Assembly (NCBI GenBank): GCA_963768655.1
Contig: CAVYIM010000005.1
Location: 416,001-480,000 of the forward strand
DNA from: an uncultured Chloroflexia bacterium
Lineage (GTDB): Bacteria > Chloroflexota > Limnocylindria > Limnocylindrales > CSP1-4
Direction of reading: 5' to 3'
Length of the DNA: 64,000 bases
The position numbers and the translations under genes are program-made. The stretch's first letter is position 1. Each line of letters opens with the position of its first letter. The notes beneath the pieces were generated by a model. That model saw nothing but the letters and a program-made list of their open reading frames with translations, ran no database searches and was not told the origin of the DNA. Below are positions 1 to 64,000 of the stretch, piece by piece.

Positions 1-233
1 TCCATCGCCTTCTTCGCGGCCTGATCGGCCGAGAGGGCGGCGGCGTACGGCGTGCTCTTGCGGGAGCCCTTGAAGCCGGCCACGCCGGCCGAGCCCCAGC
101 TGATCACGTTGCCGTTTGGGTCGGTGATCGTAATGATCGTGTTGTTGAAACTCGCCTGGATGTGAACATGCCCCTGGGGCACATTCTTCCTCTCCCGGCG
201 GCGCTGCTTGGTGGCGCGCTTCCGTTCGGCCAT
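1..233 (-). CDS. rpsK: 30S ribosomal protein S11 (5' part, runs off window)
   Basis: Manual translation from ATG at 233: [50 protein letters not shown]...[10 protein letters not shown]; follows rpsM. Confidence 0.97.
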
Positions 234-251
234 GCCTGCGTCCGGCTCCTC

Positions 252-629
252 TTACTTCGTCGCCTTGCGCCGGACGCCGACCGTCTTCTTCGGTCCTCGG
301 CGCTGCCGGGCGTTCGTCTTGGTCCGCTGGCCCCGGACCGGCAGGTTGCGCCGATGGCGCAGGCCGCGATAGGAGCCGATCTCGATCAGCCGCTTGACAT
401 TCATGGCAACCTCGCGGCGAAGGTCGCCTTCAACCTTGTAACGTCGGTCGATGATCTCTCGCAGCCGGTTGACCTGCTCCTCGGTCAGATCCCGGACGCG
501 GGTGTCCGGGTTGACGTTGGCCTGGACGAGGATCTTCTGGCTGGTTGGAAGGCCGATACCGTAGATGTAGGTAAGGGCGATCTCGACCCGCTTCTCACGG
601 GGAATGTCGATACCTGCGATACGTGCCAT
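252..629 (-). CDS. rpsM: 30S ribosomal protein S13
   Basis: [14 protein letters not shown]...[22 protein letters not shown]. Confidence 0.98.
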
Positions 630-632
630 GGC

Positions 633-746
633 CTAACCCTGCCGCTGCTTGTGCTTGGGATTCGCGCAGATGACCATCACGGTCCCGTGTCGGCGGATCA
701 CTTTGCAGTTGTCGCAGCGGGCCTTGACGGAAGCTCTGACTTTCAA
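633..746 (-). CDS. rpmJ: 50S ribosomal protein L36 (Zn-ribbon type, TTG start; not in ORF track)
   Basis: Manual translation [37 protein letters not shown]. Confidence 0.97.
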
Positions 747-771
747 GGGATCCTCGTTGTTGTCGGCGGCG

Positions 772-990
772 CTACTTGAGTCGATAGGTGATGCGACCGC
801 GCGTCAGGTCGTAGGGAGATAGCTCCACTCTGACGCGGTCGCCAGGCAGGATGCGGATGAAGTTCATGCGCAGCTTGCCTGAGATGTGAGCCAGAACGCG
901 GTGGCCGTTCTCGAGTTCGACGGCGAACATCGTGTTGGGCAATGGCTCCAGCACGGTGCCTTCGACTTCGATCGCGTCCTTCTTTGCCAC
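772..990 (-). CDS. infA: translation initiation factor IF-1
   Basis: GTG start, [18 protein letters not shown]...[19 protein letters not shown]. Confidence 0.97.
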
Positions 991-1159
991 GTCCTGACTT
1001 ACTTCCCTTTCTCGCACGAATGCCGGCCGACCTCGGCCGACACACGAACGAACAGGTTATCAAAGATTGACGCGCCCGGCAACCACAAGGCGGAGCTTGC
1101 CGCCCTGGCCGGGAGCAGTCCGGCGGCGCAGGGCGCGCCGTCGACTTCGTCGATGCCAT

Positions 1160-1912
1160 TCATACGGTCGTCAGGATCTCGGGGCCGTGGTCGGTCACGG
1201 CGATCGTGTGCTCGAAATGGGCGGCCAGCGAATGATCCGTGGTCACCACGGTCCATCCGTCGGCCAGCGTCTCTACGTCCGCGCTGCCCAGGGTGAGCAT
1301 CGGCTCGATGGCCATGCAGACTCCGGGCGCCAACTCGATGCCACGGTTGCCGGTCCGGTAGTTCGGAATCTGCAGATCCTCGTGCATCCGGGTTCCGATG
1401 CCATGGCCGACGTACGGCCGGACGATCCCGCACTTGCCTTCCAGGGCCACATCCTCGACGGCGCCCGAGACGTCCTCGATGTGATGGCCGGGGACGGCGG
1501 CCGCGATGCCGGCCATCAAGGCCAGCCGCGTCGTCCGGATGAGCCGATCGACGTCCTTCGGCGGCGTACCGACGTAGAAGGTCCGGGCGCCGTCGCCGTG
1601 GTACCCCTGCCAGATCGCGCCGGCATCGATCGAGACGACCTGGCCCTCCGTGATGACCCGCTTGCCGGGTATCCCGTGAACCACTTCGGAGTCGATCGAG
1701 ACGCAGATGCAGGCCGGGAAGCCGCGATAGCCCTTGAACGAGGGCCGGGCCCCGGCCTTGCGGATGTAGCTCTCGGCAACGGCATCGAGGTCGGCCGTGG
1801 TCACCCCCGGCTTGAGCGCCTCTTCGACAGCGGCGAGGACCTCGGCCACGATGCGTCCGGCGCGGCGCATCAGAGCGATCTCCTCGCGTGATCTGCGGAC
1901 AACCGTCGCCAT
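1160..1912 (-). CDS. map: methionine aminopeptidase type I
   Basis: VVHGIP, DAG...GDGA, GHGIG...HE, AIEPM, AHFEHT motifs. Confidence 0.96.
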   Translation of the reverse strand: MATVVRRSREEIALMRRAGRIVAEVLAAVEEALKPGVTTADLDAVAESYIRKAGARPSFKGYRGFPACICVSIDSEVVHGIPGKRVITEGQVVSIDAGAIWQGYHGDGARTFYVGTPPKDVDRLIRTTRLALMAGIAAAVPGHHIEDVSGAVEDVALEGKCGIVRPYVGHGIGTRMHEDLQIPNYRTGNRGIELAPGVCMAIEPMLTLGSADVETLADGWTVVTTDHSLAAHFEHTIAVTDHGPEILTTV

Positions 1913-1919
1913 CTCGATG

Positions 1920-2591
1920 TCAGCTCCGCCGGCCGGTCGCGGCGGCGATGGCCTCCAGGAGGCCGTCCGTAACGCGGTCTATCGGCTGGCTGCCATCGAC
2001 CGTCACCAGAACACCATGGCTGCGGTAGTGCCCGACGACCTGGTCCAGGGCGCCGAGCTGCTGGCGCAGGCGAGCCTGCACCGTCGCCGGCTGGTCATCG
2101 GTTCGCTGGTAGAGCTCGGACCCATCGATGTCGCAGATGCCGGGGACGAGCGGCTTCTTGGTTTGCTCATGGTAGGGATGACCCTGCGCGCGGCAGATCC
2201 AGCGGCCGCCGAGGCGGGCGACGAGATCGGCCTCCGGGACCTCGACATACGGCGCGACGTCCACCTTGCCTCCCCGCCCGGCGAGAGCCCGGTCGAGCAC
2301 CTCCGCCTGGGCGGTGTTGCGCGGAAAGCCGTCGAGCAGGATGCCCTTCGCGGCGTCCGGCCTGGCCAGTCGCTCGAAGAGCATGTCGATGGTCACCGAA
2401 TCGGGCACGAGCTCGCCCCGGTCCATGTACCCCTTGGCGGTCAGGCCAAGCGGCGTGCCGTCGCGGACGGCGGCCCGGAACAGGTCACCGGTGGCGACGT
2501 GTGCCAGGCCGAGCCGCTCGGCGAGGATCTGGGCCTGTGTCCCCTTCCCGGCGCCGGGTGCGCCGAGCAGGACGACGACGTTCCCGATCAA
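1920..2591 (-). CDS. adk: adenylate kinase
   Basis: P-loop GAPGAGKGTQA, LLDGFPRN, LID with RxDD. Confidence 0.97.
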   Translation of the reverse strand: MIGNVVVLLGAPGAGKGTQAQILAERLGLAHVATGDLFRAAVRDGTPLGLTAKGYMDRGELVPDSVTIDMLFERLARPDAAKGILLDGFPRNTAQAEVLDRALAGRGGKVDVAPYVEVPEADLVARLGGRWICRAQGHPYHEQTKKPLVPGICDIDGSELYQRTDDQPATVQARLRQQLGALDQVVGHYRSHGVLVTVDGSQPIDRVTDGLLEAIAAATGRRS

Positions 2592-3904
2592 CGAATGAAC
2601 CCTTCGTAGCTGCGCATCATCAGCTGCGCTTCCAGCTGCTTCATCGTCTCGACCACGACGCTGACGACAATCAGGACGCTCGTGCCGCCGAGACCGACGC
2701 CGACCGTGCTGAGGTTGCTGAACATCGGCAGCGCGGCGAGGACCATCGGCAGGACGGCGATCAGGGCGATGAAGGTGGCGCCTGCCAGCGTGATCCGGAA
2801 GGCCACGCGACGGAGGTAGTCCTCGGTCGGCTGGCCCGGCCGGATCCCCGGTATGAAGCCACCCGACTTACGTAAGTTGTTGGCCGTCTCATCGGGTTTG
2901 AACACGATGAAGGTGTAGAAGAAGCCGAACGCGAGGGTGAGCAGGAAGTACAAGCTCAGGTACAACGGGCCGGTCGTGTTGAGCCAGGAGAGGATCCCGG
3001 TCGACACCTGAGACACGATGGCCACGCTCGAGCCCTTGAAGTAGGTCGCGATCTGGAGCGGGAAGAGCAGGATGCTGATGGCGAAGATGATCGGGATGAC
3101 GCCCGACATGTTCACCCTGAGTGGCAGGAACGTGGAACCGCCTTGGTATATCCGGTGACCACGGACCCGGTTGGCGTACTGGATTGGGATGCGGCGCTGG
3201 CCTTCCTGGACGAAGATGATGGTGAAGATGATCAGGATGCCGACCATTCCGAAGATCACCAGCTCGAGCCAGTCCGGGTTGCTCAGGAAGCCCTCGATCG
3301 TGGCCGGGATGCGGGACACGATACCGGCGAAGATGATGAAGCTGATGCCGTTACCGATCCCCTTCTCGGTGATCAGCTCGCCCAACCACATCAACACGAT
3401 GGAGCCGGTGGTCAGGGCGATGATCTGCGTCCACGACTCGTATGTCTCGAAGCTGAACGGCGTGTTGTAGGCCACGATCGGTGGGGACTGGTTGGCAAGA
3501 TCGCCCTGGAGGAACGCGAGGATGCCGTAGGCCTGGAGAGCCGCCAGCGGCACCGACAACCAGCGCGAGTAGCTTGTGATCTTGTTCCGGCCGTACTCGC
3601 CCTCGCGGGACAGAGCTTGAAGCGACGGGATCGTCGTCTGCAGGATCTGCATGATGATCGTGGCGTTGATGTACGGATTCAGGCCCAGGCCCACGATCGA
3701 CATTCTGCGGATGTCGCCGCCCGAGAAGAGCGACAGCAGTCCGAAGATGCTGCTGTCGGTGTTCGCGGCATTCAATGACGCCGGGTTGATGCCCGGAATG
3801 AGGACGTGCGCCAGGGCCCGATACACGATCAGGATGAACGCGACGAAGAGCAGCCTCCGGCGGATGTCCGGCGCGCGGAAAGCGTTCAGCATCGACTCGA
3901 GCAT
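2588..3904 (-). CDS. secY: preprotein translocase SecY
   Basis: Multiple TM segments, GIGNGIS, GVIPIIFA, IPGIRPG, GGTSVLIVV. Confidence 0.98.
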   Translation of the reverse strand: MLESMLNAFRAPDIRRRLLFVAFILIVYRALAHVLIPGINPASLNAANTDSSIFGLLSLFSGGDIRRMSIVGLGLNPYINATIIMQILQTTIPSLQALSREGEYGRNKITSYSRWLSVPLAALQAYGILAFLQGDLANQSPPIVAYNTPFSFETYESWTQIIALTTGSIVLMWLGELITEKGIGNGISFIIFAGIVSRIPATIEGFLSNPDWLELVIFGMVGILIIFTIIFVQEGQRRIPIQYANRVRGHRIYQGGSTFLPLRVNMSGVIPIIFAISILLFPLQIATYFKGSSVAIVSQVSTGILSWLNTTGPLYLSLYFLLTLAFGFFYTFIVFKPDETANNLRKSGGFIPGIRPGQPTEDYLRRVAFRITLAGATFIALIAVLPMVLAALPMFSNLSTVGVGLGGTSVLIVVSVVVETMKQLEAQLMMRSYEGFIR

Positions 3905-3907
3905 GGC

Positions 3908-4663
3908 TCAGGCGCCCTTCTCTGAATCTGAGCCGGACGGCTCGTCCTGGGCCGCGCCCGATTCGCCGGCGGCGGCGGAGCCGCTGGCCTTGTCGGCCTT
4001 CTCCCCCTCGTCGGCTTTCTCGGCCCTGGCCGCCTTGCCGGCGCCGGCACGGCGGGAGGGGACAGTGGCGGCGGCCGGAGCGGCGGGCTCAGTCGCGTCA
4101 TCCGGCTCGGCCTCGCTCGGGAACTCGAGCACGTGGGCCGTCCCACCGGCCGCTTCGATCTTCGCCGTGGCGCTCTTGCTGAACGCGTCGGCGACGACGA
4201 AGAGGGGCCGGGTCACGTCACCGTGGCCGAGGATCTTGAGCGGCCTGTCGAGCGATCGGACCAGCCCGACAGCCGCGAGGATGTCGGGCGTGATGGTCAC
4301 CGGCGCAGCGCCGGCCCTGGCCGGGGCCTTGCCGGCCCTGGCCGGGGCCTTGGCAGTGTCGGCAGCGGCCGCGAGCTCGGGCGCGTCGAGGATGCCCGTC
4401 TCGGCCAGGTCGTTGATGCGGCCGACGTTGACGATCTCGTACTCGACGCGGAACGGGTTCCGGAAGCCGCGCAGCTTGGGGACGCGGATGTGGATCGGGG
4501 TCTGTCCACCCTCGAACCACGGCTGGATCGTCCCGCCCGTGCGGGCCTTCTGACCCTTCGTGCCACGGCCGGCGGTCTTGCCCTTGCCCGCGGCGATGCC
4601 CCGGCCGACGCGCGTGCGTGGCTTGCGGGAGCCTTCGGCGGGGCGCAGGTCGTGCAGCTTCAT
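3908..4663 (-). CDS. rplO: 50S ribosomal protein L15 with low-complexity insertion and C-terminal tail
   Basis: [51 protein letters not shown]. Confidence 0.96.
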
Positions 4664-4857
4664 CGCTTCTCCTCGGGCAGTTCCTCGACCTCGACGAGGA
4701 AACGGACCTGCCGCACCATGCCGCGCGTGGCCTCGTTGTCGGGCACTTCGACGGTGTCGCCGATGCCCCGGAGACCCAGCGCCCTGATCGTGCCGCGGTT
4801 GCGGGCTATGTGGCTGATGGTGCTCTTGGTCTGGGTGACGCGCAGCTTACCGGCCAT
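4660..4857 (-). CDS. rpmD: 50S ribosomal protein L30
   Basis: [10 protein letters not shown]...ALGLR...RGMV; between rpsE and rplO. Confidence 0.96.
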
Positions 4858-5380
4858 TGGCCACCTCCGCGGCTGGCTGACCGGCGACGCTGCTGTGAAC
4901 CCGGACGCCGCGGCGCGCGCTTATCTCCTCAGCCGAGTGAAGGCTCTTGAGCGCCTCCATGGTCGCCCGGGTGACGTTCACCGGGTTGGTCGAGCCGAAC
5001 ACCTTGGCCAGGATGTCGCGGATGCCGGCCGACTCGACGACGGCGCGAACGGCGCCGCCGGCAATGACGCCGGTGCCCTGCGAGGCCGGCTTCAGCATGA
5101 TCCTCGAGGCCCCGAAGTCCATGCGGACCTCGTGCGGGATCGTCGTCCCGACCATGGGGATGCGGATGATGTTCTTCTTCGCGTCCTCGACGCCCTTGCG
5201 GATGGACTCGGGCACCTCGCCGGCCTTGCCGAGGCCGACGCCGACGTGACCCGCGCCGTCTCCGACGACGACGATCGCGCTGAAGCTGAAGCGGCGGCCG
5301 CCCTTGACGACCTTCGCAACGCGGTTGATCTGGACGACGCGCTCTTCGAGCGTCAGCTTGTTGGGATCGATCCTGGCCAA
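4847..5380 (-). CDS. rpsE: 30S ribosomal protein S5
   Basis: [22 protein letters not shown]. Confidence 0.98.
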
Positions 5381-5398
5381 CTGATCAGCTCCTTCGCG

Positions 5399-5761
5399 TC
5401 AGAACTCGAGGCCGGCTTCGCGGGCGGCGTCGGCCAGCGACTTGATCCGTCCGTGATACCTGAACCCGGCTCGGTCGAATACGACCTGTTCGATGCCGGC
5501 GCTCCGGGCGCGCTCTGCGATCAGGCGGCCGACCGTCTTGGCCTCATCGGTCTTCTTCTGGCCGGCGGCCCTGAGCTCCTTCTCGAGGCTCGAGGCGGCG
5601 GCCAGCGTGTGACCGGTCGTGTCGTCGATCACCTGGGCATAGATATGGTTGAGGCTGCGGAAAACGGTCAGGCGCGGGCGCTCGGGCGAACCCGAGAGGC
5701 GAAGCCTGATCCGCTCGTGCCGCTTCTGCCGCGCGGCCCCGCGGCTGGCGACCTGCGTCAT
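5399..5761 (-). CDS. rplR: 50S ribosomal protein L18
   Basis: Start trimmed to MTQVASRG; RPRLTVFRS...[12 protein letters not shown]. Confidence 0.96.
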
Positions 5762-5777
5762 CGTGCTGACCCCTTCA

Positions 5778-5896
5778 CTCGCCGCTGAAGCGGCCGATCG
5801 CTGTGTTGCCGGCTGTGCTCCTCGCTCACAGGCGTTTGAAGCCTGCTCGCTCCGGTGCGCGCCGGCGCCTTGCGCTCGGCTCGCCTGAGCGGCGAG
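5778..5896 (+). repeat. intergenic long-hairpin repeat element, copy A
   Basis: Terminal inverted repeat CTCGCCGCT...AGCGGCGAG; core CTGTGTTGCC...CCTCGCTC..GCTCGCTCCGGT...GGCGCCTTGC shared with 27392-27507 and 29203-29322. Confidence 0.75.
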
Positions 5897-5912
5897 CCAA
5901 TGACTGGCTGGC

Positions 5913-6464
5913 TCACTTCTTGCCGCCGATCTTGCCGGCCTTGCCGGCCTTGCGGCGGATCTGCTCGCCAAGGTAGTGGACGCCCTTGCCCTTGTATGGC
6001 TCGGGCTTGCGGGTGGCTCGGATCGTGGCCGCCACCTGGCCGACGAGCTCCTTGTCGATGCCGACCACCGCGAGGCGGACCGGGTTCTCGACCTCGAAGA
6101 CGATACCTGCCGGCGGCTCGATCTCGATCGGATGGCTGTAGCCGAGGTTCAGCTGCAGCTTGTCTCCGACCTTCGCCGCGCGATAGCCCACGCCCGTGAT
6201 CTCGAGCGGTTTGCGGTAGCCGTCCGTCACGCCGGTCACCATGTTGTTGACGAGCGTTCGAGTCAGGCCGTGGAGTTGCTTGTGGTGCTTGGCTTCGCTG
6301 GGTCGCTCCACGACGATAGTCGAGCCTTCCATCGTGACGCGCATGTCCGGATGGAGAGAGCGATGAAGCGAGCCCTTCGGGCCCTTGACGGTGATGTCCC
6401 GACCGACGATCGAAACATCGACACTCGGCGGAACCTGGATCGGCAGGCGACCAATGCGCGACAT
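5913..6464 (-). CDS. rplF: 50S ribosomal protein L6
   Basis: MSRIGRLPI...GVGYRA...PEPYKGKG. Confidence 0.98.
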
Positions 6465-6471
6465 CGCCGGC

Positions 6472-6870
6472 CTACCAGACGTACGCCAGGACTTCACCAC
6501 CGAGCTGGGCCTTGTGGGCCTGCGAGCCGGTCATGATGCCCTGACTGGTGCTGACGATTACGAGGCCGAGTCCCCCGAGCACCCTGGGGATCTCGGTCTT
6601 GCGCGCATACACGCGCAATCCGGGCTTGCTGATGCGCTTGAGCCCCGACACAACCGGAGCCTTGCCATCGACGTACTTGAGCGTGACGCGCAGCACCTGG
6701 CGGGCACCCTCGTGCTCTTCGCGGACGTCGGCGATGAAGCCCTCCTCCAAGAGGATTCGGGCGATTTCCCGCTTTGTCCGCGAGGCCGGGACGACCACGT
6801 CCGCGTGCCGCGCCCGCGACGCGTTGCGGATGCGAGTCAGCATGTCCGCAATCGGATCGGAGACGTTCAT
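6472..6870 (-). CDS. rpsH: 30S ribosomal protein S8
   Basis: [26 protein letters not shown]. Confidence 0.98.
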
Positions 6871-6877
6871 CGGTTAC

Positions 6878-7063
6878 CTACCAGCTCGACTTGGTGACGC
6901 CGGGCAGCTCGCCCAGCAGCGCCCGTTCGCGGAAACAGATGCGGCACAAACCAAAGCGCCGCATATATGCGCGGGGGCGGCCGCAGACGAAGCAGCGGTG
7001 ATAGGCCTGAACCTTGTGCCGCGCCGGTCGCTTGGCCTTGGCGATCATCGACTTCTTGGCCAT
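6878..7063 (-). CDS. rpsZ: 30S ribosomal protein S14 type Z (Zn-binding)
   Basis: 61 aa, RCFVCGRPR...LCRICFR. Confidence 0.96.
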
Positions 7064-7082
7064 TGCTTCTCCCTCCCCGCGC

Positions 7083-7625
7083 CTAGCCGGCGAAGGGCAT
7101 GCCGAGGAGTTCGAGCAAACGCTTCGATTCCTCGTCGGTCTTCGCCGTCGTCACGATGCTGATCTCCAGCCCGCGGAGACGGTCCACCTTGTCGTAGTCG
7201 ATCTCCGGGAACGCGAGTTGCTCCCGAAGCCCCAGTGAGTAGTTGCCGCGCCCGTCGAACGACTTGGCCGGCACGCCGTGGAAGTCGCGGATGCGGGGCA
7301 GCGCGATGCGGGTCAGCCTCTCGAGGAAGTCCCACATCCGATCGCCACGCAAAGTCACACGCGCGCCGATCGTGTTGCCGGTGCGAAGCCGGAACTGCGC
7401 GATCGAGCGCTTCGCCTTGGTAGTCACCGGATGCTGACCGGTGATCGCGGCAAGGTCGCCAACGGCGGCATCGACCGCTTTGGGGTTCTGCAGAGCCTCG
7501 CCCAGACCGATGTTGACGACGATCTTGGACAGGCGCGGGACCTGCATCGGATTGGTGTAGTTGAACTGCTTCTGCAGCGCCGGGACGGCCTCGTCCGCGT
7601 AGCGCTTGCGAAGGCTGCCGCTCAC
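7083..7625 (-). CDS. rplE: 50S ribosomal protein L5
   Basis: GTG start VSGSLRKRY; PRIRDF, FDGRGNY, FPEI. Confidence 0.97.
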
Positions 7626-8053
7626 GCGCCCACCTCCAGCTGCTCGTTGCAGTGCCCGCACACGCGAGCGCTCTTGCCTGTGCTCAGGCGCTGGTGCTTG
7701 ACGCGCGTGACCCGTTCGCAACGCGGACAGATGATCATCACGTTGCTGGCGTCGATCGGCATCGGCTTGTCGACGATGCCGCCCTGCTGCATCTGCGGTG
7801 CTCGATCGTTCTGCATCTTCTGATGCGGCTTGGTGTGGCGCTTGGCGATATTGATGCCCGAGATGACGACCGACAGAGGACGGGTCGCGGTCCTCCTCCA
7901 GCCTGCCCTCGTCGGGCGCTCGCCGGACGGATTTCGGAGAACCCGCTCGACCTTGCCGCGCTTGCCGGCGTCTTTGCCGTGCAGTACGACGACGGTGTCG
8001 CCGGCTCGAATCTCAGGCACCTTGTTGGCGGGTGCGTTCTTTTCTGGCGCCAT
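7622..8053 (-). CDS. rplX: 50S ribosomal protein L24
   Basis: [25 protein letters not shown]; has an internal insertion and a CxxC...CxxC pattern. Confidence 0.95.
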
Positions 8054-8421
8054 CAGAGCACCTCCGGCGCGAGCGAGACGATCTTCATGTAGTTGCGGTC
8101 CCGCAACTCGCGGGCGACCGGGCCGAAGATGCGCGTGCCGCGCGGGTTGCCCTGGTTGTTGATGAGGACTGCGGCGTTCTCGTCGAAGCGGATGTAGCTG
8201 CCGTCCGGCCGGCCGTATTCCTTGGCTGTCCGAACGATCACGGCACGGACGACGTCACCCTTCTTGACCGGGGCATTCGGGATCGCCTGCTTGACGCTGG
8301 CGATGATCACGTCGCCGACGCCTGCGGTCGTCTTGCGCGAGCGGCCCATGATCCGAATGCACTGGATGGTGCGGGCGCCGGTGTTGTCGGCCACCCGCAA
8401 CCTGGTGTACTGCTGGATCAT
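8053..8421 (-). CDS. rplN: 50S ribosomal protein L14
   Basis: [16 protein letters not shown]...[13 protein letters not shown]...SLAPEVL. Confidence 0.98.
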
Positions 8422-8789
8422 CGGGTGGCCTCGCGTTCAGCCGCGTGCCTGCCCGGGTGAGCGGCGCCGTGGATCGCCTCGTCGATCGCCTCGTCTTCGA
8501 CCACCGGCTCGGGCGTAGCGCCCTCTCCGGCTCGCGCGACGATGCTGACGAGGCGCCACCGCTTGGTGGCTGACAGCGGCCGCGACTCTTCGATCAAGAC
8601 CGTGTCGCCGACGCGGGCTTCGTTGTCCTCGTCGTGCGCCTTGAATTTGGTTGTCAAGCGGATGACCCGCTTGTACAGGGGATGCCGCGTCATGCGCTCG
8701 ACGGAGACGACGATCGTCTTGTCCATCTTGTCGCTGACGACACGGCCGACCTTGGTCTTCCGCTTGCCCTGCACTGCTGCTCCTGCCAT
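8418..8789 (-). CDS. rpsQ: 30S ribosomal protein S17 with C-terminal extension
   Basis: [32 protein letters not shown]. Confidence 0.97.
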
Positions 8790-8800
8790 CGCGTGATCTC

Positions 8801-9013
8801 CTACGCCGTCTGCGTCCGGGAGCGCTCGTCGCGGCGCTCGCGCTGCACGGTGAGGATCCGCGCGATCGTTCGTCTGGTTTGGGGTATCGAGCTGTAGTCC
8901 TTCAGCTGGCGGGTCGTGAGCGCGAAGCGCGCCTGCCAGAGATCCTGCTTGGCCTGGCGCAGCTGCTCCTCGAGCTCCCCGTCAGAGAAGCCGCGAACCT
9001 TCTCAATGTCCAT
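8801..9013 (-). CDS. rpmC: 50S ribosomal protein L29
   Basis: RRTIARILT motif, position in S10 operon. Confidence 0.95.
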
Positions 9014-9428
9014 CTGCGAGGCCTTCCTTGAGGATGAACCGGGTGGCGACCGGGAGCTTGTGGCTGGCGAGACGCATGGCCTCGACTGCCTCGGTCTGGT
9101 CGACGCCGGCCATCTCGAAGAGGATCCGGCCGGGCTTGACCACGGCTACCCAGTGGTCGGGGGCGCCCTTGCCGGAACCCATGCGGGTTTCAGCCGGCTT
9201 CTTGGTCGCCGGCTTGTCGGGGAAGACGCGGATCCAGATCTTGCCGCCGCGCTTGACCGAGCGGGTCATGGCGCGTCGTGCGGCTTCGATCTGGCGGCTG
9301 GTGATCCAGGCCGGCTCGAGAGTGGCCAGACCGAACTCGCCGAACGCGACGCTGGTGCCACCCTTGGCGATCCCGGACATCCGGCCGCGCTGGACCTTGC
9401 GGTGCTTGACGCGCTTGGGCATCAACAT
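9003..9428 (-). CDS. rplP: 50S ribosomal protein L16
   Basis: Start trimmed to [11 protein letters not shown]; RMGSGKG. Confidence 0.97.
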
Positions 9429-9430
9429 GG

Positions 9431-10111
9431 CTACACCCCCTGCCCGACGGTGGCCGGGGCCAGGACGGGCTCGCGGCGAGGCTTCTCGGGAGCGACCTCG
9501 CCTCGATAGATCCAGACCTTGACGCCGATCCGACCGTAGGTCGTGAGGGCGTGGACCTGGGCGTAGCTGATGTCGGCGCGAAGCGTGCCGAGCGGGATTC
9601 GGCCTTCCTTGTCCCACTCGCGACGAGCCATCTCGGAGCCGCCGAGGCGACCCGCGACGGCGATCTTCACGCCCTTGGCGCCGGCCTTCATCGTCCGCTG
9701 CACAGCCTGCTTCATGGCCTTCTTGAAGGCGATGCGGCGGGCCAGCTGCTGGCTGATGTTGGTCGCGACGAGGTAGGCGTCGAGCTCCGGCTGGCGGATC
9801 TCCTTGACCTCGAGCTTGACCTTGCGCTTCGTCAGAGCGCCGACCTGCTGACGAAGCAGCTCGACGTTGGTGCCGCCCTTGCCGATCACGATGCCCGGCT
9901 TGGCGGTGTGGATCGTGACCGTGACGTGGTTGATGCCACGCTCGATCTCGACTCCGCTGACGCTCGCGTTGGCGAGTCGCTTGGTCACGAGCAGCCGGAT
10001 CGCGATGTCCTCCTTGAGGAGATCGGTGTAATCCTTGTCCGCGTACCACTTCGCCGTCCAGGTGCGGGAGACACCCAGCCGGAAGCCGTACGGGTGAACC
10101 TTGTGACCCAT
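9431..10111 (-). CDS. rpsC: 30S ribosomal protein S3
   Basis: [33 protein letters not shown]. Confidence 0.98.
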
Positions 10112-10453
10112 CTAGGCCTCCCGGTCTTCGACGACGATGGTGATGTGGGTCATGGGCTTGTGGATCGGGAACGCCCGACCCTGGGCCCGGGGCTGCCAGC
10201 GCTTGAGAACGCCGGGCCCCATGTTTGCCTGGGCATCGGCCACGACCAGATCCTCCGCGGACAGGTTGTGGTTGTTCTCCGCGTTGGCGGTCGCGCTCTT
10301 CAGGACGATGGCGACGTCACGTGCCGCCGCCTGCGGCATGAACTGCAGCAGGGCGGTGGCCTCCTCGACGCGCTTGCCCTTGATCGCCTCGGTGACGAGG
10401 CGGGCCTTTCGCGTGGAGCCCTTGAGGTATCTGGCTGTGGCGGAAACGCGCAC
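10112..10453 (-). CDS. rplV: 50S ribosomal protein L22
   Basis: [22 protein letters not shown]. Confidence 0.97.
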
Positions 10454-10463
10454 GTCCGGGCTC

Positions 10464-10748
10464 CTATTTGAGGGCGGTCGACCGCTCGGTGTGTTTCCCG
10501 TGCCCGCGGAAGGTGCGGGTCGGTGAGAACTCGCCGAGGCGGTGGCCGACCATGTTCTCGGTCACATAGACCGGGATGTGTTTCTTACCGTTGTAGACGG
10601 CGACCGTGTGCCCGATGAAATCGGGGAATATGACCGACGCGCGAGACCAGGTCTTGACGACCTTCTTCTCGCTCTTCTTGTTCATCGTCTGGACGCGGCC
10701 GAGGAGCCGCGACTCGACGAACGGTCCCTTCTTGACCGAACGCGACAT
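10464..10748 (-). CDS. rpsS: 30S ribosomal protein S19
   Basis: [26 protein letters not shown]. Confidence 0.98.
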
Positions 10749-10766
10749 GCCTCTCTCTCCTCTGCC

Positions 10767-11600
10767 CTATGCCTTGCCGTGCCGCGAGCGGATGATCAGC
10801 CGGCTCGAGGACTTCTTGCCAAGGCGCGTCCGATAACCCATCGCGGGCTTGCCCCACGGCGTCTTGGGCGGCATGCCCGTGGGCGACTTGCCTTCGCCGC
10901 CACCGTGCGGATGATCCCGTGGGTTCATGACGACGCCGCGAACTTCGGGCCGCAGGCCCATGTGCCGTGCCCGTCCGGCCTTACCCAGGTTCTGGTTCTC
11001 GTGGTCCAGGTTGGACACCTGTCCAACGGTGGCCATGCACTTCAGGCTGACGCGCCGGACCTCGCCGGAGGGAAGCCGCACCGCGGCGAAGTCGCCCTCT
11101 TTGGCGAGAAGCTGAGCCGCTACGCCCGCGGAGCGGACGATCTGGCCGCCCTTGCCCGGAACCAGCTCGATGTTGTGGATCGTGGTGCCGAGGGGGATGT
11201 TCGACAGCGGCAGCGCGTTGCCGACGCGCGCCTCAGCCTCGGGCCCGGCGACGACCACATCCCCGACCTTGAGGCCGTGCGGCAGTAGCATGTAGCGCTT
11301 CTCGCCGTCCTTGTAGTGGAGCAGGCCGATGCGAGCGGACCGGTTCGGGTCGTACTCGACGGTGGCCAGCCTGGCCGGCACGCCGACCTTGTCGCGCTTG
11401 AAGTCGATGATGCGGTAGTGCTGCTTCTCGCCGCCGCCGCGATGGCGAACGGAGAGCTTGCCCTGGTTGTTGCGGCCCGAGCCACGCTTCTGCGACTCGA
11501 GCAGCGGCTTGTAAGGTTCCCTGGTCGTGACCTCTTCGAACGTGGACCGGGTCATGCCCCGAAGGCCCGCCGAAGTCGGCTTGTAGCTGCGTAGCGGCAT
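10767..11600 (-). CDS. rplB: 50S ribosomal protein L2
   Basis: [27 protein letters not shown]. Confidence 0.98.
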
Positions 11601-11602
11601 CT

Positions 11603-11905
11603 CTAGACAGCCTCGAAGATTTCGATCTTCTGGCCGGGGGCCAGAGTCACGATCGCTTTGCGCCAGGGGGTCGTTCGGCCGCCGACGCGGCTGCGCCGCA
11701 TCCCACCGCGCTTCTCCTTGGTCTTGGTGGTCAGGACGTTCACGCCCAGCACCTCGACCTTGAAGAGCTCCTCGACCGCCGCGGCGATCTGGACTTTGTT
11801 GGCGTCGTCGTGGACCGCGAACGTGTACTTGCCACGCTGCGCCTCGTCCATCGACTTCTCGCTGATGACGGGATGGATGACGATGTCGTGCGCTGTGAGG
11901 CTCAC
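11603..11905 (-). CDS. rplW: 50S ribosomal protein L23
   Basis: GTG start [18 protein letters not shown]; [14 protein letters not shown]. Confidence 0.96.
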
Positions 11906-12528
11906 GCGTACACCTCTTCCATCTTGCTGAGGGCGGGCTGCTCGATGAGGACAGTGTCCGCGTTGAGCAGAGCCACGACGTTGAGCGAGTCGGCCCGAAT
12001 GACCTCGACCCGCGGCAGGTTCCGCGCGGACAGGATCAGGGTCTCGTCCGTGCCCGGAGCCACGATCAGGACGCGACCGTCGGCGCGCCCGAGGGCGGCC
12101 AGGACGTCGACCAGGTCGCGGGTCCGGGGCCCCTCCAGACCTATCCCGTCGACGATCCGGATGGCATCGTCGTCGAGCTTGGCCGTCAGGGCGCCGCACA
12201 GGGCGAGGCGCTTCATCTGGCGCGGCAAACGCTGGACATAAGAGCGCGGGTGCGGTCCGAAGACCACGCCGCCGCCGGTGTAGTTCGGGGAGCGAGTGGA
12301 GCCCTGGCGCGCCCGGCCGGTGCCCTTCTGGCGGTACGGCTTCTTGCCGCCGCCGGCGACCTCGCCGCGCTTCTTCGTGTCGTGCGTACCGAGATGGCGG
12401 CCGGCCAGCTGGGCGGTCACCACCTGGTGGAGGACGGCCACGTTGACCGGCGCGGAGAAGAGCTCCTCGGGGAGCTCCACCTCGCCGATCGCCTCGCCCG
12501 TCCTCGCGTAGAGGGTCGTCTTCGGCAT
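11902..12528 (-). CDS. rplD: 50S ribosomal protein L4
   Basis: [23 protein letters not shown]. Confidence 0.98.
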
Positions 12529-12530
12529 CG

Positions 12531-13145
12531 CTAGACCTTCTTCACGAGGATCAGCGCGTGGGGGGCACCGGGAACGGAACCCTTCACGAGCAGCAGGTTG
12601 CGCTCGGCGTCCGCACGGACGACCCGCAGCTTCTTGACGGTGGCGCGGGTGTCGCCCAGATGGCCGGCCATGCGCATGCCCTTGTAGACGCGGCCCGGCG
12701 TGGTGCCGGGGCCGATCGACCCGGGCGCGCGGTGGTCGTCGGAGCCGTGGGTCTTGGGGCCGCGCTTGAAGTGGTGCCGCTTGATGTGGCCGGCGAAGCC
12801 CTTGCCCTTGCTGACGCCTGTCACGTCGACGACGTCGCCGGCGGCGAAGAGGGTCACGTCGAGCTTCTGGCCGACCGTGTATGCGGCGGCGCCGGTCTCG
12901 TCGAGGCGGAACTCGCGTATGACGGAGAGCTTCGGCAGGTTCTTGAGCTGCCCTATCTCCGGTTTGGTGAGCCGGCCCGATTCCTCGATCCCGACCTGGA
13001 CGGCCGCATAGCCGTCGCGCTCGGGAGTCCGGAGGCGCGTGACGGTATTCGGCTCGACGGAGACGACGCTCACGGGGATCATCGTCCCGTCCGCCTGGAA
13101 CAACTGAGTCATGCCGACCTTGCGGCCGATCAATCCGATACTCAT
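12531..13145 (-). CDS. rplC: 50S ribosomal protein L3
   Basis: MSIGLIGRKVGMTQ, SKGKGFAG, HGS..HRAPGSIG. Confidence 0.98.
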   Translation of the reverse strand: MSIGLIGRKVGMTQLFQADGTMIPVSVVSVEPNTVTRLRTPERDGYAAVQVGIEESGRLTKPEIGQLKNLPKLSVIREFRLDETGAAAYTVGQKLDVTLFAAGDVVDVTGVSKGKGFAGHIKRHHFKRGPKTHGSDDHRAPGSIGPGTTPGRVYKGMRMAGHLGDTRATVKKLRVVRADAERNLLLVKGSVPGAPHALILVKKV

Positions 13146-13149
13146 CTGG

Positions 13150-13458
13150 CTACATCTTGATTTCGATGTCGACGCCCGCGGCAAGCGAGAGTCGCATCAG
13201 GGCGTCGACCGTCTTGGACGAGGGCTCCAGGATGTCGACGAGCCGCTTGTGAGTGCGGATCTCGAACTGCTCCCGGCTGTCCTTGTCGATGAACGGTGAG
13301 CGCAGGACGGTGAACTTCTCGATACGCGTCGGCAGCGGAACGGGACCGACGACATCCGCGCCGGTTCGCTGGGCCGTCTCCACGATCTGCGCCGCCGACT
13401 GATCGAGCAGCCGGTGGTCGTAAGCCTTGAGGCGGATTCTGATCCGCTGCCTTGCCAT
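13150..13458 (-). CDS. rpsJ: 30S ribosomal protein S10
   Basis: [29 protein letters not shown]. Confidence 0.98.
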
Positions 13459-13470
13459 CGCAGACTCCGG

Positions 13471-14667
<1,197 letters not shown>

Positions 14668-14710
14668 CGCGGTGGCTCCCTCGCTCCTGCTTTCGGGCTG
14701 GGTGGATTGG

Positions 14711-16789
<2,079 letters not shown>

Positions 16790-16818
16790 GAAGGTCTATC
16801 TCTCCTGCTGGGAACCGA

Positions 16819-17286
16819 CTACCACTTGAAATGGGTGAAGGCCCGGTTGGCCTCAGCCATCTTGTGCGTATCGTCCTTACGTTTGACCGCGGCGCCGAGG
16901 CCGTTCATGGCATCGACGAGCTCCGCGGCCAGCTTTTCCGACATGCTCTTGCCGCTGCGCTTGCGGGCCGCCTGGACGAGCCAGCGGACGCCGAGCGACA
17001 TACGGCGATCGCCGCGGATCTCGACCGGGACCTGGTAGGTGGCGCCGCCGACGCGGCGCGGTTTGACTTCGATGATGGGGGTGGCGTTGCGCATGGCCGA
17101 CTCGAGCACCTCGATGCCGGGCCGCCGAGCCTGCGCCTCGGCGCGGGCCAGGGCCTCGCGCAGGATTCGCTCGGAGAGGTGGCGCTTGCCGTCCGTCATC
17201 AGCTTGGTCGCGAAACGGCCGCTGAGTCGGGTCGTGGGGACGCCCTGATACTTGGTCTTGCGGGCAGTGGTGTGACGACGCGGCAT
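16819..17286 (-). CDS. rpsG: 30S ribosomal protein S7
   Basis: RRVGGATYQVP, HKMAEANRAF. Confidence 0.97.
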   Translation of the reverse strand: MPRRHTTARKTKYQGVPTTRLSGRFATKLMTDGKRHLSERILREALARAEAQARRPGIEVLESAMRNATPIIEVKPRRVGGATYQVPVEIRGDRRMSLGVRWLVQAARKRSGKSMSEKLAAELVDAMNGLGAAVKRKDDTHKMAEANRAFTHFKW

Positions 17287-17288
17287 CG

Positions 17289-17717
17289 CTATTTCTTGCC
17301 CTTCTGCTGGGCGGCCTTCGCGCCGTACTTGGAGCGGCCCTGCTTGCGGTCGCGGACCCCGGCGGCATCGAGGGTGCCACGGATGATGTGGTACTTGACC
17401 GACGGCAGGTCCTTCACGCGGCCACCGCGGACGAGCACGACCGAGTGCTCCTGGAGGTTGTGGCCGATCCCGGGGATGTAGGCCGTGACCTCCATCTGGT
17501 TCGTGAGCCGGACGCGGGCGATCTTGCGAAGGGCCGAGTTCGGCTTCTTCGGCGTCATCGTGCGCACTTGCAGGCAGACGCCGCGCTTCTGCGGTGCACC
17601 GGGAATGGGCACCTGTCGCTGGCGCAGGCTGTTCCAGTTCTTGCGCATGGCCGGTGCCTTGATCTTCGAGATCTTCGGCTGGCGGCCATGCCGCACGAGC
17701 TGGCTGATCGTCGGCAC
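17289..17717 (-). CDS. rpsL: 30S ribosomal protein S12
   Basis: GTG start PTISQLVR with SD AAGGAG; [20 protein letters not shown]. Confidence 0.97.
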
Positions 17718-18060
17718 GGAGACGCTGCTCCTTTCGTTCCTGGCAGTAGGTGTTGACGATGGTTTCCCGCGATCGCGACGCCGACGCGGGCTTTCGAGGC
17801 CGGGCTTGTCCCGGGCTCGGGTCCGATCGACGGGACTCTGCGCTGCCGCGGTGGCCTCCGCCGTCCGATGGGCCGCCGCAGCGGCACCCGTCGGGACATG
17901 GAGGCGATCTGTCAGGCGCGGATCGCTTCGATGTTCAGGCGGTCCGTTACTCCCCGGCCTGGGCAGGCCTGGCAGCGCGTTTTCCGCCATCCGGTTGGCC
18001 TTCTCGGAACTCGCGATCGGCGCACGCCGACCGCGGCCTCCGGTGAAGCCACGAGGGCGG

Positions 18061-18090
18061 AGTCTATCAGCAGCCAACCGAGAGTGTCAA
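18061..18090 (-). promoter_or_regulatory. sigma70-type promoter of the str operon
   Basis: TTGACA-18 nt-TAGACT with TG at the extended -10 position. Confidence 0.7.
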
Positions 18091-18157
18091 ACCTCCGGAG
18101 GCGCCGCGGACTCGCTCCGCTCCCCTATTCCGAGGCAGTCGCCGAGAGGTTCGGCGG

Positions 18158-22648
<4,491 letters not shown>

Positions 22649-22752
22649 TCCTCTCCTCCACGCCGCCGCCTGGCTCGGCTGCGTAGTTCGGACCGTGGAT
22701 CGGCGACGCCTGGCTGGCCGGGCTCAGGCGCCGCGTGATGCTTGCAGTTGGA

Positions 22753-26202
<3,450 letters not shown>

Positions 26203-26254
26203 GAACCGCTCCTTGACGGAGGAGAAAGGGAAGGGCCGCGCTCACAGAAGGAGT

Positions 26255-26282
26255 AGGATACCGCGATTCCCGCCGGTGTCAA
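26255..26282 (-). promoter_or_regulatory. putative rpoBC promoter
   Basis: TTGACA-16 nt-TATCCT upstream of rpoB. Confidence 0.55.
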
Positions 26283-26386
26283 ACGGGCGCGCCAGAAGAA
26301 CCCCAGACTTCGTCCCGGCCGACGCAACGGCAATCGTGGATTTCGGCCCGGTGGGGCAGTTGCCCGCCCCGCCGTCCGAACCAAGA

Positions 26387-26779
<393 letters not shown>

Positions 26780-26849
26780 TTGATCAGTCACTCCTCGTGG
26801 GCGTGGGGCCACGTTAGCCCCTGGCGAGTTGGTCTCGATAGGGCGCCGA

Positions 26850-27369
26850 TCAGGCGCTTTGTCTGTCGGCGAGGGCCTGCACCAGGCCGGAGATCTCCCG
26901 CAGCGGGGCGTCGAACAGGCCGGCCATGGTGGCCAGCGGCGCGGCGAGCGCGCCGGCGACCTGGGCGAGGACGACTTCCCGGCTGGGCAGGCTGCGAGAG
27001 CCGCATGACCCCGTCGGCGTCGATGACGCGAGTCCCGAGAACGGCGCCCGTGATCTTGACCACGCGGTACGGTCGCACCGCGTCGAGGACTGCCCTGGCG
27101 GCAGCGGCCTCATCGCCACGAGCGAAGGCCACTGCCGTTGGACCCTCGAGGAGGAGACCAAGGGTCTCCGCCCCGGCGTCGCGGGCAGCGATCTTCATCA
27201 GCCGGTTCTTGACGACGTGGTATGTGACGTTCTGCTTGCGCAGGGATCGGCGGATCTCACCGATCTCGGAAACCTTGAGGCCGCGGTATTCGGAGACGAT
27301 CATCGCCGTGCTGCCCCGAGCTTCCTCGGTGAGCGCCGCGACGGTCTCGCGCTTGGCCTCGGTAGGCAT
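26850..27369 (-). CDS. rplJ: 50S ribosomal protein L10, split by an apparent single extra base near 26990
   Basis: N-part MPTEAK...YRGL...VVKNRL...GPTAVAF in one frame; C-part [18 protein letters not shown]...LADRQSA in another frame. Confidence 0.9.
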
Positions 27370-27391
27370 GGGTACCTCCTGGAGTCAATGG

Positions 27392-27507
27392 CCGACGCTC
27401 GGCCGGCTCATGGCTGCGTTGCCTGCTGCGTTCCTCACTCGCGCACGTCCAAGTGCGCTCGTTCCGGTACTCGCAGGCGCCTTGCTCTGGGCTCGGCGGA
27501 GCGTCGG
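27392..27507 (+). repeat. intergenic long-hairpin repeat element, copy B
   Basis: Terminal IR CCGACGCTC...GAGCGTCGG; core CTGCGTTGCC...GGCGCCTTGC aligns with 5778-5896. Confidence 0.75.
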
Positions 27508-27649
27508 ATTCTCAGCTCCTGATTGGTTCTGCGGCGCGCAGCCGGCGCGCGGCGGTGGGCCGGTCGGGTCCGCGAACGCGGCACCGACCAAAACGCCCCT
27601 GCGACGGCTCATCGCCACAGGGGCGCTCCCACCCACGCGGATGGAGGCT

Positions 27650-27690
27650 TGGTCCCTGCCTCGGCGTGCCCGCCGGCGTCTCGGCCGGCG
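27650..27690 (-). promoter_or_regulatory. possible L10(L12)4 autoregulatory leader
   Basis: GAGAC..GGCG-loop-CGCC-GAGG resembles the AGAC...CCGAGG core of L10 leaders, upstream of rplJ. Confidence 0.4.
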
Positions 27691-27898
27691 AATTGAGTCG
27701 GGAGCCGCGACCTCGGCCGATCTCTCGGCCGGTGCCACGGCGCGACGACGCATGCTGTCTGCGGCGGTCCGTCGTATTCGGTTAGTGGCGGCCGGCGCCG
27801 GTCCGGCGCCTTGTCGCCTGGCGAGGTCCACGTCGCCGCGGCCTCGCCTCATATGTTGGCGGCTCGACCCTCGGGTCGGCCACGGCTGCCATCGCGGC

Positions 27899-28609
27899 CT
27901 AGGAGGCCGAGGCGATGGCGAGAACGGCCGGGATGTCGACCCGGATGCCGGGGCCCATGGTCGGTACGATCGTGAGCGTCCGGAGGTACTGGCCCTTGGC
28001 GCCGCTCGGGCGGGCACGGTTGATGGCGTCGACCAGGGTCGCCAGGTTCTCGACCAGCTGCTGGCTCTCGAAGCTCGCCTTGCCGAACGGGACGTGGATG
28101 ATGCCGCCCTTGTCCACCTTGAACTCGACGCGGCCGGCCTTGACTTCCTTGATGGCGCGCTCGAGATCGAACGTGATCGTGCCCGACTTCGGGTTCGGCA
28201 TGAGGCCTTTGCGACCGAGGATGCGGCCCAGCTTGCCGACCATGCCCATCACGTCCGGGGCGGCCAGGGCGACGTCGAAGTCCGTCCAGCCGGCCTCGAT
28301 CTTCTTCACCAGGTCGTCGGCGCCGACCTCGTCCGCGCCGGCGCGCAGCGCCTCGAGGGCTTTCTCGCCCTGGGCGAAGACCACGACGCGAATCTTCTTG
28401 CCGGTGCCGTGGGGCAGGACGACGGTGCCGCGGACCATCTGGTCGGCGTGGCGGGGGTCAACCCCGAGGCGGAGGTGCGCCTCGACGCTGGCGTCGAAAG
28501 ACACATAGCTGGTCTTGCGGGCAAGCTCGGCGGCCTCGGGCGGTGCGTAGAGCTTGGTGCGGTCGACTAGCTTCGCCGCCTCCTGATACTTCTTGCCGTG
28601 GTCTGCCAT
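27899..28609 (-). CDS. rplA: 50S ribosomal protein L1
   Basis: MADHGKKY start with SD AAGGAG; [22 protein letters not shown]. Confidence 0.98.
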
Positions 28610-28742
28610 TTCGGTCTCCTTGTGCGGCCCCCGGTCACCCGGTTCAGCCTCCCCCGTTTCGTGGGGTCTCCCGCCGGTCAATCGACCGGATGGCTGGCAT
28701 GTGCAGATCTACCACCACTCATCTGGACTGCCTTCCGGCAGT

Positions 28743-29168
28743 TCAGCCGTCGACCTCGATGCCCATGCTGCGGGCGGTTCCTTCGACCTGGGCCATTGCG
28801 CCGGCGATGTCTGTGGCGTTGAGGTCCGGCATCTTGATAGTGGCGATCTCGCGGATCTGGTCGCGGGTCACTTTGCCGACGGTCTCACGCCCGGCGGTGC
28901 CGGTCCCCTTCTGGATTCCTGCGGCCTTGCGGAGAAGGTCCGCTGCCGGCGGAGTCTTGAGGACGAAGGTGAACGAGCGATCCTCGAAGATCGTGATCTG
29001 GGCCGGGATCACCTGGCCGACCTTGTCGGCGGTCTTCTCGTTGTACGACTTGGTGAACTCGACGATGTTGATGCCGTGAGGGCCAAGCGCCGTGCCGACG
29101 GGCGGCGCCGGCGTCGCCTTGCCGGCGTTCAGTTGGAGCGTGAGGACGATGCGGATCTTCTTGGCCAC
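28743..29168 (-). CDS. rplK: 50S ribosomal protein L11
   Basis: [24 protein letters not shown]. Confidence 0.98.
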
Positions 29169-29202
29169 GAGGGTCGCGATTCCTTTCTAGAACAGGCTTG
29201 AT

Positions 29203-29322
29203 GAGCGCCGGTCCGGGCGTGTCCAGGCCAAGGCGGAGCCGAGCCCATGAGCGAGCGCACACCGGTGCGTCAGCGAAGGCGCGGAGGCGACGACGCCGGC
29301 AAAGGCCGACCGGTCGGTGCTC
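29203..29322 (-). repeat. intergenic long-hairpin repeat element, diverged copy C
   Basis: Minus strand CGGCGTCG...CTTCGCTGACGCAC-cggt-GTGCGCTCGCTC...CGCCTTG inside an imperfect terminal IR. Confidence 0.55.
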
Positions 29323-29899
29323 ACAGCTTCTCGACCTGGAGGAAGTCCAGCTCGACCGGGGTTTCGCGGCCGAAGATGCTGACCAGCACCTTGACTTTGT
29401 TCCGCTCCGGGTTGACCTCGTCGACCGTGCCGATGAACTCGGCGAACGGCCCGTCGGTAACCCGAACGTTCTGACCCTTCGTGAAGGCGACCCGGTAGCG
29501 CGGCGTTTCCACGCCCATCTGCCGGAGGATCTGCTTGACCTCCTGCTCATCAAGCGGGATCGGCTCGCTCCGGACGCCTGGAATGTTGCCCCCACCTACG
29601 AAGCTGGTGACCCCGGGCGTGTTACGCACGACGTACCAGGAGTCCGGGTCGAGGATCATCTCCACGAGGACGTAGCCTGGATACACCTTCTTCTGGACGG
29701 TGTGGCGCTGGCCCTGGCGGATCTCGATCTCGTCTTCCATCGGCACGAGCACCTGGAAGATCCTGTCGTCCATGCCCATCGATTCGATTCGATGCTCGAG
29801 GTTCGCTTTGACCTTGTTCTCGTAGCCCGAGTAGGTGTGGATCACGTACCAGCGCTTCTCGGGCGGCCGAACGGCCTCGCCAGCCTGCTCCGTCTTCAT
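29321..29899 (-). CDS. nusG: transcription termination/antitermination factor NusG
   Basis: [33 protein letters not shown]...[10 protein letters not shown]. Confidence 0.98.
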
Positions 29900-29907
29900 G
29901 ACTGAAA

Positions 29908-30093
29908 TCACCCGCCGCTGATGCGCGTGGCGATCGCGCCGAAGATGATGTCGAAGAAGGCGATGTACACACCGACGACGAAGCTCACGGCCAGCACCAG
30001 AACGGTGAGGTTGCGAGCCTGCTCGGGTGTCGGCCAGTTCACCTTTTTCAGTTCTTGCCACGCTTCTGCGAAGAAGCGGCGGATCCGTGACAC
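29908..30093 (-). CDS. secE: preprotein translocase SecE
   Basis: ELKKVNWPT plus a single TM helix; between tRNA-Trp and nusG. Confidence 0.95.
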
Positions 30094-30126
30094 GGGCTGC
30101 TCTCTAACTGGTGGATCTGACGAAGC

Positions 30127-30202
30127 TGGCAGGCGCCGCGGGACTCGAACCCACAACCCCTGGTTTTGGAGACCAGTGCTCTGCCAATTGAGCTAGGCGC
30201 CT
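30127..30202 (-). tRNA. tRNA-Trp (CCA)
   Basis: Cloverleaf, anticodon loop CTCCAAA, TTCGA T-loop, CCA end. Confidence 0.97.
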
Positions 30203-30213
30203 GCGATATCCGC

Positions 30214-30378
30214 TTACTTTGCCTCGCGGTGCAGGGTGTGCCGGCGCTCGCGCGGGCAGTACTTGCGGAGCTCGAGCCTGCCGGGATCGTTCTTCTTGTT
30301 CTTGCGCGTCGTGTAGGTCCGAACCTTGCACTCCGTGCACGCCAGCTGAATGATCGGCCGGGCGTCTACTTTGGCCAT
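30214..30378 (-). CDS. rpmG: 50S ribosomal protein L33 (not in ORF track)
   Basis: Manual translation [54 protein letters not shown]. Confidence 0.97.
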
Positions 30379-30384
30379 GGCGGG

Positions 30385-31581
<1,197 letters not shown>

Positions 31582-31627
31582 CGCGGCGTTCTACTCCATC
31601 TGGCGCGGCCTGCGCCGCTAACGGGTG

Positions 31628-31703
31628 TGGAGCCCACAATCGGACTTGAACCGATGACCTCGTCCTTACCAAGGACGCGCTCTGCCAGCTGAGCTATGTG
31701 GGC
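31628..31703 (-). tRNA. tRNA-Thr (GGT)
   Basis: GCCCACA...TTGGTAA loop...TGTGGGCTCCA. Confidence 0.97.
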
Positions 31704-31734
31704 CCGAGACCGATGCTGAGCCTCTCCGAGGGAG

Positions 31735-31819
31735 TGGTGGGCAGGAGAGGAATCGAACCTCTACAGCCGAAGGCGGCTGATTTACAGTCAGCTGAGCTCA
31801 CCACCTGCTCAACCTACCC
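31735..31819 (-). tRNA. tRNA-Tyr (GTA)
   Basis: Loop CTGTAAA, long variable arm, CCA end. Confidence 0.96.
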
Positions 31820-31878
31820 ACGAGACCTGTCAATCGGTAGCGGTGGGTCGCCCCGTTTGCCGGTTGACCTTTTTCAGT

Positions 31879-31954
31879 TGGAGCCGACGACGGGACTCGA
31901 ACCCGGAACCGGCGGTTTACAAAACCGCTGCTCTACCAATTGAGCTACGTCGGC
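31879..31954 (-). tRNA. tRNA-Thr (TGT)
   Basis: Loop TTTGTAA, CCA end. Confidence 0.97.
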
Positions 31955-31997
31955 AGGCGCAAGGGCACGCTAACGCTAAGGCCCCGGGCGCCCGCGA

Positions 31998-32027
31998 ATG
32001 ATATGGGTTGGCCCCCTCGACGGTCAA
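31998..32027 (-). promoter_or_regulatory. putative promoter of the tRNA-tuf operon
   Basis: TTGACC-18 nt-TATCAT; the -35 overlaps the rlmB stop codon. Confidence 0.55.
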
Positions 32028-34048
32028 GCACGACTCCTGCCGGCCTCCGGCGGGGCGGCCGGCGGTACGCCGGCATCGACCGAAAGCGCGGCATCGACCG
32101 CCGGGCCGGCCAGCGTGCCGGGCAGCAGTTCATCCGCCGCCCCGGCCGGCGGCGCCTCCGCCCCGGCCGGCGCCGCGTCGGCCACGCCGGCCCGCGCAGC
32201 CCTCCGCCGCCGCGGCCCGGGCTCGGCAGGCTGCGACGCGAGGGCGGTCTCCGCGGCGGGTTCGAGCGCCGCCGGCTCAGGCGACGTGGCGTCCACGGGC
32301 GCAGCAGCGACGAGTGGACGGTCACCGGCGCGCTGGCTCGAAGCCTCATATAGAAGGATCGAGCCGGCGACCGAGGCGTTGAGAGAACTCACCTTGCCGC
32401 GCATCGGGATCCGGACGACGGTGTCGCAGCGGCGACGGACCGCAGGTCCGAGACCCTGGCCCTCGCTGCCGATTACGATCGCCACCGGTCCGCGCAGATC
32501 GGCCTGACGGGCGGTCAGCGGGGCGTCGGCGTCTGAGCCGATTATCCGCAGACCGCGGACGTGCAGGTCCGTCAGCGCATCGGCCAGATCGTCGACGGGA
32601 ACCAGGAGCAGGTGCTCCACGGCTCCGGCCGAAGCCTTGATGGCGGCGGCCGAAAGCGGCGCCTGGCGATGGGTCGGGTAGACCACGCCCTGCACGCCGC
32701 AGGCCTCGGCGGTTCGCAGCAACGAGCCGAAGTTCTGCGGATCCTCGAAGGAGTCGAGGACGATCACAAACGGCGGTTCCCCGCGCTCGATCGCGCGCGC
32801 GAGGAGGTCGTCGAGGCCGGCGTACTGGCGGCGGTCGGTGACGAGGGCGATGCCCTGGTGGCCGTCGAATCCGGCCAGGGACGTCAGCGTTCCCCCTTCG
32901 ACCTCGATTATCGGAATGCGCAGGTTGGTCGCGTGCAGGACCAGCTTCTCCAGAGCCTGGCGGCGCTGCGGCACGACGAGCAGGCGCAAGGCCTTGCGGT
33001 GGGCGATGAATGCTTCCTCGACCGGGTGGCGGCCGGCGACGATTTCCTCTTCTTCGCCGAGGAGATCGGCAAGGGGCGGAGGGGCGGGCGGCCGCGGCCA
33101 ATCGGCCGTCGGAGGCGGCGTGGGGCGGGGCTGGTGGCGATCCTGGTAGCCGCCCGACCGGGCACGGTAGTCGGGGTAGCCGCCCGACCGGGCACGGTAG
33201 TCGGGGCGGCGCGGGGGCCCCGGCCGGCGGGCGGACGGCCCGGAGAGCTCCGGCGGCTCAGCGGATTCGGCCGGTCCGGGGCCGGCGGCGCCGGGCGGCA
33301 GGTCGTCGAAGTCGCGATCGGGCGGCGCGGGACGAGGCGGGCGTTGGGGCGCCGCATCCGGGCGGTGCTCGCCAAAGCCGAAGCCACCACGCTCCGGATG
33401 AGGTCCGGCAGCTCCGGGGCGGGGGCCGCCGTACGCGCGACGCGGGCCGGCGAATCCGGGGCGGGGGCCGGCGAACCCGGGGCGCGGGCCGGTGTGCCCA
33501 AACGGGCGCGACGGGCGCGGCGCCCACGCGTCGTTGGGCTGCCACTCCCGGCCGGGGGCGCGGTACTGACCTTCATCCCTTCTGTCTTCGGGGCGCCCCT
33601 CGGAAGGGCCGGGCCCCGGACCGCCGGAGCCTGGACCTCCCGGCTTGTGACCACCGTGCTGCGGGCGAGAGTCGCCCGGCCGCGGACCGCCGAAACCCGG
33701 GCGCGGGCCGCCGTACGGGTAGCCGCCCGGGCGCGGGCCGGCGTGGCCGAAGCCGGGGCCACCCTGGCCGGGCCCGTAGTAGTCGGGGCGCGGCCCGTCT
33801 GGGCGCCGGCCTCTGAAGCCCCCGGCGCTCGGCCCGTCGGGTCGCGATCCGAACGACTTCGGGCCCTCGAACCCTGCTCCGTCCGGCCGCGGACCCTCGG
33901 CGCGTGGACCTGGGGCACGCTTACCCCGGCCGCTCGGACCCGGGGCGCTCGAACCCTCGCCGCGAGGGCTGTCCGGGCGCGGCTTCCTGGCGCCGGGCTT
34001 TCGGCCTCCGGCGTGCTCGTCGCCGGGCTTGTGTCGATGGTCAGGCAA
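32024..34048 (-). CDS. rlmB: 23S rRNA (Gm2251) 2'-O-methyltransferase RlmB (SPOUT/TrmH family) with long disordered N-terminus
   Basis: GRHPVEEA, HQGI, DPQNFGSLLRTA, GSEGQG, IPMRGKVSSLNASVA; follows cysS. Confidence 0.9.
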   Translation of the reverse strand: MPDHRHKPGDEHAGGRKPGARKPRPDSPRGEGSSAPGPSGRGKRAPGPRAEGPRPDGAGFEGPKSFGSRPDGPSAGGFRGRRPDGPRPDYYGPGQGGPGFGHAGPRPGGYPYGGPRPGFGGPRPGDSRPQHGGHKPGGPGSGGPGPGPSEGRPEDRRDEGQYRAPGREWQPNDAWAPRPSRPFGHTGPRPGFAGPRPGFAGPRRAYGGPRPGAAGPHPERGGFGFGEHRPDAAPQRPPRPAPPDRDFDDLPPGAAGPGPAESAEPPELSGPSARRPGPPRRPDYRARSGGYPDYRARSGGYQDRHQPRPTPPPTADWPRPPAPPPLADLLGEEEEIVAGRHPVEEAFIAHRKALRLLVVPQRRQALEKLVLHATNLRIPIIEVEGGTLTSLAGFDGHQGIALVTDRRQYAGLDDLLARAIERGEPPFVIVLDSFEDPQNFGSLLRTAEACGVQGVVYPTHRQAPLSAAAIKASAGAVEHLLLVPVDDLADALTDLHVRGLRIIGSDADAPLTARQADLRGPVAIVIGSEGQGLGPAVRRRCDTVVRIPMRGKVSSLNASVAGSILLYEASSQRAGDRPLVAAAPVDATSPEPAALEPAAETALASQPAEPGPRRRRAARAGVADAAPAGAEAPPAGAADELLPGTLAGPAVDAALSVDAGVPPAAPPEAGRSRA
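33146..33205 (-). repeat. exact 30-nt tandem duplication (PDYRARSGGY x2) in the rlmB extension
   Basis: gtagccgcccgaccgggcacggtagtcggg repeated twice. Confidence 0.9.
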
Positions 34049-34099
34049 GATTCGCCAATCTCTCTCTGCGTGCCATTGGGCGCGCCGCTATCGCAGGCG

Positions 34100-35494
34100 T
34101 CAGGCGCGGCGCCAGCGCTGGCCGTCGCGAGTATCTTCGACCAGGATGCCGCGCTCGGCCAGAACCGTCCGGAGGCGATCTGAGGCCGCCCAGTCTCGAC
34201 CGGCTCGGGCGGCAGCTCGATCATCGATGAGTTTCTGCAGCTCGGCGTCCAGCGCGTCTTCGACGACGGGCGCAATCCCCAGCACCCGATCGAGGTCGCG
34301 CAGGAAGTCAGTCGCGCGCCCGGCGTCGGCCGTCGAGAGCGTCCGTGCGTCGATCCGCCGGTTCAGTTCGCGAACCAGCTCGAACACGGCCGCCAGGGCC
34401 GCCGAGATGTTCAGGTCGTCGTCCAGGGCCGCTTCGAAGGCTTCTCGCGTCCCGTCCAGTATTGTCGGCAGCATGGCATCGTCCCGGCAGTCGTTGCTGT
34501 ATGCCGCCAGGGCGGCGAACAGCGCGTCCAGTCGATCGATCGCCGAGCTCGCCGCCGCCAGCGAGTCCTCGCCGAACGAGAGCGCCATCCGGTAGTGGGC
34601 CGAGATCAGCGCCAGGCGGAGGGCGCGGGGAGAGACACCCCGGGCCAGCACGTCTCCGACGCGATCGATGTTGCCGAGCGATTTCGACATCTTCTCGCCG
34701 CCCATCTGGAGGTGGGCGCAGTGCAGCCAGTAGTTCACGAAGGTCTCGCCCGTGGCCGCCTCGCTCTGGGCGAGCTCATCCTGGTGGTGCGGGAAGATCA
34801 GGTCTACTCCGCCGGTGTGGATGTCGAACGTCTGGCCGAGGTAAGCCATGCTCATGGCCGAGCATTCGATGTGCCAGCCGGGCCGGCCGGGCCCGATCGA
34901 CGTCTCCCAGCTCGGCTCGTCAGCTTTCGGCCCCTTCCACAGCGCGAAGTCCCGAACGTCGTCCTTGCCGTAGTCGTCGGCCTCGACCCGCTCGCCGACC
35001 CGCAGGCCCGAGGGGTCCAGGCGCGCGAGCCGCCCGTACTCCGGCCAGGAGGCGATCCGGAAGAAGATCGAGCCGTCGTCGGTCTTGTAGGCGTGGCCGC
35101 GCTCGATGAGCTTCTCGATCAGCGCGACCATCTGGGGGATGTGCTCGGTGGCCTTTGGCATCACGTCCGGCCTGGTCATGCCCAGGATCGAGGCATCCTC
35201 GAGGAGGAGGCATGTGAACCTCTCCGAGAGCTCGCCGATCGAGATGCCGGCGGCGTCGGCGCCCTTGATGATCCGATCGTCCACGTCGGTGACGTTCATC
35301 ACCCACGTCACCCGCAGGCCGCGATAGCGCAGGTAGCGGACCAGCAGGTCGGCGAACAGGAACGACCGAAAGTTGCCGACGTGGGCCGGGCCGTAGACGG
35401 TGGGGCCGCAGCTGTAGACGCGGACGTGGCCAGGCTCCAGCGGCACCAGCTCGCGCGCCGCGCCGGCCATCGTGTCGTGGAGCCGGATCGTCAT
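34100..35494 (-). CDS. cysS: cysteine--tRNA ligase
   Basis: Start MTIRLHDT; CGPTVY, HVGN, DFALWK, GRPGWHIECSAM, KMSKS. Confidence 0.97.
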   Translation of the reverse strand: MTIRLHDTMAGAARELVPLEPGHVRVYSCGPTVYGPAHVGNFRSFLFADLLVRYLRYRGLRVTWVMNVTDVDDRIIKGADAAGISIGELSERFTCLLLEDASILGMTRPDVMPKATEHIPQMVALIEKLIERGHAYKTDDGSIFFRIASWPEYGRLARLDPSGLRVGERVEADDYGKDDVRDFALWKGPKADEPSWETSIGPGRPGWHIECSAMSMAYLGQTFDIHTGGVDLIFPHHQDELAQSEAATGETFVNYWLHCAHLQMGGEKMSKSLGNIDRVGDVLARGVSPRALRLALISAHYRMALSFGEDSLAAASSAIDRLDALFAALAAYSNDCRDDAMLPTILDGTREAFEAALDDDLNISAALAAVFELVRELNRRIDARTLSTADAGRATDFLRDLDRVLGIAPVVEDALDAELQKLIDDRAAARAGRDWAASDRLRTVLAERGILVEDTRDGQRWRRA

Positions 35495-36828
35495 GGCCGC
35501 TCTCCTCCCGCCGGGTGGCCGCCGCGCGGCGCGAGCCAGGCGATGGCGCTGGCGGAGATCGAGCGCCCGCCGCCTTCGGAACCCTCCAGGTTTCCAGTCG
35601 AAGCCTTGACGTTGACCGCACCCGCGTCCATGCCCACGATCGCGGCGATCGCCGCGGCCATCTCCGGCAGCAACTCCGCCAGGCGCGGGCGCGAAGCGAC
35701 GATCGTCATGTCGATGTTCACCGGACGCCAGCCGGCGGCCCAAATCTCCTCTGCAACCCTGCCCAGCAGAACGCGGCTGTCGATCCCGACGGGCGTGCGA
35801 GAGTCGGCCGGGAAGAGCCGGCCCAGGTCGCCGAGTCCAGCCGCACCGAGCAACGCGTCGGCGACGGCGTGCAGGGCGACGTCCCCGTCCGAATGCCCGG
35901 CCAGTCTGGGCGCGCCGGCGATCGTCAGGCCACCCAGGACGAGAGGCTCGCCGGGGCCGAAGGGATGGCCATCGGTGCCGAGCCCGACGCGGCCGGACAG
36001 CCGGCGCCCGGCCGCAGTCGCCTCGCCGGCGAGCGCAGCCGAAGCCGGACGGCCTGGCACGAGGCCGCCGTCGAGCATGGCTCGGGCGCGTTCGAGGTCG
36101 ACTGGCACGGTGACCTTCAGATTCGTCGCTTCGCCGCTGATTGCGTGGACGGAGATTCTACAGGCCTCCAGCAGGGAAGCTTCATCGGTCCAGGTCTCGG
36201 GACCGTCGGGAGGGTATGCGGCGTAGGCGCGCTCGAGCAGGCTGCGTCGCACGCCCTGCGGGGTCTGCGCCGCCACGACACCCGTTCGATCGACGGTGGC
36301 GCCGACCCGATCGCCGTCCAGCCGCTTGAGCGTCTCGCTCACTGGCAGCACCGGGATCGCCGCCCCGTGGCTGGCGGTCGCCTCAGCCACCGCCACAACC
36401 AGCGCGGGGCTGACCAGCGGCCGGGCCGCGTCGTGGACGAGAATCACCGGGTCGCTGGCCTTCGCCGCTTCGCCGGGCCTGCCGCCGGGCGTCCTGCCCG
36501 CGCTGGCGGCGCCTCCCTCGGCCAGGGCCGCCACGCCCGCGGCGACGGACTCCTGGCGCCGCTTCCCGCCGGCAACCACGGCCACCACCGAGTCCGGCAG
36601 CCAATTCGCGGCGGCGATCTCGGGGATCCGCGCCGGGGACGTAACGACGACGATCCGCTCGGCACCGGCCGCGGCGAGCGCCTCGATCGACCAGCGCAGG
36701 ATGGTTCGGCCTTGCAGCTCCGCGTCGAGCTTGTCCAGGCCGCCCATTCGACGGCTGGCGCCTGCGGCTACGACGACCGCCTCGATCGGATCGGCGGCCC
36801 CGGCCGGCGGGCTCCTGCGAGCGCTCAC
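35491..36828 (-). CDS. ispDF: bifunctional IspD/IspF (MEP pathway)
   Basis: AAGASRRMG, HDAARP, QTPQ, NLKVT followed by GHSDGDV..HA..DALLGA, NVKA. Confidence 0.95.
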   Translation of the reverse strand: MSARRSPPAGAADPIEAVVVAAGASRRMGGLDKLDAELQGRTILRWSIEALAAAGAERIVVVTSPARIPEIAAANWLPDSVVAVVAGGKRRQESVAAGVAALAEGGAASAGRTPGGRPGEAAKASDPVILVHDAARPLVSPALVVAVAEATASHGAAIPVLPVSETLKRLDGDRVGATVDRTGVVAAQTPQGVRRSLLERAYAAYPPDGPETWTDEASLLEACRISVHAISGEATNLKVTVPVDLERARAMLDGGLVPGRPASAALAGEATAAGRRLSGRVGLGTDGHPFGPGEPLVLGGLTIAGAPRLAGHSDGDVALHAVADALLGAAGLGDLGRLFPADSRTPVGIDSRVLLGRVAEEIWAAGWRPVNIDMTIVASRPRLAELLPEMAAAIAAIVGMDAGAVNVKASTGNLEGSEGGGRSISASAIAWLAPRGGHPAGGERP

Positions 36829-37883
36829 TCCGGGTGCATCTGCGCGAAGACCATCCGGCCCATGACCGTCTGGAGAACGCGCGTGACCACGACGTCGAGC
36901 TCGGCGCCGACAAAGCGAGAGCCGCCTTCGATCACGACCATCGTGCCGTCGTCCAGGTAGCCGACTCCCTGGCCCTGCTCCTTGCCCTCGGTGATGATCT
37001 TGATTCGAAGCGGGTCGCCGGGCAGCAATGCCGGTTTGAGCGCGTTCGCGAGCGAGTTGATGTTCAGGACACGGATGGACTGCAGGTCCGCGACGCGGTT
37101 GAGGTTGAAGTCGTTGGTGAGGATCGCGGCGCCTCTGGCGCGGGCCATCGCCACCAGCTTGCTGTCTACGTCGCCGGCCTCCACCGGATCGTCGGTCACG
37201 ATCTCGACCGGCGTCGGGCCTTCCTTCTGAAGGCGGGCCAGGATCTCCAGGCCGCGCCGGCCCCTGCCGCGCCGCTGTGAGTCGGAGCTGTCCGCTATCC
37301 GCTGCAACTCTTCGAGGACGAAGTGCGGGATGACGAGCTTGTGATACAGGAAGCCCGAGTCGACGATGTCGGCGATACGGCCGTCGATGATGGCGCTGGT
37401 GTCGACGACGACTTCCGTCTGACCGCCCTGGCTCCCGCCCGAGACCGGGCTCTCGCCGCGCAGCAGCCCTGCGGCCTGTGCGGCGGCCACCAGGTCCTCG
37501 CGTTTGGCCACGGTCAGCCCGAGCATGCCGAGCCCGAAGCAGATGGAGACGCCGATCGGCAGGTAATGGCCGAACGGCTCGGGCAGAGCCGCCAGCGGAA
37601 GGCCGAGAAGCAGGGCGATCAAGAGGCCGAGCAGGAGCCCGACCACGGCCGCAACGAATTCGGCTGTGGACATCGCCTGGACTTCGCGGATCAGCCGGCC
37701 CGCGGGAACGACGGACAGGTACGGCAGCAGCAGGAAGCCGACCGAAACCCAGGCCAGAACCCAGACCAGGATGATCAGAGTCGCGGAGCCGGTGTTCTCG
37801 AACAGCTTCTCATCGGCAAACACGAACGTGAGACTGATGAGCGCCCCGAGAGCCGCTCCGAGTAACCGAATGATGCGGACCAC
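36825..37883 (-). CDS. membrane PIN/TRAM-domain protein (YacL family)
   Basis: N-terminal TMs, DTSAIIDGRI, RGRRGL, TNDFNLNRVA, TRAM QGVGYLDDGTMVV; start uncertain. Confidence 0.92.
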   Translation of the reverse strand: MVRIIRLLGAALGALISLTFVFADEKLFENTGSATLIILVWVLAWVSVGFLLLPYLSVVPAGRLIREVQAMSTAEFVAAVVGLLLGLLIALLLGLPLAALPEPFGHYLPIGVSICFGLGMLGLTVAKREDLVAAAQAAGLLRGESPVSGGSQGGQTEVVVDTSAIIDGRIADIVDSGFLYHKLVIPHFVLEELQRIADSSDSQRRGRGRRGLEILARLQKEGPTPVEIVTDDPVEAGDVDSKLVAMARARGAAILTNDFNLNRVADLQSIRVLNINSLANALKPALLPGDPLRIKIITEGKEQGQGVGYLDDGTMVVIEGGSRFVGAELDVVVTRVLQTVMGRMVFAQMHPE

Positions 37884-38024
37884 GCTGTTTGCCTCGAGGG
37901 CCACCGGGGGCCGGGATGATGGATAAGAACGATAAATGGCGCTCCGGTGGAGTCAGCCTAGCATCGCGCCCGTTCCGCCGCCAGCATGGATCGTGCGGCT
38001 CGCCCGGTGAGCCCGCCGCCGCCT

Positions 38025-39449
38025 CTACTCCGGTCCGATCCCAGGGGCGGTCTCGTGAGACCCGCCCAGGGCGTGGCCGATCGCCTCCCGCAGGTTCGAG
38101 ACCGCCAGGACGGTCATGTCCTTCACCTCGGGCGGGTCACCGCGGCGTGACTTCGGCACGACCGCCGTCCGAAAGCCAAGCCTGGCCGCCTCGCGCAGGC
38201 GGCGCTCCAGGCCAGGCACCGGCCGCAACTCGCCCAGCAGGCCCACTTCCCCGATCGCTATCAGGTCCGCGGGAATCGGCCTGTCGCGCAGCGACGACGC
38301 CAGAGCCAGCGCCAGCGGAAGGTCCAGCCCGGGATCGGCCAGGTCCAGGCCGCCGGCGAGGTTCGCATAGACGTCGTGGCTGCCCAGGCCGACGCCGGCG
38401 CGACGCCCCAGCACCGCGATCAAGAGGGAGAGACGGTTCGCATCGATGCCCGAGGCAGTGCGGCGTGGGCTTCCGTACGCGCCCGGCGCCACCAGGCCCT
38501 GGACCTCGACCAGCAGCGGCCGGGTTCCTTCGAGCGTGGCGCCGACGACGCTGCCCGGGGCATGCTGCTCGGCACCGGCCAGAAAGGCCCGGCCGGGGTC
38601 GGCGACCTCGGCCAGACCGCGCTCGGCCATCTCGAACACACCGACCTCCTCGGTGGAGCCGAAGCGATTCTTCGTCGCGCGCAGGAGGCGCAGCGTCGCC
38701 GTCCGTTCCCCTTCCAGGCTCAGCACCGTGTCGACCAGGTGCTCCAGGGTCTTGGGGCCGGCCAGCGTTCCATCTTTGGTCACGTGGCCGACCACGATGA
38801 CCGCGATGCCGTCACCCTTCGCGAGCTCCATCAGCCGCAGCGCCGACTCGCGCACCTGGCCCACTGACCCCGCCGGCCCCTCGAGATCGTCCACGGTCAC
38901 GGTCTGGATCGAGTCCACGACCAGGACGCCCGGCCGGCTTTCGCGCGCCAGGGCCGAGATCCTGCCGACCTCGTTCTCCGCCACGACCCGGATCCGCTCG
39001 CCGGCCGTGCCCGCGAGCAGCCCCAGCCGGCCGGCTCGCAGCCGCACCTGGCCCGCCGACTCCTCGCCGGTGGCGTACAGGACCTCGCCGGCGGTTCCGG
39101 TCAGGCCGGCGGCTGCCTGCAGCAGCAGCGTGGACTTGCCGATCCCCGGCTCGCCGCCGAGCAGCACCACCGACCCGGGAACCAGCCCCCCGCCGAGGAC
39201 GCGGTCCAGCTCCGCGATGCCCGTGGGAGTGCGGACGAGCTCGGCTTCACGCAGGCCCGCCAGCGATTGCGGCGCGGCGCCGGACCCCGGCCCGGCGCCC
39301 GCCCGGGGCGCGCGCGCCTTGCGGTCGGGTTCGTGGACGAGCGTCTCGACGAGTGTGTTCCAGGCGCCGCAGGTCCGGCATTGTCCTTCCCAGCGGAGAT
39401 GGGCCGCGCCGCACGCCTGGCAGACGTAGCGGCTTTGCTGGCGTGCCAA
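38025..39449 (-). CDS. radA: DNA repair protein RadA/Sms
   Basis: C4 zinc finger, GGEPGIGKST, KNRFG motif. Confidence 0.97.
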   Translation of the reverse strand: MARQQSRYVCQACGAAHLRWEGQCRTCGAWNTLVETLVHEPDRKARAPRAGAGPGSGAAPQSLAGLREAELVRTPTGIAELDRVLGGGLVPGSVVLLGGEPGIGKSTLLLQAAAGLTGTAGEVLYATGEESAGQVRLRAGRLGLLAGTAGERIRVVAENEVGRISALARESRPGVLVVDSIQTVTVDDLEGPAGSVGQVRESALRLMELAKGDGIAVIVVGHVTKDGTLAGPKTLEHLVDTVLSLEGERTATLRLLRATKNRFGSTEEVGVFEMAERGLAEVADPGRAFLAGAEQHAPGSVVGATLEGTRPLLVEVQGLVAPGAYGSPRRTASGIDANRLSLLIAVLGRRAGVGLGSHDVYANLAGGLDLADPGLDLPLALALASSLRDRPIPADLIAIGEVGLLGELRPVPGLERRLREAARLGFRTAVVPKSRRGDPPEVKDMTVLAVSNLREAIGHALGGSHETAPGIGPE

Positions 39450-39465
39450 CCCCCTCGACCCCGCC

Positions 39466-41943
<2,478 letters not shown>

Positions 41944-42224
41944 CAACCTGAACGCCTGTTCTGTCTTTTCGCCGAGGGGCGACCGTGGGGCCATGCTAGC
42001 ACGCCCCGCCAGCGGTGTAACTCGCCCCAACCGGGGAGGGACTGGTGGCCCAGCGCGTGGGTCGGACCTTCGAGTGGCCACCCCCTCCCTGGGCTGTCCC
42101 GCGGTCAGGACGTGGTCGCCCGGGAGAGGCAGACGACCCGCCGGCGGGGCCGGCGGGTCGTCGGTTACGTCATGTCTGGCTGGTGTGAGCGGCAAGCGGC
42201 AGCGGATCTGCCGGCCGCCCGGAA

Positions 42225-44081
42225 CTAGGGCTGAGGCTCCTCGGTGGACGCTTCGGCATTGGCCTCGGCGGCCGCTTCGGCCGCGGCTTCGGCCTCGGCT
42301 GGCGCTTCGGCGGCCGCTTCGGCCGTGGCTTCGACGGGTGCCTCCGCCTCTGCCGCTGCCTCCGCTTCGACCTCGACGACAGTCTCGGCCTTGGGGGTCC
42401 TGGGGGCTCGGGCCGGCTTGGGCTTCGCCGACGCCGGCGCAGGCGCCGCTCTCGTTTCGGCGACCGGCGCCGCCTCGGCGGCCGGAGCGGCTTCTGCCGG
42501 AGTCTCGGTCGGGGCCGCGGCCTTCGCCTCGGACTCGGCGACCTGGGCCCGGATCTGCGCGAACGCAGATGCGAGCGTGTCGTCGATCCCGCCTTCGGGC
42601 TCCTGGACCGCGTCGGTCATCGAGTAGCCGCGTTCCGGGCGAGGACGTCGCTCCGGCCGCGGGGCCATGGTGATGGGTTGGACCGGCGCCTCGGGGACCG
42701 GCGGTCGAGCAGGCGGCTCCTCGGCTTGCTTGAGGCTGAGGCCGAGGCGATGTCGCTCGGAGTCGAGGGAGATGATCTTCAGCTTGATCGTCTGACCCTC
42801 GTGGACGACGTCGCCCGGATGAGCGACGCGCTGATGGGACAGCTCGGAGATGTGGATCAGGCCCTCGAGGCCGTCGCGCACTCGCACGAAGGCGCCGAAG
42901 TTCACGAGCTTGGTGACCGTGCCGTCGATGACGTCGCCAACCTTGAAGTCGGCGACCGTGGAGTGCCACGGGTCCGGCTGGAGCTTGCGGATCGACAGGC
43001 TGATGCGGCCGCGCTCGTGGTTGATGTCGATGACTTCTGCCTCGACCTGATCACCGACCTTGTATCCGGCCTCGGGGTTGTTGACCTTGTTCCACGAGAG
43101 CTCGCTCTTGTGGACCAGGCCGTCGATGCCGCCGAGGTCGATGAAGACGCCGAACGGCGCGATCGAGCGGACCGTGCCGCTGACCTTCTGGCCGATCTGG
43201 AGGCTGCTGAACAGCTCGTCCCGCTTCTCGCGGCGCTCTTCGTAGAGAGCGACCTTCTCGGAGAGGATCAGGCGGTTGGCCTTGCGGTTGACCTCGAGGA
43301 TCTTGAGGCGGAGCTTGCGGCCGACGTACGGCTGCAGCTTCTCTGCGATCTCTTGAGCCGCGTCGCGCGGTTGATCGTTCTGCGGGCGCCGCGGGAAGTC
43401 GACGATCTGGCTGATCGGGACGAAGCCGCGGATGCCGCAGTCGACGATGAGGCCACCTTTGTTGTGGTCGATGACGGGTGCGTCGATGATCGCCCCGGCC
43501 TCGAACTGCTCCTGCATCGAGCGCCACTTACGCTCGAGCCCGGCGCGTCGCAGGGAGAGGACCGCGTGGCCCTCCTGGGATTCCGGCTGAAGCACATAGA
43601 CGAGGACTACGTCCCCGACTGCCAGCGCCGGCGCGGATTCGGCATGCCGACCGTAGAGCTCGCGGTTCGAGACGACGCCCTCGCTCTTGGCTCCGATGTC
43701 GACGAGGATCTCGTCTCGATCGATCCGAACGACGGTGCCTTCGACGACGTCGCCGTGCTTGAAGCTCCGGATGTCCGCGTCCTGCTCGGCGAGCAACTCC
43801 TCCATGGTGGAGGGCTCCGGGCGCCGGATCACCGGCACCACCGGGCTAACTTCGGGCTCCTCGGCGGCCGGCGCGTCGGCGACCTCCGCTTCGCTCACCG
43901 CGACCGGTTCGAGCGGAGCCGGGGCGGGCGGCTCGACGCTTGTTTCGATCGTCGCGATGGGGCTCGTCTCGGCGGGCTCGTCGGCGATCGCTACGCCGGC
44001 GGCTTGCTCGGACGCCTGGTCAGCGATGGGGGCGGATGCCTCCATCTCCGGCGTGGTCCCGCCCGTCTGCTCCTCAGTCAA
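42225..44081 (-). CDS. rpsA: 30S ribosomal protein S1-like protein (4 S1 domains, acidic disordered tails)
   Basis: NKGGLIV..RGFVP.SQ, FGVFIDLGGIDGLVHKSEL, FGAFV..EGLIHISEL. Confidence 0.9.
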   Translation of the reverse strand: MTEEQTGGTTPEMEASAPIADQASEQAAGVAIADEPAETSPIATIETSVEPPAPAPLEPVAVSEAEVADAPAAEEPEVSPVVPVIRRPEPSTMEELLAEQDADIRSFKHGDVVEGTVVRIDRDEILVDIGAKSEGVVSNRELYGRHAESAPALAVGDVVLVYVLQPESQEGHAVLSLRRAGLERKWRSMQEQFEAGAIIDAPVIDHNKGGLIVDCGIRGFVPISQIVDFPRRPQNDQPRDAAQEIAEKLQPYVGRKLRLKILEVNRKANRLILSEKVALYEERREKRDELFSSLQIGQKVSGTVRSIAPFGVFIDLGGIDGLVHKSELSWNKVNNPEAGYKVGDQVEAEVIDINHERGRISLSIRKLQPDPWHSTVADFKVGDVIDGTVTKLVNFGAFVRVRDGLEGLIHISELSHQRVAHPGDVVHEGQTIKLKIISLDSERHRLGLSLKQAEEPPARPPVPEAPVQPITMAPRPERRPRPERGYSMTDAVQEPEGGIDDTLASAFAQIRAQVAESEAKAAAPTETPAEAAPAAEAAPVAETRAAPAPASAKPKPARAPRTPKAETVVEVEAEAAAEAEAPVEATAEAAAEAPAEAEAAAEAAAEANAEASTEEPQP

Positions 44082-44353
44082 GGCTATAAGTCTCCTAATG
44101 GATGGTCGCTGCCCCGAAAAGCAAGAACGGCTCGAGCCTCGCTCAAGCCGTCGATCAGATCAGCAGTCCGGAGGCTTTCGTGCGCTCGGTCCACTCCTTC
44201 GATCAGGCGAGGGCTCGGCTCTATACCAATCTTGCCCTAGGGCCGCGTGAATCTAGCACACACACCTGGGGTCAACAATCTAATGCCGAACGCCACGCGC
44301 GCGTGACCGAACCCGGATCGATCCCCCGGCCAGGCCCCCGTACAATCTGAGAC

Positions 44354-45235
44354 ATGCCCGAACTGCCCGATCTGGCCATCCTGGCCGACGCGTTTCATGC
44401 CGCCATGGCCGGCCGGCGCGTGCTCTCCATCGAAGCCCCCGGACCGCTCACGGTGCGCGGCACACCCCATGAGATGGGCGCGTTCGAGGGTCAGCGCCTG
44501 GAGCGCTTCTACCGTCGAGGCAAATTCCTGTGGCTGGTATTCGAGCGCGACCGGATCGCCATCAATGCCATGCTCACGGGCCGACTGCAGCTGGCCGCCT
44601 CGCCCGGCGTCCCGAGGCCGCAGAAGACGATGTTCGTCATGCGGTTCGGAACTCGCAGTGGAGGCCCGCCGGCCGATGCCGCGACCTGGACCGCCGGCGC
44701 CGCCTGGATACCGAGTCCAGACTCGACACCTGAGCTCCGCTACCGCGACCCAACTCAGATGGGCAAGATCTACCTCCTGCCGCACGGTCTCAACCGGCAA
44801 GCGCCAGGCGCCGGTTCCGATGAGATGGGCCCCGACGCCGACGACCCGGTCCTGGACCTGAACGAGTGGCGAGCCCGCATCAGACGACATCCGGGCGAAC
44901 TCAAGAATCTCCTTCGCAACCAGGAGTTCGTGGCCGGGATCGGCAACGCGTACTCGGATGAGATCCTCCACGCTGCGCGGCTGCAGCCATTCCGAAAGCG
45001 CGGAATGCTGGCTCCCGAGGAAGTGGATGAGCTGTACGCGGCCACGCGCGCCACTCTGGCGAATGCCGTGGGCGTCCTGCGCGAGCGAGTCCCGCCCACT
45101 TTCGAGACGGAGGTGCGCGACTTCCTGGAAGTCCACAACCGTGGCGGCGAGCCGTGCCCGAGGTGCGGCCATCGGATCACCCAGACCGAGGCGGGCGGCT
45201 TCGTCACCAGCTATTGCCGCAACTGCCAGCGCTGA
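44354..45235 (+). CDS. Fpg/Nei family DNA glycosylase
   Basis: MPELP N-terminus, RRGK, AGIGNAYSDEILH (H2TH), CPRC...CRNCQ zinc finger. Confidence 0.93.
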   Translation: MPELPDLAILADAFHAAMAGRRVLSIEAPGPLTVRGTPHEMGAFEGQRLERFYRRGKFLWLVFERDRIAINAMLTGRLQLAASPGVPRPQKTMFVMRFGTRSGGPPADAATWTAGAAWIPSPDSTPELRYRDPTQMGKIYLLPHGLNRQAPGAGSDEMGPDADDPVLDLNEWRARIRRHPGELKNLLRNQEFVAGIGNAYSDEILHAARLQPFRKRGMLAPEEVDELYAATRATLANAVGVLRERVPPTFETEVRDFLEVHNRGGEPCPRCGHRITQTEAGGFVTSYCRNCQR

Positions 45236-45370
45236 CGCGGCGCGCGGCAGGCCAGATCCGCAGCGGTCAGCTCGCCCGCGCGTCGACGCACGTCGGCTCG
45301 CACCGCGCGTCGTGCCGACTCACCCGCGCCCTCGCCCACAACCCTCGATTCGGGCCGCTAACGCAGAAAT

Positions 45371-45486
45371 CCTGGCGACGACCTATTTTCCCGAAAGGCT
45401 GCCCTCTCAGTATCTTCGGCGCTGGAGAGCTTAACTACCGTGTTCGGGATGGGAACGGGTGTGGCCTCTCCGCTAGTGTCACCAGG
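45371..45486 (-). rRNA. rrf: 5S rRNA
   Basis: CCTGGTGAC...CCCGTTCCCATCCCGAACACGGTAGTTAAGC...GTCGCCAGG. Confidence 0.96.
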
Positions 45487-45633
45487 ATTCCTTGCGTCTG
45501 GACGTGTTTCGGCAGGACGGGCGCGCCTGATTCGCGACCAGGCGCAGCGGCCGCCACCGCAGATCTTCAATCTCGCGTTATGTGCAGTTCATGCTTCTCG
45601 AACCAGCACCCGACCCTTGGTAAGGTGCTGTAG

Positions 45634-48705
<3,072 letters not shown>

Positions 48706-48808
48706 ACCACAGCAACTCACCAAGAGGTCAGCTGCCGTGTGGCCCGGGATGCACCTTGCACATAACTCGGCGAAATTGAAGATCTTCAATCTGCCGAAAC
48801 ATATCCAG

Positions 48809-48820
48809 TTGTTAAGGTGG
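48809..48820 (-). promoter_or_regulatory. spacer boxA-like antitermination element
   Basis: CCACCTTAACAA; matches the leader copy at 51048-51059. Confidence 0.6.
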
Positions 48821-49064
48821 GGCCTTGCGGCCTCGGCCGGCCAGATGCCGGCTGCCCAGCGATCCGCTGGTCGGTGAGCTGTCCTGGCTCACGGATCAGA
48901 GGAGCGATGAAGGTCCAGACACCAAACGACGGCTCGATCGTTGCCGAGCCGCCGTTCTCACAGCGTTGCGTCTCGAGCTTGCTTGGGGCGTCTGGCCCCG
49001 ATATTCATTTTGATCGCTTGTGCGTCGGAGGCAGTTGACCGGTCCTCCAGCTGGCTCCGGGTTG

Positions 49065-49137
49065 TGGAGACGAGGAGACTCGAACTCCTGACCCTCTCCT
49101 TGCAAAGGAGATGCTCTGCCAACTGAGCTACGTCCCC
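49065..49137 (-). tRNA. tRNA-Ala (TGC), CCA not encoded
   Basis: GGGGACG acceptor with G3:U70, loop TTTGCAA; followed by CAA rather than CCA. Confidence 0.96.
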
Positions 49138-49151
49138 AGGCGGCAAGGGAG

Positions 49152-49228
49152 TGGTGGGCGACACTGGACTCGAACCAGTGACCTCTGCCTTATCAGGGCA
49201 GCGCTCTAACCAGCTGAGCTAGTCGCCC
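49152..49228 (-). tRNA. tRNA-Ile (GAT)
   Basis: Loop CTGATAA, CCA end. Confidence 0.97.
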
Positions 49229-49470
49229 GCCTGGCGGTGCCGACGAGCGTCGACCGTCGGTCGCCACGCGGTGCACCTTAACCCTTGAAGAGTGACAGGA
49301 ATTCCGGCCCGAACCGGGCGGTATCGGTGCTTTGCCAGGTCGTCATCGACCTCGCCAGCCCGAGGGCCGGCGTCGCGCTCACCTGACCAGAGCGCAATGT
49401 CGATCGTGACGATCAACCTGGGAGCCATTTAGCGCCGAAGTCTCACCGATGACTCCGACTTGGAACTCCC

Positions 49471-50970
<1,500 letters not shown>

Positions 50971-51047
50971 AAACCTCAGCCTTGCAGCTGAATACGTCCG
51001 AGGGTTATTCCCGCTCGATCCTTACCGGATTTCCTGCCACTCTTCAC

Positions 51048-51059
51048 TTGTTAAGGTGC
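51048..51059 (-). promoter_or_regulatory. rrn leader boxA-like element
   Basis: GCACCTTAACAA just before the 16S processing-stem arm. Confidence 0.6.
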
Positions 51060-51100
51060 CCGCGTTGAAGGCGCGCAACCGCGCCAGGCGCAACACTCGA

Positions 51101-51129
51101 ATGATGAGGGGTGACCTCATCAGTGTCAA
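51101..51129 (-). promoter_or_regulatory. putative rrn P2 promoter
   Basis: TTGACA-17 nt-CATCAT. Confidence 0.5.
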
Positions 51130-51196
51130 GCGACGCACCGGGGGACCGGCCCGTCAGCCGACGGCCAAGAAGGTCGTCGGACCAGGGCGCCGCGGA

Positions 51197-51225
51197 ATAC
51201 TATCGGCCTCCGCCCCGCGTGTCAA
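51197..51225 (-). promoter_or_regulatory. rrn P1 promoter
   Basis: TTGACA-17 nt-TAGTAT followed by a GC-rich discriminator. Confidence 0.8.
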
Positions 51226-51465
51226 ACGCTCTCCCGCCCGGTATCGGTCGCGCCAAAGCCGGGCTGCGCCGAGGCCGGGACAGCCGCGGGACGGCCGTCA
51301 GTGCCATGGGCCGCGAGATGGGCCGCGAGCCACTCAGGCGCAGGTCAACGCGGCGACGACTGCCGCAGCGGGCGACACCCGAACGCCCTGGTCAAGGGGC
51401 CCAAAACCAACGCCGGAATGCGCCGCCTGACAAGCAGGACGCAAGCGGCGATACGGTGGGCCGGG

Positions 51466-51651
51466 CTAAATCGGGCTGCTCTCGACCAGCAGGAGAGCCA
51501 CCGCCGCGGAGATCCAGCACAGCGCCGCGAGCTCGAAAGTGGGCGTTACGCCGGCCGCCAGGACAGCCACGAGGTAGATGATCGCGCCGACGATGCCGGC
51601 CGCGACCAGCTTGGCGAGGCGGAGCAGGATCTCGTTGATCAGCTGACTCAT
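51466..51651 (-). CDS. small two-TM membrane protein, unknown function
   Basis: 61 aa, two hydrophobic helices, SD AGGAG, follows recR. Confidence 0.7.
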   Translation of the reverse strand: MSQLINEILLRLAKLVAAGIVGAIIYLVAVLAAGVTPTFELAALCWISAAVALLLVESSPI

Positions 51652-51730
51652 GAAGCACTCCTGAGTATCGTGGAGACGATCCCGGGCCGAGGCCGGCCGC
51701 TCGAGACGCAGGGTCGCGCGAAGCGCCGCA

Positions 51731-52348
51731 TCAGATCGCCCGCCGGCCCTGCAGCGCTCTGATCAGAGTCACTTCGTCCGCGTATTCGAGGTCGCCGCCG
51801 ACGGGCAATCCCCGCGCGATCCTGGTCACGCTGCCGACGAGCGGCTCCAGGCGTTCGGCCAGATACATCGCGGTGGCCTCCCCTTCGAGCGTGGGGTTCG
51901 TGGCGATCACGACCTCCTCGAAGCGCGCGCCGGCCCGGTTCGCCTCGTCGGCCCGCTCCAGCAACTGGCGGACCTTCAGTCGCTCGGGACCCACGCCATC
52001 GATCGGCGAGATGGCGCCGTGGAGCACGTGGTATAGACCCTTGAACTCGCCGGTCCGCTCCAGCGCCAGGACATCCAGCGGCTCCTCCACCACGCACAGC
52101 CGCGCGGCGTCCCGCCCCGGGTCGGAGCATATGGCGCAGACCGGCCGATCGCTGATGTTGAAGCAGCGCTCGCAGAAGACGACCTGCTCTCGCACGGCGA
52201 TGAGGGCGGCGGCAAGGGCGCGCGCTTCGGTGTCGGGCGCGCGCAGCAAGTGGTACGTCAGCCGCTGCGCCGTCTTGGGTCCGATGCCGGGCAGGCGGGC
52301 GAAGGAGTCGATGAGCCGCGCGACCGGCTCGATCAGAAGAGCGGGCAC
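51731..52348 (-). CDS. recR: recombination protein RecR
   Basis: LPGIGPKTAQRL, C4 zinc finger, YHVLHG, TOPRIM EGEATA. Confidence 0.98.
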   Translation of the reverse strand: MPALLIEPVARLIDSFARLPGIGPKTAQRLTYHLLRAPDTEARALAAALIAVREQVVFCERCFNISDRPVCAICSDPGRDAARLCVVEEPLDVLALERTGEFKGLYHVLHGAISPIDGVGPERLKVRQLLERADEANRAGARFEEVVIATNPTLEGEATAMYLAERLEPLVGSVTRIARGLPVGGDLEYADEVTLIRALQGRRAI

Positions 52349-52354
52349 GGAAGG

Positions 52355-52660
52355 CTACATTCCCGGCAACCGGAGACCGCCGGTGACGGCCCCCATCTTC
52401 GCCTCGGCCAGCTCCCGGGCCGCCCGCTGCGCGTCGGTGACGGCGGCCACGATCAGGTCCTGGAGCATCTCGACGTCCGCGGGATCGACGGCCGACGGAT
52501 CGATGGCGATGCTCACGAGCTCCTGTTTGCCGTTGGCAACGGCCTTGACGACGCCGCCTCCGGCGGTCCCCTCGACGGTCGTCACGGCGAGCTCCTGCTG
52601 GACGCGCGCGAGGTCTTGCTGCATCTGCATTGCCATCCGCTGCAGGTTGGCCATGCTCAT
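52355..52660 (-). CDS. ybaB: YbaB/EbfC nucleoid-associated protein
   Basis: GTAGGGVV, DVEMLQDLIVAAV; between dnaX and recR. Confidence 0.95.
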   Translation of the reverse strand: MSMANLQRMAMQMQQDLARVQQELAVTTVEGTAGGGVVKAVANGKQELVSIAIDPSAVDPADVEMLQDLIVAAVTDAQRAARELAEAKMGAVTGGLRLPGM

Positions 52661-52798
52661 TTCGTGTCCTCCTGGGATCCGTTGCGGCTCACCGGCTGCG
52701 TCCGCCGCCGCCTCCGAAGTCTGGCCGAAACCATACCCGGCTGCACGGCCGAAAGGAGCGGTCAGCCCGGGCGCCCCGCGCCATCGGCCAATTGGGGC

Positions 52799-54469
52799 TC
52801 AACCTACGTCGCCCACGTCGATCGCGTCGTCGCCGTAGATCCGTTTGAACTCGGTCAGCAGGCGGGAGCTGTCTGGGTCCTCGGGCAGCGGCGCGACCTC
52901 GACGTTCGCGGCTACGCAGCGCACGGACACGGGCATGCCTAGAACGCGGCTGACGCCGTCCTCCAGGATCGGACGGCGGCGATCGGCGACATCCTTGAAG
53001 AAGCTCTGGGTCTCCGGGAAGCCCAGCGTGACGACATTGCCGTCGACGCTGACGGGGCGGCAGGCGACGATGAGCGGCCGCGTCGGCGGGCTCTTGCTGA
53101 TGACCTCGACGATCTCGGCCCAGCGCTCCAGCAGCAGGGCGAGCGTCGGCCCGGACCGTGTGCCAGGGGCGGTCGAAGGCGCAGGCTCACTGCGAGCCGG
53201 AGGGACGGCCGGAGCCGAACTGGCGGCCGGGGCCGGATGCGCGGCCGGGGCCGACACATCGGCCGGAGCCGCTGGCGGGGGCGGGGCCGAAGACGGGCGC
53301 TCGGCCGAACGTTCTGGCGCGGCCGAAGGCACCCGTGCGGGGACCGGCGCCCGAACCGCGGGTCGCTCCAGGGGCGCGGGTGCGGGCGCATACGCGGGTG
53401 CGGCCGCGGAGATCGCGGCGGTTCCAACGGGCGCCAGCAGGGCCAGCTCCAGCTGGAGGCGCAAGCCGCCGGCACCGGGATGGGCCATGTCGATCGAGGC
53501 CAGGCGCCGGGCGGCTGCCGACAGAGCGCCGGGGCCGGCGGACGCAAGCCCCGAGGGCGTTCCGCGACCCAGCGACGAAAGCAGCGCCAGCCGCAACCCC
53601 TCGATGGCCTGCTCCGTGAAGGCGCGCAGGTCGCGGCCTCGCTCCTCCAGCCCGTCGAGTATCTCGATGCCGGCGACGGCCTCGCCGCCGACCAGCGCTT
53701 CGAGAAAAGCCTCGACCGTCTCCTCCTCGACCAGACCCAGTACGTCGCGAACGTGGTCCGCCGTCAGATCGCCGGCATCAGTGCCGAGGAGCTGGTCGAG
53801 CATCGACTCGGCGTCGCGCATGCCGCCGGCGGCCAGGCGGGCGATCAGGTCGATCGCCTCCGGCTCAGCCGTTCGGCCGTCGGCCGCCAGGATCGTCCGC
53901 AGCTTGCCGCCGATCTCGCCCACGGTCAGCCGCCGGAAGTCGAAGCGCTGAACCCGCGAAACGACGGCCGGCCGGATCTGGGTGCTGTCGGTGGTGCAGA
54001 AGACGAAGACGACGTGGTCGGGCGGCTCTTCGAGGGTCTTGAGCAGGACGTCCCAGCCCTCGCGGATCCGTTGGACTTCATCGACAATGAAGACCTTGAC
54101 GGTCAGGTCCGAAGGCGCGGTGTAGATCCGGGGCAGGAGCTCGCGCATGTCGTCAACGCGGTTGTTCGAGGCCGCGTCCATCTCGCTGACGTCGAGGGCG
54201 CGGCCGTCGCGAATGGCCACGCAGGCGGGGCACTCGTCGCACGGCTCGCCGTCACGAAGGTTCGAGCAGTTGAGCGCCTTCGCCAGGATTCGCGCCATCG
54301 AAGTCTTGCCGGTTCCGCGCGGACCGACGAACAGATAGGCATGGGCGGTCCGGCCCGAGCGCACGGCGTTGCGCAGCGTCTCGACGACCGCCTGCTGGCC
54401 GACGATCTGGCCGAACGTCTGGGCGCGCCAGCGGCGATAGATGGCCTGGTGCTGTGGTGTCGAGCTCAC
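52799..54469 (-). CDS. dnaX: DNA polymerase III subunit gamma/tau
   Basis: YRRWR, GPRGTGKTS, CDECPAC, DAASN, LKTLEEPP, GGMRDA. Confidence 0.97.
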   Translation of the reverse strand: MSSTPQHQAIYRRWRAQTFGQIVGQQAVVETLRNAVRSGRTAHAYLFVGPRGTGKTSMARILAKALNCSNLRDGEPCDECPACVAIRDGRALDVSEMDAASNNRVDDMRELLPRIYTAPSDLTVKVFIVDEVQRIREGWDVLLKTLEEPPDHVVFVFCTTDSTQIRPAVVSRVQRFDFRRLTVGEIGGKLRTILAADGRTAEPEAIDLIARLAAGGMRDAESMLDQLLGTDAGDLTADHVRDVLGLVEEETVEAFLEALVGGEAVAGIEILDGLEERGRDLRAFTEQAIEGLRLALLSSLGRGTPSGLASAGPGALSAAARRLASIDMAHPGAGGLRLQLELALLAPVGTAAISAAAPAYAPAPAPLERPAVRAPVPARVPSAAPERSAERPSSAPPPPAAPADVSAPAAHPAPAASSAPAVPPARSEPAPSTAPGTRSGPTLALLLERWAEIVEVISKSPPTRPLIVACRPVSVDGNVVTLGFPETQSFFKDVADRRRPILEDGVSRVLGMPVSVRCVAANVEVAPLPEDPDSSRLLTEFKRIYGDDAIDVGDVG

Positions 54470-54540
54470 GCTGCTCCTGCCGGCACGGGCAAGACGAGGG
54501 GCGGCGCCGCCGGCGCTGTCCGCCGGCCGCCGGGTCGAGT

Positions 54541-54806
54541 GCCGTGCACCCTCCGTCGACCGACCGTTCCCGTGCCCACCAGTTGAGGCAGCTCAGACCA
54601 GGCCATTCCGCGGCACCCGACGATCATCGCTTAGTGCTGCTTCCTTCCGGACCTGACACGCTTCGCGAGCCGCCGCTGCGCGGGACCCGGCCCTCAACGT
54701 CACCACAAGCGGCGGCCTTCGAGGACGGGGACCTCGGGAGGGAATTCAGCCCTGCTGGAGCGGATTGCAGGTTACAGGGCACCGCTAGTTCCCCGCCTAG
54801 CACGGC
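54541..54806 (-). ncRNA. ffs: signal recognition particle RNA, large (Alu-containing) bacterial type
   Basis: Helix 8 TGTCAGGTCCGGAAGGAAGCAGCA; 5' GCCGTGCTAGGCGGGGAA...CCTGTAACCTGCAATCCGC Alu part; ends pair (GCCGTGC/GCACGGC); TGCTATGAT promoter upstream. Confidence 0.93.
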
Positions 54807-54892
54807 CCGAGAATCATAGCAGCAGCCGGTGCCGGAGCCGAGCCTCGGCCTGGAGCGACGCGCGCGCGGCACCACGGCGACATGGAAACGAG

Positions 54893-54980
54893 TGGCGGAG
54901 AGGGAGGGATTTGAACCCTCGATGGGTTGCCCCATACCGCATTTCCAGTGCGGCGCCCTAGGCCACTAGGCGACCTCTCC
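54893..54980 (-). tRNA. tRNA-Ser (GGA)
   Basis: Loop CTGGAAA, long variable arm, GCCA end. Confidence 0.96.
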
Positions 54981-55047
54981 GCGAAGACGGCCCGCGCGAC
55001 GGGCAGATCGCCGACCGGCCGGGCCGGCGACCCGGGAACCGAGAGAG

Positions 55048-55133
<86 letters not shown>

Positions 55134-55211
55134 GCGCGAGAGAATACCAGAGCCCGGCGAGGCGTCTGCCGATGGGAGCGGTGGACGGGGCCGATCGCTC
55201 CGCCGACCGGT

Positions 55212-55694
55212 TCAGCCGGCTGCCGTCCTGAGGCGCTCGGTAGCGCGCAGGCTTTCGACCGGGCCGGCCTTGACGAAGAGCTCTTCGGCCTCCTCGCAGC
55301 GGATGCCGCTGACGACCTTGAGCTTGCGCGACAGCCGCGTTTCCTGGGCGAGCTGAATCGCCCCGCCGGCCGCGCCGTCGACCAAGTTGGAGACGGCGAA
55401 GACCAGCGCCTCGACGTCGCAAGCCAGGAGAGCCCCGACGCACATCGGGCACGGCTCACGGGTGACGAAGATCGTGGCGTCGGCCAGGCGGACGCGGCCG
55501 AGCTTTCGAGCGGCCTCGCGCAGGGCGACGATAACCGCGTGGGCGGTGGGATCGTTGCATTCCTGGACCCTGTCGTGGGCCCGGGCCACCATGGCGTCGC
55601 TGACGACCGCGACGGCGCCGATCGGGGCCTTGCCCTGGTCGAGCGCGAGTTGGGCCTCGGCCAGAGCCTCTCCCATGAACAGCTCGTAGTTCAT
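55212..55694 (-). CDS. tadA: TadA-family deaminase lacking the catalytic Glu (HAV instead of HAE)
   Basis: Start MNYELFMGEAL; PIGAV, DPTAHAV, EPCPMC, GAAG; lies upstream of SRP RNA-dnaX as tadA does in Bacillus. Confidence 0.85.
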   Translation of the reverse strand: MNYELFMGEALAEAQLALDQGKAPIGAVAVVSDAMVARAHDRVQECNDPTAHAVIVALREAARKLGRVRLADATIFVTREPCPMCVGALLACDVEALVFAVSNLVDGAAGGAIQLAQETRLSRKLKVVSGIRCEEAEELFVKAGPVESLRATERLRTAAG

Positions 55695-55776
55695 GGGCGG
55701 ATCATACAGGCCCGCGGCGTCGAAAATGGGCTCGGGAAGCCCGTTACCGGCCGGCGGGCCGCGCACTGGATCGCAC

Positions 55777-56712
55777 TCAGTCCCGTGCCGGGTCGGGCGG
55801 GGCCGCCGGCTCCGACAGCTCCGAGTCCGGCGGGGCCGCCGGGGCCGACAGCTCGCGAATGGCCCGGGCCACGACCGACATGTCCTCGTCGCCGTGGCCG
55901 CCGTCGAGCAGCCGATCCTCCAGGGCCGCGGCCAGCATCGCCGTCGGAAGCATGACACCGGTTTCGCCGGCCATCTCGAGGGCGATCCCAAGGTCCTTGC
56001 GGTGCAGCGCCAGGCGGAAGCCGAGCGGGTACTCGTCATCGATCATCCGGCCGCTCCGGTTCGCCAGGACCCAGCTCGCGGCCGCGCCGCCCGACAGGGC
56101 TTCCACAAGGCGGCTCGGATCGAGCCCCGCCCGAATGCCCAGGACGATGCCCTCAGCCACGCCCAGATAGGCCCCGGCGATGATCACCTGGTTCACTGCC
56201 TTGGCGGCCTGGCCGTTGCCGAGCGGCCCGAGGTGAGTGACGGTCCGTCCGATCACCTCCAGGACGGGCCGAGCCCGCGCGACGTCGGCGTCGGAGCCGC
56301 CGGCGAAGATGGTCAGAGTGCCCAGTCGGGCGCCCTCCGAGCCGCCCGAGACGGGGGCGTCCACCATGCCGATGCCACGTTCCGCCAGGCGGCGGCCGAA
56401 CTGGCGGGTCGCGGCCGGAGCGATGGTCGAACAGTCGATGACGAGGGATCCGGCGGCGGCGCCCGTGGCCACTCCGCCCGGACCGAAGAGGACGGACGCG
56501 ACGTCCGGGCTGTCCGAGACGCAGACGACGACGACGTCCGAGGAGGCGGCCAGCTCCGCGGGACTCGCGGCCTCGCGCGCGCCGAGCTCGAGGAGTGCCG
56601 CGGCACGCCCGGGCGTTCTATTCCAGACGGTGAGCGGCGCACCCGCCCGAGCCAGGTTGGCGGCCATCGAGGCGCCCATGGTGCCGAGCCCCACGAACCC
56701 GATCCGTTCCAC
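55777..56712 (-). CDS. beta-hydroxyacid dehydrogenase (3-hydroxyisobutyrate DH/GarR family)
   Basis: GTG start after SD GAAGGAG; IGFVGLGTMG, WNRT, DAPVSGG, KAVNQ, KDL. Confidence 0.92.
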   Translation of the reverse strand: MERIGFVGLGTMGASMAANLARAGAPLTVWNRTPGRAAALLELGAREAASPAELAASSDVVVVCVSDSPDVASVLFGPGGVATGAAAGSLVIDCSTIAPAATRQFGRRLAERGIGMVDAPVSGGSEGARLGTLTIFAGGSDADVARARPVLEVIGRTVTHLGPLGNGQAAKAVNQVIIAGAYLGVAEGIVLGIRAGLDPSRLVEALSGGAAASWVLANRSGRMIDDEYPLGFRLALHRKDLGIALEMAGETGVMLPTAMLAAALEDRLLDGGHGDEDMSVVARAIRELSAPAAPPDSELSEPAAPPDPARD

Positions 56713-56892
56713 GCTCGCTCCTTCGCCAGCTTGCATCTGCCGGCTCCATGCTAGCGGCCCGGCCGAGGATCCTGGCGGGGGCTTGGATGGGCGGTGATAC
56801 GATGCCGCCCCGAGGAAGCATCTGCGTCCATCCACAGTCGGATGTCGATGCTCGCGTCTCTTCGCCCCCGAGCCCATGATGGAGTCGAAATC

Positions 56893-57945
56893 TTGAATCC
56901 GCCTATCCGTTCGGGGCTCGTCGGGAGAATGGCGAGCGCCCTGCTCGTATCGGCGCTCGTGGCCGCGTGCGGCGCGGCGACTCTCTCGCCGTCTCCGAGC
57001 CAGACTCGACAGAGCGCGAGTCCGGCGGAGGCAGTCGCGTCTGCCGGGTCGACGCCGACGCCCTCGCCCACAGGCACGCCGTCCCCCACGGCGTCGTCGG
57101 CGCCGTCCATGACGCCCGCGACGCCCTCGCCCACTCCCTCGCCCAAACCCTCGCCGACCCCATTCTCGGTCGTCGCCGCCACGAGCTGCGACCCCAGCGT
57201 GGTCCCGGGCTCCGAGTACGCGCCGCCACCGCCGGCGCCGTCCCCGAATTCGAAGCCGGTCACGCTGCACGTCCCCATCCTCGAGTACCACCGTATCGTT
57301 CCGCCGGCCCGAGCCGGGAGATCGGCCCCGGGGCTGACGATGACGCCCCAGGTCTTCGACGCCCAGATGGCCGCGCTGGCCAAGGCGGGGTGGCACACCA
57401 TCACCCTCGCCGCCCTCGCCGACGATCTGGCGGCCAACGTGAGCCCGCCCTCGCATACCTTCGTAGTCACGATCGACGATGGCTGGTGGGACAGCTTTGA
57501 CTACGCCTTCAACATCCTCCTCAGATACGGGTTCGTGGCCACCTTCTTCGTGATCGCCGACCGGATCGGCCAGCCCCTGTTCCTGGCACCGGACGAGATC
57601 CAGATCCTGGCCGCGGCGGGCAACGACATCGGCGACCACACCGTCCACCACGACGCGTTGACCGCCGCGCAGCCGAAGGCGCTGACCTACGAGATCGATT
57701 CCGGGGCGGCGACGATCGCCGCCATCACCGGACGCTGGCCCGAGACGCTGGCCTATCCACTGGGCAAGGCCGACTCGCGGGTGCTGGCCGCCGTCGCCGC
57801 CTGCAAGTCGCTGCGTCTGGCGGTTGTCGAGGGCAGCGGCGCTCGCGAGACCTGGGCCACTCAATTCCACGTGTCGCGCATTCAGGTCGGCCCGCAGCGG
57901 CTGCCGGCAGATCTGCTCGCCGAGGTTCAACGTGTCGGCCGCTGA
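56893..57945 (+). CDS. lipoprotein polysaccharide deacetylase (CE4/NodB) with Ser/Pro/Thr linker
   Basis: Lipobox LVAAC, PILEYH, TIDDG, HTVHH, AYPLG; start (TTG 56893 or ATG 56929) uncertain. Confidence 0.85.
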   Translation: MNPPIRSGLVGRMASALLVSALVAACGAATLSPSPSQTRQSASPAEAVASAGSTPTPSPTGTPSPTASSAPSMTPATPSPTPSPKPSPTPFSVVAATSCDPSVVPGSEYAPPPPAPSPNSKPVTLHVPILEYHRIVPPARAGRSAPGLTMTPQVFDAQMAALAKAGWHTITLAALADDLAANVSPPSHTFVVTIDDGWWDSFDYAFNILLRYGFVATFFVIADRIGQPLFLAPDEIQILAAAGNDIGDHTVHHDALTAAQPKALTYEIDSGAATIAAITGRWPETLAYPLGKADSRVLAAVAACKSLRLAVVEGSGARETWATQFHVSRIQVGPQRLPADLLAEVQRVGR

Positions 57946-58822
57946 TCGGCGCCGGCGGAGCGCGACACGGACGCGACTGCTGTCGCTCCTGGCGCTGGCG
58001 GCCGTGCTCGCCTTCACGCGTCCGGGCAGGCGCGCCGTCCGGCGGCTGGCGCTGCTGATCGATTCTCATGTCGAGGGCGCCGCGGAGCCGGATGCACGCG
58101 GCTATGCGCGCTTCATCGCGCCGGTGTTTCGCCGGCTGTATGAGCGTGTGACCGATGACGTGGCCTCCGAGCTGGAGGGCCGAACTGGCGTCGACGGCGG
58201 CCGCGGCGGCGGCGACAACGGCGCCGGCGGCAGAGGCGGCCGAGGCAGCGACGGCGGCCGCGGCGGCGGCAACGGCCGCGATCTCACGATCCTGGACGTG
58301 GGCTGCGGACCGGGCGACCTGGCCGCAATGCTGTCCGAACGACTGCCGGAGGCGCGCGTGTGCGGCGTCGACCTCGCGCCGAGTATGGTCGAGCTGGCGA
58401 GGCAGAAGGCGACGGACGACGGCCGGCTCGGCTTCGAAGGCGGAGACGTGGCCGACCTGCCATTCGAATCCGGATCGTTCGACCTGGTCGTCTCGACGCT
58501 CAGCCTGCACCACTGGCCGGACCCTGGGGCCGGTTTCGCCGAGATCGCGCGGGTGCTTCGACCCGGTGGCGTCGCTCTCATCTACGACCTCCGCCTGGTG
58601 ACACTGGAGGCGGAAAGGCTGACCGAGGTTGCGCGTCGGGCCGGGCTGCCGGCCTCGGTGCTTCGGCGTGAGCGCCTCCGCGGCGGCATCCTCGCCGGCC
58701 TGTTCGTCCGTTTCCGCGTCGATCGCCCGGTCGGCGGAGGATCGACCGACTTCTCGCCCGCTGCGGGGGCAGCGGGCCATGCTAGAATTCCGGCCGCTGT
58801 GACTCCTGGAGAGGTCGCATAG
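57932..58822 (+). CDS. class I SAM-dependent methyltransferase with N-terminal hydrophobic helix and Gly-rich insert
   Basis: ILDVGCGPG, GVDLAPSM, LPFESGSFDLVVS, RVLRPGG. Confidence 0.88.
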   Translation: MSAADRRRRSATRTRLLSLLALAAVLAFTRPGRRAVRRLALLIDSHVEGAAEPDARGYARFIAPVFRRLYERVTDDVASELEGRTGVDGGRGGGDNGAGGRGGRGSDGGRGGGNGRDLTILDVGCGPGDLAAMLSERLPEARVCGVDLAPSMVELARQKATDDGRLGFEGGDVADLPFESGSFDLVVSTLSLHHWPDPGAGFAEIARVLRPGGVALIYDLRLVTLEAERLTEVARRAGLPASVLRRERLRGGILAGLFVRFRVDRPVGGGSTDFSPAAGAAGHARIPAAVTPGEVA

Positions 58823-58900
58823 TCGGTCTAGTGCAGCGGTTTGCTAAACCGCCAGGTGGGGTAACCTGCCTCGAGGGTTCGAATCCCTCCCTCTCCGCCA
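58808..58900 (+). tRNA. tRNA-Ser (GCT)
   Basis: Loop TTGCTAA, long variable arm, GCCA end; TGCTAGAAT promoter at about 58780. Confidence 0.96.
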
Positions 58901-58926
58901 GTCCTCGCAATGAAGCACAGCCGCGC

Positions 58927-59002
58927 GCGCCCGTAGCTCAGTGGATAGAGCGTCAGGTTGCGGACCTGAAGGCCGTGGGTTCGAGTCCCGCCGGGCGCGC
59001 CA
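58927..59002 (+). tRNA. tRNA-Arg (GCG)
   Basis: GCGCCCG acceptor, A20 in D-loop, anticodon arm TCAGG-TTGCGGA-CCTGA, CCA end. Confidence 0.95.
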
Positions 59003-59090
59003 ACATCCGAACGCGAAGCGACTCCCAGGAGCCCTCGGTGTCGTGCGGTTTCACGCTCCGGATGCCCGCGCCGCGCGTGCCGCGGGCCCT

Positions 59091-59336
59091 CTACCCTCTG
59101 TGGATCAGCCGGCGGAGCATACCGACACCGTGGCCCTCATGCGCCGGCTCGGGGAGCGCTTCGTCCTTACCCACGATCTCATCGATCGGGCCCGGCGGCA
59201 TCTTCCACTCGTCCTCGGGCTCGGGCTTGACCGGGCCCAGCTCGTCGCTCAGGGTCCGCATCGGCCCGGGGGCCAGCATCTCCGTCGCAAGGAACCTGCC
59301 AGCGTTTCTCTCGGCGGTTCGCTTTGGGTCGCTCAT
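59091..59336 (-). CDS. 81-aa hypothetical protein, paralog 1
   Basis: SD GGAGG; MSDPKRTAERNAGRFL...PEDEWKMPPGPIDEIVG...GHGVGMLRRLIHRG; homologous to 59482-59727. Confidence 0.8.
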   Translation of the reverse strand: MSDPKRTAERNAGRFLATEMLAPGPMRTLSDELGPVKPEPEDEWKMPPGPIDEIVGKDEALPEPAHEGHGVGMLRRLIHRG

Positions 59337-59481
59337 CGCGATACGTCCTCCAAGCAAGCGGGCGGACGGCCGTCGGCGTTCTCCATGCTCGACGCAGGCG
59401 CCGCGGCCGAGGCGCGAGGATGCGTCTGGACCGGGTGAACTCGGCTCACCTGACGTCGAGGCAGGGCAACCCCGGCCGGGG

Positions 59482-59727
59482 TCAGCCTCTATGGATCAGG
59501 CGGTGGAGCAGCCCGACCCCGTGGCCGGCGGCGGCCGGCTCGGGAACCGCTTCGGCGTGGCCTGCGATCTCATCGACGGGGCCCGTCGGGATCTTCCACT
59601 CGTCTTCCGGCCCGGGATCACCCGGCCCCACATGCAGAGTGTTCGTCGGCATCGGGACCAGCCCCACCCCTACGTCCCCGAGGAACGCACCGGCATTCTG
59701 CTCGGCGGTTCGTATCGGCTCGCTCAT
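59482..59727 (-). CDS. 81-aa hypothetical protein, paralog 2
   Basis: SD GGAGGA; MSEPIRTAEQNAGAFL...PEDEWKIPTGPVDEIAG...GHGVGLLHRLIHRG. Confidence 0.8.
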   Translation of the reverse strand: MSEPIRTAEQNAGAFLGDVGVGLVPMPTNTLHVGPGDPGPEDEWKIPTGPVDEIAGHAEAVPEPAAAGHGVGLLHRLIHRG

Positions 59728-59850
59728 CGACACATCCTCCACCGGAATGGGCGGGCGCTTGCCGTCGGCATTCTTCGAGCTCAACGTAGCACCGCGGTCA
59801 ACGACCGAGACAGCCGCCGTTCTACGCCGGCGCCGGCGGGTCGATTCGAT

Positions 59851-59879
59851 TTGACACCGCGCTCGTAGCCCGCTACTGT
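59851..59879 (+). promoter_or_regulatory. aro operon promoter
   Basis: TTGACA-17 nt-TACTGT. Confidence 0.75.
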
Positions 59880-59892
59880 CGCGGACACTGAC

Positions 59893-59931
59893 ATGGAACA
59901 GACCTTCTACTTTTACCGCAACCCGGCATGA
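59893..59931 (+). CDS. Phe/Tyr-rich attenuator leader peptide MEQTFYFYRNPA
   Basis: ATG GAA CAG ACC TTC TAC TTT TAC CGC AAC CCG GCA TGA between the promoter and terminator upstream of aroF. Confidence 0.8.
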   Translation: MEQTFYFYRNPA

Positions 59932-59975
59932 CCGTTCCCGGAGCCTAGGCCCGGGATCGCGGGTCGTGCCGGGTG

Positions 59976-60002
59976 AAGCAGAGGCAGCGCCTCTGCTTTT
60001 TT
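59976..60002 (+). terminator. intrinsic terminator (attenuator) upstream of aroF
   Basis: AAGCAGAGGC-AGC-GCCTCTGCTT stem running into a T tract. Confidence 0.85.
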
Positions 60003-60051
60003 GTTGCCCGACCAGACCCCGCCGGCAGGCCCCCATTCAGAGGACCGCCCG

Positions 60052-61128
60052 ATGATCGTAGTGATGTCCGTAGGAGCAACCGAACAAGAGGCCAATGACG
60101 TCCGCGACCTCGTCAAGGCCGCCGGGCTGACACCGCATGACAATTACGGCACGCAGCGAGTTGTGATCGCCGTGCTGGGCGACGTAGGGCCGCAGAGGGA
60201 CCATCTGATGAGCAAGCTGAACCTGATGCCCGGCGTCGAATCGGTGACGCCCATCAGTCGCCCTTACAAGCTGGCGTCTCGGGAATCCCACCCCGAAGAC
60301 ACGGTCATCGAAGTCCCCGGCGCCAGAATCGGCAACGGCACGCTGACGATCATGGCCGGCCCGTGTTCGGTCGAGAACCGCGACATGATGATCGCGACGG
60401 CACGGGCGGTAGCCGCGGCCGGAGCCACGATCCTGCGTGGCGGCGCGTTCAAGCCGCGCACCAGCCCTTACGCCTTCCAGGGCCTGGGAGTCGAGGGCCT
60501 CGGATACCTGCAGGAAGCCGGCAAGGAGGCGGGCCTGCCCACGATCACCGAGGTGATGGAGCCGGGCCAGGTCGAGGTCGTGGCCAGGCACGCGGACATC
60601 CTCCAGGTCGGCACCCGCAACATGCAGAACTACTCCCTCCTGACGGCCGTGGGCAAGGCCGGCAAGCCGGTCATGCTGAAGCGCGGCTATGGGGCGACGA
60701 TCGAGGAGTGGCTCATGGCGGCCGAGTACATCGTCTCGTCGGGGCAGCCCAACGTCATCCTGTGCGAGCGCGGCATCCGAACCTTCGAGACGTACACGCG
60801 CAACACGCTCGACCTGACGGCCGTGCCGCTCCTCCACCACTTGACCCACCTGCCGGTCATCGTCGACCCGTCCCATGCCACCGGGAAGCGCTGGCTGGTG
60901 CGGCCGATGGCCATGGCAGCGGTGGCCGCCGGCGCGGACGGCATCATGGTCGAGGTCCATCCGAGTCCGGATGAGGCTCTGTCAGACGGCGAGCAGTCGC
61001 TCACCTTCGACCAGTTCACGGACATGGCGAGCGCGCTCAAGAAGATCCACGAGGAGGTTCGAACCCTCATCAAGGATCCCTTCGCCATGACCGGCCCGGT
61101 CCGCGTCGACGGCGTAAGCCGGCACTGA
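60052..61128 (+). CDS. aroF: DAHP synthase type I-beta with N-terminal ACT-like regulatory domain
   Basis: MIVVM start, [34 protein letters not shown]. Confidence 0.96.
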
Positions 61129-61132
61129 CCTC

Positions 61133-62515
61133 ATGAGGACCTCGCCGCTCCGAGGGGAGCAGCCCCGTTCTGTCCAGCCTGCCGAGCGCCTGCGCGGCGA
61201 GCCCCGGCTGCCCGGCGACAAGTCGATCTCACACCGGGCGCTGATCATGGCCGCGCTGGCCGATGGGCCGAGCGAGATCACCGGGGCGGGCGACGGCCGC
61301 GACGTCGCGGCCACGGCCGGGATCGTTGCCGCGCTCGGGGCGAGCGTGGAGCGGGTTCGCGAGGACGGCCTCAACGTCGACTACCGGGTGGTCTCACCGG
61401 GCGTGGACGGGCTCCACGAAGCCGACGGCGTGCTCGACTGCCGCAACTCCGGCACGAGCCTGCGACTGTGCTCCGGAATGCTGGCCGGCCTGCCCTTCTT
61501 CTCCGTCCTGGACGGGGATGCTTCATTGCGGAGCCGTCCGGTGGCCCGTATCATCGAGCCGCTGCGCTCGATGGGCGCAGACTTGCGCGCACGTCGATCC
61601 GATTCCCTTCCACCGCTGGTCGTCATCGGTCGCTCGCAGTTGCGGGCGATCGATTTTGAGACCCGCGTACCGAGCGCTCAGGTCAAGTCGGCGATCCTGC
61701 TGGCGGGCCTGCGCGCCGAGGGGCGAACGACGGTGCGCGAGGCTGTTGCCACGCGGGACCACACCGAGCGGATGCTTCGTTCGCGCGGCGTCGAGGTCCG
61801 GCGTGTGTCGGAGGATGAGTCTGGAGGCGGACCGGTGGCCTGGACGCTGGAGGGTGGAGCGCGGCTTTCCCCGCTCGACGAGCGCGTCCCGGGCGATCCC
61901 TCGGCCGCGGCCTTCTGGCTCGTGGCCGGGGCGATCCATCCGGACGCGGCCCTGACGCTGCGGGGCGTAGGTGTAAACCCTACCCGTCGGGCGGCGATCG
62001 ACTTACTGGTCCGAATGGGCGCACGGATCGAGGAGACGGCGGTCGGCCGGGCTGACGGCGCGGCCGTCCCGCCCCCAGGCGACGCCGGCGAGCCGCTGGC
62101 CGACCTGACGGTCCGATCGAGCGAGCTCACGGCCATCGACCTCGGGCCGGCGGACGTGGCCGCGGCCATCGACGAGATACCGATCCTCTGCCTGGCCGCC
62201 ACGCAGGCCCGTGGCACGACCACGATCCGTGGCGCCGGGGAGCTGCGCAACAAGGAATCCGACCGCATCGCGGGCATCGCCGCCGGCCTGACCGCTCTCG
62301 GAGCGCGGATCGCCGTCAGCGACGACGACATCGCCATCACCGGCCCCACGCCGCTGGTGGGGGCCGCCACCGAGACCCTCGACGACCACCGGCTGGCGAT
62401 GACCTTCGCCGTGGCCGGCCTGATCGCCCGAGGCAAGACGACCATCGACGTGGCCGAGAGCGCCGCCGTCTCGTACCCGAGCTTCTTCCTCGAACTCGAA
62501 AGGCTGAGAGCATGA
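61133..62515 (+). CDS. aroA: EPSP synthase
   Basis: PGDKSISHR, NSGT, SAQVKSA, RDHTERM, KESDR, DHRLAM. Confidence 0.97.
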   Translation: MRTSPLRGEQPRSVQPAERLRGEPRLPGDKSISHRALIMAALADGPSEITGAGDGRDVAATAGIVAALGASVERVREDGLNVDYRVVSPGVDGLHEADGVLDCRNSGTSLRLCSGMLAGLPFFSVLDGDASLRSRPVARIIEPLRSMGADLRARRSDSLPPLVVIGRSQLRAIDFETRVPSAQVKSAILLAGLRAEGRTTVREAVATRDHTERMLRSRGVEVRRVSEDESGGGPVAWTLEGGARLSPLDERVPGDPSAAAFWLVAGAIHPDAALTLRGVGVNPTRRAAIDLLVRMGARIEETAVGRADGAAVPPPGDAGEPLADLTVRSSELTAIDLGPADVAAAIDEIPILCLAATQARGTTTIRGAGELRNKESDRIAGIAAGLTALGARIAVSDDDIAITGPTPLVGAATETLDDHRLAMTFAVAGLIARGKTTIDVAESAAVSYPSFFLELERLRA

Positions 62516-63414
62516 CCAATCGCGTCGTCCTGATCGGCCACCCGGTCGCCCACTCGTTCTCGGGAGGGATGCAGCAGGCTGCCCTCGATGCCCTCGAAAT
62601 CGACGCCCGCTACGAGCTGTGGGACCGCCGGCCGCTTGACCTCGTCGACGCCATCGCCGAGCTGCGCGGCGACGACTTCCTGGGAGCGAACATCACGATC
62701 CCCCACAAGGAGCATGTCGTCCCCCTCGTGGACAAGCTCTCCGAGGAAGCGGCGGCCATCGGTGCCGTCAACGTGATCGCCCGCGACGGCAAGAAGCTCG
62801 TCGGCCACAACACCGACGTGGCCGGGTTCAAGTCGGCCCTCGACAAGATCGTCGGCCGTCAGAAGATGCCGCGCCACGCCGTCGTCCTCGGCGCCGGCGG
62901 CGCCGCCCGAGCGGTCGTGTACGCGCTGATCACCGAGGGATTCCAGCGTGTCGTGGTCTTCAATCGTCACCTCCACCGCGCCGAAGGGATGGTCCGGCAT
63001 TTCGGCCGGAGCGCCTCGCACATGGATCTGCACGCGATGCCCTGGCACGAGTCGGTTCTCGAGGCGGAGCTGGCCAAGACCAGGCTCCTGGTCAACGCCA
63101 CTTCCATCGGCCTGGTCCCGACCGAGACGCCGATCCCGGCCGAACTCCTGCCGGCCGACCTGCTGGTGATGGATCTGGTCTACAACCCGCCCCAGTCGCA
63201 GCTCCTGCGGGACGCCACGGCGGCGGGCTGCACCACGTTGAACGGCGAACACATGCTGCTCCATCAGGGCGCGTGCTCTTTCGAGCTGTGGACGGGCAAA
63301 ACCGCCCCGCTCGAGGTCATGCAGGCGGAACTCGATCGCGCCCGCGAACACGGTCTGCGCCAGATGCCGATCGACATGGGTCCGGCCGGCGAGGCCGGCC
63401 CGGCCGCGGGCTAG
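62512..63414 (+). CDS. aroE: shikimate dehydrogenase
   Basis: GANITIPHK, GAVN, NTD, GAGGAARA, DLVY. Confidence 0.95.
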   Translation: MTNRVVLIGHPVAHSFSGGMQQAALDALEIDARYELWDRRPLDLVDAIAELRGDDFLGANITIPHKEHVVPLVDKLSEEAAAIGAVNVIARDGKKLVGHNTDVAGFKSALDKIVGRQKMPRHAVVLGAGGAARAVVYALITEGFQRVVVFNRHLHRAEGMVRHFGRSASHMDLHAMPWHESVLEAELAKTRLLVNATSIGLVPTETPIPAELLPADLLVMDLVYNPPQSQLLRDATAAGCTTLNGEHMLLHQGACSFELWTGKTAPLEVMQAELDRAREHGLRQMPIDMGPAGEAGPAAG

Positions 63415-63432
63415 GAAGGCCGGGCACCGGAG

Positions 63433-64000
63433 ATGGGCAGACTCCGCTTCCTGACCGCCGGGGAGTCGCACGGCCCTGCCCTCGCCGCGACGTTGGAGGG
63501 CATTCCCGCCGGGCTACCCATGACCGCGGACCAGATCGCGCTCGACCTGGCCCGGCGCCAGCGCGGCTACGGCCGCGGCGCACGCAGCACCAGCATCGAG
63601 CAGGACCGGGCCGAGATCCTGGCCGGCATCCGCCACGGGCTCACGATCGGGTCGCCGATCCTCTTGCTCATCCGCAATCGCGACTGGGACAACTGGACCC
63701 GGGTGATGGCGGTCGAGCCGTTGACGGACGAGGGGGCCGCCGAGCTGGCCCGGCTCGCGGAGGCGGGCGACAAGCGCGCCGCTCCGATAACGCGGCTGCG
63801 CGCCGGGCACGCGGATCTGGCCGGAGCGACGAAATACGGCTTCGAAGATGTGCGCAACGTCCTGGAGCGTGCCTCGGCTCGGGAGACGGCGGCCCGGGTC
63901 GCGGCGGGAGCGGTGGCGCGGGCCCTGCTCGCCGGCCTCGGCATCGACGTGTGGTCCCACACCGTCGAGGTGGGCGGAGTGGCGATTGAGCGTGCCTGCG
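63433..64000 (+). CDS. aroC: chorismate synthase (5' part, runs off window)
   Basis: Manual translation [14 protein letters not shown]...RRQRGYGRG...GHADL...ERASARETA. Confidence 0.96.

What the first reader, a model, noticed from the sequence alone, without database searches (positions are those of the whole stretch)
55212..55694. Intact but apparently catalytically dead TadA: a retained pseudo-deaminase
Seen: DPTAH-A-V (CAC GCG GTT) replaces the HAE motif, while the zinc ligands (H, PCxxC) remain. Other typical TadA residues also differ: GKAP for GEVP, AHD for GxN, NLVD for DPK, LSR for LNH. The ORF is full length with a consensus -10 box and sits at the ancestral tadA locus. Known: the HAE Glu is the essential proton shuttle, and TadA's canonical job is A34-to-I editing of tRNA-Arg(ACG); eukaryotic Tad3/ADAT3 is a precedent for an inactive subunit with Val at this site. 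Inference: with the tRNA-Arg(GCG) 3 kb away, this lineage may have abandoned inosine decoding but kept TadA in a non-catalytic role, such as RNA binding or partnering another deaminase.
Basis: partly seen in the sequence, partly recalled or inferred. Interest (0 to 1): 0.85.

Follow-up and report, generated by a model that had tools for sequence, protein, structure and literature searches.

The report
Conserved dead TadA in Limnocylindria bacteria
A soil and wetland bacterial lineage that no longer needs inosine in its arginine tRNA has kept its tRNA-editing enzyme gene for a very long time in a form that lacks the catalytic residue, so the protein must now do something else.

Summary
Window 55212-55694 (-) encodes a 160-aa TadA-fold protein with H-A-V in place of H-A-E and intact zinc ligands.

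It is the positional ortholog of TadA in a Chloroflexota MAG of class Limnocylindria.

- **Fixed loss of Glu.** All 80 related loci have HAV or HAI. So do 64/72 and 74/79 genomes of two families.
- **Purifying selection.** dN/dS is 0.07-0.24, no higher than for active TadA of a sister family at 0.17-0.34.
- **tRNA switch.** It co-occurs with tRNA-Arg(GCG). Sister lineages with HAE TadA carry tRNA-Arg(ACG).
- **Natural controls.** Lineages with tRNA-Arg(GCG) and no HAV protein show no tadA; one holds a deletion remnant.
- **No second TadA** or A34 tRNA was found in the 88.6%-complete genome.
- **Changed RNA contacts.** Several canonical tRNA-contact residues are replaced, so canonical anticodon-loop binding is unlikely.

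The function is unknown. I read it as a zinc-binding homodimeric pseudo-deaminase with a new, non-catalytic role. Six literature searches found no report of such a bacterial protein.

The parts
55212..55694 (-). tadA-derived ORF (160 aa) with HAV in place of HAE: the retained pseudo-deaminase
   Evidence: Translation. Pfam and NCBIfam matches. AF2 model with pLDDT 92.7. TadA structures are the top Foldseek hits, TM 0.87-0.88.
55533..55535 (-). Codon 54, GTT = Val, at the position of the catalytic Glu
   Evidence: Val or Ile in 80 of 80 related loci. Glu in 24 of 24 sister-family TadA and, at this column, in the 56 diverse representatives that were selected as canonical by carrying H, E, C and C there.
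55440..55541 (-). Stretch holding the three zinc ligands: His52 (55539-55541), Cys82 (55449-55451), Cys85 (55440-55442)
   Evidence: All three are invariant in 90 f1, 20 f4 and 24 f3/f5 sequences.
55572..55574 (-). Codon 41, GAC = Asp, replacing the Asn of strand 2 that is conserved in canonical TadA
   Evidence: Asn is 98-100% in canonical sets. Asp is 100% in f1 and 80% in f4.
55701..55706 (-). TATGAT, a -10-like hexamer ending 6 nt before the ATG; probably the promoter of a leaderless mRNA
   Evidence: Conserved within CCTGTATGATC in orthologs. The leaderless start is an inference from the spacing.
55048..55133 (-). tRNA-Ser(CGA), 78 nt downstream on the same strand
   Evidence: Present downstream in 75 of 80 related loci and in 20 of 20 f4 loci. 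Also found beside HAE-type tadA in G052 and G047.
54893..54980 (-). tRNA-Ser(GGA), second tRNA downstream
   Evidence: Both Ser tRNAs are present in 73 of 80 loci.
58808..58900 (+). tRNA-Ser(GCT), tandem partner of tRNA-Arg(GCG)
   Evidence: The same tandem is seen in 46 of 80 loci, in f4 and in f2.
58927..59002 (+). tRNA-Arg(GCG), anticodon loop UUGCGGA; the G34 tRNA that makes A34-to-I editing unnecessary
   Evidence: It is the only GCG/ACG-type Arg tRNA among the genome's 51 tRNAs.
52799..54469 (-). dnaX-like gene downstream of the tRNA-Ser pair (synteny marker)
   Evidence: ORF translation carries clamp-loader motifs. The same order is seen in f4 locus L178. The gene name rests on my reading of the sequence, not on a family scan.

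Best explanation
The ORF is the direct descendant (positional ortholog) of tadA in a Limnocylindria (Chloroflexota) bacterium.

In the common ancestor of two families of this class (f1, which holds the window, and f4), the CGN arginine box came to be read by tRNA-Arg(GCG), (UCG) and (CCG). No A34 tRNA remained, so A34-to-I deamination was no longer needed.

The enzyme then lost its proton-shuttle Glu (E54V) and several tRNA-contact residues. It kept its fold, its three zinc ligands, its dimer-forming surface and its own promoter. Since then it has evolved slowly under purifying selection.

It is therefore a pseudo-enzyme: a zinc-containing, probably homodimeric TadA-fold protein that no longer deaminates tRNA and is kept for a different, non-catalytic job.

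My best guess at that job is binding a nucleic acid or protein ligand other than the tRNA-Arg anticodon loop in the canonical pose. About 40% of my belief sits there.

Shown: the sequence state, its fixation, the selection, the tRNA correlation, the fold and the absence of a second TadA in this assembly.

Inferred: catalytic inactivity, zinc binding, dimerisation and the nature of the new role.
For: **1. Motif.** H52-A53-V54 with C82 and C85.

**2. Fold.** AF2 pLDDT 92.7 and pTM 0.88. The best Foldseek and phmmer PDB matches are all TadA: 7cph, 2b3j, 1wwr and 1z3a, at TM 0.87-0.88.

**3. Orthology.** HAE-type tadA of G052 (f5) and G047 (f3) lies in the same order, tadA then tRNA-Ser(CGA) then tRNA-Ser(GGA). 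The HAV gene has that order in 73 of 80 loci and in f4.

**4. Fixation.**
- 78 HAV plus 2 HAI of 80 loci.
- DPTAHA[V/I/M] pattern found in G000, in f1 64/72 and in f4 74/79.
- The same pattern in f2 0/10, f3 1/38 and f5 0/1.
- One long, well supported stem branch (SH-aLRT 99, length 0.67) separates the HAV clade from HAE TadA.

**5. Selection.**
- NG86 dN/dS medians are 0.07-0.20 over 4005 pairs of 90 f1 sequences, with a maximum of 0.49 in any bin.
- f4 gives 0.11-0.24, and active f3 TadA gives 0.17-0.34.

**6. tRNA correlation in 201 genomes at least 85% complete.**
- ACG pattern: f1 0/72, G000 0, f4 0/79, f2 0/10, f3 26/38.
- GCG pattern: G000 yes, f1 65/72, f4 75/79, f2 10/10, f3 3/38.
- DPTAHAE pattern: f3 31/38 and f5 1/1.

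**7. Own genome.** 51 tRNAs, none with A34. The Arg tRNAs are GCG, UCG, CCG, CCU and UCU. The only other CDA-fold genes look like a dCMP deaminase and a cytidine deaminase.

**8. Natural controls.**
- Family f2 has tRNA-Arg(GCG) and no homolog: 2/18 weak matches only.
- Three f3 genomes (G044, 97% complete; G085; G137) have tRNA-Arg(GCG) at the ACG locus and no TadA.
- G137 keeps a remnant in which residues 1-40 are joined to 123-149.
- So tadA does decay once G34 replaces A34. The HAV gene did not.

**9. Expression signals.** A conserved -10-like element sits before the ATG. Wetland metatranscriptome contigs 85-90% alike cover the ORF (weak, since DNA carry-over is not excluded).

**10. Homodimer model.** ipSAE 0.87 against a best control of 0.00, with at least 96% contact agreement and partner pLDDT at least 88. 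That mark was reached by 20 of 30 solved homo-pairs and 1 of 23 single chains. TadA dimers are solved, so the pass may reflect likeness only.
Against: - No assay exists. Inactivity rests on the established role of the HxE Glu in CDA-fold deaminases.
- The strictly conserved DPTAHA and EPCxMC motifs, plus a new conserved Asp at position 41 next to the pocket, would also fit a still-functional ligand pocket.
- The genome is only 88.6% complete, so a second TadA or an A34 tRNA could lie in the unassembled part. None was found in 151 f1+f4 genomes by the ACG pattern.
- 5 of those 151 genomes carry an HAE paralog of unclear kind whose nearest solved relative is TadA, at 55-71 bits.
- The gene is dispensable in some relatives. 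One genus genome (G014) has an internal deletion, and family f2 lacks the gene.
- The pattern searches miss variants. Roughly 5-10% of f1/f4 genomes and 20-30% of f3 genomes gave no hit, which I cannot tell apart from incompleteness.
Confidence: 0.78

Rival explanations
1. It is still an enzyme. The zinc site works with another general base (for example Asp41) or on another substrate such as a free base, a nucleoside or another nucleic acid. On this reading, 'dead' is wrong.
For: The zinc ligands and the pocket-lining DPTAHA and EPCxMC motifs are invariant. N41 became Asp in 100% of f1 and 80% of f4 sequences. Selection is as strong as on active TadA.
Against: - As far as I know, no CDA-fold hydrolytic deaminase works without the helix-2 Glu (established knowledge; Tad3 is the textbook inactive case, seen in passages).
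- Position 79, the hydrophobic residue of the TLE motif beside the pocket, is free to vary in the HAV clade: R, L, Q, H, E, V, I, M, T and D.
- Asp41 is not fixed in f4.
Confidence: 0.1
2. It is the non-catalytic subunit of a heterodimer with an active deaminase, as ADAT3 is for ADAT2.
For: Val at the Glu position with intact zinc ligands is exactly the Tad3/ADAT3 state (passages). The mouse ADAT3 deaminase domain is a fold match, TMq 0.77. A few f1/f4 genomes hold extra HAE paralogs.
Against: - No second TadA-like gene is in this genome.
- The extra HAE genes occur in only 11/72 f1 and 10/79 f4 genomes. 13 of the 20 I read are guanine deaminases, with best PDB match 1wkq at 144-159 bits.
- There is no A34 tRNA for such a complex to edit.
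- The protein has no extra N-terminal domain.
- A homodimer is confidently modelled.
Confidence: 0.07
3. It is a decaying pseudogene, or an ORF kept open only because its DNA carries the promoter or transcript of the downstream tRNA-Ser genes.
For: - The deaminase function is not needed.
- The gene sits 78 nt upstream of two tRNA genes on the same strand.
- No terminator-like site lies between them.
- One genus member has an internal deletion.
Against: - dN/dS is 0.07-0.24 over hundreds to thousands of pairs.
- 23 positions are shared with canonical TadA, and further positions are conserved only in this clade.
- 102 of the 102 fetched copies that my filters kept were intact. Copies that did not begin at residue 1, reach residue 139 or end in a stop were dropped beforehand.
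- Real decay looks different: a deletion remnant in G137 and absence in f2, G044 and G085.
Confidence: 0.03

Closest known systems
Bacterial TadA (tRNA adenosine-34 deaminase; structures 2b3j, 1z3a, 1wwr, 7cph)
   Same: - Ancestry and locus.
- Fold, TM 0.87-0.88.
- Zinc ligands H and PCxxC, and the DPTAHA and EPCxMC motifs.
- S. aureus Arg70 equivalent (R69) is kept.
- Predicted homodimer.
   Different: - No catalytic Glu.
- Asn of strand 2 is Asp.
- S. aureus Arg94, Lys106 and Asn123 equivalents are replaced, and Asp104 is Asn in f1.
- The Phe pair of the C-terminal helix that is conserved in sister-family (f3) TadA is replaced.
- No A34 tRNA substrate in the genome.
- Scores below the NCBIfam TadA cut-off.
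Eukaryotic Tad3/ADAT3, the inactive partner of Tad2/ADAT2
   Same: A TadA-derived deaminase domain that lacks the Glu of HxE while keeping the zinc ligands and being retained by selection (passages).
   Different: ADAT3 is a paralog that pairs with an active subunit, carries an N-terminal tRNA-binding domain and serves an active editing complex. Here the only copy is the inactive one, it is 160 aa, no partner was found, and there is nothing to edit.
Mollicutes that live without TadA (Yokobori et al. 2013, PMC3711424), and the TadA-loss clades of Diwan and Agashe 2018 (PMC6063277)
   Same: [quoted passage not shown]
   Different: In those lineages the tadA gene is lost. That also happens here in family f2 and in three f3 genomes. 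In f1 and f4 the gene is instead kept in an inactive form under selection.

Membership tests
TadA (tRNA adenosine-34 deaminase) | HxE motif with the catalytic Glu in helix 2 | tested here: not met
   H52-A53-V54. V or I in 80 of 80 related loci.
TadA (tRNA adenosine-34 deaminase) | Zinc ligands His plus PCxxC, within the EPC(l)MC motif | tested here: met
   H52 and E80-P81-C82-P83-M84-C85 are invariant across f1, f4 and f3.
TadA (tRNA adenosine-34 deaminase) | Acidic residue before strand 1 (the E/D-V-P motif), listed as a clade synapomorphy by Iyer et al. 2011 | tested here: not met
   The window protein has K22-A23-P24. In f1, E is only 52% at position 22. Canonical sets have D/E-V-P, with V23 at 93-96%.
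TadA (tRNA adenosine-34 deaminase) | Asn in strand 2 | tested here: not met
   D41. Asn is 98-100% in canonical sets.
TadA (tRNA adenosine-34 deaminase) | Basic residue after strand 4 (S. aureus Lys106), and Asp104 contacting U33 | tested here: not met
   V105 and N103 in the window protein. K is 88% and D is 88% in f3 TadA. f4 keeps D103 but not the Lys.
TadA (tRNA adenosine-34 deaminase) | Two helices after strand 5, with conserved Glu and Phe in the first | tested here: inconclusive
   The model has helices at 133-143 and 146-150, the second at low confidence. Glu residues are present. The Phe pair conserved in f3 (columns 143-144) is A/G/P in the HAV clade. The alignment of this region is uncertain.
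TadA (tRNA adenosine-34 deaminase) | A substrate tRNA with A34, tRNA-Arg(ACG), in the same genome | tested here: not met
   0 of 51 tRNAs have A34. The ACG pattern gave 0/72 in f1 and 0/79 in f4. The assembly is 88.6% complete.
TadA (tRNA adenosine-34 deaminase) | Score above the curated NCBIfam equivalog cut-off (NF008113, 150 bits) | tested here: not met
   101.9 bits.
TadA (tRNA adenosine-34 deaminase) | TadA three-dimensional fold and descent from tadA (orthology by synteny and tree) | tested here: met
   Foldseek TM 0.87-0.88 to TadA structures. Shared gene order with HAE-type tadA. It groups with TadA in the tree.
TadA (tRNA adenosine-34 deaminase) | A34-to-I deaminase activity | not testable with these tools
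   Needs an enzyme assay or complementation.
Tad3/ADAT3-type inactive subunit | Lacks the Glu of HxE but keeps the zinc ligands | tested here: met
Tad3/ADAT3-type inactive subunit | Pairs with an active Tad2/TadA-type subunit encoded in the same genome | tested here: not met
   No second TadA-like gene. The homodimer model passes.
Tad3/ADAT3-type inactive subunit | Additional N-terminal tRNA-binding domain | tested here: not met
   160 aa, deaminase domain only. The start is fixed by the conserved MNYEL and the promoter element.

The most novel reading that the evidence does not exclude
The HAV protein is a new kind of bacterial pseudo-deaminase that has been re-tooled as a sequence- or structure-specific nucleic-acid binder with a new target.

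The evidence for this is a lead only.

- It went through a burst of change on one stem branch (length 0.67) and was then frozen.
- It swapped canonical tRNA contacts for new conserved residues.
- In the window's family it carries Val101 and Asn103. From memory, these are the residues (A106V and D108N in E. coli numbering) that first let laboratory-evolved TadA accept DNA.
- In line with that, evolved DNA-editing TadA variants score above wild-type E. coli TadA (91.7 against 83.4 bits).

If true, it would be a natural, non-editing single-strand DNA or RNA reader built on the base-editor scaffold.
Probability: 0.25. Interest if true: 0.85.

Novelty: new variant of a known kind. Interest (0 to 1): 0.72.

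Why it matters
TadA is treated as a universal bacterial tRNA-editing enzyme, often essential, whose only known fates are 'active' or 'lost'. Here a whole branch of an abundant soil, peat and freshwater class shows a third fate. The sole tadA copy is kept for a family-level span of evolution without its catalytic residue and without a substrate. It is at least as constrained as the active enzyme of its sister family.

This gives a clean natural experiment inside one class:
- active TadA with ACG,
- dead-but-kept TadA with GCG,
- no TadA with GCG.

It allows two questions to be asked: what a TadA fold can do besides deamination, and whether active TadA has a second, hidden role elsewhere.

It also matters for annotation. 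At least 21 of the 120 listed cluster representatives of the 4130 proteins found are labelled 'tRNA(adenine34) deaminase' by a source, and inosine-based decoding would be inferred wrongly for these organisms.

Because TadA is the scaffold of adenine base editors, a naturally re-purposed, inactive variant with altered nucleic-acid contacts is of practical interest.

Tried and rejected
- **Generic promoter/terminator scan** found nothing in 54400-56200. The -10-like element was found only by aligning ortholog upstreams.
- **Origin of tRNA-Arg(GCG) by sequence likeness** failed. Arg isoacceptors of one genome share acceptor stems, so likeness follows the genome and not the anticodon.
- **Cluster look-up** of ten divergent Glu-less representatives gave no taxonomy.
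- **NCBIfam** could not name the extra HAE paralogs. All hit the TadA model at 66-86 bits, under the cut-off. PDB sequence searches settled the guanine-deaminase group only.
- **Outside the class**, 5 of 266 other Chloroflexota genomes matched the DPTAHA[V/I/M] DNA pattern. All five are chance matches in non-deaminase frames. The pattern would miss Glu-less TadA with another flanking motif.
- **RNA runs.** Holders carried only about 0.07-0.10 of the sampled words. Laid contigs are from relatives (85-99% alike), and depth cannot rank expression. Bins 55196-55239 and 55724-55811 had almost no cover, which shows nothing.
- **A 'tRNA-His(AUG)'** called in locus L078 is a poor ARAGORN model with mismatched stems and was dropped.
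- **G052 (f5)** has HAE TadA, but I found neither an ACG nor a GCG Arg tRNA in it. It stays unassigned.
- **Net charge** of the core is slightly more acidic in the HAV clade: median -5 and -4 against -2 and -2.5. That is too small a shift to argue from.
- **Supplementary files** of Yokobori 2013 and Diwan and Agashe 2018 were not seen. They may list further lineages with tRNA-Arg(GCG).
Full report
**1. What is there**

Window 55212-55694 (-) is an open frame of 160 codons.
- Pfam assigns it to the CDA-fold deaminases: MafB19-deam at 90.5 bits and dCMP_cyt_deam_1 at 79.2 bits.
- The only good NCBIfam match is the TadA equivalog NF008113. It scores 101.9 bits, under the curated 150-bit cut-off.
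- Codons 52-54 are CAC GCG GTT, which is His-Ala-Val. Cys82 and Cys85 lie in E-P-C-P-M-C.
- An AlphaFold2 model built on a 109-row alignment is confident: pLDDT 92.7, pTM 0.88.
- Its best structural matches are all TadA: B. subtilis 7cph, S. aureus 2b3j with RNA, A. aeolicus 1wwr and E. coli 1z3a, at TM 0.87-0.88. ADAT2 and the ADAT3 deaminase domain follow at 0.77-0.80.
- The sequence search of the PDB ranks the same way.

**2. Whose genome**

- Source names attached to near-identical proteins and loci are Chloroflexota MAGs, mostly 'Candidatus Limnocylindrales/Limnocylindria'.
- The window lies on contig C5 of a 3.37-Mb, 9-contig assembly. It has 69% G+C and is 88.6% complete.

**3. The tRNA set**

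- ARAGORN finds 51 tRNAs in the assembly, none with A at position 34.
- The arginine tRNAs are GCG, UCG, CCG, CCU and UCU.
- Every four-codon box has G34, U34 and C34 tRNAs, so the CGN box is read like all the others.
- CGC is the commonest Arg codon, at 42% in 869 long ORFs with high third-position G+C.
- tRNA-Arg(GCG) lies at 58927-59002 (+), directly after tRNA-Ser(GCT).

**4. No second TadA here**

- A whole-genome search with PF00383 gives three places. One is this ORF. The second is a 202-aa HAE protein that reads like a dCMP deaminase. The third is a 155-aa CAE protein that reads like a cytidine deaminase, next to a nucleoside phosphorylase gene.
- The names of the last two rest on my reading of the motifs.
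- The TadA model finds only this ORF plus a 17.8-bit trace.

**5. Is the loss of Glu fixed?**

Yes.
- In the genus, 21 of 24 other genomes have the ortholog at 75-96% identity.
- Of 22 full-length copies, 20 read HAV and 2 (both from G008) read HAI.
- G014 has a copy that lacks residues 70-127.
- Of 80 loci from named public genomes, at 67-94% identity, 78 read HAV and 2 read HAI. All keep PCxxC.
- In a sample of 201 genomes of the class at least 85% complete, a DNA pattern for DPTAHA followed by V, I or M is found as follows:

| Group | Genomes with the pattern |
|---|---|
| Window's genome | yes |
| f1 | 64/72 |
| f4 | 74/79 |
| f2 | 0/10 |
| f3 | 1/38 |
| f5 | 0/1 |

- The single f3 hit is on a small contig of a genome with 6% contamination that also has HAE.
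- The twenty f4 copies I read are 145-147 aa, 50-61% identical to the window protein, and all are HAV.
- In a tree of 92 sequences, the f1 and f4 proteins plus seven unnamed metagenome representatives form one side of a branch with SH-aLRT 99 and length 0.67. The f3/f5 proteins group with ordinary HAE TadA.
- Three further Glu-less metagenome proteins (HAV, HAA, HPI) sit on long branches outside that clade. Their place is unsure.
- Outside the class, 5 of 266 sampled Chloroflexota genomes matched the pattern. All five are chance matches in unrelated frames.

**6. Is it the tadA ortholog?**

- Families f3 and f5 of the same class have ordinary TadA, scoring 118-132 bits to PF14437.
- These carry DVP(I/V)GA, G-H/R-N, DPTAHAE, VT-x-EPCAMCAGA, D-x-K and LNH.
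- In G052 (f5) and G047 (f3) that gene is followed by tRNA-Ser(CGA) and tRNA-Ser(GGA).
- The HAV gene has the same order in 73 of 80 loci, in the f4 loci and in the window. There the ORF ends 78 nt before tRNA-Ser(CGA), with a dnaX-like gene further on.

The HAV gene is therefore tadA itself, changed in place.

**7. Selection**

Pairwise Nei-Gojobori estimates on 90 distinct f1 coding sequences (4005 pairs) give these median dN/dS values. No pair in any bin exceeds 0.49.

| dS bin | Pairs | Median dN/dS |
|---|---|---|
| below 0.3 | 10 | 0.07 |
| 0.3-0.6 | 91 | 0.16 |
| 0.6-1.0 | 1942 | 0.20 |
| 1.0-1.5 | 1792 | 0.16 |
| above 1.5 | 170 | 0.12 |

- Twenty f4 sequences give 0.11-0.24.
- Twenty-four catalytically intact f3/f5 TadA give 0.17-0.34 in the same bins.
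- The inactive form is thus at least as constrained as the active one.
- These are pairwise counts, not tree-based models, and pairs are not independent.

**8. Correlation with the tRNA**

In the same 201 genomes I searched a pattern spanning the Arg D-arm and the anticodon loop, with ACG and with GCG.

| Group | ACG pattern | GCG pattern |
|---|---|---|
| f1 | 0/72 | 65/72 |
| Window's genome | no | yes |
| f4 | 0/79 | 75/79 |
| f2 | 0/10 | 10/10 |
| f3 | 26/38 | 3/38 |
| f5 | 0/1 | 0/1 |

- Every listed GCG match has the loop UUGCGGA.
- The DPTAHAE pattern is found in f3 31/38 and f5 1/1, but also in f1 11/72 and f4 10/79.
- I read 20 of those 21 f1/f4 hits:
  - 13 are guanine deaminases. 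Two that I tested match B. subtilis guanine deaminase at 144-159 bits, against at most 76 bits for TadA.
  - 3 are one unnamed HAE type and 2 are a second unnamed HAE type. Their nearest solved relatives are TadA, but only at 55-71 bits.
  - 1 is another type, and 1 is a chance match.
- None has the TadA-specific motifs, and none is in the window's genome.
- The tallies include genomes that the tool marks as unpublished: G093 and G112 in f3, and G119, G128, G152, G191 and G203 in f4. Leaving them out gives f3 HAE 29/36, f3 ACG 24/36, f4 GCG 72/74 and f4 HAV 71/74. The picture is the same.

**9. Natural controls for 'simple decay'**

- Family f2 (genomes of 1.0-1.4 Mb) has tRNA-Arg(GCG) and no homolog. 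Only 2/18 genomes gave a match, both at E about 5e-4. Nothing TadA-like lies beside its tRNA-Ser pair.
- Three f3 genomes (G044, 97% complete; G085; G137) have tRNA-Arg(GCG).
  - It carries the f3-type acceptor stem and stands in tandem with tRNA-Arg(UCG). That is the place where their relatives have tRNA-Arg(ACG).
  - All three lack TadA. Only weak hits of 27-42 bits appear, most in open frames of 358-658 aa, which I take for RibD-like genes. The 27-bit one in G137 is the remnant described next.
- G137 keeps a remnant upstream of its tRNA-Ser pair. Residues 1-40 are joined in frame to residues 123-149 of an f3-type TadA, so the whole catalytic core is deleted.

So the switch to G34 happened more than once in this class, and where it did, tadA was deleted. 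This is what the Mollicutes work describes (PMC3711424: abstract, passages and section 12). It is also what Diwan and Agashe found across bacteria (PMC6063277: passages). The f1+f4 lineage is the exception, because there the gene stayed.

**10. What changed and what stayed**

Against 24 f3/f5 TadA:
- 23 positions are conserved and identical in all groups. They include H52, C82, C85, D48-A53, E80-P81, M84, G87-A88, G107 and R69-L70.
- 5 are conserved but different: E54V, A74T, Y76F, A86V and V109A.
- 38 are conserved only in the active enzymes.

Against 56 diverse HAE representatives, the canonical-conserved positions that are changed or relaxed are V23, N41 (to D), E54 (to V), Y76 (to F), A86 (to V), R93 (to D), D103 (to N), S111, N122 and H123 (to R).

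With S. aureus numbering equal to window numbering plus one, I mapped the contacts that Yokobori et al. list from the TadA-RNA structure:
- Arg70 is kept.
- Arg94 (backbone of G36/G37), Lys106 and Asn123 (the C32-A38 pair) are lost.
- Asp104 (ribose of U33) is Asn in f1 but Asp in f4.
- Position 79, the hydrophobic residue of the TLE motif, varies freely in the HAV clade.

Of the clade signatures listed by Iyer et al. (PMC3239186: passages), the EPCxMC motif and the C-terminal helices are kept. The acidic residue before strand 1, the Asn of strand 2, the basic residue after strand 4 and the conserved Phe are not.

The surface that holds the anticodon loop in TadA is therefore no longer maintained as such, while the zinc site and the core are.

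**11. Quaternary structure and expression**

- A two-copy model scores ipSAE 0.87 against 0.00 for the best of three controls. Contact agreement is at least 96% and partner pLDDT at least 88.
- That mark was reached by 20 of 30 solved homo-pairs and by 1 of 23 single chains.
- The interface includes residues 43, 63 and 86, which are among the clade-specific or switched positions.
- TadA dimers are in the PDB, so this shows likeness, not proof.
- Upstream of the ATG, CCTGTATGATC is conserved while the rest of the upstream region varies. The hexamer ends 6 nt before the ATG and there is no Shine-Dalgarno-like string. I infer a leaderless mRNA.
- Contigs from three wetland metatranscriptomes, 85-90% alike, cover the ORF. 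One 688-nt contig joins it to the upstream gene. This is weak support for transcription of orthologs, because DNA carry-over cannot be excluded.
- The upstream protein gene differs between f1 and f4. No conserved protein-coding neighbour points to a partner.

**12. Reading**

The evidence supports a retained pseudo-deaminase. The order of events (Glu lost first, or tRNA switched first) is not resolved. The function is unknown.

I put most weight on a non-catalytic binding role with a changed target. I put little weight on residual catalysis (about 0.1) or on an ADAT3-like partnership (about 0.07), and almost none on decay.

One lead is worth testing. Family f1 has Val101 and Asn103. As I recall, these are the two substitutions that first let laboratory-evolved TadA act on DNA, and evolved variants score slightly above wild-type E. 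coli TadA. But f4 keeps Asp103, so this is not a clade-wide feature.

**13. Novelty**

Six full-text searches and the passages read turned up:
- TadA loss in bacteria,
- tRNA-Arg(GCG) replacement,
- eukaryotic Tad3/ADAT3.

They turned up no bacterial TadA ortholog that lacks the Glu and is conserved. Subscription papers and supplements were not searchable. I rate it a new variant of a known kind.

Noticed in passing
Own genome G000 (tRNA list; C4:52613-52801): The genome has a tRNA-Ile(UAU) and only two CAU tRNAs. The best TilS match is 22.7 bits against a 93.6-bit cut-off. The lineage may therefore also read AUA without lysidine. That would be a second break with the usual bacterial wobble-modification set.
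   Followed up: partly
L203 (G137:C8:18203-21340), about 1423-1623 on the - strand: A remnant of an f3-type tadA. Residues 1-40 are joined in frame to residues 123-149, so the HAE and PCxxC core is deleted. The genome has switched to tRNA-Arg(GCG).
   Followed up: yes
L027/L031 (G014:C198): One genus member has an HAV gene that lacks residues 70-127. This is either a real loss in that species or an assembly fault in a 69%-complete MAG.
   Followed up: no
Window 55386-55394 (-), codons 101-103: Family f1 carries Val101 and Asn103. From memory, these equal the A106V and D108N changes of laboratory-evolved DNA-editing TadA. Evolved variants (8e2q and others) score above wild-type 1z3a. Family f4 has Asp at 103.
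   Followed up: partly
L138-L157 (f1 and f4 genomes): About one in seven f1/f4 genomes holds an extra DPTAHAE-coding gene. Most are B. subtilis-type guanine deaminases ending in ...PDR(V/I)(P/H)Y. Five are two unnamed HAE deaminase types.
   Followed up: partly
L129, L135, L137, L214-L216: In family f3, tRNA-Arg(ACG) or tRNA-Arg(GCG) stands in tandem with tRNA-Arg(UCG). In f1, f2 and f4, tRNA-Arg(GCG) follows tRNA-Ser(GCU). All GCG tRNAs have U32 (loop UUGCGGA), while the ACG tRNAs have C32.
   Followed up: partly
P0152, P0159, P0173 (metagenome proteins): Three further Glu-less TadA-like proteins read HAV, HAA (with the first Cys of PCxxC lost) and HPI. They fall outside the main HAV clade on long branches. 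Their source organisms are unknown.
   Followed up: partly
Window 49064-49228 (-): tRNA-Ala(UGC) and tRNA-Ile(GAU) lie side by side, the usual spacer pair of an rRNA operon. The same pair appears about 6 kb beyond the gene in several related loci.
   Followed up: no
Window 55212-56039 (-): The ORF lister extends this frame to 275 aa, and many long overlapping frames appear on both strands. This is typical of 69% G+C DNA, so ORF length alone misleads here.
   Followed up: yes
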